Source of the DNA: an uncultured cyanobacterium
GTDB taxonomy: Bacteria > Cyanobacteriota > Cyanobacteriia > CAKZMO01
Length of the DNA stretch: 64,000 nucleotides
Reading direction: 5' to 3'
NCBI GenBank assembly: GCA_963719515.1
Contig: CAVRCJ010000015.1
Location: forward strand, 32,001-96,000
Positions 1 to 64,000 of the stretch are shown one piece after another. The notes under the pieces are model-generated. The model made no database searches and had not been told where the DNA came from. It saw nothing but the letters and a program-made list of their open reading frames with translations. Made by a program: the position numbers and the translations under genes. Within the stretch, counting starts at the first letter, position 1, and every line of letters starts with the position of its first letter.

Positions 1-489
1 ATCGCTCAAAACAGCGTCGACCATTGCCCCGAGGATCTAAAGCAGCAGGTTGACGACACCATAGACGCCGTTTATGGGCCCGTCAACAACGGCGTGTATC
101 GGGCCGGATTTGCCACTCAGCAGGGCGCTTACGAAGAAGCGGTCACGGAGCTATTCGACGCCTTAGACCACTGGGAGCAGGTGCTCAGCAAGCAGCGCTA
201 TCTGTGCGGCGATCGCCTCACGGAGGCTGATATTTGCCTGTACACCACGCTGATTCGCTTCGACGTGGTGTACTACGGTCACTTCAAGTGCAACCTGCGG
301 CACATTACCGACTACCCCAACCTGTGGGGCTACCTGCGGGACCTCTATCAGACCCCCGCCTTCAAGCGCACCACTAACTTCGACCACATCAAAACTCACT
401 ACTACACCAGTCACCCCGGCGTGAATCCCCACGGTTTGGTGCCCAAGGGACCGGTGATCGACTTTGACAGCCCCCACGGGCGAGGCTAG
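1..489 (+). CDS. Glutathione S-transferase family protein (omega-like glutathionyl-hydroquinone reductase), 5' end cut by window edge
   Basis: Frame is open from position 1 (IAQNSVDHCPEDLK...PVNNGVYRAGFA). Motifs NNGVYRAGFA, LTEADI, RFDVVYYGHFKCN and HIKTHYYTSH are typical of YqjG/ECM4-type GSTs. Confidence 0.92.
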   Translation: MAQNSVDHCPEDLKQQVDDTIDAVYGPVNNGVYRAGFATQQGAYEEAVTELFDALDHWEQVLSKQRYLCGDRLTEADICLYTTLIRFDVVYYGHFKCNLRHITDYPNLWGYLRDLYQTPAFKRTTNFDHIKTHYYTSHPGVNPHGLVPKGPVIDFDSPHGRG

Positions 490-621
490 GTGTCGTACCA
501 GATATTCGCAGCAGCGCGAGGGCGGCAGACTTCATGCCAGACTCAGCCCGGTCTTAGAATTGTAACTTAGACTGCAGGCAGCCCCAAAGAAGAGGCTGCC
601 GTCGTTCTCAGGAAACACCTC

Positions 622-1145
622 ATGAAATACTCTGCCGCTCTATTAGCGCTAGCGGTCGCCACAGCCTGTAGCGCCCCTGCCCCCGACACAGCTGCCGATT
701 CCACCGCAGACCCGCAGCCCGCTGCTGAATCTACCGAGACCGCCGGTGCCGCCAGCACTAGCAGCCCCACAGACGAGCCCGGTCGATCAGCGGTCCCGTC
801 AAATCCGGCACCTTTGAGGCGGCGGAGCACCCAACCACGGGCACGGCGCAAATCCTGCAGGACGGTGACGAGCGCTACGTCGAATTGGGGGATGATTTTA
901 GTACTGATGCTGGCCCCGATCTGTTTGTCGTGCTGCATCGGTCGGACGACTTCCTCAGCGTCGCTAGCCCGCCGACCTACGGCATTGAGGAGGGAGACTA
1001 CGTTTCGATCGCGCCGCTAGAGCAAATCAGCGGGACTCAGCGCTACGCCATTCCAGCATCGGTGGACGTGGATGAGTACGGTTCAGTAGCCATCTGGTGC
1101 CGCCAGTTCAACGCAACGTTTGGGGCGGCAAATTTGGGCAGTTAG
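622..1145 (+). pseudogene. DM13-domain lipoprotein split by a single-base frameshift near 762-795 (pseudogene or sequencing error)
   Basis: ORF 622 has a signal peptide with lipobox-like Cys (AVATAC) and an A/S/T/P linker. The other frame, open after a stop at 759-761, reads SGTFEAAEHPTTGTAQI...ELGDDFSTDAGPDLFVVL...YGSVAIWCRQFNATFGAA, a DM13 signature. Confidence 0.8.
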
Positions 1146-1264
1146 GGCGATTTACCGCCAATAATGCGGGCCTTGACGCGTCCTTGGTGCGTCACAGTGC
1201 CTCTGGCGATCGCTCAGTAAATTTGCTAAAACCGTCGGTATAATCCAGCCATGGAGTTCCGACT

Positions 1265-2158
1265 GTGAACAACAAATCGTCAAAGCCCGCGGCGCGCACC
1301 AATTCGCACACCAATAAAGCGCCCTCTACAGTCCCGGACCCATCAACTGACGCTGTAGCGGAAGCGCCCGCCGCCCCGCCGCCCGAACTAGCCGATGGCA
1401 CAGGCTCGGCTCCTCTACCGCCTAAATTTAGCTACTCCCGCGACGAAATGCGATCGCTGCGGCGGGTGCTGGAGGAGAAAAACCTGCTGCACCTGTCGTT
1501 TTACTTTCTCGACTACTTGCTCAGAGCCCAGACGGCGCTGTTTGAGCAGATTCACTCTCAAAAAGAGCTGCCGCGCATTGTCTTTTCCATGTCCGTGCTC
1601 AGCGCCATCCTAGCCGGAATCTATGGCGTGGTGATGGGGATGTACAACGGCCCGCTTCAGGCTATAGCGTCGGGGGTGAAGCTCCCTATCCTATTCCTGC
1701 TAACCGCCCTCATTTGCATTCCATCGCTCTATACGTTTAACGTACTGCTAGGGCAAAGCTTCAAGTTTTTGCAGACGGTGACCCTAATGGTGATGACCAT
1801 CGGCACCACCACTATTTTGCTTGCTAGCCTGGCCCCCATTGCCTTTTTCTTTACGCTGACAACCCAAAACTACCAGTTCATCATGCTGCTGCATGTGCTA
1901 ATCTTTGGGCTGTGCGGTATCTATGGCGTCCGCTATCTCTACCGCGGCTGCGCCTACCTCGCGTTCCGGCTCGAGCAGCCCCTCAACACGCTGCTGCTGC
2001 GCATTTGGATTGGCATCTACGCCGTTGTGGGCATGCAGCTTGGCTGGCGGCTGCGCCCCTTCATCGGCGATGATAATTCGCCCTTCCAGCTGCTGCGCGA
2101 GCAGGGGGACGGTAACTTCTACACGGCAGTATGGCGATCTATTCAGAATTTGTTCTGA
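1265..2158 (+). CDS. Conserved multi-pass membrane protein of unknown function
   Basis: 297 aa with about 5 hydrophobic helices. KLPILFLLT..IC.PSLY.FN and Y..VG.QLGW.LRPF.G match a widespread uncharacterised membrane family. Start uncertain. Confidence 0.75.
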   Translation: MNNKSSKPAARTNSHTNKAPSTVPDPSTDAVAEAPAAPPPELADGTGSAPLPPKFSYSRDEMRSLRRVLEEKNLLHLSFYFLDYLLRAQTALFEQIHSQKELPRIVFSMSVLSAILAGIYGVVMGMYNGPLQAIASGVKLPILFLLTALICIPSLYTFNVLLGQSFKFLQTVTLMVMTIGTTTILLASLAPIAFFFTLTTQNYQFIMLLHVLIFGLCGIYGVRYLYRGCAYLAFRLEQPLNTLLLRIWIGIYAVVGMQLGWRLRPFIGDDNSPFQLLREQGDGNFYTAVWRSIQNLF

Positions 2159-2669
2159 CCATTTAGCACTACTGCGACAGGTTCAACGATTAGCCTACGA
2201 TGCTTGCTACAGTCATTGATACGTGCTTTCAGCTGATAATTGAGTCAGGAGACGGCAGTCTCTGCGCAGCGGCGGTGTGGGCGATCGCCAAACTATTTTG
2301 ATACTTCCCTCAATTCAAATCCCCATTGAATTCTTGGGCAAAACGGCTGCAAATAAGGTAGCCTTCCCTACCAAATGGTCATAACGGGCGCACTTTTCAG
2401 CTATTTTACAAAATTTAACGCCGTCTAACGAAATCCTTCAAATGCCATATCCGGCCGTATTTGCAGCTTATCTGACTACGCAAAATATCGCGCTGCCTAA
2501 GCTTTCAAAATAAGCGTCAGCAGCACCTGGCTACCAGCTTACACTAATATCGACGGCGATTACGAGATCTTGCTAAGTTTCTTTCAATTTTTTACACTCG
2601 TGCTAAGTTACTCATGGCGAAGGTGCTAATACCTCAGCCATCGTCGTAGATTTTTCCCGGAACCCAATA

Positions 2670-4436
2670 ATGACAAAGACTACCTCGGCGGTTAAGGCTT
2701 TTATCGACACCTACGATAACGAGCCTTTAGCCCACCAGGATTTAGATCACGCCGTTGAAGCCATTTGTTGCAGTACCCCTTTTAGAACAGTGCTGCTTTC
2801 GCTGATCGATAACGACGCGTTTTCTAGCAATCTTGGGACGGAATTTGCTTCAGCAGAAGCGGTGGATGGTTTGTCGGCCTGTCGCCGGCTGCGGAGCTGT
2901 CTCAATTTCCCGTTGAGTACTTTTTTTGGTCTGTTCACTCAGCTCATTGCTGCTTTTGATAAGGCTGCAGGTGATGAGTGGTCTACATTCTCCGATAGGA
3001 TTTATTGTTCAAATTTGCGAGAAGATAAGCTGCTGGAGCGCCTTCTGCGCACCCCAGACGGCGAATTTTATCGGGCGTTTGCGGCTCGCCTCGTTGAGGA
3101 AAATCCCCACGCGGTTTACCCCACGTCGAGCTATCGCGAAAGCCAGGGCTACGTGGTCAGTACGGCAGGCGATCAGACCATTGAAGCGGTGGTTAGCGCC
3201 CAAACTTTCGCCTCCATCAAGCTCGTCGATCACTCCCTCGACCCAGAACAGCTGCTGCTGCGCAACATGTATATTCCGCTGGGGCGCTGCGTCTGCCTCG
3301 TTGACCAAAATGTCGAGCGCTACTACGGTGAGCAGCTTGAGCATTACTTCGACCACCACGGCATTGAGCTCGAAAAGATTGTCTACCGGGCCATGGAAGT
3401 CGACAAAGGCATCCATACCGTTGAGCGAATGCTGGGGGACTTTAAGCGGCTGGGCGTTTCTCGCAATGAGCCCGTACTCATCGTCGGCGGGGGCGTCCTG
3501 GCTGATACTGCCGGGCTGGCCTGCGCCCTGTATCACCGCAACACGCCCTACGTCATGCTCTCCACCTCCATCGTGGCGGGCATTGATGCTGGACCATCGC
3601 CGAGAACCTGCTGTGATGGCTTCGGCTACAAGAACCTGTTCGGGGCCTACCATCCGCCCGTTTTGTCCATCACCGATCGCTTTTTCTTCAAAACCCTGCG
3701 GGAAGGCTGGCTGCGCCACGGCATCATTGAGATCGTCAAGATGGCGGTGGTCAAAGACGCCGAGCTGTTTCGCAATTTAGAAGAAGCGGGGCCAGCGCTG
3801 ATTACCACCCGCTTTGGCACTACGGATTGCGAGGCCGACAGCGCCATCAGCGATCTGTCCCAGCGAATTTTGGGCGGCGCGCTGCGCAGCTACGTGGCGG
3901 CAGAGTACGGCAACCTCTACGAAACCCACCAATGCCGTCCCCACGCCTACGGCCACACCTGGTCCCCCGGGTTCGAAATTGAGGCCGGGCTGCTACATGG
4001 CCACGCGGTCTCCATCGGCATGGGCTTTGGCGCTTACCTCAGCTACCGCATGGGCTGGATTAGCAACGGCGAGTTCCGGCGGATTATGGATCTGATCAGC
4101 TCGTTTGGGCTGAGCCTCTGGCACGACATCATGCTGCGCAAAGAAACGCTGTGGTCTTCTCAGGAGAAGATCTTCCAAAAGCGAGGTCGTAACCTAGCAG
4201 TGCCGCTGCCCAAAGGCGAGATTGGTGAATGCGGCTACCTCAATGCGCTGTCACAAGAGGAGCTATACACCGCGATTGATGAATACCAGCGGGTTTGCGA
4301 AGACTACCCTCGGGGCGGGTTGGGCATCGACGCCCACTGCAGCGATGTGGGTCTAGAAGATCCGTCAACGGTGGCCCATATTCCACTGGAATCGTCTCTT
4401 TACCACGACGAGCCCGCGGCGCTGACAGGGGTGTAG
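2670..4436 (+). CDS. mysA: Sedoheptulose-7-phosphate cyclase, DDGS (MysA) type, with long N-terminal extension
   Basis: Sugar-phosphate cyclase motifs VGGGVLADTAG, AGIDAG, KNLFGAYHPP, EIVKMA and LLHGHAV. AYGHTWSP is DDGS-like, not DHQS-like (NFGHTxGH) or EEVS-like (DFGHTFSP). About 150 extra N-terminal residues. Confidence 0.85.
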   Translation: MTKTTSAVKAFIDTYDNEPLAHQDLDHAVEAICCSTPFRTVLLSLIDNDAFSSNLGTEFASAEAVDGLSACRRLRSCLNFPLSTFFGLFTQLIAAFDKAAGDEWSTFSDRIYCSNLREDKLLERLLRTPDGEFYRAFAARLVEENPHAVYPTSSYRESQGYVVSTAGDQTIEAVVSAQTFASIKLVDHSLDPEQLLLRNMYIPLGRCVCLVDQNVERYYGEQLEHYFDHHGIELEKIVYRAMEVDKGIHTVERMLGDFKRLGVSRNEPVLIVGGGVLADTAGLACALYHRNTPYVMLSTSIVAGIDAGPSPRTCCDGFGYKNLFGAYHPPVLSITDRFFFKTLREGWLRHGIIEIVKMAVVKDAELFRNLEEAGPALITTRFGTTDCEADSAISDLSQRILGGALRSYVAAEYGNLYETHQCRPHAYGHTWSPGFEIEAGLLHGHAVSIGMGFGAYLSYRMGWISNGEFRRIMDLISSFGLSLWHDIMLRKETLWSSQEKIFQKRGRNLAVPLPKGEIGECGYLNALSQEELYTAIDEYQRVCEDYPRGGLGIDAHCSDVGLEDPSTVAHIPLESSLYHDEPAALTGV

Positions 4437-5474
4437 ATGACAGGCAACATGGCAGAACCCTTTGACGTTGTCATCCCGCTTTATCGCCTGCGCTGGAATA
4501 CGCGGGCGGTGATGGAGGGACTCACGGCCCACTATGCCCCACGAGCGATTCACGTTGTGACCCCAGAGTCTCAGGTGCGATCGCTCCGAGAGCAGGCCAA
4601 AACCTGGCAAGTGTCGCCGCTCTTTGTCCATCCGGAGGAGCCGTTCTTCAAAAAAGAATGCGGCCTGTCTAAAGATGCCATTTGCGCCGAGCTAGAGCTG
4701 GGGGAATCACTGTATACCCCCGGCTGGTTTTACCAGCAGCTTTTAAAGCTCGGTGCGCCTGAGGGTATCGACACCCTCAGCGAATGGTACGTGGTTTGGG
4801 ACAGCGACCTGCTTCCCGTAGACACCTGGCCGCTGATTCGCCAGAGGCCAGATTCTCAGGGCCAAGATGATACGGAGCATGCGTTTGCGCTCCTGCAGAA
4901 TAATCAGTATGGGAACGCGCAGATCGTCGGCACCTGGGCGCGGTGGATTCGCTCGGTGCTGGGGGTAGAGCCGCTCACGGACGGAGAAGGCACCTTTATT
5001 CCCCACCATATGTGGTTTAAGCGATCGCACCTTGACTCCTTCAAGCGCCAGGTCGGCCAGTACTTTCACTCTGAAGAGAGCTGGCTGCGACTGATGATGC
5101 GATCGGCCAACGAGTTTGGCACCTTTAGCGAGTATTGGGCCTATGTGTCCTGGGTGGCGGCCAAAGCCCCAGGCGATCTGGCCTTTTATCCCTACAGCGA
5201 GTACGGCGAAACCACTGAGCGCTTTTTTGATGACGGCACAGGGCTATTTTCTGCTGCCTTGCGCAAAGATCTCCTGCCAGCGTCGCCGGCTGACAGCCCC
5301 GCCTACGAGGCGGTCGATGCCTTTATTCGCGCTCAGTATGGGGAGAATAGACCTTCGTCATTGTCTTTTGAGAGCAGCCCTCGGCACCTTAAAAAAGATA
5401 CGACGAATATGCATATTGAGGAAAGCCGATCTCGCTGGAATCCCCGCATGGCAGATACGACTTTGAGCGAGTAA
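4437..5474 (+). CDS. DUF6492-like putative nucleotide-sugar transferase (GT-A-like fold)
   Basis: Begins directly after the cyclase stop (TAG-ATG). Motifs FDVVIP, GWFYQQLLKL, YVVWDSD (DxD), FIPHHMWF and FSEY. An alternative start at MAEP is possible. Confidence 0.65.
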   Translation: MTGNMAEPFDVVIPLYRLRWNTRAVMEGLTAHYAPRAIHVVTPESQVRSLREQAKTWQVSPLFVHPEEPFFKKECGLSKDAICAELELGESLYTPGWFYQQLLKLGAPEGIDTLSEWYVVWDSDLLPVDTWPLIRQRPDSQGQDDTEHAFALLQNNQYGNAQIVGTWARWIRSVLGVEPLTDGEGTFIPHHMWFKRSHLDSFKRQVGQYFHSEESWLRLMMRSANEFGTFSEYWAYVSWVAAKAPGDLAFYPYSEYGETTERFFDDGTGLFSAALRKDLLPASPADSPAYEAVDAFIRAQYGENRPSSLSFESSPRHLKKDTTNMHIEESRSRWNPRMADTTLSE

Positions 5475-5575
5475 GGCCCTCAAAGCAGCGGCTGGAGTTG
5501 AGGGTAGGTTTGGTTTAAGCTGAACCCAGTCGAGCAGGTAAATCTCGACGCTGGACATCGATTGAGAGCAAGCCT

Positions 5576-6490
5576 ATGCCCTTCCGTCAAATTAGACAGT
5601 CCATTACCTCTGCCGCACAGGAGAGAGCTTATGAGGAAGTCATCAAAAGCCGCATTGCTCAAATTCCTATTATTCAAGAGATTGACCGTCTCAGAGCCAG
5701 CGATCGCTACCGAGACCCAAAAAGTTTAGTCCCCTTCGGAGATAAGGTCTATTCTCAAAGTGACGAAGACGGCATCATCCGAGAGATTTTCAACCGGATT
5801 GGCACAACCAACAAAATGTTTGTGGAGTTCGGTATTGGAGACGGCCTAGAGAACAATACCTTGGCCCTCCTGTTTGAAGAGTGGCAAGGGCTGTGGATCG
5901 ACGCTTCTAGCCGCTCGATCAACGCGATACAGGAGCATTTTGCTGAAGTTATCGCTGACGAACAGCTCAAAATCGTTCAGTCATTTATTACTAAAGAAAA
6001 CATCAATACGCTGATTTCGAGCCGCATCCAGGCTGATGAAATAGACCTGCTGTCGGTGGATATTGACGGCAATGACTACCACGTGCTAGACGCCATTGAC
6101 TGCGTCAGCCCCAGGGTAATTGTGGTGGAATATAATGCTAAGTTCACTCCCCCCATCTTGTACTGCATGGACTACGACGAAAGCCACTCCTGGCAAAAAG
6201 ACGATTGCTTTGGGGCATCTTTAAAGTTTTTCGAGGTGCATCTTGAGCGAAAAGGGTATTGCCTTGTGGGCTGTAACCTTTCTGGGGCAAACGCATTTTT
6301 TGTCAGACGTGACCTCGCGGGCGACCGGTTTCTAGCACCTTTCACCGCTGAGCACCATTACGAACCCCCCAGGTACTACCTCTCGGGCTATTTTGCAGGT
6401 CACCCTGCTGCCTACCAAACCTTGGCAAAGTCTCTGACGATGAGGCGCAGCCACGTCTCCCCGCAGGGCAGCAGCATGCTTATCTCTTAG
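5576..6490 (+). CDS. FkbM-like SAM-dependent methyltransferase-fold protein
   Basis: VYSQSDEDGII, FVEFGIGDGLENNT, IDLLSVDIDGNDY and PRVIVVEYN match a widespread FkbM-related family. Confidence 0.65.
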   Translation: MPFRQIRQSITSAAQERAYEEVIKSRIAQIPIIQEIDRLRASDRYRDPKSLVPFGDKVYSQSDEDGIIREIFNRIGTTNKMFVEFGIGDGLENNTLALLFEEWQGLWIDASSRSINAIQEHFAEVIADEQLKIVQSFITKENINTLISSRIQADEIDLLSVDIDGNDYHVLDAIDCVSPRVIVVEYNAKFTPPILYCMDYDESHSWQKDDCFGASLKFFEVHLERKGYCLVGCNLSGANAFFVRRDLAGDRFLAPFTAEHHYEPPRYYLSGYFAGHPAAYQTLAKSLTMRRSHVSPQGSSMLIS

Positions 6491-6509
6491 CCTTGATCTT
6501 TTGGCGGCC

Positions 6510-7133
6510 TTACCCCAGCTCTAGCAACCCCACAGGCGGCGTAATTTCGATGCGGCGCTGAGCCAGGTCCACAACCGGTACGATGGGCTCAACAAAGGGA
6601 ATGAACACGGTGCGAGGCTTACCCGAAGCGTCCGGGGGCGGACAGGCCACCTCTAGCAGGTCGTTTCCCGCCTCTCGAATATCCACTACGGTGCCCACTA
6701 GCTGCCCTGTTGCCTGGTGATACACCGCCAACCCCAATAGATCGCAAACGTGATACTCCCCCGCTTCTAGGGGAGGGCGATCGCCTTTGGGCACAAGCAG
6801 CCGAGCATTACGCAAAGCTTCGGCCTCGTCACGGCTCGCGACGTCTGCTAGGCAAATCACATAGAGGCCTTTGTTGGGGATGAAACGACCCGACAACAGC
6901 TCAACAGCCGTCGGCGGATTCAGGGGCACTGCTCCGGAACCGGCTTTCGGCCCCTGCTGTAGCCACCGGGTTCCGGGAACAACGAAGCGTTCTGGGAAAT
7001 CACTGCTGGGGTAAACTCGCAGCTCTCCCTGTAGACCCTGGGGGCCAACCACGCGGCCAATTTCTAGCCAGTCGCTGTTTGAATCCTGGGGAGGCTCTGA
7101 AGCAGAATTAAGGGGAGCTGTGGAGGTCATCAC
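6510..7133 (-). CDS. rimM: 16S rRNA processing protein RimM
   Basis: [34 protein letters not shown] and [13 protein letters not shown] motifs. Confidence 0.95.
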
Positions 7134-7235
7134 GAATTGAACTGAGGTAAGCGGTCCGCTGCTGGTCTAACACGAGAAAATGGTTGACATCTTCGCTTAA
7201 GCTTAGGCTAGCAGCTCAGCGGTATTGAGCAGGCA

Positions 7236-7727
7236 CTAGAACCGTAGCGGAAACGGGGAAACGGGAGGATAGACGTTGAGGGTTAGCCAGTAGCGCTTGC
7301 TGGCTTCTACCATCCGGGCTAGCGACGCGTAGTCTTTCGGCTTGACCATGTAGGAGTTCGCGCCTAGAGCATAGGCCTGCTTGATGTCGTCGTTGCGGTC
7401 TGATGAGGTCAGTACGATAACCGGAATGCGATTGATCTGGGGCTGCTCTCGAAGCCACTTCAGTACGCTGAGGCCGCTGCGGGTAGGCAGCATCAGATCT
7501 AAAAAAATTAGAATTGGCAGGGGATACTGAGCGCGATCGCTGTATTGCCCCGCGCCTGTCAGATAGTCGATCACCTCGTCTCCAGTTGGTATGACGCACA
7601 GGGGATTGTGGAGATCTGCGTTCCTAAACGCGCGCTCGAGGAGCACAGCATCATACTGATTGTCTTCAACCACCATGATGCTGTGGTGAGCCAAACGCCT
7701 TTCATCTGCCGTAGCATTCCTTACCAT
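7236..7727 (-). CDS. Single-domain response regulator (Rcp1/CheY-like)
   Basis: Receiver motifs VVEDN..D, IFLDLMLP, VLTSS and GANSYMVKP. Confidence 0.9.
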   Translation of the reverse strand: MVRNATADERRLAHHSIMVVEDNQYDAVLLERAFRNADLHNPLCVIPTGDEVIDYLTGAGQYSDRAQYPLPILIFLDLMLPTRSGLSVLKWLREQPQINRIPVIVLTSSDRNDDIKQAYALGANSYMVKPKDYASLARMVEASKRYWLTLNVYPPVSPFPLRF

Positions 7728-8066
7728 GACAACCTAAAATCGCTCCAGTCATAGCGCAGCAGCTGAACAAGCATACGGCGGCTTTGTCAGAAGATTGAGT
7801 CTACTCTTATCAGTCATCCCTCGTCATACTCCCGCATACCGATAAATGTGCGGTTATGACTACAAGTGTACGGTATGACTAAGCAGGCGACCAAATCAAC
7901 GCTGGCGGAAATTGGCCCTGAATATAGATCTTTAAGGCAACAGGACCCTCAACCCAATATTCCGGGGTATTGCTGCAGATTCTATGGTAGCGTCACAGCT
8001 AAGCGGCTCTCCAGCAAAGCATGCTTGGCTGACGGCTGCCGACTCACTACGCTGTGGCGCTACTAT

Positions 8067-8108
8067 AGAAGGCAATAAACAGAAGGCAATAAACAGAAGG
8101 CAATAAAC
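8067..8108. repeat. 3 x 14 bp perfect tandem repeat AGAAGGCAATAAAC
   Basis: Units at 8067-8080, 8081-8094 and 8095-8108, in the divergent intergenic region. Confidence 0.9.
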
Positions 8109-8237
8109 AAAAACCGCCTTCGGAAGCAGATCTGTCTCCTCAGGGAAAGCTCCGCTTCTTTGGCCACAGACAAGGCTTATTTGGGCTAAGCGCAGGTGCA
8201 TCTCGCGATAGACTTCTGAGCACTTTGGGGAACCCAC

Positions 8238-9164
8238 ATGCTGAACAATCAAGCGCTGCTGGATTTTGATAGTACAGCGCATGAAATGCTGGCACTTTTG
8301 CGAAATCGCTTAGCGTTCGACCTGTGGGCCATAACCCGCGTGGAAGAAGCCGATTGGATTATTCTATACGCCAACGACAATGGATATGGCGTCCGCGACG
8401 GTGATGCGTTTCAGTGGATGGACTCGTTCTGCTATCGCATGGTGACTCAAGCCGCCCCTAGAGTTGTCCCTGATTGCCATATAGAGCTGGCCTATGCCGA
8501 CGCCCCTATTGGCCGTCAGCTCACCATTGGAGCCTACATCGGCATCCCGCTGAGATATAGAGACGGTCGCCTGTTTGGCACGTTGTGCGCGATTCACCCC
8601 GAGCCGCTGCCGACGACGATCGTTGACGAGCTGCCCTTGCTTGAGGTTCTAGTGAAGATGCTGGAATTGGTGCTCGGGACCTGCCTTGACATGGCGAACC
8701 AGGCTCGTCACCTAGATCACGCCGGAGCAGCATCCCTAAGGGACGACCTCACCGGCCTTTACAGCCGCCGAGCCTGGGACCTGCTTTTGGCGGGTGAAGA
8801 GAAGCGTTGCCGACTCTATGGGCATTCGGCCTGCGTGATTTCAATTCATCTCAATGACTGGGGCCATGCTGACGGCGATCGCGATTTGGCTCAAAGAGAA
8901 AAATTCCTCGTAAAGCTGTCCGAAATTATTCAGTCGACGGCCCGCAAACAGGACGTTGTTGCCCGAGTCGAGAAGGATAAGTTCGCGATTTTGGCGGTCG
9001 AGAGCACCCTTGCTGAGGGCAACATTTTTCTAGAGCGCCTAGAGCTCTATTTGAGGCTGGCGCAGATCGATGCTTCAATCGCTATTGCCGTTCGCGAGCC
9101 TCGTCAATACCGACTTTCTGAGGTTTGGCACCAGGCTGAAAGGACTGCGGGTGCAGTGCCTTAA
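8238..9164 (+). CDS. GAF + degenerate GGDEF domain protein
   Basis: GAF motif AYIGIPL...GRLFGTLCA, then DDLTGLYSRR. The signature position reads RVEKDKFAIL instead of RxGGDEF. Confidence 0.85.
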   Translation: MLNNQALLDFDSTAHEMLALLRNRLAFDLWAITRVEEADWIILYANDNGYGVRDGDAFQWMDSFCYRMVTQAAPRVVPDCHIELAYADAPIGRQLTIGAYIGIPLRYRDGRLFGTLCAIHPEPLPTTIVDELPLLEVLVKMLELVLGTCLDMANQARHLDHAGAASLRDDLTGLYSRRAWDLLLAGEEKRCRLYGHSACVISIHLNDWGHADGDRDLAQREKFLVKLSEIIQSTARKQDVVARVEKDKFAILAVESTLAEGNIFLERLELYLRLAQIDASIAIAVREPRQYRLSEVWHQAERTAGAVP

Positions 9165-9304
9165 CCCCGTTTTGACCCATCCCAGTTCACCATTCTGGCG
9201 ACTGGCCTGCCCCAGTGGGCACTTTATAAATGAACTCTGTACAATAGTCATAGCTTGCGATCGCAAAGCGTAATCGTAAGCGTCCACCCTGTGTCTCCAC
9301 GGCA

Positions 9305-10864
9305 ATGCCAAACGGATTTGCGAGCAACTGGGCCTACCTGAAGACCGAACTCAATTGGCTAGAACGCGTGTTGATGGTGGCAGTCTCTCGCCACCGCCAG
9401 GAGCAAAAGGGAATTAATCGCGTCGCTCAATCCCAAGCAGATCGGGTAACCGCCCACTGGTGGAAAGGACTCATCTCGCTGGAGGGCAAAGCCGGCTACG
9501 ACGAGCATCGTCCTCAATCTTCCCCCCCGTCTTCGCCTCAACCGGGGGGGTATCAGCAGCGACTCCAGGCGCGGATTCAGGCCAGCTTTCAAGACGGAGT
9601 CGTGCTGCTGCTGCCGCTGCTGCGCGATCGCCTGCAGCTGACGCTCTTCGAGAAGAACCTTGTCTTAATGGCCCTCGCTCCGGAGGTCAACCGGCGCTAT
9701 GGTCGGCTCTATCAATATTTGCAGGGCACTACAGATTCTGAGCTACCTACCCTAGAGCTGACCCTGCGGCTGCTGTGCCGCAGCGACACCGACTGGCAAA
9801 CGGCGCGATCGCGGCTTGGCGAGGGCTGGGCCAGCCCCGTCGGCGAGGGGCCATCGCCCCTTCTCAAGCATCATCTTATTCAGCTCGTTCGGCCACCGGG
9901 GGGGACGTTTCTCAGCGCCTCAGTACGGGCGCTGCCCCGGCTAACCGATTTGCTGCTCTCCGAGGCGTCGACCCAAGAGCTAGACAGCCTGCTTCGAGAT
10001 ACCGGTATAGCCGCAATGTCGCCTCCCCCGGCGCTGTCAGTGCAGTTTTCTGGGCAGCCCGGTGCGGCCCCGGCTGATGTCAGGCTTGTTCCACCTCACC
10101 CTAACGCTGACGTCACTCCCGAACAGAATGCTGCACTACCCGCCGCTCAGCCCGCCGCCGCTTGGGACGATCTGATTTTACCAGGTGAGCTTATGAGGGA
10201 GCTGCAGCACCTGAGCCATAGCCTAACGGTACAAAAAACGGTCGATAGGGATTGGGGGTTTGAGCGCCAAAACTTTGGGGCCGTCCAGCCTGGCCTGTGG
10301 GCTACGCTGATAGGCGATGCAGGCACCGGGAAGACCTTAGCCGCACGGGCGATCGCGGCAGCGGTTGGCAGCGCGCTGACCATCTACGACCTAGAGACTA
10401 TCGGCCCAGCTCGGTGGAGCGCTATTCAAGAGACCATCATCGCCAGCCCCACCGTGGTGCTCATTAAGTCCGCGCAGCGCTGGTTTGCTCCTCGGTCGCC
10501 GTTTGATGCGGGCGAGCTGATGGCCCGCCGCCAGCAGAGCCCTACCTTGACCCTCCTCAGCATCCGGAGGTCAGAGTCGCTTGGCCCTCGGTGGCGGCGC
10601 GGCACGACGACGCTAATGTTTCCTAGGCCCAGCGAGGGCGATCGCCTGCTGCTGTGGAAGCGGGCCTTTCCCGAGGGAGTTGGGCTAGGCCGCCTGCGTT
10701 GGTCTTGCCTTGCTAAGCTGCCTCTCACGGGAGGTGAGATCTCGGTTCTAGCGCGAGAGGCGGCTATCCTGGCGGTGGCGGAATCGTCCGAGCGGGTAAT
10801 GCAGCGGCATGTCTCAGAAGCGCTCTATAGGCAGGGGCACCGGCTGCCTAAGGAAGGGCGCTGA
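9305..10864 (+). CDS. AAA+ family ATPase-like protein
   Basis: WDDLILP, Walker A GDAGTGKT and C-terminal lid FPRP...R..LW...LTGGEI. The Walker B looks degenerate. Confidence 0.8.
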   Translation: MPNGFASNWAYLKTELNWLERVLMVAVSRHRQEQKGINRVAQSQADRVTAHWWKGLISLEGKAGYDEHRPQSSPPSSPQPGGYQQRLQARIQASFQDGVVLLLPLLRDRLQLTLFEKNLVLMALAPEVNRRYGRLYQYLQGTTDSELPTLELTLRLLCRSDTDWQTARSRLGEGWASPVGEGPSPLLKHHLIQLVRPPGGTFLSASVRALPRLTDLLLSEASTQELDSLLRDTGIAAMSPPPALSVQFSGQPGAAPADVRLVPPHPNADVTPEQNAALPAAQPAAAWDDLILPGELMRELQHLSHSLTVQKTVDRDWGFERQNFGAVQPGLWATLIGDAGTGKTLAARAIAAAVGSALTIYDLETIGPARWSAIQETIIASPTVVLIKSAQRWFAPRSPFDAGELMARRQQSPTLTLLSIRRSESLGPRWRRGTTTLMFPRPSEGDRLLLWKRAFPEGVGLGRLRWSCLAKLPLTGGEISVLAREAAILAVAESSERVMQRHVSEALYRQGHRLPKEGR

Positions 10865-10879
10865 TGACGTGAGCGGAAT

Positions 10880-12170
10880 TTGACATCCTCCCCGCCCTGA
10901 AGAGCGGGGATTCCCGGTCTGCCCACTAGGTGGACTCCCGACGGGTGGACGCCTCAGCGCGAATTGCCCCTGACGAGGTCTTATGCCCGCTCCGCGTCCG
11001 TTTAGAGTCTCGGGCTAGCTCCAGCCCAGACGTTTCAATATTGCGGCTAGCATTGCCGTCCCGGTCTTGGGTTTTGCCGCAACCAAGGCAGACCAGCTCG
11101 CGCACCGACAGGTCCAGCTTGCCCCAGCGGTAGCCGCAGTCGGCACACTTCTGGCTAGTCGGCTCCCACCGGCTGATGACCGATACCTCGCGTTCCAGTA
11201 TCATCGCGGCCTTGGCCTCGCACATGGTTCGCAGATCACGCCAGCCCTGCTGCGCAATAGCGCGGGCCAACTTGCGGTTGCGGACCATGCCGGACACGTT
11301 TAGGTCTTCAATAGCCACAACGCTATGGTTGCGAATCAGCCAGGTCGAGAGCTTATGCAGAAAATCCTTGCGGATGTCCCGCTGCTTGGCCTTCAGCTTA
11401 GCAATGCGCAGCCGAGTACGCTCACGGCGCTTCGACCCCTTGAAGCGCCTATTCAGCTTGCGCTGCTCACGGCGTATCTTGCGGCCAATGCGGTCGTAAC
11501 CAGGAGACTCAACGCGCTGGCCGCTGCTGAGCACCGCGAACGTCTTGATACCCAAGTCCACACCCACGCTTTGGTTCTTGGCGGGGATGTGGACCGGCTG
11601 CACTTCGACAACGAAGCTCAGAAGATAGCGGCCTGCTCTGTCCTTGATGACGGTGACGGATGACGGCTCAGACGGCAGCGGCCTCGACCAGCGCACCTTG
11701 AGGTTGCCAATTTTGGCTAGATACACCTTGTCGCCCTTGAGCGAGAAGCCGCCCTTGCGGAATCGCGCCGACTGGCGGTTGTCTTTGCGCTTGAACCGGG
11801 GCGGCTTCACCTTTGGTCCTTTGCGCTTGCCTTTGAGCGAGTCAAAGAAGTTTTTGAACGCTACGCCCAAATCGGCGATGGACTGCTGCAGCGGGATATT
11901 TGATACCTCGCTCAGCCACTGGCGCTCAACCGTTTTCTTGGCCTGCGTGATGCAAGCCTTCTGAAGGTCGCCATTCTTAGGCAGCGAATCCGACTCCTTG
12001 CACAGTGCTAAGGCGTCGTTCCACACGACACGGCAGCAGCCAAACAGCTTGGCTAAGCTGATCTGCTGTCCGGACGTGGGATAGACGCGGTACTGGTAGC
12101 GGCACTTCATAAATACAATTGTCCTACAAAAGCCGCCCTAAAGGGCGGGGCTTGAGACCCAGTTTTTTTG
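10880..12170 (-). mobile_element. IS200/IS605-family (IS1341-like, tnpB-only) insertion sequence
   Basis: On the minus strand the left end reads TGAC|CAAAAAAACTGGGTCTCAAGCCCCGCCCTTTAGGGCGG and the right end GAATCCCCGCTCTTCAGGGCGGGGAGGATGTCAA|. Both have subterminal hairpins. No tnpA. Confidence 0.88.
10926..12110 (-). CDS. tnpB: RNA-guided endonuclease TnpB
   Basis: N-terminal YRVYPT..Q...L...FGCCRVVWN; RuvC residues in GVDLG, AIEDL and DRDGNA; zinc finger CADC...CLGC. Confidence 0.95.
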   Translation of the reverse strand: MKCRYQYRVYPTSGQQISLAKLFGCCRVVWNDALALCKESDSLPKNGDLQKACITQAKKTVERQWLSEVSNIPLQQSIADLGVAFKNFFDSLKGKRKGPKVKPPRFKRKDNRQSARFRKGGFSLKGDKVYLAKIGNLKVRWSRPLPSEPSSVTVIKDRAGRYLLSFVVEVQPVHIPAKNQSVGVDLGIKTFAVLSSGQRVESPGYDRIGRKIRREQRKLNRRFKGSKRRERTRLRIAKLKAKQRDIRKDFLHKLSTWLIRNHSVVAIEDLNVSGMVRNRKLARAIAQQGWRDLRTMCEAKAAMILEREVSVISRWEPTSQKCADCGYRWGKLDLSVRELVCLGCGKTQDRDGNASRNIETSGLELARDSKRTRSGHKTSSGAIRAEASTRREST

Positions 12171-12196
12171 GTCAGGGCCTAGCACGGCCCTCTCGA

Positions 12197-13408
12197 CTAG
12201 CGCACCGACGCCACCTGCGCTGCCGGCGCGTAGCGAATTCCCGCCGCTGCCAGCCGTTTCATGGCCTCCCGCAGGCGATCGCAGGAGGCAATTAGGCTGA
12301 CCCGCACGTAGCCTTCCCCGCCAGAGCCGAAAGCACTTCCCGGCGTGAAAACGACCCCCGTCTTTTGCAGCACCGACAGGGCAAACTCGCTGGAGGAAAT
12401 TCCTGGAGGACAGGGCACCCAAAGGTACATAGTGGCCTCCGTTTTGGGCACGGTCCAGCCCAGATGAGCGAACTCTTCAATCAGGCAGTCTCGCCGCTGG
12501 ATATAGCGGCCCTGCACCTCTTTGAGGTAGGTGTCGGGGAGCTGCAGGGCGGTTTCCGCCGCCCGCTGTAGGGCCGAGAAAATGCCGTAGTCAAGGTTGG
12601 TTTTTAGGGTGCGCAGTCCTTGAATGACGTGACGATTGCCTACTACAAATCCGATGCGCCAGCCCGCCATGTTGTAGGTTTTGGACAGAGTGTGAAACTC
12701 AACGCCGATGTCCTTTGCCCCCGGAATTTCCAGCAGGCTGGTGGGCTGGTAACCATCGAAGGCCAGCTCCGCGTAGCACAGGTCGTGGACCAGCAGGATT
12801 TCGTGCTTGCGGGCAAAGGCGACAACGTCCTCGAAGAATTTGCGGGGAGCGGTGGCGGCGGTAGGGTTGTTGGGGTAGTTGAAGTAGAGCACCTTGGCCC
12901 GCTGTGCCACTGCATCGGGGATGGCCCCCAGATCAATTAGCCAGTCTTGCTCTTCTTTTAGGACCAGGGGATAGACCTCCGCCCCCGCGATTAGCGGACC
13001 GCGAAAGTGAGCCGGGTAAGCAGGTGTGGGAACCAGCACTAGGTCGCCCGGATTAATGTAGGCGATCGCCAGGTGGGTGAGCCCTTCCTTTGAGCCCAGC
13101 AGCGGCAGCGCCTCCCCGTCGGGATCGAGGCTGACGCCGTAGCGGCGGTGATACCAGCTGGTGATGGTCTGGCGAAAGCTAGCGGTGCCCTCGAAGGGCG
13201 GGTAGCCGTGGGTGGCGTCGTCCTGGATGGCGGCGACCGCGGCCTCGACGACGGGCTGCGGCGTGGGGCCGTCGGGATTGCCCATCCCCAAGTCAATCAG
13301 CTCTAGCCCTTCGGCTCTGGCATGGGCCTTGAGTTCATCCAGCCGGGCAAACACATAGGGGGGGAGCGCGTTTAGGCGATCGGCTGGACGAATCCAATCT
13401 AGGCTCAT
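12197..13408 (-). CDS. PLP-dependent class I/II aminotransferase (aspartate/LL-diaminopimelate aminotransferase-like)
   Basis: IDLGMGNPD, LLGSKEG, NYPNNPT, HDLCY and TLSKTYNMAGWRIGF motifs. Confidence 0.92.
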   Translation of the reverse strand: MSLDWIRPADRLNALPPYVFARLDELKAHARAEGLELIDLGMGNPDGPTPQPVVEAAVAAIQDDATHGYPPFEGTASFRQTITSWYHRRYGVSLDPDGEALPLLGSKEGLTHLAIAYINPGDLVLVPTPAYPAHFRGPLIAGAEVYPLVLKEEQDWLIDLGAIPDAVAQRAKVLYFNYPNNPTAATAPRKFFEDVVAFARKHEILLVHDLCYAELAFDGYQPTSLLEIPGAKDIGVEFHTLSKTYNMAGWRIGFVVGNRHVIQGLRTLKTNLDYGIFSALQRAAETALQLPDTYLKEVQGRYIQRRDCLIEEFAHLGWTVPKTEATMYLWVPCPPGISSSEFALSVLQKTGVVFTPGSAFGSGGEGYVRVSLIASCDRLREAMKRLAAAGIRYAPAAQVASVR

Positions 13409-14568
13409 GCTAAGACCTCGGTAATAGGGGTATCTAACGTTGAAACAGATTTGGGAGCGCCCAAGGTGGCAGAAGACACCATGGCGGCCATCAGCTCTGT
13501 GGGAACTACGGTGAAGGGAAGCCGGTGAATATCGGACCCCTGGGCGCAGGCTAGCTCAGCGCTGTGCTGCAGACGGGACAGCGCGATATCTCCTAAGCCC
13601 AACTCCGCTAGGGTACGGGGCAGTCCAATCTCCCCATAGAACTGCAAAAGCTGCTGCCGTGCAGACGCGGCAAGCTGGTTGCCCTGCACCATTTCCTCTA
13701 AGCGCAGCTGCACCAAAATGCCGTAGGCGACCTTCTCCCCATGGAGGGTATCGTGGCTTTCCGTGAGGTGGGTCAATCCGTTGTGTACCGCATGGGCGGC
13801 CACAGTGCGGCACTGCGCTCCCCCCAGGCCGCCGATCACCCCCGCCATCAGCACGGCGGCATCCACGACGTCGCGCCACACTTCGCTGCCCGGCGCGTCT
13901 AGAGCCTGACGCGATTTTTGAAACAGGATATCCCGCAGTATCCGCGCCTGCTGCACCGCCCCAATAATCAAGGTGCGCTCAGAGTGACCGCTGCTGACGG
14001 AGGCCTCGTACCACTTGGCTAGGGCATCCCCAATACCGGCCACCAGCATGCGGCGCGGCGCTGTTTCTAAAAGGCTATAGTCTAGCACCAGTAAGTCGGG
14101 GCAGCGCAGCAGCGTCACATCGTAGAGAAACGCCCCCTCGTCGGTGTAGACGTTAGAGAGCGCGGTCCAGGCGGCGCAGGTGGCGGCGGATGTGGGCATC
14201 GTCACGACGGGTAGCCGCGTTTGATGGGCCAGCAGCTTTGCCGCATCCAGCGCCTTACCGCCGCCGACCCCAATCACCATATCCGCCTGATGCGCTTCTG
14301 CCGCTTGTTGCAAAGCTTGCTGAGCGGCCTCGCTGCAGTCCTCTCCGTAAGACACTGTAGCCCTCTCTAACCCCGCCAGCGCCGGTCCTAGGTGAGGGGC
14401 TACGACCTCAAAGGTGCGATCGCCCCCTACTACTAGAGGACGCTGACCCAAAGCCGCGATCGCCGCAACGCTGTGGCGAAGCGCATCGGCTCCCCGCAAA
14501 ACGCGAGCGGGAGCCATGGCGGTAACCAGGATATCCGGTGAGGATGACGTGGGGTTAGAGTAGCTCAT
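13405..14568 (-). CDS. Iron-containing alcohol dehydrogenase family protein (glycerol dehydrogenase-like)
   Basis: GVGGGKALDAAK, PTSAATCAA, AGIGDALAKWYE, AHAVHNGLT and LHGEKVAYG. Overlaps the aminotransferase start by 4 bp. Confidence 0.9.
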   Translation of the reverse strand: MSYSNPTSSSPDILVTAMAPARVLRGADALRHSVAAIAALGQRPLVVGGDRTFEVVAPHLGPALAGLERATVSYGEDCSEAAQQALQQAAEAHQADMVIGVGGGKALDAAKLLAHQTRLPVVTMPTSAATCAAWTALSNVYTDEGAFLYDVTLLRCPDLLVLDYSLLETAPRRMLVAGIGDALAKWYEASVSSGHSERTLIIGAVQQARILRDILFQKSRQALDAPGSEVWRDVVDAAVLMAGVIGGLGGAQCRTVAAHAVHNGLTHLTESHDTLHGEKVAYGILVQLRLEEMVQGNQLAASARQQLLQFYGEIGLPRTLAELGLGDIALSRLQHSAELACAQGSDIHRLPFTVVPTELMAAMVSSATLGAPKSVSTLDTPITEVLA

Positions 14569-14620
14569 GGGCGGAATTATAAACGATATCGAAGCGTGAA
14601 TTCCAGTGGAGGGCAGCGCT

Positions 14621-15151
14621 TCAACTGCCAGAAGCCTCTTCGAGAGTAGGGAGCTGAGCGAGGCGATCGCGGTACAGCGTAACCGTCATCTCGGCGTCCT
14701 CGCGTTTGGAGAGCGATCGCTCGATTTGACCTAGCACCAGCGGTTGGGTAAGGCCGGGCTCAGGGTGAAGCACGGTGCGGGCCTGAATCGTCAGATCGCT
14801 CTGGCCCGACCCCAGCCGTCCGGGGGAGAACAGGTTGCTAGCAGCCTGCTTAAGGGTAGCCTCTAGCTCTGTCTCGGTGATGGTGGGCGATACCGCAATT
14901 ACCGCCCGCGTTGCGCCGTTGTCGAACACTCTGGAAAATTTGACGGCTCCCGGCACTACTGTGCGGGTAAAGGGCACTAGACCTAGGGCGAAAATGCCGA
15001 CGGTGAGTACGCCCATGAAGCCGGTTGCACCCACTAAGCGGAAGCGGATGCCCCACCCCAGCAGAAACCCGAGGGCGGTGATAGCTCCAAACACTAAGGT
15101 TAGGATGCCGGACCATTTGGCGAGGGTTAGGAAAAGGGATGGGTTTAGCAT
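14621..15151 (-). CDS. ycf51: Ycf51 family protein (DUF2518)
   Basis: WGIRFRLVGATGF, FDNG and LEATLKQAASNLFSPGR motifs. Confidence 0.85.
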   Translation of the reverse strand: MLNPSLFLTLAKWSGILTLVFGAITALGFLLGWGIRFRLVGATGFMGVLTVGIFALGLVPFTRTVVPGAVKFSRVFDNGATRAVIAVSPTITETELEATLKQAASNLFSPGRLGSGQSDLTIQARTVLHPEPGLTQPLVLGQIERSLSKREDAEMTVTLYRDRLAQLPTLEEASGS

Positions 15152-15362
15152 GGGGGCCTAGGGCTTTTGGGAAAGGGGTTTTGGCTTGATGTGCCGATCT
15201 TTAATAATGTGCCGGTCTTATAGATTAGGTTAGAGCGTTAGCGTAACCCAACGGAAGCAAATGTTTGGTTGGACTAAGAGATGCATCCTTGTTGTGTGAA
15301 AGGGATGCGGTAATTTGTGCTACTGAGCTTGTATGCGCTGAGTTTGGGGGTGAGCCGGCTGC

Positions 15363-15420
15363 TTGGGGGCGGCCCCCCAAACCCCCTGCTGGGGGAGACA
15401 ACTGTCCCCCAGGCCCCCTG
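15363..15420. repeat. REP-like double-hairpin small dispersed repeat
   Basis: TTGGGGG-CGGC-CCCCCAA followed by CTGGGGGA...TCCCCCAG, in intergenic DNA. Confidence 0.55.
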
Positions 15421-15521
15421 CCAAGGGTGGTGTCTGTGGGAGACTGGAATTATGGTGCGGCGACTTTAGGGTCTTGCCTCACGTCAGTTTTGCCGCATCA
15501 TCTAAGTGGCCGTATCGCATC

Positions 15522-15992
15522 TTACTCGTTGCTGACAAACTTGTCGGCGTCTGAGGGAGTGGGCTGCTCGATGGCGGCTTTGAGGGTGTGCCAGCCTAAG
15601 TTGGCGCATTTGATGCGCACCGGAAACTGGGCTACTCCCTGCATAACGTTGAGCTTGCGCATTTCTTTGGGGAATTCGGCGTCGCCGCGCATCATGGCCT
15701 GAAACTGCTGCACCATCGATAGCGCCTCCTCAGGGGATTTTCCCCGCAGGGCCTCGGCCATCAGGTCCACAGAGGCCATAGAAATGGCGCAGCCTTCCCC
15801 CTCAAACTTGACGTCCTCGATGCGATCGCTGGCTTCGTTTAGCTGTAGCGTCACTTCAATGGTGTCTCCGCAAGACGGGTTGTGGCCCTTTTGATAGCGG
15901 TGGACGGGGTCGGCTGTACCCCGGTGACGGGGCTTTTTGTAGCGATCGAGAATGACCTGCTGGTAGAGGTCGCGGAGGTTTTCCAGGGCCAT
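15522..15992 (-). CDS. sufU: SUF-system NifU/SufU Fe-S assembly scaffold
   Basis: LYQQVILD, NPSCGD, GEGCAISMAS and FPVRIKCA.L.W motifs. Confidence 0.92.
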   Translation of the reverse strand: MALENLRDLYQQVILDRYKKPRHRGTADPVHRYQKGHNPSCGDTIEVTLQLNEASDRIEDVKFEGEGCAISMASVDLMAEALRGKSPEEALSMVQQFQAMMRGDAEFPKEMRKLNVMQGVAQFPVRIKCANLGWHTLKAAIEQPTPSDADKFVSNE

Positions 15993-16265
15993 GGTAATGG
16001 TGGGCGGTGAATGGGGTGGCGTCGGGACGGAGCACTGCCATAGTTAGGCGTAGTGCATCTCATTTGATCCTACCAAGCCTGCCTCAAAAGCGCGGAGATC
16101 TTCAGCGCAGCTGTTCAGGGCGGTAATATCTCATAATGATTACTGATAGTAATCGCGACTCGCAAGATCTTGGTTCATGGCCTGAGCAGACTCTGCTACG
16201 CTTCTCGGCGTACGATCTTAAAAGCGCGATTGCGTTATCGCTATAGTTGGCACCCAAGTAATATC

Positions 16266-16733
16266 ATGAACAACTGCATCCTCATGGCCGAGGTCGTCCA
16301 GGCTCCCCAGCTGCGCTATACCTCTGACAATCAGACCCCCATCGCCGAGATGTCGGTGCAGTTTGAAGCGCTGCGGGACGGCGATCCGCCGGAGACCCTC
16401 AAGGTCGTGGGTTGGGGAAACCTCGCCCAGGAAATTCAAGAGCGCTATCACGTGGGCGATCGCCTAATTGTGGAGGGCCGATTGGGCATGGTTTCCTTCG
16501 ATCGCCCCGAGGGGTTTAAGGAAAAGCGGGCCGAGCTGACGGCCCAGCGCATTCATCAGCTTGGCGGGGGTGAGAGCATTGTCTCATCAGCAGAAAGTCA
16601 GCCCACTGAAAAGCCCAGCCGCCCCCCGGCTGCCGTCCCCAGCGCCGCACCCGGCATGCCCCCAGCCCAGACCTCTCGGCCAGCAGAGCCGCCCATGCCC
16701 ACCGAAGCCGATCTGGACGATATCCCGTTTTAG
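16266..16733 (+). CDS. ssb: Single-stranded DNA-binding protein (cyanobacterial SSB-like)
   Basis: MNNCILMAEVVQAPQLRYT...WGNLA...VEGRL OB fold, and an acidic DDIPF tail. Start set at ATG 16266. Confidence 0.88.
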   Translation: MNNCILMAEVVQAPQLRYTSDNQTPIAEMSVQFEALRDGDPPETLKVVGWGNLAQEIQERYHVGDRLIVEGRLGMVSFDRPEGFKEKRAELTAQRIHQLGGGESIVSSAESQPTEKPSRPPAAVPSAAPGMPPAQTSRPAEPPMPTEADLDDIPF

Positions 16734-16868
16734 CGCTCTGGCTCACGCTTTTGGGGCGGATAGCAGTTTACACTCTACAAAGCAGCATGAATGGCGGCGT
16801 TGGGGTAAGGGTTGCGTCAGGCTAGGCGAGCAAGATAGGTTGACTATCCTGCCGCCTAAATTAAAATC

Positions 16869-16882
16869 AGTATAGTTGTACT
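16869..16882. promoter_or_regulatory. Putative cyanobacterial LexA box upstream of smc
   Basis: AGTATAGTTGTACT is one mismatch from RGTACNNNDGTWCB. It lies about 105 bp before the smc start. Confidence 0.45.
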
Positions 16883-16987
16883 GCGTAATTGAACTGCGCT
16901 GCGCGTTGGGCCTGCGCTCAGGTTCAGTCCAGATTCAGTCCACCGCCAATTTTCAGTACCCTTTAGCGCCAGCGAGCCTGCCAGCGA

Positions 16988-19900
16988 GTGTATATTAAGC
17001 GCGTTGAACTGTCCCATTTCAAATCATTCGGTGGCACGACGCAGATTCCGCTGCGCGATGGGTTTACCGTGATTTCTGGGCCCAACGGTTCTGGAAAGTC
17101 CAATATTTTGGATGCGCTGCTGTTTGCGCTGGGGCTATCGACTTCCAAGGGCATGCGGGCTGAAAAGCTGCCGGACTTGGTTAACCAAAGCCACAGCAGC
17201 CGCAGCCGCACCATGGAGGCCAGCGTCTCCGTCACCCTCGACCTAGGGGAAATGGACGAGCTAGACGCCGAACTAGAGATCGCTGATCATCCCGCAAACG
17301 GCGACAGCTCGACTGAGCCATATCCGGCGGCTCAGCCTACGGACGGCCTTCTTGCCGATAGCGCTATGGGGACGGCGTCTAATAGGTCTGATGATAATCG
17401 CGCTGATCACGGCGGCACTGATCACGGCGGCACTGATCACGGTGGCGCTAATGGTAGCGGTACCGCGATTGCCCCCAGCCGGGAGTGGACCGTCACCCGA
17501 AAGCTCAGGGTCACTGCCCAGGGCACCTACACCTCTACCTACTTCATCAATGGAGAGTCCTGCACTCTCAGCCAGCTCCATGAGCAAATGCAGCAGCTGA
17601 GGGTTTACCCGGAAGGCTACAACGTCGTGCTCCAGGGGGACGTCACCAGCATCATCTCCATGAACCCCAGGGAGCGCCGGGAGATTATTGATGAGCTGGC
17701 TGGGGTGGCGGCCTTCGACCGCAAAATTGGGCAGGCCAAAGAAAAGCTGGACGCCGTTCACGAGCGAGAAGAGCGCTTTCGCATCGTCGAGAAAGAGCTG
17801 ACCGCCCAGCGCGATCGCCTCGCCAAAGACCGCATCAAAGCCGAGAAGTATCAGCAGCTCCGCCAGGAGCTGCAAACCCGCAGCCGCTGGGAAGCCGTGC
17901 TGGTGTGGCGCGATCAGCAGCGGCGCATTGCCCAATGCGAAAAGGCGATCGCCACCGCTGAGAAAAAAATTCAGGACTTGAGAGAGCAGCAGCGGACGCT
18001 CAGAGATGACATTCAAACGAAAACCTTGGCGCTAGAGCAGCTCAGCGCCAAGGTAAAAGCCCTGGGGGAAGAAGAGCAGCTGGCCCTGCAGTCCAACCTG
18101 GCGACCCAAGAGGCGGAGCGCCGCCAGCTTCAGCGCCAAGAGCAGACTGAACAGCAGGCCGCTCAAGAGGCGGAGCGGCTGATGGAGCAAACCCGGCAGG
18201 AGATGCAGTCGCTGATTGAAACCCAGGCGGCCCTGCAGCAGGAGCAGCAGGACATCGCCCAGGGTCTAGCCGAGCTGGGGTCGCGGCGGGATCAGGCCCA
18301 GCGATCGCTAGAGCAGTATCGGCAGTCGGCCAACGCGGTGGCGGCGGCCTCGGAGTCTTGGGTGCAGCAGCAGACCGAGCTACGCCATCAGGTGGACGGC
18401 CTGCTGGCGACGGTGGACCCCCTGCGCACCGAGCAGGCCAGGCTGCAGGAGCGCATTAGCCAGCTCACCCAAACGATTGAAACCCAAACCACAGAGCTTC
18501 AAAAAGCTGAGCAGGAGCTGGCTCAGGCTCAGGCCCAGCGAGAGACCATCGGCACCCCTGACAGCGCCGTAGAGCGGGTGCAAACCCTGGCCGCTGCCCT
18601 CGCTACCACCCGTCAGGAGCTGCAGCTGCAGCAGGAGACCCAGGCGCGGCTGCTGCGGGAGCAGCGGGACAGCCAGCGCAAGCTAGACAAGCTAGAAGCC
18701 CAGGCCCAGGCGACCCAAGAGTCCCAGGGCACCTACGCCACTCAAATCTTGATCCAGACGGGGCTCCCCGGCGTCTGCGGCCTGGTGGCTCAGCTGGGGC
18801 AGGTGGACCCCCAGTATCAGCTGGCCCTAGAAATTAGCGCCGGAGGACGACTGGGACACCTGGTGGTAGAAGACGACGGCGTAGCCGCGGCGGGCATCCG
18901 CATCCTGAAAGAGCAGCGGGGCGGGCGGGCGACTTTTCTGCCCCTCAACAAAATTCGTGCGCCTCGCCTCACCGCTATTTCTAAGTGGAAGAGCCCCGCT
19001 GGCTTTATTGACTACGCCGTCAATCTGGTCGCCTGCGACGATCGCTACCGGGACATTTTCGGCTATGTGTTCGGCAATACCCTGGTGTTCGAAACCCTCA
19101 GCGACGCCCGCCAGAACATCGGCGAATATCGCATGGTGACCCTAGAAGGAGAGCTGCTAGAAGCCAGCGGCGCAATGACCGGCGGCTCTCTAGGTCGGCG
19201 GCAGGGGGCGCTGCACTTCGGCACGGCGGAGGCGGGGGAGTCGGCGGAGGCCCGGACGCTGCGGCAGCGGCTCTCAGACATCGAGCGGGTTTTAGACCGC
19301 TGCGAGGGGGCGATCGCCCAGCTGACGGTGCAGAGCCAGACCCAGGCCGATGAGCTGACCCAGGCGCGGGAGGCCCAGCGAGAAATCCAGGTGAACGCCA
19401 CTCAAGTAGAGCAGCGGGTCAGCGCCCTGACCCAACAGCAGCAGTCTCAGCGGCAGCAGCTCGCGCAAAACCGCCAAGAGCTGGAGACGGCCCAGGGGCG
19501 GCTGCAAACGGTGCAGGCGCAGCTCCCCGCCCAAGAAACCCAGCTGCAGCAGCTGCGGCAGACCCTCAGCGAGCTAGAGGCCTCCCAAACCCACAGCGAG
19601 TGGCAGCAGGCCCAGCAGCACATTCAGCAGCAGGAAAAAGTACTCAACGAGCGCCGTCTGGCCCTGCGCACCGCCGAAAACCGCGCCCAGGACCTCAACG
19701 CCCAGCAGCAGCGCCTTCAGGAGCGCTCAGAGAACGGCGATCGCCGCCTGCAGGACCACAAGCAGCAGCAGCGACAAGCGCTGTCGCAGCAGGCGCAACT
19801 GCAGCGGCAGCGGGAAGCGCTAGACCGTCAAATTTCCCAGCTGCAAAAGGCGATCGCCCAGCTTGAGAAGACCCTAGCCGCCGAAAAGCAAACCCGCGAT

Positions 19901-20734
19901 CGCGTAGAGCGCCAGCTCAAAGAGCAGCAAAGCACCCGGCAAACCCTAGACTGGCAGGTGGAAAAGCTGCAGCAAGAGCGGCAGGCCGCCGTCGCCACCT
20001 TGGCAGAACTGCAGCAGCAGCTCGAAGAGCAGGCCGACGAACTGCCCGATCCCGTGCCCGAGCTGCCCGCCGACCTTACCTTGACCCAGCTGCAGCAGGA
20101 GCTGCGATCGCTGCAAAAGCGCATCCAGGCCATGGAGCCGGTGAACATGATGGCGCTAGAGGAGCATAAGCGCACTCAAGAGCGGCTAGAAGACCTGAGC
20201 GAAAAGCTCTCTACCCTGGCGGAAGAGCGATCGGAGCTGCTGCTGCGCATTGAGAACTTCACCACCCTACGGCAGCGGGCCTTTAAAGAGGCCTTCGACG
20301 CCGTCAACGCCAACTTCCAGGTAATCTTCGCCGAGCTGTCCGACGGTGACGGCTATCTGCAGCTCGACAACCCCAGCGATCCCTTTAGCGGCGGGTTGAC
20401 CCTGGTTGCTCACCCCAAAGGCAAGCCCGTGCGCCGTCTGGCCTCCATGTCGGGGGGCGAAAAATCCTTGACGGCCCTCAGCTTTATCTTCGCCCTGCAG
20501 CGCTATCGCCCCTCGCCGTTCTACGCCTTTGACGAGGTGGATATGTTCCTAGACGGGGCAAACGTAGAGCGGCTGGCCAAAATGATCAAACATCAGTCGC
20601 AGTACGCCCAGTTTGTGGTGGTTAGCCTGCGGCGGCCCATGATTGAATCTGCCGAGCGCACTATCGGCGTCACCCAAGCGAGAGGAGCCTATACCCAGGT
20701 GCTGGGCATCAATCTGCAGTCTCAGCGAGCCTAA
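16988..20734 (+). CDS. smc: Chromosome segregation protein SMC
   Basis: FKSF, GPNGSGKSN, long coiled coils, hinge GRATFLPL, MSGGEKS and FDEVD. Confidence 0.97.
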   Translation: MYIKRVELSHFKSFGGTTQIPLRDGFTVISGPNGSGKSNILDALLFALGLSTSKGMRAEKLPDLVNQSHSSRSRTMEASVSVTLDLGEMDELDAELEIADHPANGDSSTEPYPAAQPTDGLLADSAMGTASNRSDDNRADHGGTDHGGTDHGGANGSGTAIAPSREWTVTRKLRVTAQGTYTSTYFINGESCTLSQLHEQMQQLRVYPEGYNVVLQGDVTSIISMNPRERREIIDELAGVAAFDRKIGQAKEKLDAVHEREERFRIVEKELTAQRDRLAKDRIKAEKYQQLRQELQTRSRWEAVLVWRDQQRRIAQCEKAIATAEKKIQDLREQQRTLRDDIQTKTLALEQLSAKVKALGEEEQLALQSNLATQEAERRQLQRQEQTEQQAAQEAERLMEQTRQEMQSLIETQAALQQEQQDIAQGLAELGSRRDQAQRSLEQYRQSANAVAAASESWVQQQTELRHQVDGLLATVDPLRTEQARLQERISQLTQTIETQTTELQKAEQELAQAQAQRETIGTPDSAVERVQTLAAALATTRQELQLQQETQARLLREQRDSQRKLDKLEAQAQATQESQGTYATQILIQTGLPGVCGLVAQLGQVDPQYQLALEISAGGRLGHLVVEDDGVAAAGIRILKEQRGGRATFLPLNKIRAPRLTAISKWKSPAGFIDYAVNLVACDDRYRDIFGYVFGNTLVFETLSDARQNIGEYRMVTLEGELLEASGAMTGGSLGRRQGALHFGTAEAGESAEARTLRQRLSDIERVLDRCEGAIAQLTVQSQTQADELTQAREAQREIQVNATQVEQRVSALTQQQQSQRQQLAQNRQELETAQGRLQTVQAQLPAQETQLQQLRQTLSELEASQTHSEWQQAQQHIQQQEKVLNERRLALRTAENRAQDLNAQQQRLQERSENGDRRLQDHKQQQRQALSQQAQLQRQREALDRQISQLQKAIAQLEKTLAAEKQTRDRVERQLKEQQSTRQTLDWQVEKLQQERQAAVATLAELQQQLEEQADELPDPVPELPADLTLTQLQQELRSLQKRIQAMEPVNMMALEEHKRTQERLEDLSEKLSTLAEERSELLLRIENFTTLRQRAFKEAFDAVNANFQVIFAELSDGDGYLQLDNPSDPFSGGLTLVAHPKGKPVRRLASMSGGEKSLTALSFIFALQRYRPSPFYAFDEVDMFLDGANVERLAKMIKHQSQYAQFVVVSLRRPMIESAERTIGVTQARGAYTQVLGINLQSQRA

Positions 20735-21014
20735 TGGACAGGCGATCGCTCAGGCCGTAGCCCGATAGCAGCAGCAGGGACAGCCCAAGGTTCGGCACTC
20801 CCCACTGCGCATATCGGGAAAGATTTGTCTTAATATTAGTACCTACGCCGAGATGGCATCGCAACAATGGCACCTTAATACTTGTACATATACTTGTATA
20901 TTGATAACTACCGCTGCTCGGTAGGCAACAAATAGCTGCGGGCAGACCCCGTGATTGCATCTCGCGATGTGTGTCCATCGCCCCGCTCGATCTTCAAAGA
21001 TCAGGATCTAAAAC

Positions 21015-21995
21015 ATGACAGTTGAACAATCAATACAGCGCTCTGAGATACTTGGCACCCAGGTCATTACCCGCGATAACGGTAAGCGACTGGGTATTAT
21101 CAGCCAACTTTGGGTGGATATTGACCGGCGCGAGGTCGTAGCGCTAGGGGTGCGCGAAAGCGTCATAGCTGGGGTGCTGTCTAGCACGCAGCAGACCATG
21201 CTGCTCAGCGATATCCGCCAGGTCGGAGACGTAATTTTGGTTGACGACGACACTGTTTTAGACCAAGACATTGACGTTGAGGCCTACAGCAACCTGATCA
21301 ACTGCGAGGTGATCACCGAGACGGGAGAGATGCTCGGCAAGGTGCGCGGGTTTAAGTTCAACGCCGAAGATGGCCGCGTCACATCACTTTTGATTGCGTC
21401 TTTGGGCATTCCCCAAATTCCTGACCAAGTCATTAGCACCTACGATCTGCCCCTGGAAGAGGTGGTCAGCAGCGGCCCCGATCGCCTGATTGTGTTCGAG
21501 GGGGCTGAGGAAAAAATGGTGCAGGTGACGGTTGGCGTCCTAGAGCGCCTCGGCATCGGCACCCCCCCTTGGGACCGCCGCAACGATGACTACTACGTGA
21601 TGCCCACCTCCCCCGCCAATCAGCTCGGCACCGGAACTACTACCGCAGCAGAAGCAGAAGTTCAGGCTGAAGCTGCAGCGGCCAGTGAGACCTGGGATGA
21701 GGACAACTGGAACGAAGCTCCCCCTGTGGCTGAGCCGCTGCCGGAGCCTGTGGCTCAGCCGCAGGCGTATCAGGAGAGCAACTGGGGAGAGGTGCCTGAG
21801 GCGGACTACGTTGAAGAGGCTCCCTACGAAGAGTACACCCAGCCTGAGCCTGAACCTGAAACCCAGTATGAGGACTACGAAGTCACTGGGGATGCCTGGG
21901 CAGGCGACGAAAATCCTCAGCCTTACCAGCCGCAGAAGCTAAACATTCCTGAGAAGAAGCGGGTGGTGGAGTATGAGGAAGAGCCAGATTATTAA
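21015..21995 (+). CDS. PRC-barrel domain protein with acidic C-terminal tail
   Basis: Two PRC-barrel repeats (GTQVITRDNGKRLG; EVITETGEMLGKVRGF) and an E/P/Y-rich tail. Confidence 0.88.
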   Translation: MTVEQSIQRSEILGTQVITRDNGKRLGIISQLWVDIDRREVVALGVRESVIAGVLSSTQQTMLLSDIRQVGDVILVDDDTVLDQDIDVEAYSNLINCEVITETGEMLGKVRGFKFNAEDGRVTSLLIASLGIPQIPDQVISTYDLPLEEVVSSGPDRLIVFEGAEEKMVQVTVGVLERLGIGTPPWDRRNDDYYVMPTSPANQLGTGTTTAAEAEVQAEAAAASETWDEDNWNEAPPVAEPLPEPVAQPQAYQESNWGEVPEADYVEEAPYEEYTQPEPEPETQYEDYEVTGDAWAGDENPQPYQPQKLNIPEKKRVVEYEEEPDY

Positions 21996-21998
21996 ACC

Positions 21999-22457
21999 AT
22001 GACCCTTAAAGACAAAATCAGCGAAGACATCAAAACGGCGATGAAGGCGAAGGATAAACTTCGTCTGGAAACCGTGCGCGGCATCAAGAAAGTGCTGCTT
22101 GAAAAAGAGTCCGATATGCGGGGGGAAGGCCGAGAGTCCCTCTCCGAGTCGGAGGAGTTTGACGTGCTGGTGCAGCAGGCTAAGCAGCGCCGCGACTCCA
22201 TTGAGCAATACCGGCAGGCGGGGCGGGATGACCTAGCGGACAAGGAAGCCTCGGAACTCACCATCATTGAGACCTATCTGCCGCAGCAGCTGACGGAGGA
22301 CGAGCTGAGCACCATCGTGGACAGCGTCATTGCTAAAACGGGAGCGTCGTCGCCGAAGGACATGGGTAAGGTGATGGGGCCGGTGATGCAGCAGACCAAG
22401 GGGCGGGCTGACGGTAAGGCGGTGCAGACCATGGTGAAGGCGAAGCTGAGCGCTTAG
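21999..22457 (+). CDS. GatB/YqeY domain protein
   Basis: KTAMKAKDKLRL, KQRRDSIEQY..AGR.DLA, YLPQQL and KDMGKVMG...GRADGK. Confidence 0.93.
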   Translation: MTLKDKISEDIKTAMKAKDKLRLETVRGIKKVLLEKESDMRGEGRESLSESEEFDVLVQQAKQRRDSIEQYRQAGRDDLADKEASELTIIETYLPQQLTEDELSTIVDSVIAKTGASSPKDMGKVMGPVMQQTKGRADGKAVQTMVKAKLSA

Positions 22458-22471
22458 GTTTAGCGCTCAGG

Positions 22472-22676
22472 GATCCCCCCTGCCCCCTCGTAAAGACTAC
22501 GGTGTACACACAAGTCGGTCTAACCCCCTCAAACTCCCCCTTGCCAAGGGGGAGGACCGTGACTTCCACCCTTGGCAAGGGGGGATTGAGGGGGGTAAGG
22601 CAGCGTTTACGACTCACAGCCAAGATGTGTGTACACGGCAGCCTTATAAAGGGGGGTGCCGGAGGCGGGGGAATCT
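22472..22676. mobile_element. MITE-like element (22497-22641) inserted in a G/C-rich REP-like palindrome and carrying a second REP-like palindrome
   Basis: Terminal inverted repeats CTACGGTGTACACACA / TGTGTGTACACGGCAG (14/16). The flanks CCTCGTAAAGA / CCTTATAAAGG resemble a degenerate duplication. Internal palindrome CCCCCTTGCCAAGGGGG. Confidence 0.7.
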
Positions 22677-22734
22677 CAAGCTGCACATTAAATTATTCAT
22701 TGGCATAGAGTCTACGGTTAAGGTAACGCTCCCC

Positions 22735-24387
22735 ATGAAACGTTTTACAGCGCTATTTCAAGCCGTAGACGCCACCACCTCCACCAACGCTAAAGTTGCG
22801 GCTCTAGAGCAATACTTTCGCGACGAGACGCCCCGTAACGCCATCTGGGCGCTCTACCTGCTGTTGGGCAAAACCCGCAAGCGCCTGGTGACTTCCCGAG
22901 TGCTGCGGGAAGTGTTTTTGCAGGTGTCTGATCTGCCCGAGTGGCTGTTCAAAGACTGCTATGCCCATGTGGGAGACTCCGCGGAGGCGATCGCCCTCCT
23001 GCTGCCCAGCGCGGAGCTAGAAGCTCAAGATCGCCTCGACCTGCCCCTGTACGAGTGGATGGAGCAGGTGATTCCCGCGGTGAAGGCGGCGGAGACCGAC
23101 GAGGAGGTAAAGCAGCTAATTGTCACCTGGTGGTCGTCCCTAAAAGGCTTTGAGGTGTTTGTGCTCAACAAGGTGCTCACCGGGGCGTTTCGGGTGGGGG
23201 CCTCCAGCAAGCTGGTGGTGCGCGCCCTCTCCAAAGCCTACGACCTGCCCGAGCCGGTGGTCACCCATCGGCTGATGGGCGATATCGAAACCACCGAAGA
23301 CTTCTTTGCGCAGCTGGTGAGCCAGTCCGCTACCGAAACCGCCCCCAGCCAGCCCTACCCTTTCTTTTTGGCCTCCCCCATCGACGAGGAAAAGTTCGCT
23401 ACAGAAGATTTCTCCCGCTGGCGGGCAGAGTGGAAGTGGGATGGCATCCGGGCGCAGATCATTTCCCGTGCGGGCGAGGTGTTTATCTGGTCGCGGGGGG
23501 AGGACTTGGTGACCCACCAGTTCCCGGAGCTGGCGGAGGACTTTGCCCAGCTGCCCAACGGCACCGTCGTGGATGGAGAGATTCTGTGCTGGAAGGACGG
23601 CGGCGCTGGTGACGGCTCTGGCCCGATGAATTTTAACGCCCTGCAAAAGCGACTGGGCCGCAAGCGGGTGTCGAAAAAGGCGATGGCGGAGAACCCGGTG
23701 CGGTTTATGGCCTATGACCTGTTGGAGCACGAGGGAATAGATATTCGGGAGCAGGCGCTGGGCGATCGCCAGCGCCTACTGTCCCAGATGCTTTCAGAGA
23801 CGCCTTTGCAGCGGGCCATGGTGTCTGAGGTGGTGGCCTTTGAGACGGTGGCGGAGCTGGGGCAGCTGCGGCAGCGATCGCACCAGGAGGGGGCCGAAGG
23901 GCTGATGATCAAGGCGCTGGATAGCCCCTATTTGGTGGGGCGCAAGCGGGGCTACTGGTGGAAGTATAAAGTGGAGCCCATGACCCTAGACGCGGTGCTG
24001 ATCTACGCCCAGGCGGGCACCGGCAAGCGGGCTAACCTATTTACGGACTATACGTTCGCGCTGTGGCAAGAGGGGGAGCTGGTCACCTTCACCAAGGCCT
24101 ACTCGGGGCTCGATAACAAAGAGATCGATAAGCTGGACCGCTGGATTCGTCGCCACACCACCGAGCGGTTCGGGCCGGTGCGCAGCGTGACGCCGACCCA
24201 CGTATTTGAAATCGGCTTTGAGGGCATCGCCAAGTCGAGCCGCCACAAGTCGGGGATTTCGGTGCGGTTTCCCCGCATCCTGCGCTGGCGACATGATAAA
24301 CCCGTTGAGGAAGCGGATACGCTGGCGGGGGCGATCGCGCTGCTGGAGGACTATACGACCCGTGGGGGGAAGCCCAGCGACGGGTGA
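22735..24387 (+). CDS. ATP-dependent DNA ligase
   Basis: EWKWDGIRAQ, VDGEI, FMAYDLLE, EGLMIK, WWKYK and VRFPR motifs. Start placed at ATG 22735 because the upstream extension lies in repeat DNA. Confidence 0.95.
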   Translation: MKRFTALFQAVDATTSTNAKVAALEQYFRDETPRNAIWALYLLLGKTRKRLVTSRVLREVFLQVSDLPEWLFKDCYAHVGDSAEAIALLLPSAELEAQDRLDLPLYEWMEQVIPAVKAAETDEEVKQLIVTWWSSLKGFEVFVLNKVLTGAFRVGASSKLVVRALSKAYDLPEPVVTHRLMGDIETTEDFFAQLVSQSATETAPSQPYPFFLASPIDEEKFATEDFSRWRAEWKWDGIRAQIISRAGEVFIWSRGEDLVTHQFPELAEDFAQLPNGTVVDGEILCWKDGGAGDGSGPMNFNALQKRLGRKRVSKKAMAENPVRFMAYDLLEHEGIDIREQALGDRQRLLSQMLSETPLQRAMVSEVVAFETVAELGQLRQRSHQEGAEGLMIKALDSPYLVGRKRGYWWKYKVEPMTLDAVLIYAQAGTGKRANLFTDYTFALWQEGELVTFTKAYSGLDNKEIDKLDRWIRRHTTERFGPVRSVTPTHVFEIGFEGIAKSSRHKSGISVRFPRILRWRHDKPVEEADTLAGAIALLEDYTTRGGKPSDG

Positions 24388-24406
24388 GGTCGCTGGGCGC
24401 GACGAG

Positions 24407-24670
24407 TTAGTTGGGGGGTGCTTCGCTGCTCCTACGGTTGGGGATTCTCTTGGCTAAGATGCGCATGATTTCGTGGGGGTGACCGGTGGGTACCGCCTTG
24501 GTCCAGTCGTTGGGCTCTGCGTAGCCGAGGCTGTGCATGGAGGCGATGTGGTTTTGCACGGCGTGGGGGTGGCCGATGGCGATGATGCGCAGGGTGTGGT
24601 GGCCTGGATTTTCGGCAGGGGGTTCCCCGTCGGGCCAGGGAAAGTTGGCCCGATAGACGTGGGTTGACAT
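24407..24670 (-). CDS. Small conserved cyanobacterial hypothetical protein (H.LGYAE..DW motif)
   Basis: 87 aa with AAGGAG Shine-Dalgarno upstream. LRIIAIG...V...I..MHSLGYAEPNDW...P...E.M.IL recalls a multi-copy uncharacterised cyanobacterial family. Confidence 0.75.
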   Translation of the reverse strand: MSTHVYRANFPWPDGEPPAENPGHHTLRIIAIGHPHAVQNHIASMHSLGYAEPNDWTKAVPTGHPHEIMRILAKRIPNRRSSEAPPN

Positions 24671-24890
24671 GGGTTTGATCTCCTTGGTTGGGTTGAGGGG
24701 CGCTCAAACCCAAGCCACCCCGCTCGCTGGTGCCCGTTAAGGCAGGACAAAGAGGGGTGGCTTTCCAAGGAGATGTACAAAGGTCGTACACTTTTGGTTA
24801 GCCTCCGTTCTTGCTCTGACCAAGTTCGCGAGGTTAGCCCGTCTGCCGTGTTGCTAGCGCGGCTTACGGGCGCTTGAAGTTTGAACGCTG
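24671..24890 (-). promoter_or_regulatory. Structured 5' leader RNA sequestering the RBS of the 24670 ORF
   Basis: Perfect 10-bp helix 24765-24774 / 24678-24687 includes the SD. Perfect 10-bp inner helix 24754-24763 / 24712-24721. Further hairpins, and a TACACT -10-like hexamer near 24897-24902. Confidence 0.6.
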
Positions 24891-25044
24891 TGCAGGAGTG
24901 TACAGGATTGGGGGGCGGTGGTCAAGGATTGGGTTGGGGCGATCGCATGGGTGAGTTGGGAGATTGGGGGGGCGATCGGTTGTAGTGTCCCCTCTGGTGC
25001 AAGGGTTAAATAGGGAACCCAGGAACTTATCAGCTGTAGTATAG

Positions 25045-25317
25045 ATGAAACCGTTTCGCTGGAACGCAGACAAGAATCGTCAGCTCCAGATGGAGCGGGG
25101 AGTAAGTTTTGAGCGGGCGCTACAGGCCATTGCAGGTGACCGACTTCTAGCCATCATCCAGCATCCCAATCAGGAGAAGTACCCAACGCAGCGGATCTTT
25201 ATCATTGAGATCAATCAGTATGTTTACTTGGTGCCATTCATCGAGAATGATGAAGAGATATTTCTCAAGACCGTGATTCCTAGTCGCAAAATGACAAAGC
25301 AGTATTTGGGAGAATAG
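25045..25317 (+). CDS. BrnT-like (DUF497) type II toxin
   Basis: F.WN..KN..L..ERGVSFE, HPN..KYP.Q, Y.YLVPF and FLKT.IPSRK.TK.YL. Confidence 0.85.
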   Translation: MKPFRWNADKNRQLQMERGVSFERALQAIAGDRLLAIIQHPNQEKYPTQRIFIIEINQYVYLVPFIENDEEIFLKTVIPSRKMTKQYLGE

Positions 25318-25321
25318 CCGT

Positions 25322-25585
25322 ATGGTTTCTTTGAATGCCGAAGAACAGTCTATTTTGGAGTCGGTTGAGCTAGGTGAATGGCAATCTGTGCCAAACATTG
25401 CTCAGGAAATTGAGCGGTATCAGCGCTATGCTCGGGCGCAGGCGGCGGTGCAAGCTGTGAGCTTGGAGTTGTCGACGAGAGACCTGCAGGTTCTACAAGA
25501 CGTAGCGCAGCAGTCTGGAATTTCAGTATCGCTGTTGATGGCGACGGTGCTGCATCAGTTTGTGGTGAGCCGGGAAGAGGCATGA
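25322..25585 (+). CDS. Cognate antitoxin (C-terminal ribbon-helix-helix/CopG-like)
   Basis: Starts 4 bp after the toxin. L..EEQ.ILES.E.GEW.SV N-terminus and RHH-like VSLELS..DL..LQ..A...GIS...LM..VLHQF. Confidence 0.75.
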   Translation: MVSLNAEEQSILESVELGEWQSVPNIAQEIERYQRYARAQAAVQAVSLELSTRDLQVLQDVAQQSGISVSLLMATVLHQFVVSREEA

Positions 25586-25685
25586 AGCTCTAATGCTTCG
25601 ATTTGTTTTCGCGGTGAAAATCCTTAAGCCGTAAAGGTTTTATCGGGTTGCAGAACTTTGATGAACATCTAATTTGTTTAAAGTG

Positions 25686-26272
25686 CTACCGTGATCGCAG
25701 CTGACATTTGCCGCATGGCCTATGATTAGCTTCCGCCTGCTCGAGAGTATCATAGCAAATGACCGAATCCATTTCCTTTGGTCTAGCCCTTTCAGGATAG
25801 TACTTGCAGTCACGATTAAAGTGATAGACTGAATTCTTCTTCCAAGCCCTGAATTTTCCGCCCTCAATTTTAATACTTTCATCCGGAATAGATTCTATGA
25901 GAATCTGAGTTTTATTTAAAGCTTTCAGCTTTGTATTTTTTTGTACTTCTTTTGCAAGATTCGGCCAAAATCTTCTTTTTTGATGTAAATTCTGAAGTTT
26001 GGTGAGGCAATAATGGAATTATCCACTCTAAAACCTCGCCAACATATAAAAAGCTTAACTTAGGTTTTTTCAGCTTCTCTCAAGAAAGTGTTAAAAAACG
26101 AGTTTGCCGTGACCCAAAGAATAGTATCTATACCAGTGTTCCGCTCTAGTAGATCACCAGTAATTCTATCGATGTTGTCATATCGGCGATCGCTTGCTCT
26201 ATTAAGAAAACTGAACTTCTTCTTAAAAGTCTCTAGCTCTGGATAGGAGTTTCCTTCCTTTTCTTTTTCCAC
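25686..26272 (-). pseudogene. AT-rich gene remnant ending in an Ada-type metal-binding-like domain
   Basis: The 26272 frame reads through a TAA (AEKT*VKLFICWRGFR...) and then shifts at an A-run into ...NSVYHFNRDCKYYP...CYDTLEQAEANHRPCGKC*. Confidence 0.55.
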
Positions 26273-26439
26273 CCTACGTATTGCTGCTTCTTAGCAATTC
26301 ATCGGGCCCCTGCCGCGCCTACGACCCTGCTGAAAGCTATAAAGCTGTGTTCGCCAGCGCCGCCTAAGCCGCCGCTCAGACCTGGCTGCTAGAAGATGAA
26401 TACGAATCTATCGAAGGATAGCTTTCCTCTCTCAGGTAG
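26269..26439 (+). pseudogene. 5'-truncated remnant of a small conserved cyanobacterial protein with in-frame stops
   Basis: Reads PPYVLLLLSNSSGPCRAYDPAESYKAVFASAA*AAAQTWLLEDEYESIEG*. The PPY.LLL / WLLEDEYE pattern is recognised from memory only. Confidence 0.45.
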
Positions 26440-26564
26440 TGAGCGCCGCAAATGGTTGAGCACATTTGGCTTGAAAGGGCGATCGCAATACACAACAAAC
26501 CGTAAAGGTGGGGAAACTAAGACGACTATCCGCAGCGCTGCGATCGCCAGAGAGTACGCTCAAT

Positions 26565-27143
26565 TCAATCTTGAACCCATAGCCAAGCCAAATCAAGCTC
26601 AAAACCGGGCAACACCAACTCCCCCGAAAGGCTCCCCGGACGCTCCAACACCTCCACCCCTTCCGGCCCATGCACCTCCACCTGCCCATCTGCCGGATTG
26701 AGCAACCATCCTAGCTGAATACCCGCTCGAACATACTCCTGCATCTTCTCCTGCAGCGGTTTAAGCGCATCCGTAGAAGAGCGTAGCTCCAGCACAAAAT
26801 CAGGGCACAGCGGCGGAAACTTTTGGCGCTGCTTGAGCGTAAGGGCCAGCCAGCGCGATCGCTCCACCCAGGACACATCTAGGGAGCGGCTGCTGCCGAT
26901 TGGAAGCCGAAAGCAGGTGGACGAGTCAAACACAAACCCAAGCTGAGCCCTGCGGTTCCAAATCACAAAATCAGCCGCAATTTCGACGTTTTGCTTCCCC
27001 GTCTCTCCCCCCGTAGGTGACATAACAACAATCTCACCTCGCAAATTGCGCTCAAACTTCACCTCAGGGTTAGCCCTGCAAAGTCTGAAGAACTGATCGT
27101 CATCTAAACGAATAACGGGGCTTAGATCAATCGTGACGCTCAC
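26565..27143 (-). CDS. Uma2 (DUF820) family PD-(D/E)xK endonuclease-like protein
   Basis: F..LC.ANPE..FER...GE..VMSPTGGETG, FDSST.F.LP, CPDFVLELRS, KMQEY and LPGF.LDL. Confidence 0.93.
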   Translation of the reverse strand: MSVTIDLSPVIRLDDDQFFRLCRANPEVKFERNLRGEIVVMSPTGGETGKQNVEIAADFVIWNRRAQLGFVFDSSTCFRLPIGSSRSLDVSWVERSRWLALTLKQRQKFPPLCPDFVLELRSSTDALKPLQEKMQEYVRAGIQLGWLLNPADGQVEVHGPEGVEVLERPGSLSGELVLPGFELDLAWLWVQD

Positions 27144-27231
27144 GGCAGCGGCTCCTAACGTCTCCTTACCCTCATTGTGACTGCGGCGAGTGCGCTACAG
27201 CAACCACAAGTCCGAGAACCGTTGACAGCTG

Positions 27232-28002
27232 CTATCCGTTAGCAACCTCAGAAGGAATTTCTCCCGTAATTCGGCTTAAAAACGTCTGCAGGCGATCGCT
27301 TTTCGGGTTGGTGAGGATCTCTCTAGCGGGACCCGATTCTTCAATCACCCCTTTGTTTAAGAACAGCACCCGATCGGCAACGGCTTTAGCAAAGGCCATC
27401 TCGTGGGTCACCACCACCATGGTCATGCCCTCGTCCGCTAGCTGCTTCATTACCTCCAGCACCTCCCCCACTAGCTCCGGGTCCAGGGCGCTGGTCGGTT
27501 CGTCAAATAAGATTACCTCGGGGTTCATGCATAGGGCGCGGGCGATCGCCACCCGCTGCTTTTGGCCACCGGAGAGCTGCTCTGGGTAAGCATCAGCCTT
27601 TTCTAATAGACCCACTTTATCCAAATACTGGCGCGCCTGGCGCCGGGCCTCTTTTGTCGATTGACTGAGCACCTTCTGCGGGGCTAAGGTGAGATTTTCG
27701 AGCACCGTGCGGTGGGGAAACAGGTTGAACTGCTGGAACACCATGCCCACCTTGGCCCGCAGGTGGCGGAGCTGCTTTGTGGAAATATCGGGGCGCGACA
27801 GATCAATATCGTTGACGACTAGGCGACCGCCGTTGATGGTCTCTAGACGGTTAAAGCAGCGCAGCAGCGTGCTCTTGCCGCAGCCCGACGGACCGATGAT
27901 TGCCACCACCTCCCCGTGGGAGATATAGCCGCTCATGCCCCGCAGAACCGCCAGATCACCGTAGCGCTTTTCGAGCTGTTCAAACACGATTGGGGCAGTC
28001 AT
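27232..28002 (-). CDS. Polar amino-acid ABC transporter ATP-binding protein (GlnQ/BgtA-like)
   Basis: [35 protein letters not shown] and VTHEM. Confidence 0.95.
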
Positions 28003-28247
28003 AGCAGGCGTCCAATTAGTTATGGGTGGGCTAAGGGCAAGTCATTGAGTCTATCCTGTCCCACCAGCATAGGGTGAATTGTAGCCGTTGCCACATCTAG
28101 AGCAATGGGCCTTATCTAGGCTGAGGGAGCGACAACTAAAGTTCAATGCGATCGCCGTAAACGGGTAGCGCCGTGCAAGACTAATGCAGTGCTGTTAATA
28201 AGCTCTTAACCTGACGACGTCTTAATTTTAGAGGAGATTCCCTGACT

Positions 28248-29087
28248 ATGTTTGACCTTTCGCGTAAGCGCTTCCTTCGCCAGGCGGCTCTGGGACTAGG
28301 AACAGTAATGCTAGTGGCCGCCTGCGGTGGCGAGACTACAGATACTGCAGAGACCGGGGAGTCTGCTGAGCAAGCCGCCGAATCGGGGGGCACCCTGGTG
28401 GTAGCCACGGAACCCGCCTTTCCCCCCTTCGAATTTCAGGCCGATGACGGCAGCTTTACCGGTTTTGACATCGATCTGATGAACGCCATTGGCGAGGCAG
28501 CAGGGGTAGAGATCGAGTACGAGAGCCTCCCCTTTGACGGCATCATTCCCGCCCTGCAGGCGGGCACCGTGGATGCGGCCATCAGCGCCATGACCATCAC
28601 TGAAGAGCGGGCAGAGGTGGTGAACTTCTCTCGGCCCTACTTCAAAGCCGGTTTGGCGATCGCCGTTGCAGAAGACAATGCAGAAATCGCCTCCGTTGAC
28701 GATCTAGAAGGCAAAACCATCGCCGTTCAGATTGGCACCACCGGGGCCGATCTGGCCAACAGCATTGAGGGCACCACGGTCAGCACCTTCGACTCCGCGC
28801 CGCTGGCCCTACAGGAGTTAGCCAACGGTAACGCCGATGCAGTAATTAACGACGCCCCTGTCACCCTAGATGCCATCAACGGCGGCAATATCAGCGGCCT
28901 CAAGGTGGTAGGCGAGCTGGTGACCGAAGAGTACTACGGCATCCCCACCCCGCAAAACGCGGATACGGTAGAAACGATCAACGAAGGACTCGCGACAATT
29001 ATCGAAAACGGCACCTACGCCGAAATTTACCAAACCTGGTTCGGCGCTGAGCCGCCCGAGCTGCCGGAAGAAGTCCCTGCCTCTTAA
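28248..29087 (+). CDS. Polar amino-acid ABC transporter substrate-binding lipoprotein
   Basis: Signal peptide with LVAAC lipobox; ATEPAFPPFEF, GFDIDL, FDGIIPALQ and ITEER..VVNFSRPY. Confidence 0.93.
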   Translation: MFDLSRKRFLRQAALGLGTVMLVAACGGETTDTAETGESAEQAAESGGTLVVATEPAFPPFEFQADDGSFTGFDIDLMNAIGEAAGVEIEYESLPFDGIIPALQAGTVDAAISAMTITEERAEVVNFSRPYFKAGLAIAVAEDNAEIASVDDLEGKTIAVQIGTTGADLANSIEGTTVSTFDSAPLALQELANGNADAVINDAPVTLDAINGGNISGLKVVGELVTEEYYGIPTPQNADTVETINEGLATIIENGTYAEIYQTWFGAEPPELPEEVPAS

Positions 29088-29116
29088 CGTGTTTCTCCTC
29101 CCGCAATTTCCCTCCC

Positions 29117-29869
29117 TTGTTGAAATTGCGGGAGAACGTCCCTATAGCTGCGAGTACCGAACCAGTGTCTTTCGAAGCGATCGCCCAAGCCATGCCAACG
29201 CTCTTAATTGGGGCGCTGGTGACCATTCAAATTACGGCCCTGTCTATTCTATTCGGCATGATTGGCGGCTCCCTTTTAGGGATTGCCCGCCTGTCGCCCC
29301 TCCGCCCCATCCGGCTGTTTGCCCGCGTCTACATCGACTTTTTTCGCGGGACGCCGCTGCTGGTGCAGATTTTCATGATCTACTTTGGCCTGCCAGCGCT
29401 GCTGCAAAGTTTGGGGAGCGACTTTCGTCTCGGTCGCCTGTTCGCCGCCGTGCTGGCCCTCACCCTCAACAGTTCCGCCTACATCGCCGAAATTGTTCGA
29501 GCGGGCATTCAGTCCATTGAGCTAGGTCAAAAAGAAGCCTCAGAATCTCTGGGGTTAGGGCCGGTGCAAACCATGCAGTACGTCATCTTTCCCCAGGCGT
29601 TCCGCCGCATGATTCCGCCTTTGGGCAACGAATTTATTACCCTGCTGAAGGATACCAGCCTGGTGGCGGTAATTGGCTATGAGGAGCTGTTCCGTCGGGG
29701 GCAGCTGATTGTGGCCCAGACCTACCGCGCGTTTGAGATCTATGTGGCGGTGGCGCTGGTGTATCTGGCCCTGACGCTGCTATTCTCCCAAGGGTTTAGT
29801 TTCCTAGAGTGGTGGATGAATCCGGTGGCGCGGCAAAAAGCGTCGTCGGTGAAGACACAGGAAACTTGA
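29117..29869 (+). CDS. Polar amino-acid ABC transporter permease
   Basis: YIDFFRGTPLLVQ, SAYIAEIVRAGIQSI..GQ.EA..SLG and NEFITLLKDTSL. Start uncertain. Confidence 0.92.
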   Translation: MLKLRENVPIAASTEPVSFEAIAQAMPTLLIGALVTIQITALSILFGMIGGSLLGIARLSPLRPIRLFARVYIDFFRGTPLLVQIFMIYFGLPALLQSLGSDFRLGRLFAAVLALTLNSSAYIAEIVRAGIQSIELGQKEASESLGLGPVQTMQYVIFPQAFRRMIPPLGNEFITLLKDTSLVAVIGYEELFRRGQLIVAQTYRAFEIYVAVALVYLALTLLFSQGFSFLEWWMNPVARQKASSVKTQET

Positions 29870-29889
29870 CTACTGCCGCCGCAGGTCGC

Positions 29890-31380
29890 CTACCGGCGAG
29901 CAGGTCGAATGCTCGTCCTCAGTCGCGATCGCAGCTCATACTTAATGCGGTTAAGGATAGAGGCCTCATCCAGCGACTGGATAATTTCATTGGCCACCGC
30001 CTTCGGCCCTTGTGGTCCCCAAGATGCGCCGTTTGCCAGGTAAGTCTTTGCGGCTTGGCCAATGGTGTAGGTCATCACCCCAGCGATGCTCGCCTGGGTC
30101 ACCGCTACCGAGAGATAGGGAGCCACCGCCCAGCCTCCCGTCGCGGGAATCGACAGCCCCAGCACGCTCTTTAGCGAGCCTAAGCCCACGGTGGCGGCCA
30201 CCTCACCCGCCATAATGCCCCCCAAATTCAGAGCGATTTGCCGCAGCAGCCGCGCTGCGCCGCGCTCCGTCATTGAAATGCCGTACAGCCGCGACAGGGC
30301 CAATACCAAGACGCCGTCCACCACCGCACCGCTGACCACATCTACCAGGGTCACGGGGTTGGCCGCCACAGCCACCGCCTTAGTCATCACCGCTCGCCAA
30401 ATCAGCTGGTCCGCCGCGCGATCGCGAATTACCAGCTTGCGCTGCACCAGCTGCTCGTTCACCTCATCGGCGTAGATCATAGTGTTCAGGGCCACTAGCG
30501 CCTTGCCGTCCCGCTGCAGCACGTCCAAGATTTTGAGCTTCAAAGCCTCAACCTGGGGGGCTCCCCGCTGACGGTGGAGGTGGAGGGTACCGTCGGCGTC
30601 ACGGGTCGCCTTAGTCTCCAGAGGAGCCGCTGCCGCCATCACAATCTCATCAGCCGAAACCAGCTCCCGCAGCCGCCGATCCCGCAGGGTCTGGTAGAGG
30701 GTATCTCGGTCCGCCTCGGGGTATTGATCCACCTTATTGAGCACTACAAGTATGGGCTTGCTGGCCTCCCGCAGGGTGCAGAGCGCTTGGTACTCCACTT
30801 GGTTGATGTCCCCAGCTACCACGAACAAGATTAGGTCTACCCGGCGGGCCACGGCAAGGGCGATCGCGTCCCGCTCTTCCCCAGACACTTCGTCTAGGCC
30901 AGGGGTGTCGATCAGCTCCAGCCGCGATCGTCCCTGCCCCCCCACCGCCACCCGCAGTAGGTCGCGCCCACCCTCTACCCAAGTCTCGTCCACTGTCCAG
31001 GCGGCGCGCTCTACGAGCTGGGTAACGCCATGCAGCGGCCCGGTTTGAAATACCGCCTGTCCCAGCAGCGCATTGAGCAGTGAAGACTTCCCCCGCCCCA
31101 CCAGGCCAAACACCGCAATTTGCACCACTCCCTGGTCCAGCCGGTGCAGCATTGTCTGCAGGTGGTCAATATCGGCCTGCAGCCCCTCCGCTTCCTCCGC
31201 GGAGAGATCTAGCTGGTCCAGCAGGTGCTCCAGCGTCGCCTGAGCCGCCTGATAGCTAATCTCCGCCTGCATCTGGTCCAGGCTAGCGATCGCTTCGTCA
31301 AGGTCATTTTCTAGGGTCGAGGGGCGATCGCCTGCAGAGCTGGGGTCACTGGGCTTACTGGGGGCTGTCATAATCGGCAA
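29890..31380 (-). CDS. GTP-binding protein with DUF697 (YcjF-like) C-terminal domain
   Basis: GLVGRGKSS (G1), DTPG (G3), NKVD (G4) and a hydrophobic C-terminal region. Confidence 0.9.
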   Translation of the reverse strand: MPIMTAPSKPSDPSSAGDRPSTLENDLDEAIASLDQMQAEISYQAAQATLEHLLDQLDLSAEEAEGLQADIDHLQTMLHRLDQGVVQIAVFGLVGRGKSSLLNALLGQAVFQTGPLHGVTQLVERAAWTVDETWVEGGRDLLRVAVGGQGRSRLELIDTPGLDEVSGEERDAIALAVARRVDLILFVVAGDINQVEYQALCTLREASKPILVVLNKVDQYPEADRDTLYQTLRDRRLRELVSADEIVMAAAAPLETKATRDADGTLHLHRQRGAPQVEALKLKILDVLQRDGKALVALNTMIYADEVNEQLVQRKLVIRDRAADQLIWRAVMTKAVAVAANPVTLVDVVSGAVVDGVLVLALSRLYGISMTERGAARLLRQIALNLGGIMAGEVAATVGLGSLKSVLGLSIPATGGWAVAPYLSVAVTQASIAGVMTYTIGQAAKTYLANGASWGPQGPKAVANEIIQSLDEASILNRIKYELRSRLRTSIRPARR

Positions 31381-31447
31381 TAGTCACTCACACTGATGAC
31401 TCGCAATAGTCGCTCGCACCGAGCAACAGTAATCGATGGCCAAAACC

Positions 31448-32614
31448 TCAGGAACCCGGCATGGCCCCAAACTGATTGCCAAATGGCGTTCGATCGACAT
31501 GCTCATGTAGGACATGGCTGTATTTGTAAAGCGGCTCCCCTTCCGGAGAACTGAGCCGCTCGGGCAGTCCGCTGCGACCGGCGTCGAAGTCGCAGCTGCG
31601 GGCCTCTTGGTTGCACTGGGTTATGGTGTCCATCGTAGCGGAATCCCAAGCCGCGATGTAGTCCGCGTGGAGCGACTGCCCCTGCGCTACGCCCTGTTCT
31701 ACATCGGAAGAGAGATACCAATCGTCTCCCGCCACGGTGGGGTCATAGGTCACCATCAGGGTCATGGTGGGGAGGCGATAGGGATGGGAGGCGGGGCATC
31801 CGTTGGCGGTGGCGTCAGGGCCGCCGGAATAGGCGACATGGCTGTTAACCTCGGACGCGTCGTCAGAGGCAGGGCGGCGGGACAGCTCCCGGAACGTCAG
31901 GACGGGCTCGCCCGTAGAGTCGCCGCTGCCCGTAGCCACGCAGTTGGGAAACTGCATCGAGAATTTTAGCGTTGGTTTGCCGTCGTGGGTTTTGGTTTCA
32001 AACTTAATTTGACCGCTAGCGTTCAGCGTCGCATCGCTCGCTAACATCTGCAGCCCGTTGGGAACCGTCTGGATTTGGTCGTAGTTGAAGTCAGGGCCGC
32101 TAAAGGTCTTGTAGTAAATCCAGGCGGACTCTGGCACAACCAGCTCGCCCTCGCCGTTAAATAGGGCCGGCATCCAGTAGGAAGACCGAGAATGGATGCC
32201 CCCTTCGCAGCTTGAGCCGCCGCTCTCTCGCAGGGAGTTTGAGGTGCTAAAGGGACTGATGTCCGTGTTGCCAATAAACAGGTGGAGGTGCGACTTGTTC
32301 GGCTGATTGGGAAAGATTACCGGGTCGAAGTATCCCCAGCCCGCAACAGGGCAGTAAATGCGAACGCCGTGGCCGCTGCGGGAGGTGACCTCGCCCAAAG
32401 GAAGTTCAGAGGCGGCTGTGGTCCCCTGAGTAAATTGAATCAGCCCGCTATCGGCGGCGCAAAGCGGCAGCGTATTGCAGAGCTGCGCCGCTTGATTGGT
32501 GGCGTTGGGAATTACCCAGGCGCTGAGCACCGCGATTAACAGGGCCAACGCTGCGTGAAGAAGAGGTTTACGGGTCATGTTGGGGGGTGCGATGAAGGGC
32601 CGAGTGGGATGCAC
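31448..32614 (-). CDS. Secreted DUF1996-domain protein
   Basis: Signal-like N-terminus; DPVIFP....SHLHLFIGN, SSYWMPAL, FPNC, CPASHP..LP and SLHADYI..WD. Start may be at the later MTRK. Confidence 0.82.
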   Translation of the reverse strand: MHPTRPFIAPPNMTRKPLLHAALALLIAVLSAWVIPNATNQAAQLCNTLPLCAADSGLIQFTQGTTAASELPLGEVTSRSGHGVRIYCPVAGWGYFDPVIFPNQPNKSHLHLFIGNTDISPFSTSNSLRESGGSSCEGGIHSRSSYWMPALFNGEGELVVPESAWIYYKTFSGPDFNYDQIQTVPNGLQMLASDATLNASGQIKFETKTHDGKPTLKFSMQFPNCVATGSGDSTGEPVLTFRELSRRPASDDASEVNSHVAYSGGPDATANGCPASHPYRLPTMTLMVTYDPTVAGDDWYLSSDVEQGVAQGQSLHADYIAAWDSATMDTITQCNQEARSCDFDAGRSGLPERLSSPEGEPLYKYSHVLHEHVDRTPFGNQFGAMPGS

Positions 32615-32665
32615 CTCACAGCCGCTGGCGATCGCCGTCCTCTCCGTTGTAGCTCACGTCAGCGG

Positions 32666-33736
32666 CTACAGGCTACCCCGCTTCATTTGCTCACGCTCCA
32701 TAGCCTCAAATAGCGCCTGAAAGTTCCCTTCGCCAAACCCCTCGGCCCGCTGCAGGGCTCCCTGGAGATCGTAGGTTTGGCGCTGAATTAGCTCGAAGAA
32801 AAACGTCGGCTCATGGAAAATAGGCTGAGTAAAGGTCTGCAGCAGCAGCGTCTGGGGGCGATCGCGCTGCCAATCCACCAAAACTTCCTGCTGGGCGATC
32901 GCGTCCCGCTGGGCGGGGGACAGGGAGAATCCAGCCCGCTCGGGGAGCGTCTCGTAGTACGCATTGGGCACCGCCAAAAACTTCAGCCCCTGCTGGCGCA
33001 GCTGGCGAACCAGGGTCACAATATTGGAGGTCTGCAGCGCGATATGCTGAATGCCTGTCCCCCGATTCACCTCCAGAAACTCTTGAATTTGAGAGGTGGG
33101 CGAAGTGGGTTCGTTGATGGGAAGCTGCAGGTTGCCTGCCGGGTGCTTTAGCACCTGACTATAGAGCGCCGAACGCTCGGTTTGAATCGCAAAGCTTTGA
33201 TGGCGGCGGAAGCCAAACGCCGCTTCGTACCACGCGACCGCCGAGGCCATTTCTCCTTGAGGCACGTTGAGCACCGCATGGTCAATGGCGGCAATCTGAG
33301 CCGGCGGGGCCGCAGCAGGCGGCAGCAGGTGCTTTGCCTCAATTAAAGTATGTCGCAGCGGCCCCCACCCTGAAACGCGGGTCCACCGGCACAGCCCTTG
33401 ATCGGTAATAGCGGCCTTGATTGGGCTGAATACTTTCGCGCCCTGAGCCGTAGCCGCAGACAGCACTACCTCTAAGCGGTCTACGAGGAACGCTAAATCG
33501 GCAACGCCGGAGGGATGCTGGCGGAGATAATTTGCGGCTGGACTCTCACTGCCCAGTGGAGACGAGAGCACGATGCACATCGCGCCAGAGCGCACTGCCC
33601 TAGTAAGGGTTTGGGGCTGACCGATGAAGGGAATGAACTGACTCTCGGGGGCCGCCTCAAAACTCAAATAGTGAATAAACCAGCGCTGCCATACGGCGGC
33701 ATCGTCAACGTAGAAATGAACGTGACTGAAGTTCAT
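32666..33736 (-). CDS. hppD: 4-hydroxyphenylpyruvate dioxygenase
   Basis: IDHAVLNV, PINEP...SQIQEFL...G.GIQHIAL, LLQTFT.P...PTFFFELIQR and GFGEGNFQALFEA. Confidence 0.95.
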   Translation of the reverse strand: MNFSHVHFYVDDAAVWQRWFIHYLSFEAAPESQFIPFIGQPQTLTRAVRSGAMCIVLSSPLGSESPAANYLRQHPSGVADLAFLVDRLEVVLSAATAQGAKVFSPIKAAITDQGLCRWTRVSGWGPLRHTLIEAKHLLPPAAAPPAQIAAIDHAVLNVPQGEMASAVAWYEAAFGFRRHQSFAIQTERSALYSQVLKHPAGNLQLPINEPTSPTSQIQEFLEVNRGTGIQHIALQTSNIVTLVRQLRQQGLKFLAVPNAYYETLPERAGFSLSPAQRDAIAQQEVLVDWQRDRPQTLLLQTFTQPIFHEPTFFFELIQRQTYDLQGALQRAEGFGEGNFQALFEAMEREQMKRGSL

Positions 33737-33765
33737 GCGACATCGATAGTGGGGCCGTTCAGATC

Positions 33766-34299
33766 TTAGCGCCCAGACCCCAATTCGCCAGGGCTGCCCG
33801 GCTCCGGCTGAACAAACTGAACCGGGCGCTGTCCCGGCACGGCCTGGTTGCCCAGCTCCCGCTGGTTAATGAGCGATCGCTGTGGATCGAAATAGGTGTT
33901 GAAGTTTTGCCGTAGATCGCCGACGCGCTGGTCCAAGGCATCAACTTCAGACTGCAGCACCTGGAGCTTTGCGCGCTGGGCAATGTGGTGGGGAACCAGC
34001 TTGACAATGGCGGCGGTGGCGGCAGCGACGATCACAAGATTGACGCTCAGCAGGATGCCCATTTCTAGCGCGATGCCCCGCTGCCTAATCTGCACCCTCG
34101 ATGAGTGCTGTCGCCCCCTGGGCTGAGGCTTGAGGGGACGCCGGGCAGGCTGATGCGTCTTGGATTGACGTGTATTGGATTGGGGCGCGTTATACTGGGG
34201 CGCGTTATACTGGGGCGCATTGGATTGACGTGCCGCAGGCTGATGCGGCGTGGCGCGTTGGGGGGAGGAAGATCGCTTTCGCCGAGGAGCCGCAGACAT
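33766..34299 (-). CDS. Hypothetical bitopic membrane protein with coiled coil (FtsB/FtsL-like architecture)
   Basis: Basic disordered N-terminus with NAPQ(Y/S) repeats, one TM segment, then a coiled coil ending in YFDP. Confidence 0.65.
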   Translation of the reverse strand: MSAAPRRKRSSSPQRATPHQPAARQSNAPQYNAPQYNAPQSNTRQSKTHQPARRPLKPQPRGRQHSSRVQIRQRGIALEMGILLSVNLVIVAAATAAIVKLVPHHIAQRAKLQVLQSEVDALDQRVGDLRQNFNTYFDPQRSLINQRELGNQAVPGQRPVQFVQPEPGSPGELGSGR

Positions 34300-34892
34300 A
34301 AGCGTTTGACCAGTTTGACTGACGGTACGGTACAGAGGGCTGAATGAGCTTAGGCTTACAGGATAGGCTTACAGGGTATACCAAAACTAGCCTAAAAATC
34401 GGAGAGGGAGCGCCCTGCTAGACAGGGCACTCCTTCAAACAGACTGTGCTGCCTTAGCGGCTTACTTGTAAAGTTCGGTAGACAGACGGAAGGCAAGGAT
34501 GCCGGGGATAAGGGCGACAGCAAGCGCAGCAAGAATTTGGGTATCGGATAGAGACATAGCTTAAACACTCCAAAGTTATCTAATAGTATTAGTATCACTA
34601 ATCGGCATCTTGCTCGCCACCTCAAACCTGCTGCGAGGAACAAAGCACCAATTCTCCCTAATTTCATCTAATCTGCGATCGCACGGACCGTTTTGTTACA
34701 GTCCTTAATAGAAGTCGAGCCGTCACGGGCCGCATAAGCCAACGGCGCGACGACAATCTATTGCTCTTGAAGGAGTTTATATTTGGCTATTTGAGGCTTA
34801 GAGCCGATTTATGAGTCACCTGAAAGGGGGATGTGAGGTAGGTTACACCGCTAGTCAGCGCGGTAATGCTTCAATAGAAAAACAATTTTTGA

Positions 34893-35627
34893 GTGAAGAC
34901 GACGCTTCCGCATAGTCAGAACAGTCAAAATCAGACCTCAGCGAGTACAACGATAACCAGCGTGATTGTTCCATCAAACGAGTCAAAACCTACTCGGTTA
35001 GAGTTTGACCGCCAGGTCCGTCGAATACAGCGTGACGTCTTGCGTATGGGGGCCCTAGTCGAAAGTTCGTTTTGGCTGGCCTGTCAGGCCCTATTTGAGC
35101 GCAATTTAGCGGCGGTAGATCAGATCAAAGTTCAAGAAAAGCATATTGACGAGTTCTACCGGCAAATTGAGGTGGACTGCATCAATTTGATGGGGCTTCA
35201 GGCTCCGGTCAGCCGAGATTTACGGCTGCTTAGCGCCATCATGCAGCTGGTGCGAGATTTAGAGCGAATCGGTGACTATGCCGATGACTTGGGCGAAATT
35301 TCGCTCAAACTCCTTCCCTATCCCCCCCATGCGGTCTTGTCTAAGATTCAGGTCATGGCCAATCGGTGTCGCGCCATGCTGGCGATGAGTTTAGCGGCTC
35401 TCTCTGACCTCGACGCCGAGTCGGGGCTAGATTTAAAGGTGGAGGACGATAGAGTTGATGACGACTACGATACCCTCTACGATGAACTTGCCAACCAGCG
35501 CGATATTAAGGGCACTATTGAACCTATTATTTTGATGGTGCTGGTCATCCGGCATTTAGAGAGAATGGCAGACCACGCAACCAACATCGGTAGGCGGGTC
35601 GCCTATGTGGTCACAGGCCAGCGCTAA
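34893..35627 (+). CDS. phoU: Phosphate signalling complex protein PhoU
   Basis: LQAPVSRDLR, RDLERIGDYA, DDRVD and LERMADHATNI. Start uncertain. Confidence 0.95.
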   Translation: MKTTLPHSQNSQNQTSASTTITSVIVPSNESKPTRLEFDRQVRRIQRDVLRMGALVESSFWLACQALFERNLAAVDQIKVQEKHIDEFYRQIEVDCINLMGLQAPVSRDLRLLSAIMQLVRDLERIGDYADDLGEISLKLLPYPPHAVLSKIQVMANRCRAMLAMSLAALSDLDAESGLDLKVEDDRVDDDYDTLYDELANQRDIKGTIEPIILMVLVIRHLERMADHATNIGRRVAYVVTGQR

Positions 35628-35955
35628 ACGGCTTCAGCTGGCTCAATTCTGGAGGCGATCGCCTTCCAAATGGCCAAGATTTCTATCCATACCTCATGGT
35701 TTGGTGGGCAAAACTTGTGCGCTCGTCGCAGAACATGGCTAAAATAGAGTGCTTGTCTTCATGGTGACGTCGAGAACGATGGCGTTGAGATTGCAGGCGT
35801 AGCTTGAGTAACGATACCGATCAGCGAGATGACGTGTTTCACGAATAGGGTGGACGATACCGCAGTCTTTTGCATCTACCCCATTCACGTTGCGCTGAAT
35901 TGAGAGAACTGATCCACAGACAATTTTCAAGGATTATCTAAGGAACGAGCGCCAC

Positions 35956-38415
35956 ATGAACTTTTCGATTGCAACGCTGTTAGCCAACTTTACAGATGAC
36001 AAGCTAGTTGCCCCCAAGGCGTTAGAGAAAAAGCTCAACTGTGAAGGAGATGAGAGCGCCCGTAAGCTACAGATTGCACTAGATGCCCTAGAAAAGATTG
36101 AAATTTTGAGCAAGGAGCGGGGGCGCTACCGGCGCAACGTTCAAGAAGACCTGATTGAAGGTAAGCTGCGCTGCTCAAGCAAAGGCTTTTGCTTCGCCAT
36201 TCAAAGCGATGAGACCTCAGAAGACATCTACATTCGCGAAAGTCAGCTGAACACGGCCTGGAACGGCGACTATGTTTTGGTGAAGGTCACCAAAGACGGC
36301 ACCCGTCGCCGCAGCCCTGAAGGAGAGGTGAAGCTGATTTTGGAGCGGGCCAATCAGTCCGTTTTGGGACGCGTCAAGCAGGTCGAAGAGAGCTTCCAGG
36401 CGGTGCCATTAGACGATCGCCTCCTGTTTGAGCTAGACCTAAAGCCCAACGGTACGGCGCTAGAGGAATCGGTTGACAAGCTGGTGCACGTCGAGATTTT
36501 GCGCTATCCGCTGGGTCAGAATCCTCCCTTGGGTCGAGTAGCGCAGGTCTTGGGCATTGACGCCGAAACCGCCTCGGATATCGATATCGTACGCTGCAAG
36601 CATGACCTGCCGCGCGGGTTCTCGGAGGAGGCTGACCGCGAGGCGAAGAAGCTGCCCACGAAGCTGCGCAAGAGTGACCAGACCGGACGGTTGGACCTGA
36701 GGGAGCTGCCCACCGTGCGCATCTCCGGCCCCCACGTCACCGATAACCCCGCCCTAGACGATGCCCTGTCCGTACAGGTTTTAGACGATGAGCGCTGGCA
36801 GGTGGGGGTGCATATTGCCGATATCTCTCACTACATCGAGCCTGACTCGGCGCTAGACCAAGAGGCGCGATCGCGGGGCACTTCGATCCATCTAGGCGAG
36901 ACGGTGCTGCCGCTGTTGCCCGAGCTAGTGTATCGCCGCTGCTCGCTGACCCCCGAGAGCGATCGCCTCACCATATCCGTACTGATTACCCTCGACAGCG
37001 AGGGGAACGTAGTTGAGTTTGAAATTCAGCCCACTATTATCAACGTCAACTACGAGATCGATTACCTGCAGGCCCAGGCCATTATTGAGCGGGATGCACC
37101 GTCCCCCCAAGGCACCGCGCAGGACGGCACCGATGGGCAAGATAGCGCCGGCGATGACGGAGAGGCTGCGCCCAGGCCTTACCAGCTGCCTACCCTAGAA
37201 GACATCAAGCCCTTCGAGCCCGTCTTTTCCGTGCTCGACCAGCTGATGGCTCTCAGCAAGGCTGTTGCAGAGCAGCGTCACCAGCGGGGAGCCTTTGAGC
37301 TAAACCTGCCGGAGAAGCTCTTGCCGGAGACCTCAGATACTGGTCTCGGGAAGTACTTTTCCACCAAGTTTGAGTACGACGACGAAGGGGCGCTGGGGGC
37401 CATGGTGGTCTCCTCCCTGCTGCCCGCTCGCTCGATTGTCATTGAGCTGATGATTTTGGCCAACCAGCTGGTAGCCTCTCACCTCCAGGCGCTTGAGGTG
37501 CCTACGATCTACCGGGTGCACCGGGCTCCTGACCCCGCCAACGTCCAAGAGCTGCTCAAGCTAGTGGGCAATATGGACATTGACCCCACTCTAGAGCAGG
37601 AAGATCGGGTGCAGCCCCGGGACTACCGGCGCTTGACCCAGCAGTTTGCCCAGTCTCAGGCCGAAAAGGTGCTGACCTACCTGCTGCTCGACACCCTAAA
37701 GCCCGCCAACTACAGCGTTAAGCCTGGCCCCCACTTCGGCCTTGCCCTCGACGACGGCTACACTCACTTCACCTCTCCTCTACGGCGCTACCCCGACCTA
37801 TTGGTCCACCGGGTGCTGCACGCGATCTTTTCCCAAGGCCGCGATCGCCGCTCTGCCCGCTCTAAAGAGCGAGTGAATCTGCGCCACTCATCTTGCCACG
37901 GTAAGGTGAGCTGGAACGTGCTGCCCACCAAGCGACAGGGCGAGCTTGAAGAGATGTTTGTCGCCGTAGTCGGCCATCTCACCGACCAAGAGCGCAAAGC
38001 GCAGGACGCCGAGGCGGACCTAGAGGGCCTCAAAAAGGCCGAGTTCATGCAGCAGCACACCGGCTCTTCCTTCCACGGTTTGATCACTGGGGTGCAGTCC
38101 TACGGCTTCTTCGTGGAAATCGAAGAGCTGCTGGTAGAAGGCTTAGTACATGTCAGCTCCCTCAAAGATGACTGGTACGAATACCGCTCTCGCCAGCAAA
38201 AGCTGGTGGGCCGCAAAAATCGCAAGCAGTACCGCCTGGGCGATCGCGTTGAGGTGCAGGTGAAGAGCGTTGACTACTATCGCCAGCAGATTGACCTGGT
38301 GGCCGTGGGCGGCGGCAGCGAGGCAGCGGAAGGCGACCTAGAGGACGATGAGTTCGATGAGGATGGCAACGGCCAGAATGACGGTGACGACGGCGACAAC
38401 GGCTACGAGGATTAG
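35956..38415 (+). CDS. rnr: Ribonuclease R/II family exoribonuclease (cyanobacterial Zam-like)
   Basis: Cold-shock domains, LDDALS, VHIAD, IEL.MILAN, YTHFTSPLRRYPDL and a C-terminal S1 domain. Confidence 0.92.
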   Translation: MNFSIATLLANFTDDKLVAPKALEKKLNCEGDESARKLQIALDALEKIEILSKERGRYRRNVQEDLIEGKLRCSSKGFCFAIQSDETSEDIYIRESQLNTAWNGDYVLVKVTKDGTRRRSPEGEVKLILERANQSVLGRVKQVEESFQAVPLDDRLLFELDLKPNGTALEESVDKLVHVEILRYPLGQNPPLGRVAQVLGIDAETASDIDIVRCKHDLPRGFSEEADREAKKLPTKLRKSDQTGRLDLRELPTVRISGPHVTDNPALDDALSVQVLDDERWQVGVHIADISHYIEPDSALDQEARSRGTSIHLGETVLPLLPELVYRRCSLTPESDRLTISVLITLDSEGNVVEFEIQPTIINVNYEIDYLQAQAIIERDAPSPQGTAQDGTDGQDSAGDDGEAAPRPYQLPTLEDIKPFEPVFSVLDQLMALSKAVAEQRHQRGAFELNLPEKLLPETSDTGLGKYFSTKFEYDDEGALGAMVVSSLLPARSIVIELMILANQLVASHLQALEVPTIYRVHRAPDPANVQELLKLVGNMDIDPTLEQEDRVQPRDYRRLTQQFAQSQAEKVLTYLLLDTLKPANYSVKPGPHFGLALDDGYTHFTSPLRRYPDLLVHRVLHAIFSQGRDRRSARSKERVNLRHSSCHGKVSWNVLPTKRQGELEEMFVAVVGHLTDQERKAQDAEADLEGLKKAEFMQQHTGSSFHGLITGVQSYGFFVEIEELLVEGLVHVSSLKDDWYEYRSRQQKLVGRKNRKQYRLGDRVEVQVKSVDYYRQQIDLVAVGGGSEAAEGDLEDDEFDEDGNGQNDGDDGDNGYED

Positions 38416-38511
38416 AACCCTGTCTATTTCGTAGGCTCCGTCGAAAACCCACATTTTGTACGGACATGGCAGTGCCATGTCTCTGCGCCTGTTTAACCTA
38501 CGGACGATGCT

Positions 38512-39150
38512 GTGTCTACAACTAATCCTCTCATTCTGGGCGTTACCGGGGCCTCTGGCCTGATTTACGCCGTCCGCGCCGTCAAGTTTCTGCTGCAGGC
38601 CGACTATGCCGTTGAGCTAGTGGCCTCAAAGTCTGCCTACATGGTGTGGCAAGCCGAAGATGGGGTTCGGATGCCCGTCGAGGCTGAGCAGCAAGAGCAG
38701 TTTTGGCGGGAGCAGGCTGGGGGGGAGACCGCAGGTAAGCTCCACTGTCATCCCTGGGGAGACGTGGGGGCCTCCATCGCCAGCGGCTCTTTTCCAACGC
38801 AGGGAATGCTAATCATGCCCTGCAGCATGAGTACCGTGGCCAAGATCGCCAACGGACTCAGCTCCGATTTGCTGGAGCGAGCGGCAGATGTGCAGCTTAA
38901 GGAAGAAGGGAGACGGCTGGTTGTTGTGCCTCGGGAAACGCCTTTTAGCCTGATTCACCTGCGGAATTTGACGAGGCTGGCTGAGGCGGGCGTGCGCATT
39001 GTTCCGGCAATTCCCGCGTGGTACCACCATCCCCAAACCATAGATGACTTAGTTGACTTCGTGGTGGCGAGAGCGTTAGATCAGTTCGACATCAACTGTG
39101 TCCCTCTCAATCGATGGCAGGGTCATTTAGAGGCTGACACTCAGCGATAA
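38512..39150 (+). CDS. ubiX: Flavin prenyltransferase UbiX
   Basis: GVTGASG, ASIASGS, PCSMST, LLERAADVQLKE and PRETP. Confidence 0.95.
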   Translation: MSTTNPLILGVTGASGLIYAVRAVKFLLQADYAVELVASKSAYMVWQAEDGVRMPVEAEQQEQFWREQAGGETAGKLHCHPWGDVGASIASGSFPTQGMLIMPCSMSTVAKIANGLSSDLLERAADVQLKEEGRRLVVVPRETPFSLIHLRNLTRLAEAGVRIVPAIPAWYHHPQTIDDLVDFVVARALDQFDINCVPLNRWQGHLEADTQR

Positions 39151-39238
39151 GATTCACCGATGGGCCAATATAGTAGTTGAGGGGACGTCAGGAACTGGGG
39201 AAGAGCGTCGCCAATCAGTCGCAATTTGGAAAACAGCC

Positions 39239-40800
39239 ATGGCGCTACTCGTTGGTCTACTGATTCTAATTGCTCTGGCAGCCTTTGCAGTGGAGAATTG
39301 GTCTCCGGCAGTGCCGCTAGTCATTTTGGGGACGCAGACGACGGCGCTGCCTATGGCCCTTTGGGTGATTGGCGCGCTGCTGGCTGGAGCGCTTACGGTG
39401 CTAGCGATCGCCGCCCTGCTGCAGCTGATCAGCTCTCCCAATGGACCGCGCCCTCCCCGAGGTGATCGCTACGGCGACGAGGACCGGCAGCGTTATGTGG
39501 TGGACCCGCCTCCAGACGATCGCGGGCCGTCGCGCTGGGCCAATCGGGCCAACCCCTATGTGGATGAAGTCCGGGCGGTCGATGTTCAAGACGATTACGG
39601 AGAGGAGTCCTTGGGCCAGGACGAGGTATATCGCTCTTTTGCTGATAGAGGAAAATCAACGGACTCGATGCCCCAAAGTGACAGCTGGGATAGTTTTGTT
39701 CAACCCCGGCAGGACTGGGGCGACTGGGAAACAGAGCCTCGCCGCTCGCAGTTCTCCCAAGGCGATCGCAGTCAGCGGCCCCGTGAGCAGGGCTACCGCA
39801 GCGAGCAATATCGCGACGAAGGATACCGTAACAGCCAAGTGCTAGAGGTCACCCCCATTGACGTGAGGCCCGTCACTGAGAACGATCGCGATCGCCAAGA
39901 TGGCGGCGACGAGGCAGGCTGGAACGACTGGAATGGCTACGAAGAGCCCGCGCCTCCCTCAACTCCAACTATCAATAGGCCTCGAGGCTACGATCCTTCC
40001 CCCCTGTCCGTGAGCCCCGCGAAACTTACCGGGCTGCTTCTGTTCAATATGAGGAGCCCCGGTACGAGGAGCCCCGGTACGAAGAGCCGCGGTACGAGGA
40101 GCCGCAGTACGAGGAGCCGCAGTACGAGGAGCCGCAGTACGAGACAGAGGACGAGGAAGGGTTCAGCTCAGGCTATGGCGCTGAATCCGCCTATGAGCCG
40201 CCCTACGAACCCGCTAGCTCTCGCTACGCGGATAGTCGTACTGGCGGCGATCGCGCCCGCAATGATAGTCCTACTGACGATCCCGTCAGCAAAGCTGACA
40301 CCGATTACGAAGACTACATCGTCGACCTGGGCAGCGAGGAGGAAATCGACCAGTTCACCCTGAAAACTCCGCGCCAGAGGGCCGGAGCCAACTTCAACCA
40401 GGATGAGAGTAGCGCAGCTGCCGGCAGCGCTGACGAAGAGGACTGGGACGATTGGGAGGACGACTCGCCGAGCGATTCCACCCCTGCAGATGCTCCGCCT
40501 CTACGAGATATTGTTGAGATACCGGCAAAGCCCAAAGCCGTCTCCCGCTCAGGTTCAATTTATTCCTATCGCTACCGCAACGATGAGCCGCAAGAGCCGA
40601 TCATAGAGACAAGCGTCGACCCCTTAGAAGAGCTTGACTCAGCCCGCGCCCTAGACGACTCTGACACAAGCTTTGGCGACACTGACGATAGCGCTGAGGT
40701 CCCTTCTGATCCCGATTCGGGGAGTCCCCGCCGCATCTTCACGCCCCCCTATCGCCCAGACCCACCTAGCTCCAACATTTCAAGCCCTGACCCGACATGA
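39239..40800 (+). pseudogene. LapA-family membrane protein with long acidic tail, frameshifted at the C6 run 39999-40004
   Basis: LapA-like N-terminal hairpin. Adding one C joins it to a frame containing the EEP(R/Q)Y repeats, DWDDW and SGSIYSYRYR, which ends in a TGA (40798-40800) overlapping the trhO ATG. Confidence 0.75.
40051..40140 (+). repeat. 6 x 15 bp coding tandem repeat (EEPRY/EEPQY)
   Basis: GAGGAGCCCCGGTAC x2, GAAGAGCCGCGGTAC, GAGGAGCCGCAGTAC x3. Confidence 0.9.
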
Positions 40801-41639
40801 CGAGCGTGCTGATTGTCAGTTTCTACAAATTTATCTCCTTGTCCGACTACGCTGAGCAGCAGGAAAAGCTGCTCGACGTCTGTGAGATTCATGGCGTTAA
40901 AGGAACCATCTTGCTGGCGGAAGAAGGCATCAACGGCACAATCGCTGGGGCTCCTCTTGATGTGAGGGCTGTACTAGCTCATCTACGGGCAGACCCTCGA
41001 TTCAAAGATCTAGAGCACAAGGAGGCTGACGCTTCAGCGCCGCCGTTTGAGCGGCTGAAAGTGCGGCTGAAGACTGAATTAGTTCCTTTAGGAATTGAAA
41101 CTGACCCAGAGGAGGCAGGCATCTACGTATCGCCAGAGCGCTGGAATCAGCTGATCCAAGATCCGGAGGTGGTGCTGATTGACACGCGCAACGAATATGA
41201 GGTAGCGATCGGCAGCTTTAAGGGAGCTCTCAATCCCGACATTGCTTCGTTTCGTGAGTTCCCTCAGTATGCTGAGCAACACCTTGACCCGGCCCAGCAT
41301 CGCAAGGTCGCTATGTTTTGCACCGGGGGAATTCGCTGCGAGAAGGCGACAGCTTTTCTGCGACGGCGAGGGTTTGATGAGGTGTATCACCTAAAGGGCG
41401 GCATCTTGGCGTATCTGAATCAGGTGCCGGAGGGGGAAAGTCTGTGGGATGGGGAATGCTTTGTGTTTGACCAGCGGGTGGCGGTAGCTCATAGGCTACA
41501 GCCAGGGACGCATGTGCTGTGCTACGCCTGCGGTAATCCGGTATCGCTAGAGGAGCAATCTTCCCCGAAGTATGAACCGGCGGTGAGCTGTCCGCGCTGT
41601 TATCACCACGAAAGGCGATCGCAGTCCCTAGAACCGTGA
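40797..41639 (+). CDS. trhO: Rhodanese-domain tRNA uridine(34) hydroxylase TrhO
   Basis: FYKF, GTILLAEEGINGT, IDTRNEYE..IG.F.GA, FCTGGIRCEKA and W.GECFVFD.R. Confidence 0.92.
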   Translation: MTSVLIVSFYKFISLSDYAEQQEKLLDVCEIHGVKGTILLAEEGINGTIAGAPLDVRAVLAHLRADPRFKDLEHKEADASAPPFERLKVRLKTELVPLGIETDPEEAGIYVSPERWNQLIQDPEVVLIDTRNEYEVAIGSFKGALNPDIASFREFPQYAEQHLDPAQHRKVAMFCTGGIRCEKATAFLRRRGFDEVYHLKGGILAYLNQVPEGESLWDGECFVFDQRVAVAHRLQPGTHVLCYACGNPVSLEEQSSPKYEPAVSCPRCYHHERRSQSLEP

Positions 41640-41732
41640 GAATTCATTCCACCGGTATGGTTCGACAATAGACAAAGCGGTGGCATAAGCGCGTTCGGTA
41701 AGCTGCGGAGATGGGAGCGATCGCCTGCTAGC

Positions 41733-42692
41733 CTATTTTTTGACTCGCCGCTTAAAAGATTTAGCAGAAACGACGATTTTCTCGGCGATGGCAAAACCAA
41801 AAACTCTCTCTAGAACCTTATACGAAATTGTTCTATTAGAGCCCTTTGGTCTGAACTCCGGCGAGAGTTCGAGAGCGGCTTCCAGATAAGTCTTGTACTT
41901 TGACCTATCTAAATCAAGGTAACTTCGTGCGGTTTGAAAAAGAAATTGTGCTGTTGCCTCCTTATATACAGGGGTGAGTCTCCCTTGAGAAATTAGCTCG
42001 TGCTTATGCTTCTCGAGAATTCTGATACGGTTTTCTAGATGCCTCTCCTTGGAAGAAGTTGAAACTGTACAATCACCGTAGCGTCTGTAGACTGAATAAC
42101 AACCAGGTTGATATTCGACTTTGGCACCACTCACTGCTGCCGCCAAGAAGAAGTCTTTGTCCTGTCCCGAGGTCAAGCTTTCGTCCCATCCTCCTATGGC
42201 CTCGACAGTAGAGCGGTCAAACAAGATACATGCAGGCGAAACCCACCAACCTGATAGAAGCGCAGCTAAAATATCTTGATGATACCCAGAGACTTCAACC
42301 TTACCTAGTTCAACTTTACCGTTGGGATAGTGGTGCTGGTGCTGCCAGTCTCCATAAACAACGTCTGCACTAGTCCTCTGCAGATATTCAACTTGATGCT
42401 GAATTTTTTCAGGGTGCAGATAATCATCAGCGTCTAGATATTGAATGTACTTTCCAGCGGAAAGAGAAAATCCAAGATTGCGTGCATGGTTGCCTCCTCT
42501 ATTAGCTCCCGTTCTCCAAGTAATCCTATCGCCGTACTTTTTGATAATATCCAGTGAGGTATCTGTTGAGCCATCGTCAATCACGATAACTTCGAGTGGA
42601 TTATATTTCTGTCCAAGAGCGCTTTCAATAGCTTCTTGAATCCACTTCTCTGCGTTGTAGCAAGGAATTATAATGGAAATTAGGGGTTGCAT
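41733..42692 (-). CDS. Glycosyltransferase family 2
   Basis: ISIIIPCYNA, VIDDGSTD, ARNLG, YLDADD and GGWDESL...QD. Confidence 0.93.
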   Translation of the reverse strand: MQPLISIIIPCYNAEKWIQEAIESALGQKYNPLEVIVIDDGSTDTSLDIIKKYGDRITWRTGANRGGNHARNLGFSLSAGKYIQYLDADDYLHPEKIQHQVEYLQRTSADVVYGDWQHQHHYPNGKVELGKVEVSGYHQDILAALLSGWWVSPACILFDRSTVEAIGGWDESLTSGQDKDFFLAAAVSGAKVEYQPGCYSVYRRYGDCTVSTSSKERHLENRIRILEKHKHELISQGRLTPVYKEATAQFLFQTARSYLDLDRSKYKTYLEAALELSPEFRPKGSNRTISYKVLERVFGFAIAEKIVVSAKSFKRRVKK

Positions 42693-43204
42693 TCGTATTG
42701 TATATTCGAGTCTAGATGTTAGCGATAAAGCGGCTTATATAGTGTATAGGTAGTGCAAAAAAGCGAGAGATACTTCTCAGCAAGATGCACATAATGCTCC
42801 GACTAATGTTTGACCGGATAAAGGTCGCAGCAGAGTCACCCTAAATACGGCATGCTCGGACTGTGAACAGCAGGTAGAAGTATTCATGAAGACCGCATTT
42901 AATGAGAGATTGCATGCCGACTTGCGTTTAATTACCCAAAATCATAGTAAGCGCTCAGTGCAGTGTTCGACTAGCGGTGCTGGAGGATGGTCGAGAGACA
43001 CCAACAGTAAGTCTTTTACACTGAAGACTTGAGCAAAAGCCCAATTGCATAATCGACATCGGGCTTCCAGACCTCTGCTGCTTGAGTGACCCGCAGTCTA
43101 CATGCTTCCACCACGAATATAGCTGGCTTTGCCCTTTATGTCACGAAGGCAACAGGACTAAACAAAGGTTTCACCATTCAGCGCAGTGAGCGCTTCGGTT
43201 AACT

Positions 43205-43708
43205 GGTAGTCCTGAAGATGTAAAGATGCATTGTAGTGACGGATAAAGTGCCAGATAGCACCGATGTGGTACTCCAGCTTCTTCGAGAATGACAGCGTCT
43301 TGCGCACCGGCCGTGAAACCCGCTGACGCTAGGTGCAGTTGAAGCGCTCTATGCGGTTGGTCTTGCCGCTCTCCTTGCCGACCGCCTGGCGGCTGCTGGG
43401 ATATTTCGTAGGCCTCCCAGAAATCAGTGTCCACAGCGCACTGTCGGTAGAGCATAGGCAACGAGCGTCACAGTGCCCTTAATCCGGCTCGGCTGCGGTC
43501 CCCGATGTGGACACCGACAATCTCACGGCTCTCCTCATCGACGGCAAGCCAAATCCACTGCCTGTTGCCTTTGTCGCCTACGAACGACCACGCTTCGTCG
43601 CACTGTAGCGTCAGCCGCCCTTTTTGGTCTGGCGCTGAGCTGCCGGGGAACAGTTGCTCTCCAATCACCAAGCCTCTCAAGCTCCATCCTTATCAGTTAT
43701 GGACTACC
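43205..43708 (-). mobile_element. Degenerate, internally deleted IS1-family element
   Basis: InsB fragments (QCDEAWSFVG.K....WIWLA; TDFWEAY; GKESGKTNRIERFN) are broken by stops and shifts. Imperfect inverted ends start GGTAGTCC at 43205 and, on the other strand, at 43708. Confidence 0.85.
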
Positions 43709-43780
43709 GTTGCTAGCTACTCAAATCTGGCTGATTGGCATTTCGGTACAAAAGCTAGGGCATTCTTCCAGCTGAAACGG

Positions 43781-43822
43781 AAAAGCCCTACTCAAAGCGA
43801 CAGTAACTGCCTTAAGTAGGGC
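43781..43822 (-). terminator. Putative intrinsic terminator downstream of the site-2 protease gene
   Basis: Minus-strand stem GCCCTACTTAAGGC/GCTTTGAGTAGGGC (two G-U pairs) followed by TTTT. Confidence 0.55.
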
Positions 43823-43944
43823 CTGTATAAAAGCTCGTAGGGTTTAATCTTCTTCTGAGAATAAAATTGCTATGCTTCGGGATACGCTGCCAAAAGTCGT
43901 TCTGCGTTTCAGCGCAACGGGTAGCCTTTCCTTTTTACTTGACT

Positions 43945-45105
43945 CTATCTAACGACTTCTTCCAGCTTTGTAGTTTCGTCGCCATCCTCATCTGCCTTTA
44001 AGCGATTGAATACCGACTCCCGCTCCAAAATGCCTACGACCTCATCTCGATCGCTCATCACTACAATAGTATGCACGGCTTCATCCGATAGCTTCGGCAG
44101 CACGTCGATCAGTAGCTCGCCCGCAGGGACCTGGGGTAGCGCAACCGGATGCATCAGCTCTCGTACCGGCACATCCCACCAGTTCATTGTCGGCACCGTC
44201 TTAATATCGTCTACCGCAATCTCTCCCAGCAGGTGGCGATCGCCATCTACTACCAGATACTTTTTCCAGGGAGTCGCGCTACCGATCAAATGCTGATTGG
44301 CAAACTCCCGCAGCGATAGATCTGCGGCGACGACAGGGCTAGGCTCATAAATAGCATCCGCCGCCGTTAGGCCGCTGAGCTGCTCCTGCACGGCAGCCGA
44401 CTGAGCCGAACGCCCGGCGTTCTGCAGCAGAAACCAGCCAATTAGCAGGGTCCAGGGGCTACCGATGAGAGAGACGCCAAACTGCTCGGTGATGCCGAAA
44501 ATAGCGTTCGCACCCAGGGCAATCCCTAGCCAGCCAAAGACCTGACCCACGCGGCTGGCAAAGGCAATTCCTTTGTAAGGTTTGCCGGTAATTTTCCAGA
44601 CGATGGACTTGAGCACATTACCGCCATCAAGGGGCAGCCCAGGAATGAGGTTAAAGATGCCCAGCACAAGGTTGATGTAGGCCAGCAGGCTGATAATCGC
44701 CGCTAGCGGACCTGAAATAGAGGTGAGTAGACCGACGCCGGCAAATAGGCCAAAGAGCACAAAGCTCACCAAAGGGCCTGAGATGGCTACCCAGAAGGCC
44801 CCCCCCGGCGTTTTAGACTCTTCGCCCAGGCTGGCGATCCCGCCAAAAATAAATAGCGTAATCGACTTGACTTCGATGCCCTGACGCATCGCGGCGGCGC
44901 TGTGCCCTAGCTCATGGAGCAGCACCGAGCCAAACATCAGCAGCGCCGTCACCATTCCTAACAGTAAAGGCACAGCGCCGCCGAGCTGATACATCGCTGA
45001 TAGGTCGCTGCTGTAAAACAGCGTCACCAGTCCAAACACAATAAACCAGGACGGATTAATGAAAAACGGAATTCCAAACAGATTTCCGACTCGAATGCTG
45101 CTCAT
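43945..45105 (-). CDS. Site-2 protease (M50) with CBS domains
   Basis: HELGH, FIFGG, GPLVS and FNLIPGLPLDGG, plus a C-terminal CBS pair. Confidence 0.93.
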   Translation of the reverse strand: MSSIRVGNLFGIPFFINPSWFIVFGLVTLFYSSDLSAMYQLGGAVPLLLGMVTALLMFGSVLLHELGHSAAAMRQGIEVKSITLFIFGGIASLGEESKTPGGAFWVAISGPLVSFVLFGLFAGVGLLTSISGPLAAIISLLAYINLVLGIFNLIPGLPLDGGNVLKSIVWKITGKPYKGIAFASRVGQVFGWLGIALGANAIFGITEQFGVSLIGSPWTLLIGWFLLQNAGRSAQSAAVQEQLSGLTAADAIYEPSPVVAADLSLREFANQHLIGSATPWKKYLVVDGDRHLLGEIAVDDIKTVPTMNWWDVPVRELMHPVALPQVPAGELLIDVLPKLSDEAVHTIVVMSDRDEVVGILERESVFNRLKADEDGDETTKLEEVVR

Positions 45106-45348
45106 TGCTTACCTCGCGGCCTCAACATAGATCGGATCAGGCTGCAGCTGGGAATGTTTCAGTATCTCTGCTCTATCCCACCGCATCTAGACCTTATTTC
45201 TAGGTTAATGGAATTTCTGGCGGCAGGGATCGTAAAATCACGCCCTGCAGCTGCCGGAAAACCGCCGCAGACGCAGCGGCACTTTCGCCTTAGCAGCGGC
45301 GACGGGGCCTCCAAAGAGCCACGGGAGCGGGGCAGACTCAATTTAGCG

Positions 45349-45651
45349 TTATTGAGGGCGACGCTTAGAGCGGCGGCGTTTAGAGCGGCGGCTTCCAAAA
45401 CGAGGCCTGGGCTGATGACGGAGCTGGGCTACCGCAAACCCCGCCATGATGATCAAAATTAGGTCAACTGCAAGAATCTGTAGGATGTAGGTTTGCGTGG
45501 TTGCTGGGTCGGGGCAGGCGATCGAGGCCTCCAAACTACAAAAGAAAGCGTTGAGAACGACCCAGGGCAAGGTTCCCAAAATCCACAGTAGAACAGCAGC
45601 TAAAAACGAAACTAGGGCTAGGGACATGGGCAGCATCTTTGCGGGCAGCAT
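45349..45651 (-). CDS. Small hypothetical membrane protein
   Basis: Two hydrophobic segments and a basic tail; co-oriented downstream of proB. Confidence 0.5.
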   Translation of the reverse strand: MLPAKMLPMSLALVSFLAAVLLWILGTLPWVVLNAFFCSLEASIACPDPATTQTYILQILAVDLILIIMAGFAVAQLRHQPRPRFGSRRSKRRRSKRRPQ

Positions 45652-45691
45652 CTCAACAAACTACCACAACCCAACTACCACACCACATTGA

Positions 45692-46798
45692 TCATCCCGC
45701 AGTCAACATCAGATTGTCCCGGTGTACCACCGTATCTTCCCCTTGATACCCCAAAATCTGGGAGATGTCCTGCGATCGCCGCCCTATAATTTGCTGCAGG
45801 TCGCCGCTGCTGTAGTTGACGATGCCCCGGCCCACCTCTTGTCCGGCTGGGTCGCACAGCTGCACCGCATCCTCTTTCTGAAATTCCCCCTCAATTTCCG
45901 TAATGCCCGCCGCTAGCAGCGACTTACCTCGCTCCCGCACCGCCGTAATTGCCCCAGCATCGAGGTAGAGCTTCCCTGCCGCCACGAGGCCATGGGCAAT
46001 CCAACGCTTGCGAGCGGTGGCGGGGCGAGGGCGGGGAGCAAACTGGGTGCCTAGGGTCTCACCGGCTAAAATCCGGGGCAGGTTTTGAGGCGATCGCCCC
46101 TCGGTGATCACTACCCGCACCCCGGCCTCAGTGGCGATGCGGGCCGCAGAAATTTTGGTGGCCATGCCCCCGGTGCCCCAGTCAGAGACGCGATCGCCGA
46201 TGCTGACCTGGCTGGTGAGATCGTCGATGGTATCTACTAGGTGGATAGGCTTGGCGTCGGGGTGATAGCGGGGGTCGGCGGAGTAGAGGCGATCGACGTC
46301 TGTCAAAATAAACAGCCAGTCGGCCTCGATCAAGCTGGCCACCAAGGCTGAGAGGGTGTCGTTGTCGCCAAACTTAATTTCATCTACGGCCACCGTGTCG
46401 TTTTCGTTGACGATGGGCACTATTCCCAATTTCAGCAGCTGGCTAAAGGTACGGTAGGCGTTGACGTAGCGGCTGCGCTGCACCAAATCGCTGCGGGTGA
46501 GCAGCACCTGGGCGATGGGCTGGTTGAGGGTGGTAAACCAGTCGTCGTACACGCGCATGAGGCGGCCCTGTCCCACGGCGGCTACGGCCTGCTTCATGGC
46601 CATGGTTTTGGGCCGCTCCGTTAGCCCCAGCCGGCTGCACCCCACCCCCACCGCCCCAGAAGACACCAGCACCACCCGATGCCCTTCCTGCCGCAGCTGG
46701 GTCAAAGTTTCCACTAAGGTGGCGATCGCCGACAGCGCCAGATTTCCATTGGGGCGCGTCAGGCTTGAGGTGCCAATTTTGATAACTAGGGTGGCCAT
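45692..46798 (-). CDS. proB: Glutamate 5-kinase
   Basis: [41 protein letters not shown] and a PUA domain. Confidence 0.97.
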
Positions 46799-46801
46799 AG
46801 C

Positions 46802-47314
46802 TCAGAGGGAGACGCCTAAGCGCTTAGAAATCCAGACTTCCGCAGCGTGGATGGGGCGCAAGGTGGCCTCCTGAGCCGGATCGACCATCGGGTCTACCAA
46901 AATGGTGAATAGCCCCAGACGGTTGCCCGCCAGCACGTCGGTAAATAGGCGATCGCCTACCATGGCGACATGCTTCTTCGGCAGGCCCATGTCAGCGGCG
47001 GCCCGCTTTAGCTTACGGCGAGAGGGCTTACGAGCTGCAGAGATGTAGGGCAGATCGAGAGCTTCGGCAATTCGCTTAATGCGAACGGTGCTGGTGTTGT
47101 TGCTCACCAGCCATAACGAGACCAAAGGTCGCACCTCCTCTGCCCAAGCCTCTAGCTCTGGGGAAACGTCGGCGGCGCTAAAGGGCACCAAAGTCTCATC
47201 GACGTCAAGAATCATGCCCAGAAGGCCGTGCTGCTCGATTACCTCAGGGGTGAGGCCTAAAATGGAGCGCTTGAGCACCAGGTCGGGTTGAAGCAGAGAG
47301 CCGAGGTTCAACAT
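46802..47314 (-). CDS. yqeG: YqeG-family HAD IIIA phosphatase
   Basis: LDVDETLV, LVSNN, ARKP and VGDRLFTDVLAGNRLG. Start set at ATG 47314. Confidence 0.9.
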   Translation of the reverse strand: MLNLGSLLQPDLVLKRSILGLTPEVIEQHGLLGMILDVDETLVPFSAADVSPELEAWAEEVRPLVSLWLVSNNTSTVRIKRIAEALDLPYISAARKPSRRKLKRAAADMGLPKKHVAMVGDRLFTDVLAGNRLGLFTILVDPMVDPAQEATLRPIHAAEVWISKRLGVSL

Positions 47315-47357
47315 GGAAAACAGCCTGGCAGTAAGCAGGGCAAAACAATAGATAGGT

Positions 47358-48575
47358 CTAGTCAGCAGCGCTACCGGAGTCTTCTGAAGCAGCGCTATTG
47401 GGGTTTGATGAGCGAGTCTCCGTGCCTGGCGCTTCAGTCGCTGGGGCAACCGGCTGTCGGCCCTGATCAACGCGATCGCGAATTTGCCCTTGGGCGCGCT
47501 GGTGCTCGGCCAGGGTGCGGCTAAAGACGTGGGTGCCGTCGTATCGGGCTACGAAGTACAGAAACTCGGTATCGGGGGGATCAAGAGAAGACTCCAGGCT
47601 GGCGATGCCGGGATTGGAAATAGGGCCGGGGGGTAGCCCGGCATTGACGTAGGTGTTGTAGGGGGAGTCGGTTTCCACTTCCGCGTAGGTGAGGGGCCGC
47701 TCAGGGGTCTGGCGAATGCCCAGGGCATATTCCACGGTGGGGTCGGCCCCCAAAGGAATGCCTTCCTCTAAGCGGCGGGCAAACACGGCGGCAATGACGT
47801 CCCGCTCGTCGTCTACCACCGACTCCCGCTCCACGATGCTCGCCAGGGTCACCCACTCCAGCAGAGAGTAGGCGCTGTTGGACTGCTGATAGGCCGGCAG
47901 CGCCAGCTCCTCAAACCGCTGCAGCATCTGGCGAATGACCTGCTCGGGGGTGACGCCCTCGGCGGTCACGTAGGTGTCGGGGTAAAGGAACCCCTCAAAC
48001 TGCTGCTCGGGCTGGCTATAGCTCTCTTTAGGGAGCCAGGGAAACTCTGCGGGGTCCACCTGCCGTAGAGCTTCACGCACCTCGGCTTCGCTCCCCAAAT
48101 CCTGTTCTACGAAGTAGGCCACGATGTCCGCCACCGACCACCCCTCCGGAATGGTGAGGCTACCCACCACCACCTCGCCCCGCCAAATCTGCTCGGCGAT
48201 CGCCTCCATAGGCTGATTGGAAGCAATCTGGTAAGTGCCCGCTAAAAAACCCCCGTCTCGGCCCTGCAAAGACTGCATCCGGGTCCACAGGTTCCAGGCG
48301 GCAGGAGAGCGAATGATGCCGAGCCGAGTGAGATCTAGGCCGATTTGCTGGGCTGAGGTTCCCGGCTCAATTTCGACCCGGACCAAAGCCTCTCCGCCCA
48401 GGTTTGAACCTTCGTCCGGATCTAGGCCTGGATCGGCGTCCAAATCTTCGCTGGGGCGCTCGGCCTGGGCATTTGTGGCCCAGCTCCACCAGCTCCAGCC
48501 CTGCCACCCGCTCAACCCCAAGGCCACAGGCAGGATAATCAAATAAAACAGTCCTTTGACGATACCGGATAGCAT
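47358..48575 (-). CDS. mltG: Endolytic transglycosylase MltG
   Basis: TIPEG, EGFLYPDTY, LASIVERE, ADPTVEY, SPYNTY...GLPPGPISNPG and LYFVA. Start uncertain. Confidence 0.93.
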   Translation of the reverse strand: MLSGIVKGLFYLIILPVALGLSGWQGWSWWSWATNAQAERPSEDLDADPGLDPDEGSNLGGEALVRVEIEPGTSAQQIGLDLTRLGIIRSPAAWNLWTRMQSLQGRDGGFLAGTYQIASNQPMEAIAEQIWRGEVVVGSLTIPEGWSVADIVAYFVEQDLGSEAEVREALRQVDPAEFPWLPKESYSQPEQQFEGFLYPDTYVTAEGVTPEQVIRQMLQRFEELALPAYQQSNSAYSLLEWVTLASIVERESVVDDERDVIAAVFARRLEEGIPLGADPTVEYALGIRQTPERPLTYAEVETDSPYNTYVNAGLPPGPISNPGIASLESSLDPPDTEFLYFVARYDGTHVFSRTLAEHQRAQGQIRDRVDQGRQPVAPATEAPGTETRSSNPNSAASEDSGSAAD

Positions 48576-48674
48576 AGCGGCTCGGAGTAGCGGGGGGTAG
48601 AGAACAGACTGGAGGAGAATGACAGGCTGTGCCCGTACAGAATTCACCCAGCACAACAGCGACAAGGGCTGAGC

Positions 48675-49256
48675 TTACAGATCGTCAAACAGCTTGTCTT
48701 CGAGCTGGGGACGCATGGTCTGAAACTCTTCTGGGCTGAGCAGCTCCGGCTCGCCGTTCTCCTTCACGCGGGCAAAAATTAGCAGCGGGTCAGTGGGCGT
48801 ACAAATCGAGTACTTTTGCTCTTTGTAGTAAAAGTCCGACAGCAGCTGTAGCTGCTCAGGAGCCATGTCGTCCTCATCGTCCTCACCCAAATCCAGAGTG
48901 ATTAAGCTCTCGTCATCGGGCTGAGGCAGCTCCCCGGTAGCGGTCAGGGTTAAGGCCGTGCGCTCTAGGGTCATGTCCTGCTCGGCCAAAACGGCGCGGG
49001 CGGTGGGAAAGACCTCGTCGAGCTCTTCGTCTGGGATGTCCAGCAGCGTCTCGTCCTCGTCGTCGCCCTCATCCCAGGCAAAAATTTCGATAGGGATATT
49101 GACGGGCATCAACAGGACGTATTCCTGGTCGTCAATATCGATGGAATGCTCCACGTAGCAGGGAAGCGATCGCCCTGATTCATCTGCCAGCACCACAACC
49201 TCCGGGTTGGGGTTGAGGAGATTATCGCTGTTCTCGTTAACACTGTCCTTGGCCAT
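48675..49256 (-). CDS. DUF3727/DUF1292 cyanobacterial acidic protein
   Basis: DESGRSLPCYVEHS, Y.LL.P...PIEIFAW and A.AVLAE..M.L.RTA.TLT..GELP. AGGGAAGG upstream of ATG 49256. Confidence 0.82.
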   Translation of the reverse strand: MAKDSVNENSDNLLNPNPEVVVLADESGRSLPCYVEHSIDIDDQEYVLLMPVNIPIEIFAWDEGDDEDETLLDIPDEELDEVFPTARAVLAEQDMTLERTALTLTATGELPQPDDESLITLDLGEDDEDDMAPEQLQLLSDFYYKEQKYSICTPTDPLLIFARVKENGEPELLSPEEFQTMRPQLEDKLFDDL

Positions 49257-49391
49257 AGCGCCTTCCCTTCTAAACTGATGCGGGCTGTACGGCCCCACGT
49301 TAACCTCATCTAGATTGGGAAACAGCGTCTCCGGCCAGACTTTGGTTTATGTGGATCTTATCAGTTTGTGACCGCCTCTTATTTTCTGGTT

Positions 49392-49808
49392 TTACCGGGA
49401 TCGCCCGTCGAGCCACTGCTGCAAAATTAGGGCGGCGGCCTTGCGGTCGACAGCGGCCTTATTTTGAGAGGGAGACTGGCGGGCCGCTATCATCATCTCC
49501 TCGGCCTCAACCGAGGTCAGCCGCTCATCGACGTACTCTATGGGCAAGTTGAGGGCGGTGCTCAGGCGCTTGGCCAACCGCTGCACCTGCTTTGCCTGCG
49601 AGCCGATTTCCCCATCTAGGGTGTAGGGCAGCCCTACCACCAACACCTCCACCTGACGCTCTGCGGTCAGCTGTTTGAGTAGAGCCACATCTTGGTCAAA
49701 CGAGCGTCTCTCCAAAGTCATTAAGCCGGTCGCCAATAACCCCAGGCGATCGCAGCCCGCGATCCCGATGCGCTTACGGCCAATGTCAAGTCCTAATGCG
49801 GAGACCAC
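49392..49808 (-). CDS. ruvX: Holliday junction resolvase-like RuvX/YqgF
   Basis: ALGLDIGRKRIGIA, VVGLP, VDERLTS.EA and D..AAALILQ.WL. Confidence 0.95.
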   Translation of the reverse strand: MVSALGLDIGRKRIGIAGCDRLGLLATGLMTLERRSFDQDVALLKQLTAERQVEVLVVGLPYTLDGEIGSQAKQVQRLAKRLSTALNLPIEYVDERLTSVEAEEMMIAARQSPSQNKAAVDRKAAALILQQWLDGRSR

Positions 49809-51133
49809 GCCCCGCCCTGCTCACCGCGACCGGTGCCGTAGTCACAGTCCCGTATCACACCCGAAGGATATCTAGAACCGGAATCTTGAGCCTGCTCGCG
49901 CCCGTCAGGAGAAGACGGCTCTGAAGATGGCGCAATGCCGTCCTCTTCGGGAGAAAGCTCTTCAAATAGCGATAGTCGCCCCGGAACGGGTTTGCGGCTG
50001 GGCTGAAGCCCCTGCAAAACTTCGACGAGCTGCAGGTTCTCTAGAGATACCGACTTAGTCTCCCGCATCTTATGCCACACGGAGCGGAACATCATCACCG
50101 TCTGCTGCTCTGGGGTTGCCCCAGTCTGCTTGAGGTAGGTTTCCCGCTCGGGCTGATAGTCAGAAGAGTCAAGCTCCAGCGACTGCTCCGGGTAGCTCTG
50201 CAGCAGCTGCGCCATTTGGGAGAGCAGCTCGGGATAGAGGTAAGTATAGGCGGGGTGAACCGTCAGCTGGGCGCTGTGGGGCTGACTGCCGTCTTTAGAA
50301 ATGCAGAGGTTGAAGTAACCGATGGCGGCTTTGCGCTGGGGCTCAAACACGTAGCCCTTCACGGTTTCTTGCTGAGCCATCAGCCGCTTAATGCTCGACA
50401 CTGCGCCTTGAGCGACACCAATGCTGAAGTCAGCAACATGACGGTCAAAAGCCTGCCGCACCAAAGGCGGCATGGATACGGTGTCGAGCTGATAGAGCAG
50501 TCGGGCGTCGGCGTTGCTCACCGGCCGGAGATTGGGAAGGTTGACGGGACGCTCTGATAAGGTGGCCAGAATCTGTGCGGAAAGGGACCAGTAGGTTTTT
50601 TGGGCTAGGGGCTGAAAGCCGTTGGTGCGATACAGGCCAATGCCGAGCTTATCGTTGACGTCCACCTCAACGAGCCAAATGCGGGCGCGCCAGATGATTT
50701 CCAGGCAGTGGCGCAGCAGCAGGGAGGCTGTATCTGTTGACAGACGCTTGCCCGGCAGCGCTTCAGCGCTAGACGAGCCGCTGTCGCGTTTAGCAAGGGA
50801 AGATCGCAGAGAATTGGTGGCCATGATGCGCTCGACGCGCCAGGTGGTGCTGGTTTTATTGAAGGGGGCAACTTGAACAAACCCTTCTAGCCCCTGCTGC
50901 CCTGCCGCAACGTAGGCGGAAAAGGCGTATTGAAACGGATTTGGAAACAGACTCAGGCACTTTAGAGGGCCATACCATTGGCGCACTAGTTCGAGCTGTT
51001 GCCCAATGCTGGCAGAGCGGCTGTAGCTCTCTGTTTCAAAGCCGCTCTCAGCTCGGATTAACCCATCAATCGCCTCTATATCGCGATAGTGAAGCGACCG
51101 AATCGTGAGGGGCGATTGAGGAGTTGGGGTCAT
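49793..51133 (-). CDS. Cyanobacterial GNAT-family N-acetyltransferase-like protein
   Basis: GNAT motif LYRTNGFQPLA, LLYQLDT..MPPLVRQ.FDR and YVFEPQRKAAIGYF. Lies directly upstream of ruvX. Confidence 0.82.
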   Translation of the reverse strand: MTPTPQSPLTIRSLHYRDIEAIDGLIRAESGFETESYSRSASIGQQLELVRQWYGPLKCLSLFPNPFQYAFSAYVAAGQQGLEGFVQVAPFNKTSTTWRVERIMATNSLRSSLAKRDSGSSSAEALPGKRLSTDTASLLLRHCLEIIWRARIWLVEVDVNDKLGIGLYRTNGFQPLAQKTYWSLSAQILATLSERPVNLPNLRPVSNADARLLYQLDTVSMPPLVRQAFDRHVADFSIGVAQGAVSSIKRLMAQQETVKGYVFEPQRKAAIGYFNLCISKDGSQPHSAQLTVHPAYTYLYPELLSQMAQLLQSYPEQSLELDSSDYQPERETYLKQTGATPEQQTVMMFRSVWHKMRETKSVSLENLQLVEVLQGLQPSRKPVPGRLSLFEELSPEEDGIAPSSEPSSPDGREQAQDSGSRYPSGVIRDCDYGTGRGEQGGAWSPH

Positions 51134-51157
51134 TAGATCACAGTTGAGTCAAGCTGG

Positions 51158-51549
51158 GTGACATCCTCCCGACGCTGACAGCAAGCTGTACAGCGCGGGC
51201 TTCCTCAGTGACTCCCAGCTATTGCCGGGACATATCCTGAGATAGGTTTATACTCCGCCTGATGCCCCACGGCAGAGTTTTGAATTTTCATCTCCGCGAG
51301 GGAGGATACGCACTATGTGTCGCAGATACATTTGCAAACTGAGGAACGGGTGACTTGCAGCTTTCGCCTACGGGCCCGTCACACTCTTTGCGGGGTGTAT
51401 CACCTTGCTATCTCTATCATACCAACTGCTAGCCTCAGCGCTGAGCGCACTATCCGCTGTGCATCATTTTGCGGGCGCACTTCGGCTAGCGCGACTCTCA
51501 TCCCGACGCTCACCCTAGCGGGTAGAGCGCGGGGCTTCCCGTCTAGTCG
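51158..51549 (-). mobile_element. Non-autonomous ~390 bp IS200/IS605 derivative (both ends, no tnpA or tnpB)
   Basis: Minus-strand left end ...GAAGCCCCGCGCTCTAC...AGCGTCGGGATG and right end GAAGCCCGCGCTGTAC...AGCGTCGGGAGGATGTCAC| closely match the ends of the 56261-57680 element. Confidence 0.8.
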
Positions 51550-51641
51550 CTAAACCTTAGCCAAACCACATACTTAGAAGCTAGCACATTTGGCCTTTAC
51601 AGTCTTCTACGCCCTGGCCTTCACCGTCTACGTCCTAAGGC

Positions 51642-52817
51642 TTATTGAGCCGGTCGGATCAAGACCACGGGCGTTTGCTCATCGGCATTGCCCGCCGGGT
51701 TGCTGAGTAGGGCCTCTCGCAACACCGTTTCTGAGAGGTCGGAGGAAGCAGCCAGCACTTTAACAGCCCGCAAATCGTTGACGTCCACGATCGCCGCCGA
51801 CAGGCCGGTTTCCTGCTTAATTTGATCAACAACCCGTTCAGGAGCCTGGGGCCCTAGCACAATGAACTGGTCATAAGGGGGCAGCGTTCCCGTGACGTCG
51901 TCGATTAGACGGGCCTGCTCCCCGGCAAACCGGTAGAATCCGCCGGGGCTCCCGAACACCTTTAGCGCTGACCCGCCGATGAAAGCCGCCATCACCCGCC
52001 AGGCCCCCACAATGTCTACTAGGGCCTGCAGACCGCAGGCGGTCGCCAAGCTTGACGTCGGCATAAAGTAATAGCACAGCCGCTTGGCCACCCACCCCGG
52101 CTTGATCTCGCTAGGATGACGCAAACGCCCCTGCATAATGGCCAGGGGCGTTTCGCCAATAGTGACAATATCGTGGGGCTGGGCGTGGGGGACAACGTAG
52201 CGCTTGACTACTTCTACAGGGTCATCCAGCGGGGAGAGCAGATGAGTGGGAACGGGAAACACCTCTCCAGCCGGGGTTGGCCGTGGGGCTAAAAGGCTGT
52301 CGTGATCGGGGAACGACAGGGGCACGATCACATGCCGCGTCTTGGGGATACGGCCCTCTGGGCCATAGGTGGTGTAGTGGACCTTCACCCAGGCCGATTT
52401 GAGCGATCGCAGATCGCTGCCCTTAATGTCAACGGTGACGGTGAGACCTGTGGTCTTGGCTACTTTAACGATGTAGGCAAACCAATAGCCATCAGGGCGG
52501 GCGTCGGCGTCCGGGTGGTGGGGCTGCACCGTCACCTCATGGGTGACGCCGCTCAGGTCAGTGGCGGCGAGCAGCGTCGCTTCAGCGGTGAGCTGAGGCA
52601 CCATAATTTCCAGGGTGCGGGTTTGGTTTTGCAGCTCCAGGGTCCCCACCAGTTTGTAGTGATCGGGCTCATGGACGGGCAGCTCCCAAGTTCCCAGGGT
52701 CATGGCCAGCTCGTTTCCCGGGCGGCGGCGATACTGCAGCTCAAACGCTATTACGCTTGCGAGCACTACGCCTAGTCCGATAAGAATTGCTCCGATTCCC
52801 GCACCAGCTTGGACCAT
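51642..52817 (-). CDS. F420-0:gamma-glutamyl ligase-like protein
   Basis: IGETPLAIMQGR, PTSSLATACG, ARLIDDVTGTLPPYD, AAIVDVNDL and NPAGNADEQTP. GGGGAG upstream of ATG 52817. Confidence 0.82.
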   Translation of the reverse strand: MVQAGAGIGAILIGLGVVLASVIAFELQYRRRPGNELAMTLGTWELPVHEPDHYKLVGTLELQNQTRTLEIMVPQLTAEATLLAATDLSGVTHEVTVQPHHPDADARPDGYWFAYIVKVAKTTGLTVTVDIKGSDLRSLKSAWVKVHYTTYGPEGRIPKTRHVIVPLSFPDHDSLLAPRPTPAGEVFPVPTHLLSPLDDPVEVVKRYVVPHAQPHDIVTIGETPLAIMQGRLRHPSEIKPGWVAKRLCYYFMPTSSLATACGLQALVDIVGAWRVMAAFIGGSALKVFGSPGGFYRFAGEQARLIDDVTGTLPPYDQFIVLGPQAPERVVDQIKQETGLSAAIVDVNDLRAVKVLAASSDLSETVLREALLSNPAGNADEQTPVVLIRPAQ

Positions 52818-53280
52818 CTCTACTCCCCAAATCCCAGACTCTTTACTCAGCTGCCTATAGACCGCCGACAGTCGCCCCAACAGCGATCGCCACAGCAGGC
52901 TGCGCCATGGCGTACTGTACCATGCCTCGACCTGCTGCTGACCCCACATCAATAGCCGATACATAGCGCTCAATCGTGGGTTTGTAGCGCAAGGTGACGA
53001 AGCATGCAGTACAATCGCTTAATATTGCTTAATAATTAAGAGCAAATTATTTAGCATCCAGGCCAGCTGCTCTAGCCCTACTCTTGATGGCAGTAGCTAT
53101 AGCAAAACAGCGCCCGCTGCGGCAGGCCGGGGCCATCAGCTCACTCAGTACCGCAGGGTATGCCGCAGAGTTAACAGCCTGTTTTTGAGTTTTGCTTTAC
53201 TTTGTAGAGTAGTTTCGTCTAAACCGCTTGAGATTATCACTTACTACATCTTCGCCCGTCGAGGTTTCTAAGGAATCGTA

Positions 53281-54234
53281 ATGAAGCAGCTAATTATCGC
53301 TGAACGTGCCTGTTTAGTAGGTCACCTGATATCCATGGCCTTTGGCTTGGCGGGTCTTCTATTAGTCATGCCTCACCCCGAATTTCTCCAGCAGCTTCCA
53401 GCAGGAGAAGCCATGTTTCGCTGGAGCATGGCCGGGGGAGGAGTTGTATACATTGTGCTGGGAGCAATAGCGGTGGGGCTCTACGCCTACCGTACCCTGG
53501 GCCTACAGAACCTGCTGGTTTTTCTAGTGCCCGCGATCGCCATTTCTCTAGGTAGCGAGCTGTTGGGTACCGGCACCGGCTTTCCCTTTGGGGAGTATAG
53601 CTACCTGAGCGGCTTGGGCTACAAGATTGCCGGTCGCGTGCCGTTTACGATTCCCCTGTCTTGGTTTTACCTGGGGCTATCGTCTTATCTGCTGGCCCGC
53701 AGCGGTCTTGCGCCCCGTCCCAGTGAGATAGGCTCAAAAGCCGCCAATTCCAGTGAAACCGGTGGAGTTTGGCTACGCCAGCTGGGGGCAATCTTCCTGG
53801 GCTCGCTGCTGCTCACCTCTTGGGATTTTGTTCTTGACCCAGCCATGAGCCAAACGGCAATGCCCTTCTGGTATTGGCACCAGCCCGGTCCTTTCTTCGG
53901 GATGCCCTATCAAAATTTTGCGGGCTGGCTAGGCACCGGGATCGTCTTCATCGGCATTGCGGCGCTGCTGTGGCGAGGCCGTGTTGCCATACAGCATCAA
54001 GACCAGCTCACTCTACCTTTAGTGATCTACTTAGGTAACTTTGGTTTTGCCATGGTGATGAGCATGGCGGCAGGCTTCTGGGTCCCCATCCTCTTAGGCC
54101 TTTTGCTGGGGGTGGTGCCCGCAGTGCTCTGTTGGCAGCAGTCTAAATTCAATCTCGCTGGAGGCGTTGGGGTTGAGGCTAAGACGGCCACATCGTCCCT
54201 TCCAGAGCCCGTTGGCCTGAGCGGCAGGCAGTGA
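53281..54234 (+). CDS. cruF: Gamma-carotene 1'-hydroxylase CruF
   Basis: GHLISMAFGLAGLLLV.P.PE, SEL.GT.TGFPFG.Y.Y...LG, VPFTIPLSWFY, WDFVLDPAM and FFGMP.QNFAGW. Confidence 0.9.
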   Translation: MKQLIIAERACLVGHLISMAFGLAGLLLVMPHPEFLQQLPAGEAMFRWSMAGGGVVYIVLGAIAVGLYAYRTLGLQNLLVFLVPAIAISLGSELLGTGTGFPFGEYSYLSGLGYKIAGRVPFTIPLSWFYLGLSSYLLARSGLAPRPSEIGSKAANSSETGGVWLRQLGAIFLGSLLLTSWDFVLDPAMSQTAMPFWYWHQPGPFFGMPYQNFAGWLGTGIVFIGIAALLWRGRVAIQHQDQLTLPLVIYLGNFGFAMVMSMAAGFWVPILLGLLLGVVPAVLCWQQSKFNLAGGVGVEAKTATSSLPEPVGLSGRQ

Positions 54235-54255
54235 TCGCCTTAGCGCCGCTAGTCC

Positions 54256-55452
54256 TTGGAAGCGGAACGCTCCTGGCTGAGTACTCTGGCGATGTTGCTG
54301 CTAGCGGCGCAGATTCCCATGGCGGCGGTCTTACTGTCGCGACTGCTGGAAGGGCCCAGCCGGCTGCCTCCTTTAGCGCCTCGCCCTACCCGCGCAGCGA
54401 TCGCCAATCAAGTTAGCGTTGTTGTCCCGACCCTCAACGAGGCTGAGCGCTTGTCTCCTTGTCTGGCAGGACTCTCTCAGCAGGGGGCTGAGCTGCGGGA
54501 GATTATTGTGGTAGATAGCCGGTCCACCGACGGCACGGTGGCGCTGGTCCAGGCGGCCCAGGCCGCGGAGCCCCGACTGCGGTTAATCACGGACCCCCCC
54601 CTACCTGCGGGCTGGGTAGGGCGTCCTTGGGCGCTGCACAACGGATTTCTTGAAAGCTCCGGGAAAAGCGACTGGGTGTTGGGCGTGGACGCCGACACCG
54701 CCCCGCAGCCCCAGCTGGTGGGTAGCCTCGTGCAGGCGGCGGAGCAGCGGGGCTACGACATGGTATCCCTCTCCCCCCAATTTATTCTCAGCGGACCGGG
54801 AGAGTTTTGGCTACAGCCCGCTCTACTGATGACGCTGATCTACCGGTTTGGCCCCTCAGGAAGCCGCACCGATGACCCAGCGCGGGTGATGGCCAACGGC
54901 CAATGCTTTTTGACGCGGCGATCGCTTTTGGAGCAGCTCGGCGGCTACGAAAGCGCCCGCCGCTCTTTTTGCGATGACGTTACCCTGGCGCGGCAGGCGG
55001 CGAGCGGTGGGGCCAAGGTGGGCTTTTGGGACGGCTCACGGCTTTTGAAGGTGCGGATGTACGACGGGGTTGCTGAGCTGTGGCGGGAGTGGGGGCGATC
55101 GCTCGACCTAAAGGACGCAGCCACCCCGCAGCAAACCTGGGGTGACGTGGGCTTTTTGGCGGCGGTGCAGGGCCTTCCCCTACCGACCTGCCTACTCTTT
55201 GGAGCTGCCTGGCTAGTGGGGGCGCGATCGCCCGTCTGCGGGGCGGTATTAGGCCTCAACGCAGGGCTGCTCCTAAGCCGTGTAGCGCTGCTGTGGGCAA
55301 TCGCGCCTTCCTACGACAAAGCGAACGCTAAGGGGCGCTGGGCATTCTGGCTCTCGCCGCTAGCGGATCCGCTGGCGGTGGTGCGCATCGCCCTGTCAGC
55401 GGCCCGTAGACCCAAGCAATGGCGATCGCGTCAGTACGACGAGTTTGGATGA
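54256..55452 (+). CDS. cruG: Carotenoid 2'-O-glycosyltransferase CruG (GT2)
   Basis: VVVPTLNEA, VVDSRSTDGT, PLP.GWVGRPWAL, DADT, MANGQCF and SFCDDVTLAR. Follows cruF. Start uncertain. Confidence 0.88.
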   Translation: MEAERSWLSTLAMLLLAAQIPMAAVLLSRLLEGPSRLPPLAPRPTRAAIANQVSVVVPTLNEAERLSPCLAGLSQQGAELREIIVVDSRSTDGTVALVQAAQAAEPRLRLITDPPLPAGWVGRPWALHNGFLESSGKSDWVLGVDADTAPQPQLVGSLVQAAEQRGYDMVSLSPQFILSGPGEFWLQPALLMTLIYRFGPSGSRTDDPARVMANGQCFLTRRSLLEQLGGYESARRSFCDDVTLARQAASGGAKVGFWDGSRLLKVRMYDGVAELWREWGRSLDLKDAATPQQTWGDVGFLAAVQGLPLPTCLLFGAAWLVGARSPVCGAVLGLNAGLLLSRVALLWAIAPSYDKANAKGRWAFWLSPLADPLAVVRIALSAARRPKQWRSRQYDEFG

Positions 55453-55520
55453 TACACGGGCCGCGCGGACAGAGCTGCACTCTGCTCCGTAAAACTGGAA
55501 CGTTTCAGGTCAGCAAAGCC

Positions 55521-55549
55521 AAAAAAAAAGAGGGAGATTCCTCTCCCTC
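55521..55549 (-). terminator. Intrinsic terminator for the 56030 gene
   Basis: Minus strand GAGGGAGA-GGAA-TCTCCCTC followed by T9. Confidence 0.85.
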
Positions 55550-55634
55550 CATCGCATTCATTCACCTGTTAACCCCATCGTAATAATTGGGGCGATGGGG
55601 TGAGCTAGGGCCTGTGCCAGTCTTTCAACAGCCC

Positions 55635-56030
55635 CTAGCCCTTGCGAATGTCTTTAGCCATGTCGCGGAACATATCCATCCCTTTGTCGGGCTTGCGTCG
55701 CTCTGAAGCCGTGAAGCTGTTGGATCCTGTGGACGAATTGCTAGGGGCGCTGAATTTGGGCGTTGACGGAGTGGAAGACTGAGATGGCGCTGCGGTGGAG
55801 TCGCTGCTGCCGTTGCCCCATTTCTCGGAAGAAACCTCGCTGATGCGGGGACCGCCCTTAGGAAACGTACGCTTTATCGCCTTAGTCGTCCGCATGTAGT
55901 CAATGTCGCCATAGGTCTTAGCGGAATCGGCGTCTAGGAAATAGGCTCCGCTGTCGCCGGGAGTTGCGGTACTGCCTGCGTCGGTTTCGGCCTTTCTGGA
56001 ACCAAACAGACCTCGAATAAATCCTGTCAT
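55635..56030 (-). CDS. Conserved cyanobacterial hypothetical protein
   Basis: GFIRGLFG, AYFLDAD.AKT.GDIDYMR...IKRTFP and RR.D..MDMFR.MAK.I; has its own terminator. Confidence 0.78.
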   Translation of the reverse strand: MTGFIRGLFGSRKAETDAGSTATPGDSGAYFLDADSAKTYGDIDYMRTTKAIKRTFPKGGPRISEVSSEKWGNGSSDSTAAPSQSSTPSTPKFSAPSNSSTGSNSFTASERRKPDKGMDMFRDMAKDIRKG

Positions 56031-56260
56031 TGTTTTGTGAGATTGCTGAGTATGAAACGTCTGGAAAGTGCATTCGTGGGAAATGCATCAATTATTAATA
56101 AGTATTACAAATGTTAAGACTCCTGACAACGCTGTCTCAGGAAAAAACCTCAAGTTGCTCTCCGCCCGACACCACCCCAACCCGGTAGCGTCTTCAGCTG
56201 TTCGAGCGCGCGCTAGACAGAACCCCACCATCTCCCTTAAGCTTTAATGCACTCATTTAG

Positions 56261-57680
56261 CTAGTTCGTGAAAGCCCCGCGCTGTACTCGGAGAGTCAGC
56301 GTCGGGATGTAAGCGAGCGAGTCACAGACGAGCATTTCTAGGGAGTAGCACTGCCCTTCCTAGAAATGCTACAATTGAGGTATGTTGACCTTGAACTACT
56401 CCTACCGAATTTATCCGTCTCTTGAGCAGGAAGCCCGCATGGTCTGTTGGCTTGAGATTTGTCGCGGCATCTATAACTATGCGCTGCGTGAACGCAAGGA
56501 CTGGATAAAGTCGAGAAGCTGCGTAGCTAATACCTGCTCGCTTCAATCGGAGTACATCATTGCGGCAAACGCGCCATATCCCGGTTACTACGACCAAAAG
56601 CGATCGCTGACGGCTGCTAAGAGAGTGCTTCCCCACCTGAAAGAAGTGCAGTCGCAGGTTCTTCAAGACGTTATAGGGCGGGTAGAAGCAGCGTTTGCGG
56701 CTAGGAAGGAGAGAGGTCACGGTTTCCCGCGCTTCAAGAAGTTTGGACAGTACCGCTCGTTCCTCTTTCCGCAGTTCAAGGAAAACCCGGTGACGGGCAG
56801 CCAAATCAAGCTGCCTAAGCTGGGCACGATGCGCATCGTTCTGCACCGCCCTATCCCTGATGGATTCAAAGTGAAAGACGGTGCGCGTCATCAAAAAGCA
56901 TTCGGGGTGGTACGCTACCCTATGCATTCAAGCCGATGTCAATGTGCCTGATGCTGTTCCCTATGGGGAGAGTATCGGCATTGACGTAGGGCTTGAATAC
57001 TTTCTGTCCACTTCCAACGGCTTGCAGGTAGAGCGCCCGCGCTTTTTCGGTAAGCTGCACCGCAAGCTTAAATTGCTGCAACGCAGACTGAAGAATAAGC
57101 AGCGGGGCTCGAATAACCGCGCCAAGCTGATTGGAAGGATTGGACGGGTACATGAGCAGATAGCAGCATGTCGCCTTGACTGGCAATTCAAGCTGGCCCA
57201 CAAGCTGTGTGACCAAGCCCAGATCATCTTCGTAGAAGACCTTGACTTTCGCATCATGGCGAAAGGGATGCTGGGTAAACACACTCTTGATGCTGGCTTG
57301 GGGCAGTTCATAAACCAGGTCTTGCCGTGGGTGTGCTTCAAGCGCGGCGTCTATTACGGCAAGGTTGACGCTTATGGTACTTCTCAGGAGTGCCCAGACT
57401 GCGGCGCTGTGGTCAAAAAATCGTGGGGCGATCGCGTTCATCGGTGTCATGAATGTGGGTCGCTCAAGCCGAGGGATATTGCCGCTGCTCAAGTCATCAA
57501 CGCCCGTGGAATTTCGGGTATTCAAATTGCCTGTGGAGCCGAGGTAGCGGGGATGTGGGAAGCCATATCTAGCCAACTGGCCCAGAAGCAGGAAACTCAT
57601 CGGGTGACCGATGAAGCCCGCGCTCTATCCGTAGGATGTTCGCAAAGCGCTTCCGCAGGAAGAACGTCGGGAGTATTCAC
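56261..57680 (+). mobile_element. IS200/IS605-family tnpB-only element
   Basis: Left end after TTTAG: CTAGTTCGTGAAAGCCCCGCGCTGTAC...AGCGTCGGGATG. Right end GAAGCCCGCGCTCTA...ACGTCGGGAGTATTCAC|. Left boundary approximate. Confidence 0.82.
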
Positions 57681-57693
57681 TCCGCTTATCTAA
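56382..57693 (+). pseudogene. tnpB: TnpB split by a one-base frameshift near 56874-56880
   Basis: The N-half (YSYRIYP...YNYALRERKDW, GFPRFKK) joins the C-half (GIDVG, FVEDL, CPDC...CHEC, PRDIAAA) if one A is removed from GTGAAAGACG, giving KVKTVRVIKKHSGWY. Confidence 0.88.
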
Positions 57694-57775
57694 TCTGCTT
57701 TGCCGATCTGACAGCTTTGTTGCTAGATCCCCTGGGCAGCGCCTCGGCCCGCCTACCGAAACTTCTGCTACGGCT

Positions 57776-60463
57776 ATGACTGATGCGTCGACAGACAACC
57801 AACAGCTGATTGAAGGCCTGCCCGAGCGCCTGATCAAGCACACCGTGCGCTATGCCGACTACCGCCAGGTAGAGCGCGATTGCCTTACCCCCATGTTTCA
57901 GCAGTATGTCGACGTTAAGGAGCAGCATCCTAACGCCCTGCTGCTCTACCGCATCGGCGACTTCTTTGAGACCTTCTTTCAAGATGCGATTTTGGTGGCC
58001 CGTGAGCTAGAGCTAGTCTTAACCAGCAAAGAAGCCGGTAAGGCGGTAGGCCGGGTGCCCCTAGCGGGCATTCCCCACCACGCGGTGGAGCGCTATTGTG
58101 CCCAGCTCCTGGAAAAAGGCTACGCGGTCGCGATTTGCGATCAGGTGGAGACGGCTAGCGAGGCCCAAGGTAAGCTGATGCGGCGGGAGGTGACCCGGGT
58201 GGTGACCCCCGGCACGATTCTGGAAGAGGGCATGCTGGACGCCCGCCGCAACAATTTTTTGGTGGCCGTGGTGATTGCGGGGCAGCATTGGGGCTTAGCC
58301 CATGCCGATGTCTCTACCGGAGAGTTCCTCACCACCCAGTCCACGGGATTAGATCAGCTCCACCAGGAGCTGATGCGCCTGTGGCCCTCGGAGGTGCTAG
58401 TGCCCACCAACGCCCCTGACCTGGGCGGCTTCCTAAGGCCGGGTGACACCTCGGAGCAGCTGCCCGACTGCCTGCCGCCCCGATTTTGCTACACCTTTCG
58501 CCCCCAAACGCCCTTTGTCCACAGCGAGGCCCGGCAGCGGCTGCTAGAGCGCTTTCGGCTGCGATCGCTGGAGGGTTTGGGCTGTGAGCGGCTGCCCCTA
58601 GCGGTGCGGGCAGCGGGCGGGCTCCTGCAGTACTTAGAGGACACCCAAAAGCGGGTGCCGGTGCTGCTGCAGCCGGTCTTTACCTATGCCCTTACGGAAT
58701 ATTTGGTGCTCGACCACCAAACCCGCCGCAACTTGGAAATTACCCAGACGACGCGGGATGGAACCTTCCACGGCTCCCTGCTCTGGGCGATAGATCGTAC
58801 GGTGACCGCTATGGGGGGGCGATCGCTGCGGCGCTGGCTGCTGCAGCCCCTGCTAGACCTCGGCGGTATCCACGCCCGCCAAGAGACCATCCAAGAGCTG
58901 ATCGACAATGGCCCTTTGCGGCAGGCCCTGCGGCAGATGCTCAAGCAGATTTACGATTTGGAGCGGCTGACGGGGCGAGCGGGGGCGGGCACCGCCAACG
59001 CGCGGGAAATCATTGCCCTAGCCGACTCGCTCACTAGGCTCCCTGACTTGGCCGCCCTAGTGCGAGAAGCCAAGTCCCCCTACCTGGCGGCCCTACAGCT
59101 AGTGCCCCCAGATCTAGAGCATTTGGGCCACCGACTGCTGGCCCACGTCGTGGAAAGTCCGCCCATCTATCTCACCGAGGGCAACCTAATTCGCGACGGG
59201 GTCCATGACGAGCTAGACCACATGCGCCAGCAGATCGCCGACGACCAGAACTGGATCGCCACTTTAGAGGCCGTGGAGCGCGATCGCACCGGCATCAGCA
59301 CTCTCAAGGTGGGCTTTAGCAAGACCTTTGGCTACTACATCAGCGTTTCCAGGAGTAAGCTGGACCAGGTCCCTGAGAACTATGACCGCAAACAAACGCT
59401 CACCAACGAAGAGCGCTACGTTACCGCTGAGCTCAAAGAGCGGGAAGACCGGGTGATGAAGGCCCGGACCCACATCAATGCCCTAGAATACGAAATTTTC
59501 GCCCAGCTGCGGGCTGAGGTGAGCACCTACGCCGACGACATTCGCACCGTGGCCCAAAGCATCGCGGCGGTAGACGTGCTGGCAGGGCTGTCAGAGGTGG
59601 CGCTCTATCAGGGGTACTGCCGCCCGCAAATGCTCCCAAGCCGCGAGATTGGCATTGATCAAGGCCGCCATCCGGTGGTAGAGCAGTCGCTGCCCGCAGG
59701 GTTCTTCGTGCCCAACGCCACGGCAATCGGCTCTGGTACGGCAGATACGCCCAGCGATCGCGGCGTCCCCGACCTGATTATCCTGACCGGCCCCAACGCC
59801 AGCGGCAAAAGCTGCTATCTCCGGCAGGTGGGGCTGATTCAGCTTATGGCCCAAACGGGAAGCTTTGTGCCCGCGACGGCGGCCGCCTTAGGAGTATGCG
59901 ATCGCATTTTCACCCGGGTGGGCGCTGTGGACGACCTCGCCACCGGTCAGTCTACTTTCATGGTGGAGATGAACGAAACTGCGAACATCCTCAACCACGC
60001 GACGGCCAAGTCCTTGGTCTTGCTGGATGAAATTGGTCGGGGCACGGCGACTTTTGACGGCCTGTCCATCGCCTGGGCTGTGGCCGAGCACCTGGCCAGC
60101 GACATCCGCGCCCGCACCATCTTCGCCACTCACTACCACGAGCTTAACGAGCTGGCCTCTTTGGTCTCTAACGTGGCCAACTACCAAGTCACCGTCAAGG
60201 AGATGCCCGACGAGATTATCTTTTTGCATCAGGTGCGTCCCGGCGGGGCAGATCGCTCCTATGGAATTGAGGCAGGGCGGCTTGCGGGGTTACCCACCTC
60301 TGTGATTCGGCGGGCGCGGGACGTGATGCGCCAAATTGAGAAGCACTCCCACATCGCGGTGGGGCTGCGGGGCCAGTCAACCCGCAGCCGCAAGCCCCCT
60401 CAGTCGGACGATACGGAGCAGCTGGGCTTTTTTGAAGGAGGCTCTGGCGACCAAAGCGATTGA
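57776..60463 (+). CDS. mutS: DNA mismatch repair protein MutS
   Basis: [48 protein letters not shown] and FATHYHEL. Confidence 0.98.
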
Positions 60464-61779
60464 TCTGGGGCCTGCTTTGAGACTTGTGGGGTCTGCGCCC
60501 GAGGCGATGGCCCGCTCGCATCCCCAGCGGCTTGCCCGGCCAACCAGCCTGTGGTCCAAGCGCTTTGGAAGTTGAAGCCCCCGGTAATGCCGTCAATGTC
60601 CAGTATTTCCCCTGCAAGGTAGAGGCCCGGACAGCGGCGGCTCTCCATCGTTTTGAAGTTCACCTCTGAGAGGCGCACGCCGCCGCAGGTCACAAATTCG
60701 TCCTTAAAGGTTCCTTTGCCCGCCACGGCAAACTCACCCCGTAAAAGCTGCTGTATGAGCTGGCGTAGAGCCGCCTTAGAAAACTGCGCCCACTGAGTTT
60801 TAGGGTCAGCGCCGATGCGATCGAGCAGGTAGCTCCACAGTCGTCGCGGCAGACGCTGCGCTAAAGCGGCAGGCGGCGATGCGATGGTCCGTCTTGGGGT
60901 CTGGGCTTTAGCCTCTGCAAACAGCTGCTGCACCCGCTCCTCGCTGTGGTCTGGTAGCCAGCTGACCTGCAGCTTGGTCTGATAGGCGCTGTCGTGCAGA
61001 TGACGCGCCCCCCAGGCGGAGAGCTTCAGAATTGCGGGGCCGCTGACGCCCCAGTGGGTAATGAGCAGCGGGCCCGTTTGCTTGAGGGATTTACCTTTGG
61101 GCAACCGCAGCTGCACGCAAACCGGATCGACGGCAACGCCAGCTAGGGCGTTCAGGGCCCTCTCGCGGATGTTGAGGGTGAAGAGGGACGGCACCGGTGG
61201 CTCGACGTGGTGGCCGAGCGCGCGGGCTAGAGCTTGCCCCTTGGCGCTGCTGCCGGTGGCTAAAATCACTCGGTCGGCTGTGAGCTCCGCGCTAGGTTCG
61301 GCCTTAGAACCGGCTTTAGAACCGGTTCTAAAGCCTAGGTGAAAGCGATCGCCTTGCTGAGTCAGACTGGCCACTGCCGCCCCGGTGCGCACCTCTACCC
61401 CGGCTCGCTGAGCCGATCGCTGCAGGCAGTCCACAATAGTGGCAGAATCATCGGTGACCGGAAACATCCGCCCATCTGCTTCGGTCTTGAGGCGTACGCC
61501 GCGATCGCCGAACCAATCGACAGTGTCCTGGGGCTGAAATCGACTGAAGGCTCCCCGCAGCGCCTTCCCCCCGCGAGGATAATAGGTGATGAGGCGCGCT
61601 GGGTCGAAGCAGGCGTGGGTCACATTGCAGCGTCCTCCCCCGGAGATGGCCACCTTAGCCAGGCAGCGGCGACCCGCCTCTAGCAGAACGACCCGAGCGA
61701 GGGGATGGGCTTCAGCGCAGGCGATCGCAGCAAAGAACCCCGCGGCCCCACCTCCCACTACGACAACGTTTAGCGCCAT
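60400..61779 (-). CDS. HI0933/BaiN-family NAD(P)/FAD-dependent oxidoreductase
   Basis: [42 protein letters not shown] and [20 protein letters not shown]. Its 3' end overlaps the mutS 3' end by 64 bp. Confidence 0.93.
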
Positions 61780-61988
61780 GTGTCCTCTAGCTTCCTCAGT
61801 AAACGTTTACATCGTACCGAGAATCTTTAAAGATTAGGACGACGCGGTACAGCATGACCCTTGCGGGGCATACTGGTACCCTATTGAGCCGCAGAACCAA
61901 TAAGACTGCCTTACTGCCAGCAGCCTAGACCGTTTGGGCTCTAAAGGCGCTCAGTGCTAGAGCCATCTGTTGTACCATAATTTGTAAT

Positions 61989-62036
61989 GTTTTATGAAGT
62001 GCAGGTTTTATGGAATGCAGGTTTTATGGGGTGCAC
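61989..62036 (+). repeat. 3 x 16 bp imperfect direct repeat upstream of ebsA
   Basis: GTTTTATGAAGTGCAG / GTTTTATGGAATGCAG / GTTTTATGGGGTGCAC. Confidence 0.8.
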
Positions 62037-62085
62037 TGTAGCGCCTGTTTTAAGAATTATTGGGTACCCGTAAGAGGAGATAAGT

Positions 62086-62460
62086 ATGTCTCTTAAGGAC
62101 TTAAAGCCAGCTGCTGAACGAGACGTAAACGTCTACAGTCCCTACTACCAGGGCAGAAAGCGTAGCGCGCTGCCCTACGCCATTAGCCTCTATCAGCGCG
62201 GCAATCTCGAAGGCGATCGCCAAATTGAGGGAGGAAACAGCATTCCCTTCTTGGCGACCTGGAACGTTTCGACGCTGCCCGCTGATCTAACGCGCTGTCG
62301 GATCCGATTTGATGACAATGAGGAGCTGAGCTACGAGCTCACTCTGGCAAACTTCGAGTTTGTCGATCACCTGATCGACGTGCTGTTCAGCGTGAAATCA
62401 GCGCAGATCACAGACTTCTCTCGGTCTTTCTATCGTAAGCTGCTGCGCTACGACGATTGA
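62086..62460 (+). CDS. ebsA: Type IV pilus biogenesis / biofilm-suppression protein EbsA
   Basis: V.VY.PYYQG.KR..LP.AISLY..G.LEG.R.IEGG..IPF.ATW and LP.DLT.C...FD...ELSYE. GAGGAG SD. Confidence 0.85.
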   Translation: MSLKDLKPAAERDVNVYSPYYQGRKRSALPYAISLYQRGNLEGDRQIEGGNSIPFLATWNVSTLPADLTRCRIRFDDNEELSYELTLANFEFVDHLIDVLFSVKSAQITDFSRSFYRKLLRYDD

Positions 62461-63023
62461 GGGGTCAAACTTCAGTTTAGAGACTGGAGTTTTTTGAAGA
62501 AGCTTCAGTTTCTGCCCCAAGACGAGATCTATAGAAAAAACGCCATAAACCCCATCGGCTTGAGCTGTCGTGTGTAAGGCGGTGAGCGCAGGAAACATAA
62601 GCGCATCTTACTTTAACGCCCTCAGAAACGACCAGGATGCACAGACGATAAGACGTTACGAGGTTAAGATTGAGATAGCGTTTAGAGGGATGATCTAGGT
62701 GATTTCTGCCGCCGAGCAGTAGCTTTTCGACATCAAGCTGGGTATCAATGGTCAACGGTAGGCCTCCGGACGAGGTATTTTGATCGGCGAATACCTTTAC
62801 TGCGCTCTGATCGCGTTTATGCCCCACTTCGGTGAACTTGTCAGCTGACCAGAGAACGCAGAGTATGCGCTAAGCCATCAGTTGACTTCGTTAGGTCGAC
62901 GGGCGCAAGCGCGATCGCGCCTTGAAGTACAACCCGTCTAGAGCAGTTATTGTGACTCCGTCTCAACCCGACCCTGGTACTCCCGTTTCCCCATCATCCC
63001 CAAGACCGCGTCACACTTCAGAA

Positions 63024-64000
63024 ATGGAGACGCTTCAATTCGTCAGCCTGAGGGTTAAGCTGCTCGTCGGGTTTAGCTTAATTTTCAGCATTGTTTTTGC
63101 AGGCGCGTTTTTCTGGTTCTACACATTTACAACGGACAAAACCATTTCTCGCCTGCGGGCTGACCTGCGCTCAACCCTGGAAGGGGCCGTAGAGGGCGTC
63201 GATGTTGACGAATTGATGGCTCTGTATGAAGACGGTGTCCCCAACAGCGACGGGTTTTCCGATGACCCCCGCTACCAAAATCAGCTTGAATGGTTTGAAA
63301 CCGTCAAGAGCATTGAGCCGCGGGCGTGGCTTTACTCCTTCGTCGTTGGCCCTGTAAGCGAAAATCGCCGCCGGGGAGAAGCAGCTGTTGCAGACGATCA
63401 GCTTGAGACCATCTTCTTAGTCGATCTATGGGTCGACTATGACCCCTCGAAGGCCGTCGGCTTTTTAGAGACGGACGAAGCCAGCTCTCGCCCTAGGGTA
63501 GTTATCGAAACGGGCGAACTGACGGAAGAGCCCGGCATCTACCCCGATGATTGGGGCACTTGGATGTCCGCCTTTGCCCCACTCAAAAACGACGAGGGTG
63601 AAGTGGTCGCGGTTCTGGGGCTCGATATCGAAGCTGACTACGTCTTCCAGCTTCAGGACCAAATTCGCAACCGCGTTTTGATGTCGTTTATTGTCACCTA
63701 CGGCATTCTGTTCGTGCTGATCTACGTGCTCTCAGGCTTCCTAACGCGGCATATTACTGAGCTGACGCGCTCCGCTGAGCAGATTGCGGCGGGAGACTAC
63801 ACGGAGGCGCTGTTCCTATCTCAACAAACGCGACTGTCTCAGCGGCGGGTGTCCCGATTCTCTTTTTGGAAAAAGGGCCAGCTGGAAAACGGGCTTCGGG
63901 ACGAAATGAGCGTTCTGGCCCAGGCCTTCACGGTGATGATCGAGAGCATCCGGCTGCGTGAGCAAATGATCCGCCGAGGTAAGAAGGTCGAAGACGAGAT
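63024..64000 (+). CDS. Membrane sensor protein with periplasmic domain and HAMP domain, 3' end cut by window edge
   Basis: Not in the ORF track because it has no stop in the window. METLQFVSLRVKLLVGFSLIFSIVFAGAFFWFY (TM1), ...WGTWMSAFAPLKNDEGEVVAVLGLD (Cache-like), TM2, then ITELTRSAEQIAAGDY...DEMSVLAQAF (HAMP). Confidence 0.82.
   Translation, partial: METLQFVSLRVKLLVGFSLIFSIVFAGAFFWFYTFTTDKTISRLRADLRSTLEGAVEGVDVDELMALYEDGVPNSDGFSDDPRYQNQLEWFETVKSIEPRAWLYSFVVGPVSENRRRGEAAVADDQLETIFLVDLWVDYDPSKAVGFLETDEASSRPRVVIETGELTEEPGIYPDDWGTWMSAFAPLKNDEGEVVAVLGLDIEADYVFQLQDQIRNRVLMSFIVTYGILFVLIYVLSGFLTRHITELTRSAEQIAAGDYTEALFLSQQTRLSQRRVSRFSFWKKGQLENGLRDEMSVLAQAFTVMIESIRLREQMIRRGKKVEDE

What the first reader, a model, noticed from the sequence alone, without database searches (positions are those of the whole stretch)
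51158..51549. Protein-free IS605 mini-element that may express a stand-alone omegaRNA and read into a core gene cluster
Seen: about 390 bp bounded by the same end motifs as the tnpB element at 56261-57680 (AAGCCC(C)GCGCT(C/G)TA...CGTCGGGA), both preceded by TTTAG and both ending TCAC. It has no tnpA or tnpB. It has an extended -10-like TGGTATGAT (minus strand, ~51415-51423) followed by about 250 nt with hairpins (e.g. GTGAC...GCGAAAGC...GTCAC). The right end lies 24 bp from the GNAT start codon. Known: TnpB omegaRNAs derive from the right end plus flanking DNA, and GAAG/TCAC fits the IS608 guide-pairing rule. Inference: the element could make a trans-acting guide RNA (spacer about CCAGCTTGACTCAACT) for TnpB encoded elsewhere. 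It may also supply the promoter or leader for GNAT-ruvX-DUF3727-mltG-yqeG-proB.
Basis: partly seen in the sequence, partly recalled or inferred. Interest (0 to 1): 0.72.

Follow-up and report, generated by a model that had tools for sequence, protein, structure and literature searches.

The report
High-copy guide-RNA mini-transposon, unknown leader
This stretch is one of many near-identical copies of a protein-less jumping element in a cyanobacterium, which keeps a likely promoter and an intact guide-RNA scaffold for a nuclease encoded elsewhere (a known kind of element), and also carries an unexplained folded RNA segment shared with related elements in distant cyanobacteria.

Summary
Real. 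The 392-bp element is one of 53 copies (97-100% identical) of an ORF-less IS605 derivative (PATE/MITE). All follow TTAG and end TCAC. Its parent is not the frameshifted tnpB at 56261 but a family outside the window (17 full-length TnpB copies, 2 intact tnpA). It keeps a complete TnpB omegaRNA scaffold (three stem-loops plus pseudoknot, covarying) and a -10 box at a fixed position in 17 of 18 homologs. Most likely it borrows TnpA to move and TnpB to guard its own empty site. No RNA data test this. It is not the GNAT-ruvX operon's native promoter: four congeners lack it there and keep a conserved -10 upstream of the insertion. omegaRNA-carrying PATEs are in print (Meers 2023), and this scan noted such elements on other DNA, including another family in this genome. 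New here is a ~60-70-nt leader hairpin with no Rfam match. It occurs in 16 genomes from 7 cyanobacterial families, only in ORF-less elements, and is joined to two different scaffold subtypes. Its function is untested; my best guess is that it stabilises the RNA or hands it to TnpB.

The parts
51550..51554 (-). Target motif (TAM) TTTAG, host DNA just outside the left end
   Evidence: 53 of 53 copies follow TTAG, 47 follow TTTAG
51490..51549 (-). Left end: DNA guide AAGC (51537-51534) and subterminal hairpin (51533-51502), the TnpA-binding end
   Evidence: 57/60 identical to the tnpA+tnpB parent; family B in the same genome has AAGT with TAM TTTAA; the pairing rule is recalled from IS608
51429..51489 (-). 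GC-rich spacer hairpin between left end and promoter, possibly an insulator
   Evidence: self-complementarity seen in the sequence; unrelated GC-rich hairpins lie at the same place in homologs (by eye); role inferred
51416..51424 (-). Extended -10 box TGGTATGAT, the predicted promoter of the element's RNA; no -35
   Evidence: strict TA...T hexamer at a subfamily-fixed distance from the leader core in 17 of 18 homologs, background 0.0067 per position; the sigma-70 scan, which needs a -35, missed it
51279..51409 (-). About 130-nt leader of the predicted transcript; absent from the parent IS
   Evidence: start site inferred about 6-7 nt after the -10
51334..51391 (-). Conserved irregular hairpin, the leader core (motif GACCCGTAGGC-N3/4-GCYGCAAGTC in relatives)
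   Evidence: no Rfam match
51252..51278 (-). omegaRNA stem-loop 1 (nexus); its loop 51266-51262 pairs with 51164-51160 (pseudoknot)
51204..51241 (-). omegaRNA stem-loop 2
51158..51203 (-). Right end: DNA guide GAAG (51203-51200), hairpin (51199-51168, also omegaRNA stem-loop 3), pseudoknot 3' strand and terminal TCAC
   Evidence: 53/61 identical to the parent over the last 60 nt
51138..51157 (-). 3' flank = predicted guide; matches only this element's own empty site
   Evidence: best other NTTAG-adjacent seed is 8 nt; empty orthologous site in congeners
51578..51586 (-). Native extended -10-like box of the GNAT-ruvX operon, 28 nt upstream of the insertion point
   Evidence: conserved in G000 and in 4 of 4 congeners that lack the element; function inferred
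49793..51133 (-). Cyanobacterial GNAT-like gene (446 aa), first of GNAT-ruvX-DUF3727-mltG-yqeG-proB; the element sits in its predicted 5' UTR
56261..57680 (+). Neighbouring IS1341-type element with frameshifted tnpB (two ORFs) and a different scaffold subtype; shown for comparison, not the partner

Best explanation
A non-autonomous IS605 element (PATE/MITE) that parasitises both enzymes of a resident IS605 family. Shown: it has amplified to 53 copies at TTAG sites without target duplication and shares its ends with a tnpA+tnpB family in the same genome. Inferred: that family's TnpA excises and inserts it as single-stranded DNA. Inferred: its own extended -10 promoter makes an RNA of about 250 nt plus flank (leader, omegaRNA scaffold, then host flank as guide). 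TnpB made from the 17 full-length parent copies loads this RNA and cuts the empty donor joint (TTTAG + flank) after excision, so that repair from a sister chromosome restores the element. The conserved leader most likely does for this untranslated RNA what the translated tnpB reading frame does for the parent RNA: it protects the 5' end or helps hand the RNA to TnpB, which may then trim it off. That last step is the weakest (about 0.4). The insertion in front of the GNAT gene is one tolerated intergenic landing among many.
For: 53 copies, all TTAG|...TCAC with unrelated flanks. Empty orthologous site in 4 of 4 congeners. Parent family: 2 intact tnpA and 17 full-length stop-free TnpB (one with a 7-aa deletion); the query carries D205, E289, D368. 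All defining omegaRNA features of PMC10690162 are present. In 9 ORF-less elements 94.1% of cells pair, 10 of 42 pairs change on both sides, 0/500 shuffles reach this, and slid controls pair 34-44%. With 13 tnpB 3' ends added, 20 of 42 pairs change on both sides. RNAalifold found the pseudoknot helix unprompted. -10 box at a fixed distance in 17 of 18 homologs. Stem-loops 1 and 2 lie outside the terminal hairpin, so TnpA alone would not explain them (inference). Trans-binding of TnpB to a mini-element omegaRNA was shown for an IStron (passages). TnpB trims the 5' part of its precursor (passages).
Against: Near-complete genomes G022, G471 and G260 carry 1-2 copies, yet no tnpB with a closely matching right end was found there with these queries, so some copies may be relics or act without a cognate TnpB. 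The scaffold is only 92/127 identical to the parent's last 120 nt, so loading is unproven. The leader core is mostly invariant: 1 of 8 core pairs changes on both sides, 6 of 18 with the basal stem, and its folding z-scores are weak (-0.85 to -1.55). Recent horizontal spread could explain part of its conservation. The shuffle control ignores relatedness. No complementarity of the leader to parent tnpA or tnpB beyond shuffles.
Confidence: 0.7

Rival explanations
1. The RNA is made but acts as a decoy or adaptor rather than a cutting guide. The leader binds a host or element protein, and the scaffold titrates TnpB, damping its nuclease or its effect on transposition and so allowing the 53-copy burst.
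For: Invariant unpaired letters in the leader suggest a binding surface. Mini-elements outnumber full-length cognate tnpB copies 53 to 17. Single copies persist where no close cognate tnpB was found.
Against: The pseudoknot reported as essential for cleavage in CboTnpB is kept. 0 of 53 guides have a TTTAG + 12-nt target elsewhere against 4.4 expected (P about 0.01), as expected if the guides cut, though the control was uninformative.
Confidence: 0.12
2. The conserved folds act on single-stranded DNA (transpososome or excised circle), or are left-overs. The element is a plain deletion derivative whose RNA does nothing.
For: The top strand is both the transcribed and the excised strand. The leader core can also fold on the opposite strand. 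Related elements may simply be recent horizontal transfers.
Against: The interior (element nt ~61-270) has no match in the parent, so it is not a simple deletion. The fixed -10 box is kept while neighbouring spacer DNA diverges. Changes in the core are mostly G-C/A-U to G-U on the transcribed strand (7 cells, against 1 A-C). The pseudoknot and stem-loop 1 covary. The same leader is joined to two scaffold subtypes that each match a different tnpB lineage.
Confidence: 0.08
3. The leader is a self-cleaving ribozyme or ligand-sensing switch that matures or gates the guide RNA.
For: A compact domain with near-invariant internal loops sits just after the predicted start site; its terminal loop varies in sequence and length (3-4 nt), which also breaks any reading frame.
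Against: No Rfam family at E <= 10 for the window element, and none over the elements in 11 loci at E <= 1. No pseudoknot or multi-way junction was predicted in the core.
Confidence: 0.06
4. One reading: the element has been domesticated as promoter or leader of GNAT-ruvX-DUF3727-mltG-yqeG-proB.
For: It lies between the native -10 and the ATG, 24 bp from the start codon, and no top-strand terminator was found, so read-through from its promoter is likely. 9 of 29 co-oriented copies lie within 60 bp of a start, against 18% expected (P = 0.06).
Against: It is absent at this site in 4 of 4 congeners, which keep the native -10. This copy is 98-99.5% identical to most others, so it is young. No orientation bias across copies (P = 0.64).
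Confidence: 0.04

Closest known systems
PATE-like ORF-less IS605 elements of Geobacillus stearothermophilus (Meers et al. 2023, 10.1101/2023.03.14.532601; passages read)
   Same: No protein genes, IS605 left and right ends with TAM/TEM and DNA guides. The paper says PATEs often encode omegaRNAs that must be acted on in trans by TnpB from other elements.
   Different: The passages read describe no dedicated promoter or conserved 5' leader and no test of a PATE RNA (Extended Data Fig. 2e not seen). Here there are 53 copies in one genome and a leader shared across 7 cyanobacterial families.
PATEs as defined in the IS605 superfamily (Kapitonov et al. 2016, PMC4810608; passages)
   Same: Short non-autonomous protein-less elements moved by the Y1 transposase, with no target duplication.
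   Different: No guide-RNA role is described in the passages read.
TnpB omegaRNA scaffold (Zedaveinyte et al. 2023, PMC10690162, passages; Nety et al. 2023, PMC10278001, passages)
   Same: Three stem-loops before the guide, with the nexus loop pairing to the scaffold 3' end. About 120 nt here, against a 126-nt processed RNA for AmaTnpB.
   Different: There the RNA is cut from the tnpB mRNA; here it would come from a non-coding precursor with a structured leader.
Stand-alone omegaRNAs acting in trans with IscB (Altae-Tran et al. 2021; recalled, not read)
   Same: A guide RNA locus without its nuclease gene.
   Different: The IscB scaffold has a 5' guide; this one has a TnpB scaffold and a 3' guide, and the HEARO model was not matched.

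Membership tests
IS200/IS605 PATE (non-autonomous) | Subterminal hairpins at both ends | tested here: met
IS200/IS605 PATE (non-autonomous) | Insertion 3' of a fixed 4-5 nt motif, no target duplication, fixed terminal tetranucleotide | tested here: met
   53 of 53 TTAG|...TCAC; empty orthologous site
IS200/IS605 PATE (non-autonomous) | No tnpA or tnpB coding capacity | tested here: met
   the only ORF of 60 aa or more inside it is an antisense 78-aa frame without a Pfam hit; tblastn finds only the tnpB tail inside the scaffold and the tnpA tail in the left end
IS200/IS605 PATE (non-autonomous) | Cognate TnpA available in the genome | tested here: met
   2 intact tnpA in elements with matching ends
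IS200/IS605 PATE (non-autonomous) | Mobilised by TnpA in trans | not testable with these tools
   inferred from copy number and end identity
TnpB omegaRNA | Three stem-loops plus nexus-to-3'-end pseudoknot before the guide | tested here: met
   definition
TnpB omegaRNA | Scaffold ends at the transposon right end, with the flank as guide | tested here: met
TnpB omegaRNA | Transcribed | tested here: inconclusive
   conserved -10 in 17 of 18 homologs; no transcript data examined
TnpB omegaRNA | Bound by TnpB and guides TAM-dependent cleavage | not testable with these tools
   needs RIP-seq or an interference assay; self-target depletion is suggestive only
Known Rfam families (riboswitches, ribozymes, HEARO, IS605-linked motifs) for the leader | Covariance-model match | tested here: not met
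IStron (IS605 plus group I intron) | Group I intron core inside the element | tested here: not met
   no Rfam match in the element; the leader is only about 130 nt

The most novel reading that the evidence does not exclude
The leader is a new functional RNA domain that defines a long-lived lineage of guide-only parasites. These are not decay products of local IS605 elements. They carry a dedicated promoter and loading or processing module, and have exchanged (or co-diverged with) the downstream scaffold to fit whichever TnpB the host offers. That would let an untranslated RNA out-compete guides made in cis and outnumber the nuclease genes about three to one. If so, the leader would be a natural module for loading guides onto TnpB in trans.
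Probability: 0.35. Interest if true: 0.72.

Novelty: new variant of a known kind. Interest (0 to 1): 0.5.

Why it matters
That PATEs use omegaRNAs with TnpB supplied in trans is stated in Meers 2023, but I found no test of it in the passages read. This genome makes it directly testable: 53 near-identical cassettes with 53 different guides, a clear cognate TnpB and TnpA, and a natural empty site. The leader raises the open question of how a guide RNA that is not cut from the tnpB mRNA is stabilised and loaded, which bears on TnpB guide design. For the host, an element that has landed 43 of 53 times between genes and carries an outward-reading promoter is a source of regulatory variation, here in front of ruvX-mltG-proB.

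Tried and rejected
RNA evidence: no RNA holder listed, which says nothing about expression. Laying 4 DNA contig sets of one study showed much higher depth over the element than over its flanks and no joint skipping it. This is not independent and not a copy number.

Rfam: nothing in the window at gathering threshold, nothing at E <= 10 in 51100-51620, and only tRNAs and chance hits outside the elements in 11 loci.

Other collections: no match in plasmids for two queries. The 5 viral pattern hits are one repeated coding stretch, i.e. chance.

Leader elsewhere: the model found nothing in tnpB elements. It gave exactly 53 hits in the own genome, all copies of this family (150 of 1653 candidates scored). 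In 21 and 44 further loci the only significant hits were copies of this family. Families B and C did not match it.

Leader as antisense to the parent tnpA/tnpB: duplex energies equal shuffles, and no word of 15 nt or more is shared with the rest of the genome. Leader as coding: the 3/4-nt loop breaks any frame. Likenesses to twister-sister, HDV-like ribozymes, group II intron domain V and the fluoride riboswitch were judged by eye from recall and dropped.

Guides aimed at other loci: none. Self-target depletion: 0 of 53 vs 4.4 expected, and 0 of 103 paired IS605 elements of all families, 50 of them from this family. But non-IS605 repeats also rarely sit in multi-copy DNA and were too few, so the test is inconclusive.

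Orientation bias toward downstream genes: none. The gene calls came from my own simple caller (4247 genes, 78% coding).

Papers read in passages with nothing on this point: PMC13565253, PMC12558985, 10.64898/2026.09.24.754181, 10.1101/2025.08.27.672191. A sequence look-up in earlier scan findings gave nothing.

Full report
1. Observation. The element runs 51549->51158 on the minus strand (392 bp), after TTTAG and ending TCAC, 24 bp before the ATG at 51133. TGGTATGAT is at 51424-51416. BLAST of the laid genome (5.28 Mb, 21 contigs) gives 53 full-length copies at 96.9-100% identity (33 distinct sequences). All 53 follow TTAG (47 TTTAG, 3 GTTAG, 3 CTTAG) and end TCAC, with unrelated flanks and no target duplication. 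The feature is real and recently amplified.

2. Parent and partners. The ends match a family outside the window: 1780-1801-bp tnpA+tnpB elements and 1483-bp tnpB-only elements (19 paired). Identity to the parent is 57/60 over the first 60 nt and 53/61 over the last 60, against 44/63 and 34/63 for the tnpB element at 56261-57680. That neighbour is frameshifted into two ORFs and has another scaffold subtype. The cognate family has 17 full-length, stop-free TnpB copies (398 aa; one with a 7-aa deletion; D205, E289, D368 in the query; NF040570 at 298 bits) and 2 intact tnpA (NF033573). A third tnpA is frameshifted at its start. The DNA guides fit their targets under the IS608 pairing rule (rule recalled; the principle is in Meers 2023 passages): GAAG with TCAC and AAGC with TTAG. 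A sister family here has AAGT with TTTAA. Element nt ~61-270 has no match in the parent, so this is not a simple internal deletion.

3. The site. All 4 same-genus genomes hold the GNAT-like gene and lack the element in front of it. They keep a conserved extended -10-like box, which in G000 lies at 51586-51578, 28 nt upstream of the insertion point. The element has therefore landed in a predicted 5' UTR. With my own simple gene caller, 43 of 53 copies are intergenic against 39% of TTTAG sites (P = 6e-10). Of these, 29 of 43 face a co-oriented downstream gene against 63% expected (P = 0.64), and 9 of 29 lie within 60 bp of a start against 18% (P = 0.06). Read-through into the operon is plausible because no top-strand terminator was found, but nothing indicates domestication.

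4. The omegaRNA scaffold. The last ~121 nt fold into three stem-loops (z = -4.69), and the first loop is complementary to the 5 nt before the terminal AC. This is the architecture that PMC10690162 calls universal for TnpB omegaRNAs, with a pseudoknot needed for cleavage by CboTnpB (passages). On 9 ORF-less elements (one copy of this family plus 8 from other genomes, chosen for the same compact subtype out of 16 extracted), 94.1% of cells pair and 10 of 42 pairs change on both sides. No shuffle of 500 reaches either value, and slid controls pair 34-44%. The pseudoknot is 97.8% paired but varies on one side only. Adding 13 tnpB 3' ends gives 88.0% and 20 of 42; one row is misaligned in stem-loop 1, and one pseudoknot position is unpaired in 7 of 22. 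RNAalifold picked the pseudoknot helix itself on a 15-sequence alignment. These shuffles ignore relatedness, and I derived the structure from one of the sequences. The scaffold is 92/127 identical to the parent's last 120 nt. An exact pattern from its first hairpin found 5 genome and 1 metagenome loci; no tnpB-sized ORF was seen upstream of the 5, two of which are cut short by contig ends.

5. Promoter. In 17 of 18 homologs a strict TA...T hexamer (4 of 6 or better) lies 38, 41-42 or 68-71 nt before the leader core, depending on subfamily. The background rate is 47 in 7017 positions, and the exception is a degenerate copy. Two homologs have the perfect TGGTATAAT. No -35 is evident, and the sigma-70 scan missed the site. 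No transcript was examined.

6. The leader, the unexplained part. Between promoter and scaffold lie about 130 nt containing an irregular hairpin. An exact pattern for its core hit 12 of 401 genomes of the class (G000 included), in 7 families, with 0 hits for the reversed control. DNA searches added more, for 16 genomes in all. In all 26 loci checked there is no tnpB gene within 700 bp upstream (three are cut short by contig ends), and the right end follows 183-211 nt after the core in the 24 where it is assembled. A left end was seen by eye in most; it is missing or decayed in G075, G104 and one G131 copy. A covariance model gave 53 hits in G000, all this family, and hits in 8 of 150, 3 of 7 and 1 of 57 genomes in further searches, all among those already known. 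It gave none in tnpB elements. Rfam has no match.

The same core precedes two unrelated-looking scaffold subtypes, and each has a tnpB counterpart: the G000 family, and L224, whose TnpB is 52-57% identical to it. So the leader was kept while the scaffold was exchanged or diverged. Structure support is modest. Over 17 sequences 88.8% of cells pair and 6 of 18 pairs change on both sides (0/500 shuffles), but the inner core is nearly invariant (1 of 8 pairs) and folding z-scores are -0.85 to -1.55. One-sided changes in the core are G-U on the transcribed strand in 7 cells against 1 A-C, which favours that strand. Two other ORF-less families in this genome (B, 6 copies; C, 19 copies) and a lineage in other cyanobacteria (L035, L037, L039, L040) have the same plan of -10 box, 90-150-nt leader and scaffold, but leaders that the model does not match. 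Some structured 5' part therefore seems to be needed repeatedly (inference).

7. Targets. No guide among the 53 has more than a 10-nt seed match next to an NTTAG site elsewhere; this copy's best is 8 nt. None has a TTTAG + 12-nt target against 4.4 expected (P about 0.01), but the non-IS605 control was too small and showed the same tendency. The guides point only at their own empty sites. 'Trans' applies to the protein supply, not to the target.

8. Mechanism. Shown: element anatomy, amplification, empty site, cognate enzymes, conserved scaffold, promoter box and leader. From established work: TnpA peel-and-paste excision loses elements, and TnpB cleavage of the donor joint restores them (Meers 2023 passages); TnpB trims the 5' part of its precursor (Nety 2023 passages); TnpB can bind a mini-element RNA in trans. 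Inferred: this element uses both enzymes in trans (about 0.75 for the TnpB arm), and the leader stabilises or delivers the untranslated RNA (about 0.4). Against: near-complete G022, G471 and G260 hold 1-2 copies without a closely matching tnpB found by these queries, and loading of a diverged scaffold is unproven.

9. What is known. PATEs are defined (PMC4810608 passages), and Meers 2023 states that they often encode omegaRNAs acted on in trans. Earlier scan notes report such elements in a phage and in archaea, and a different family in this genome with its own conserved front domain (unchecked notes). Eight literature searches turned up no description of this leader or of a promoter-leader-scaffold plan in cyanobacterial PATEs. 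The library lacks most subscription papers, and I did not see the figures or supplements of Meers 2023 or the Altae-Tran 2021 paper, where such elements could be listed.

10. Verdict. A member of the IS605 PATE class that most likely works as a self-guarding guide-RNA cassette. It is a new variant because of the conserved, unclassified leader and the high copy number. Interest 0.5.

Noticed in passing
L196, L200 (G022) and L199, L202, L204 (G050): Right-end-only pieces of about 93 bp of the related mini-element sit directly after TTTAG with no left end. Each starts just after an internal TCAC at the end of stem-loop 1, suggesting that TnpA can cut there and insert a one-hairpin circle.
   Followed up: partly
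G000:C10:332124-332545 (family B, 6 copies) and G000:C3:735154-734706 (family C, 19 copies): Two more ORF-less IS605 families with a -10 box, their own leaders and a longer scaffold resembling the window's tnpB type. Family B pairs guide AAGT with TAM TTTAA.
   Followed up: partly
L139/L158 (G104) and L198 (G131): Promoter, leader and scaffold are kept at the same site in two species, in front of a gene that looks by eye like a SasA-type histidine kinase, while the left end has decayed; a possible domestication.
   Followed up: no
L009:1200-1620 and L048 (G008): ORF-less IS605-ended elements whose leaders contain words that recall cyanobacterial CRISPR leader or tracrRNA sequences (recalled, by eye); no Rfam match.
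   Followed up: no
window 56261-57680: The tnpB is frameshifted near 56880-56950; several sister copies elsewhere in the genome are intact.
   Followed up: partly
G000:C13:120428-118817: A 1483-bp parent copy carries an extra ~129-bp insert, a small inverted-repeat element found about 6 times elsewhere in the genome, in its left part.
   Followed up: no
G000:C10:707000-705518 and C9:14570-16052: Two parent copies share both flanks, i.e. a segmental duplication that includes the element.
   Followed up: no
whole genome G000: Very TnpB-rich: 98 tblastn matches from many families with different right ends.
   Followed up: no
window 51645-52973 (-): The 443-aa gene upstream of the element has no Pfam or NCBIfam hit but is conserved (82-86%) in the same position in 3 of 4 congeners.
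   Followed up: no
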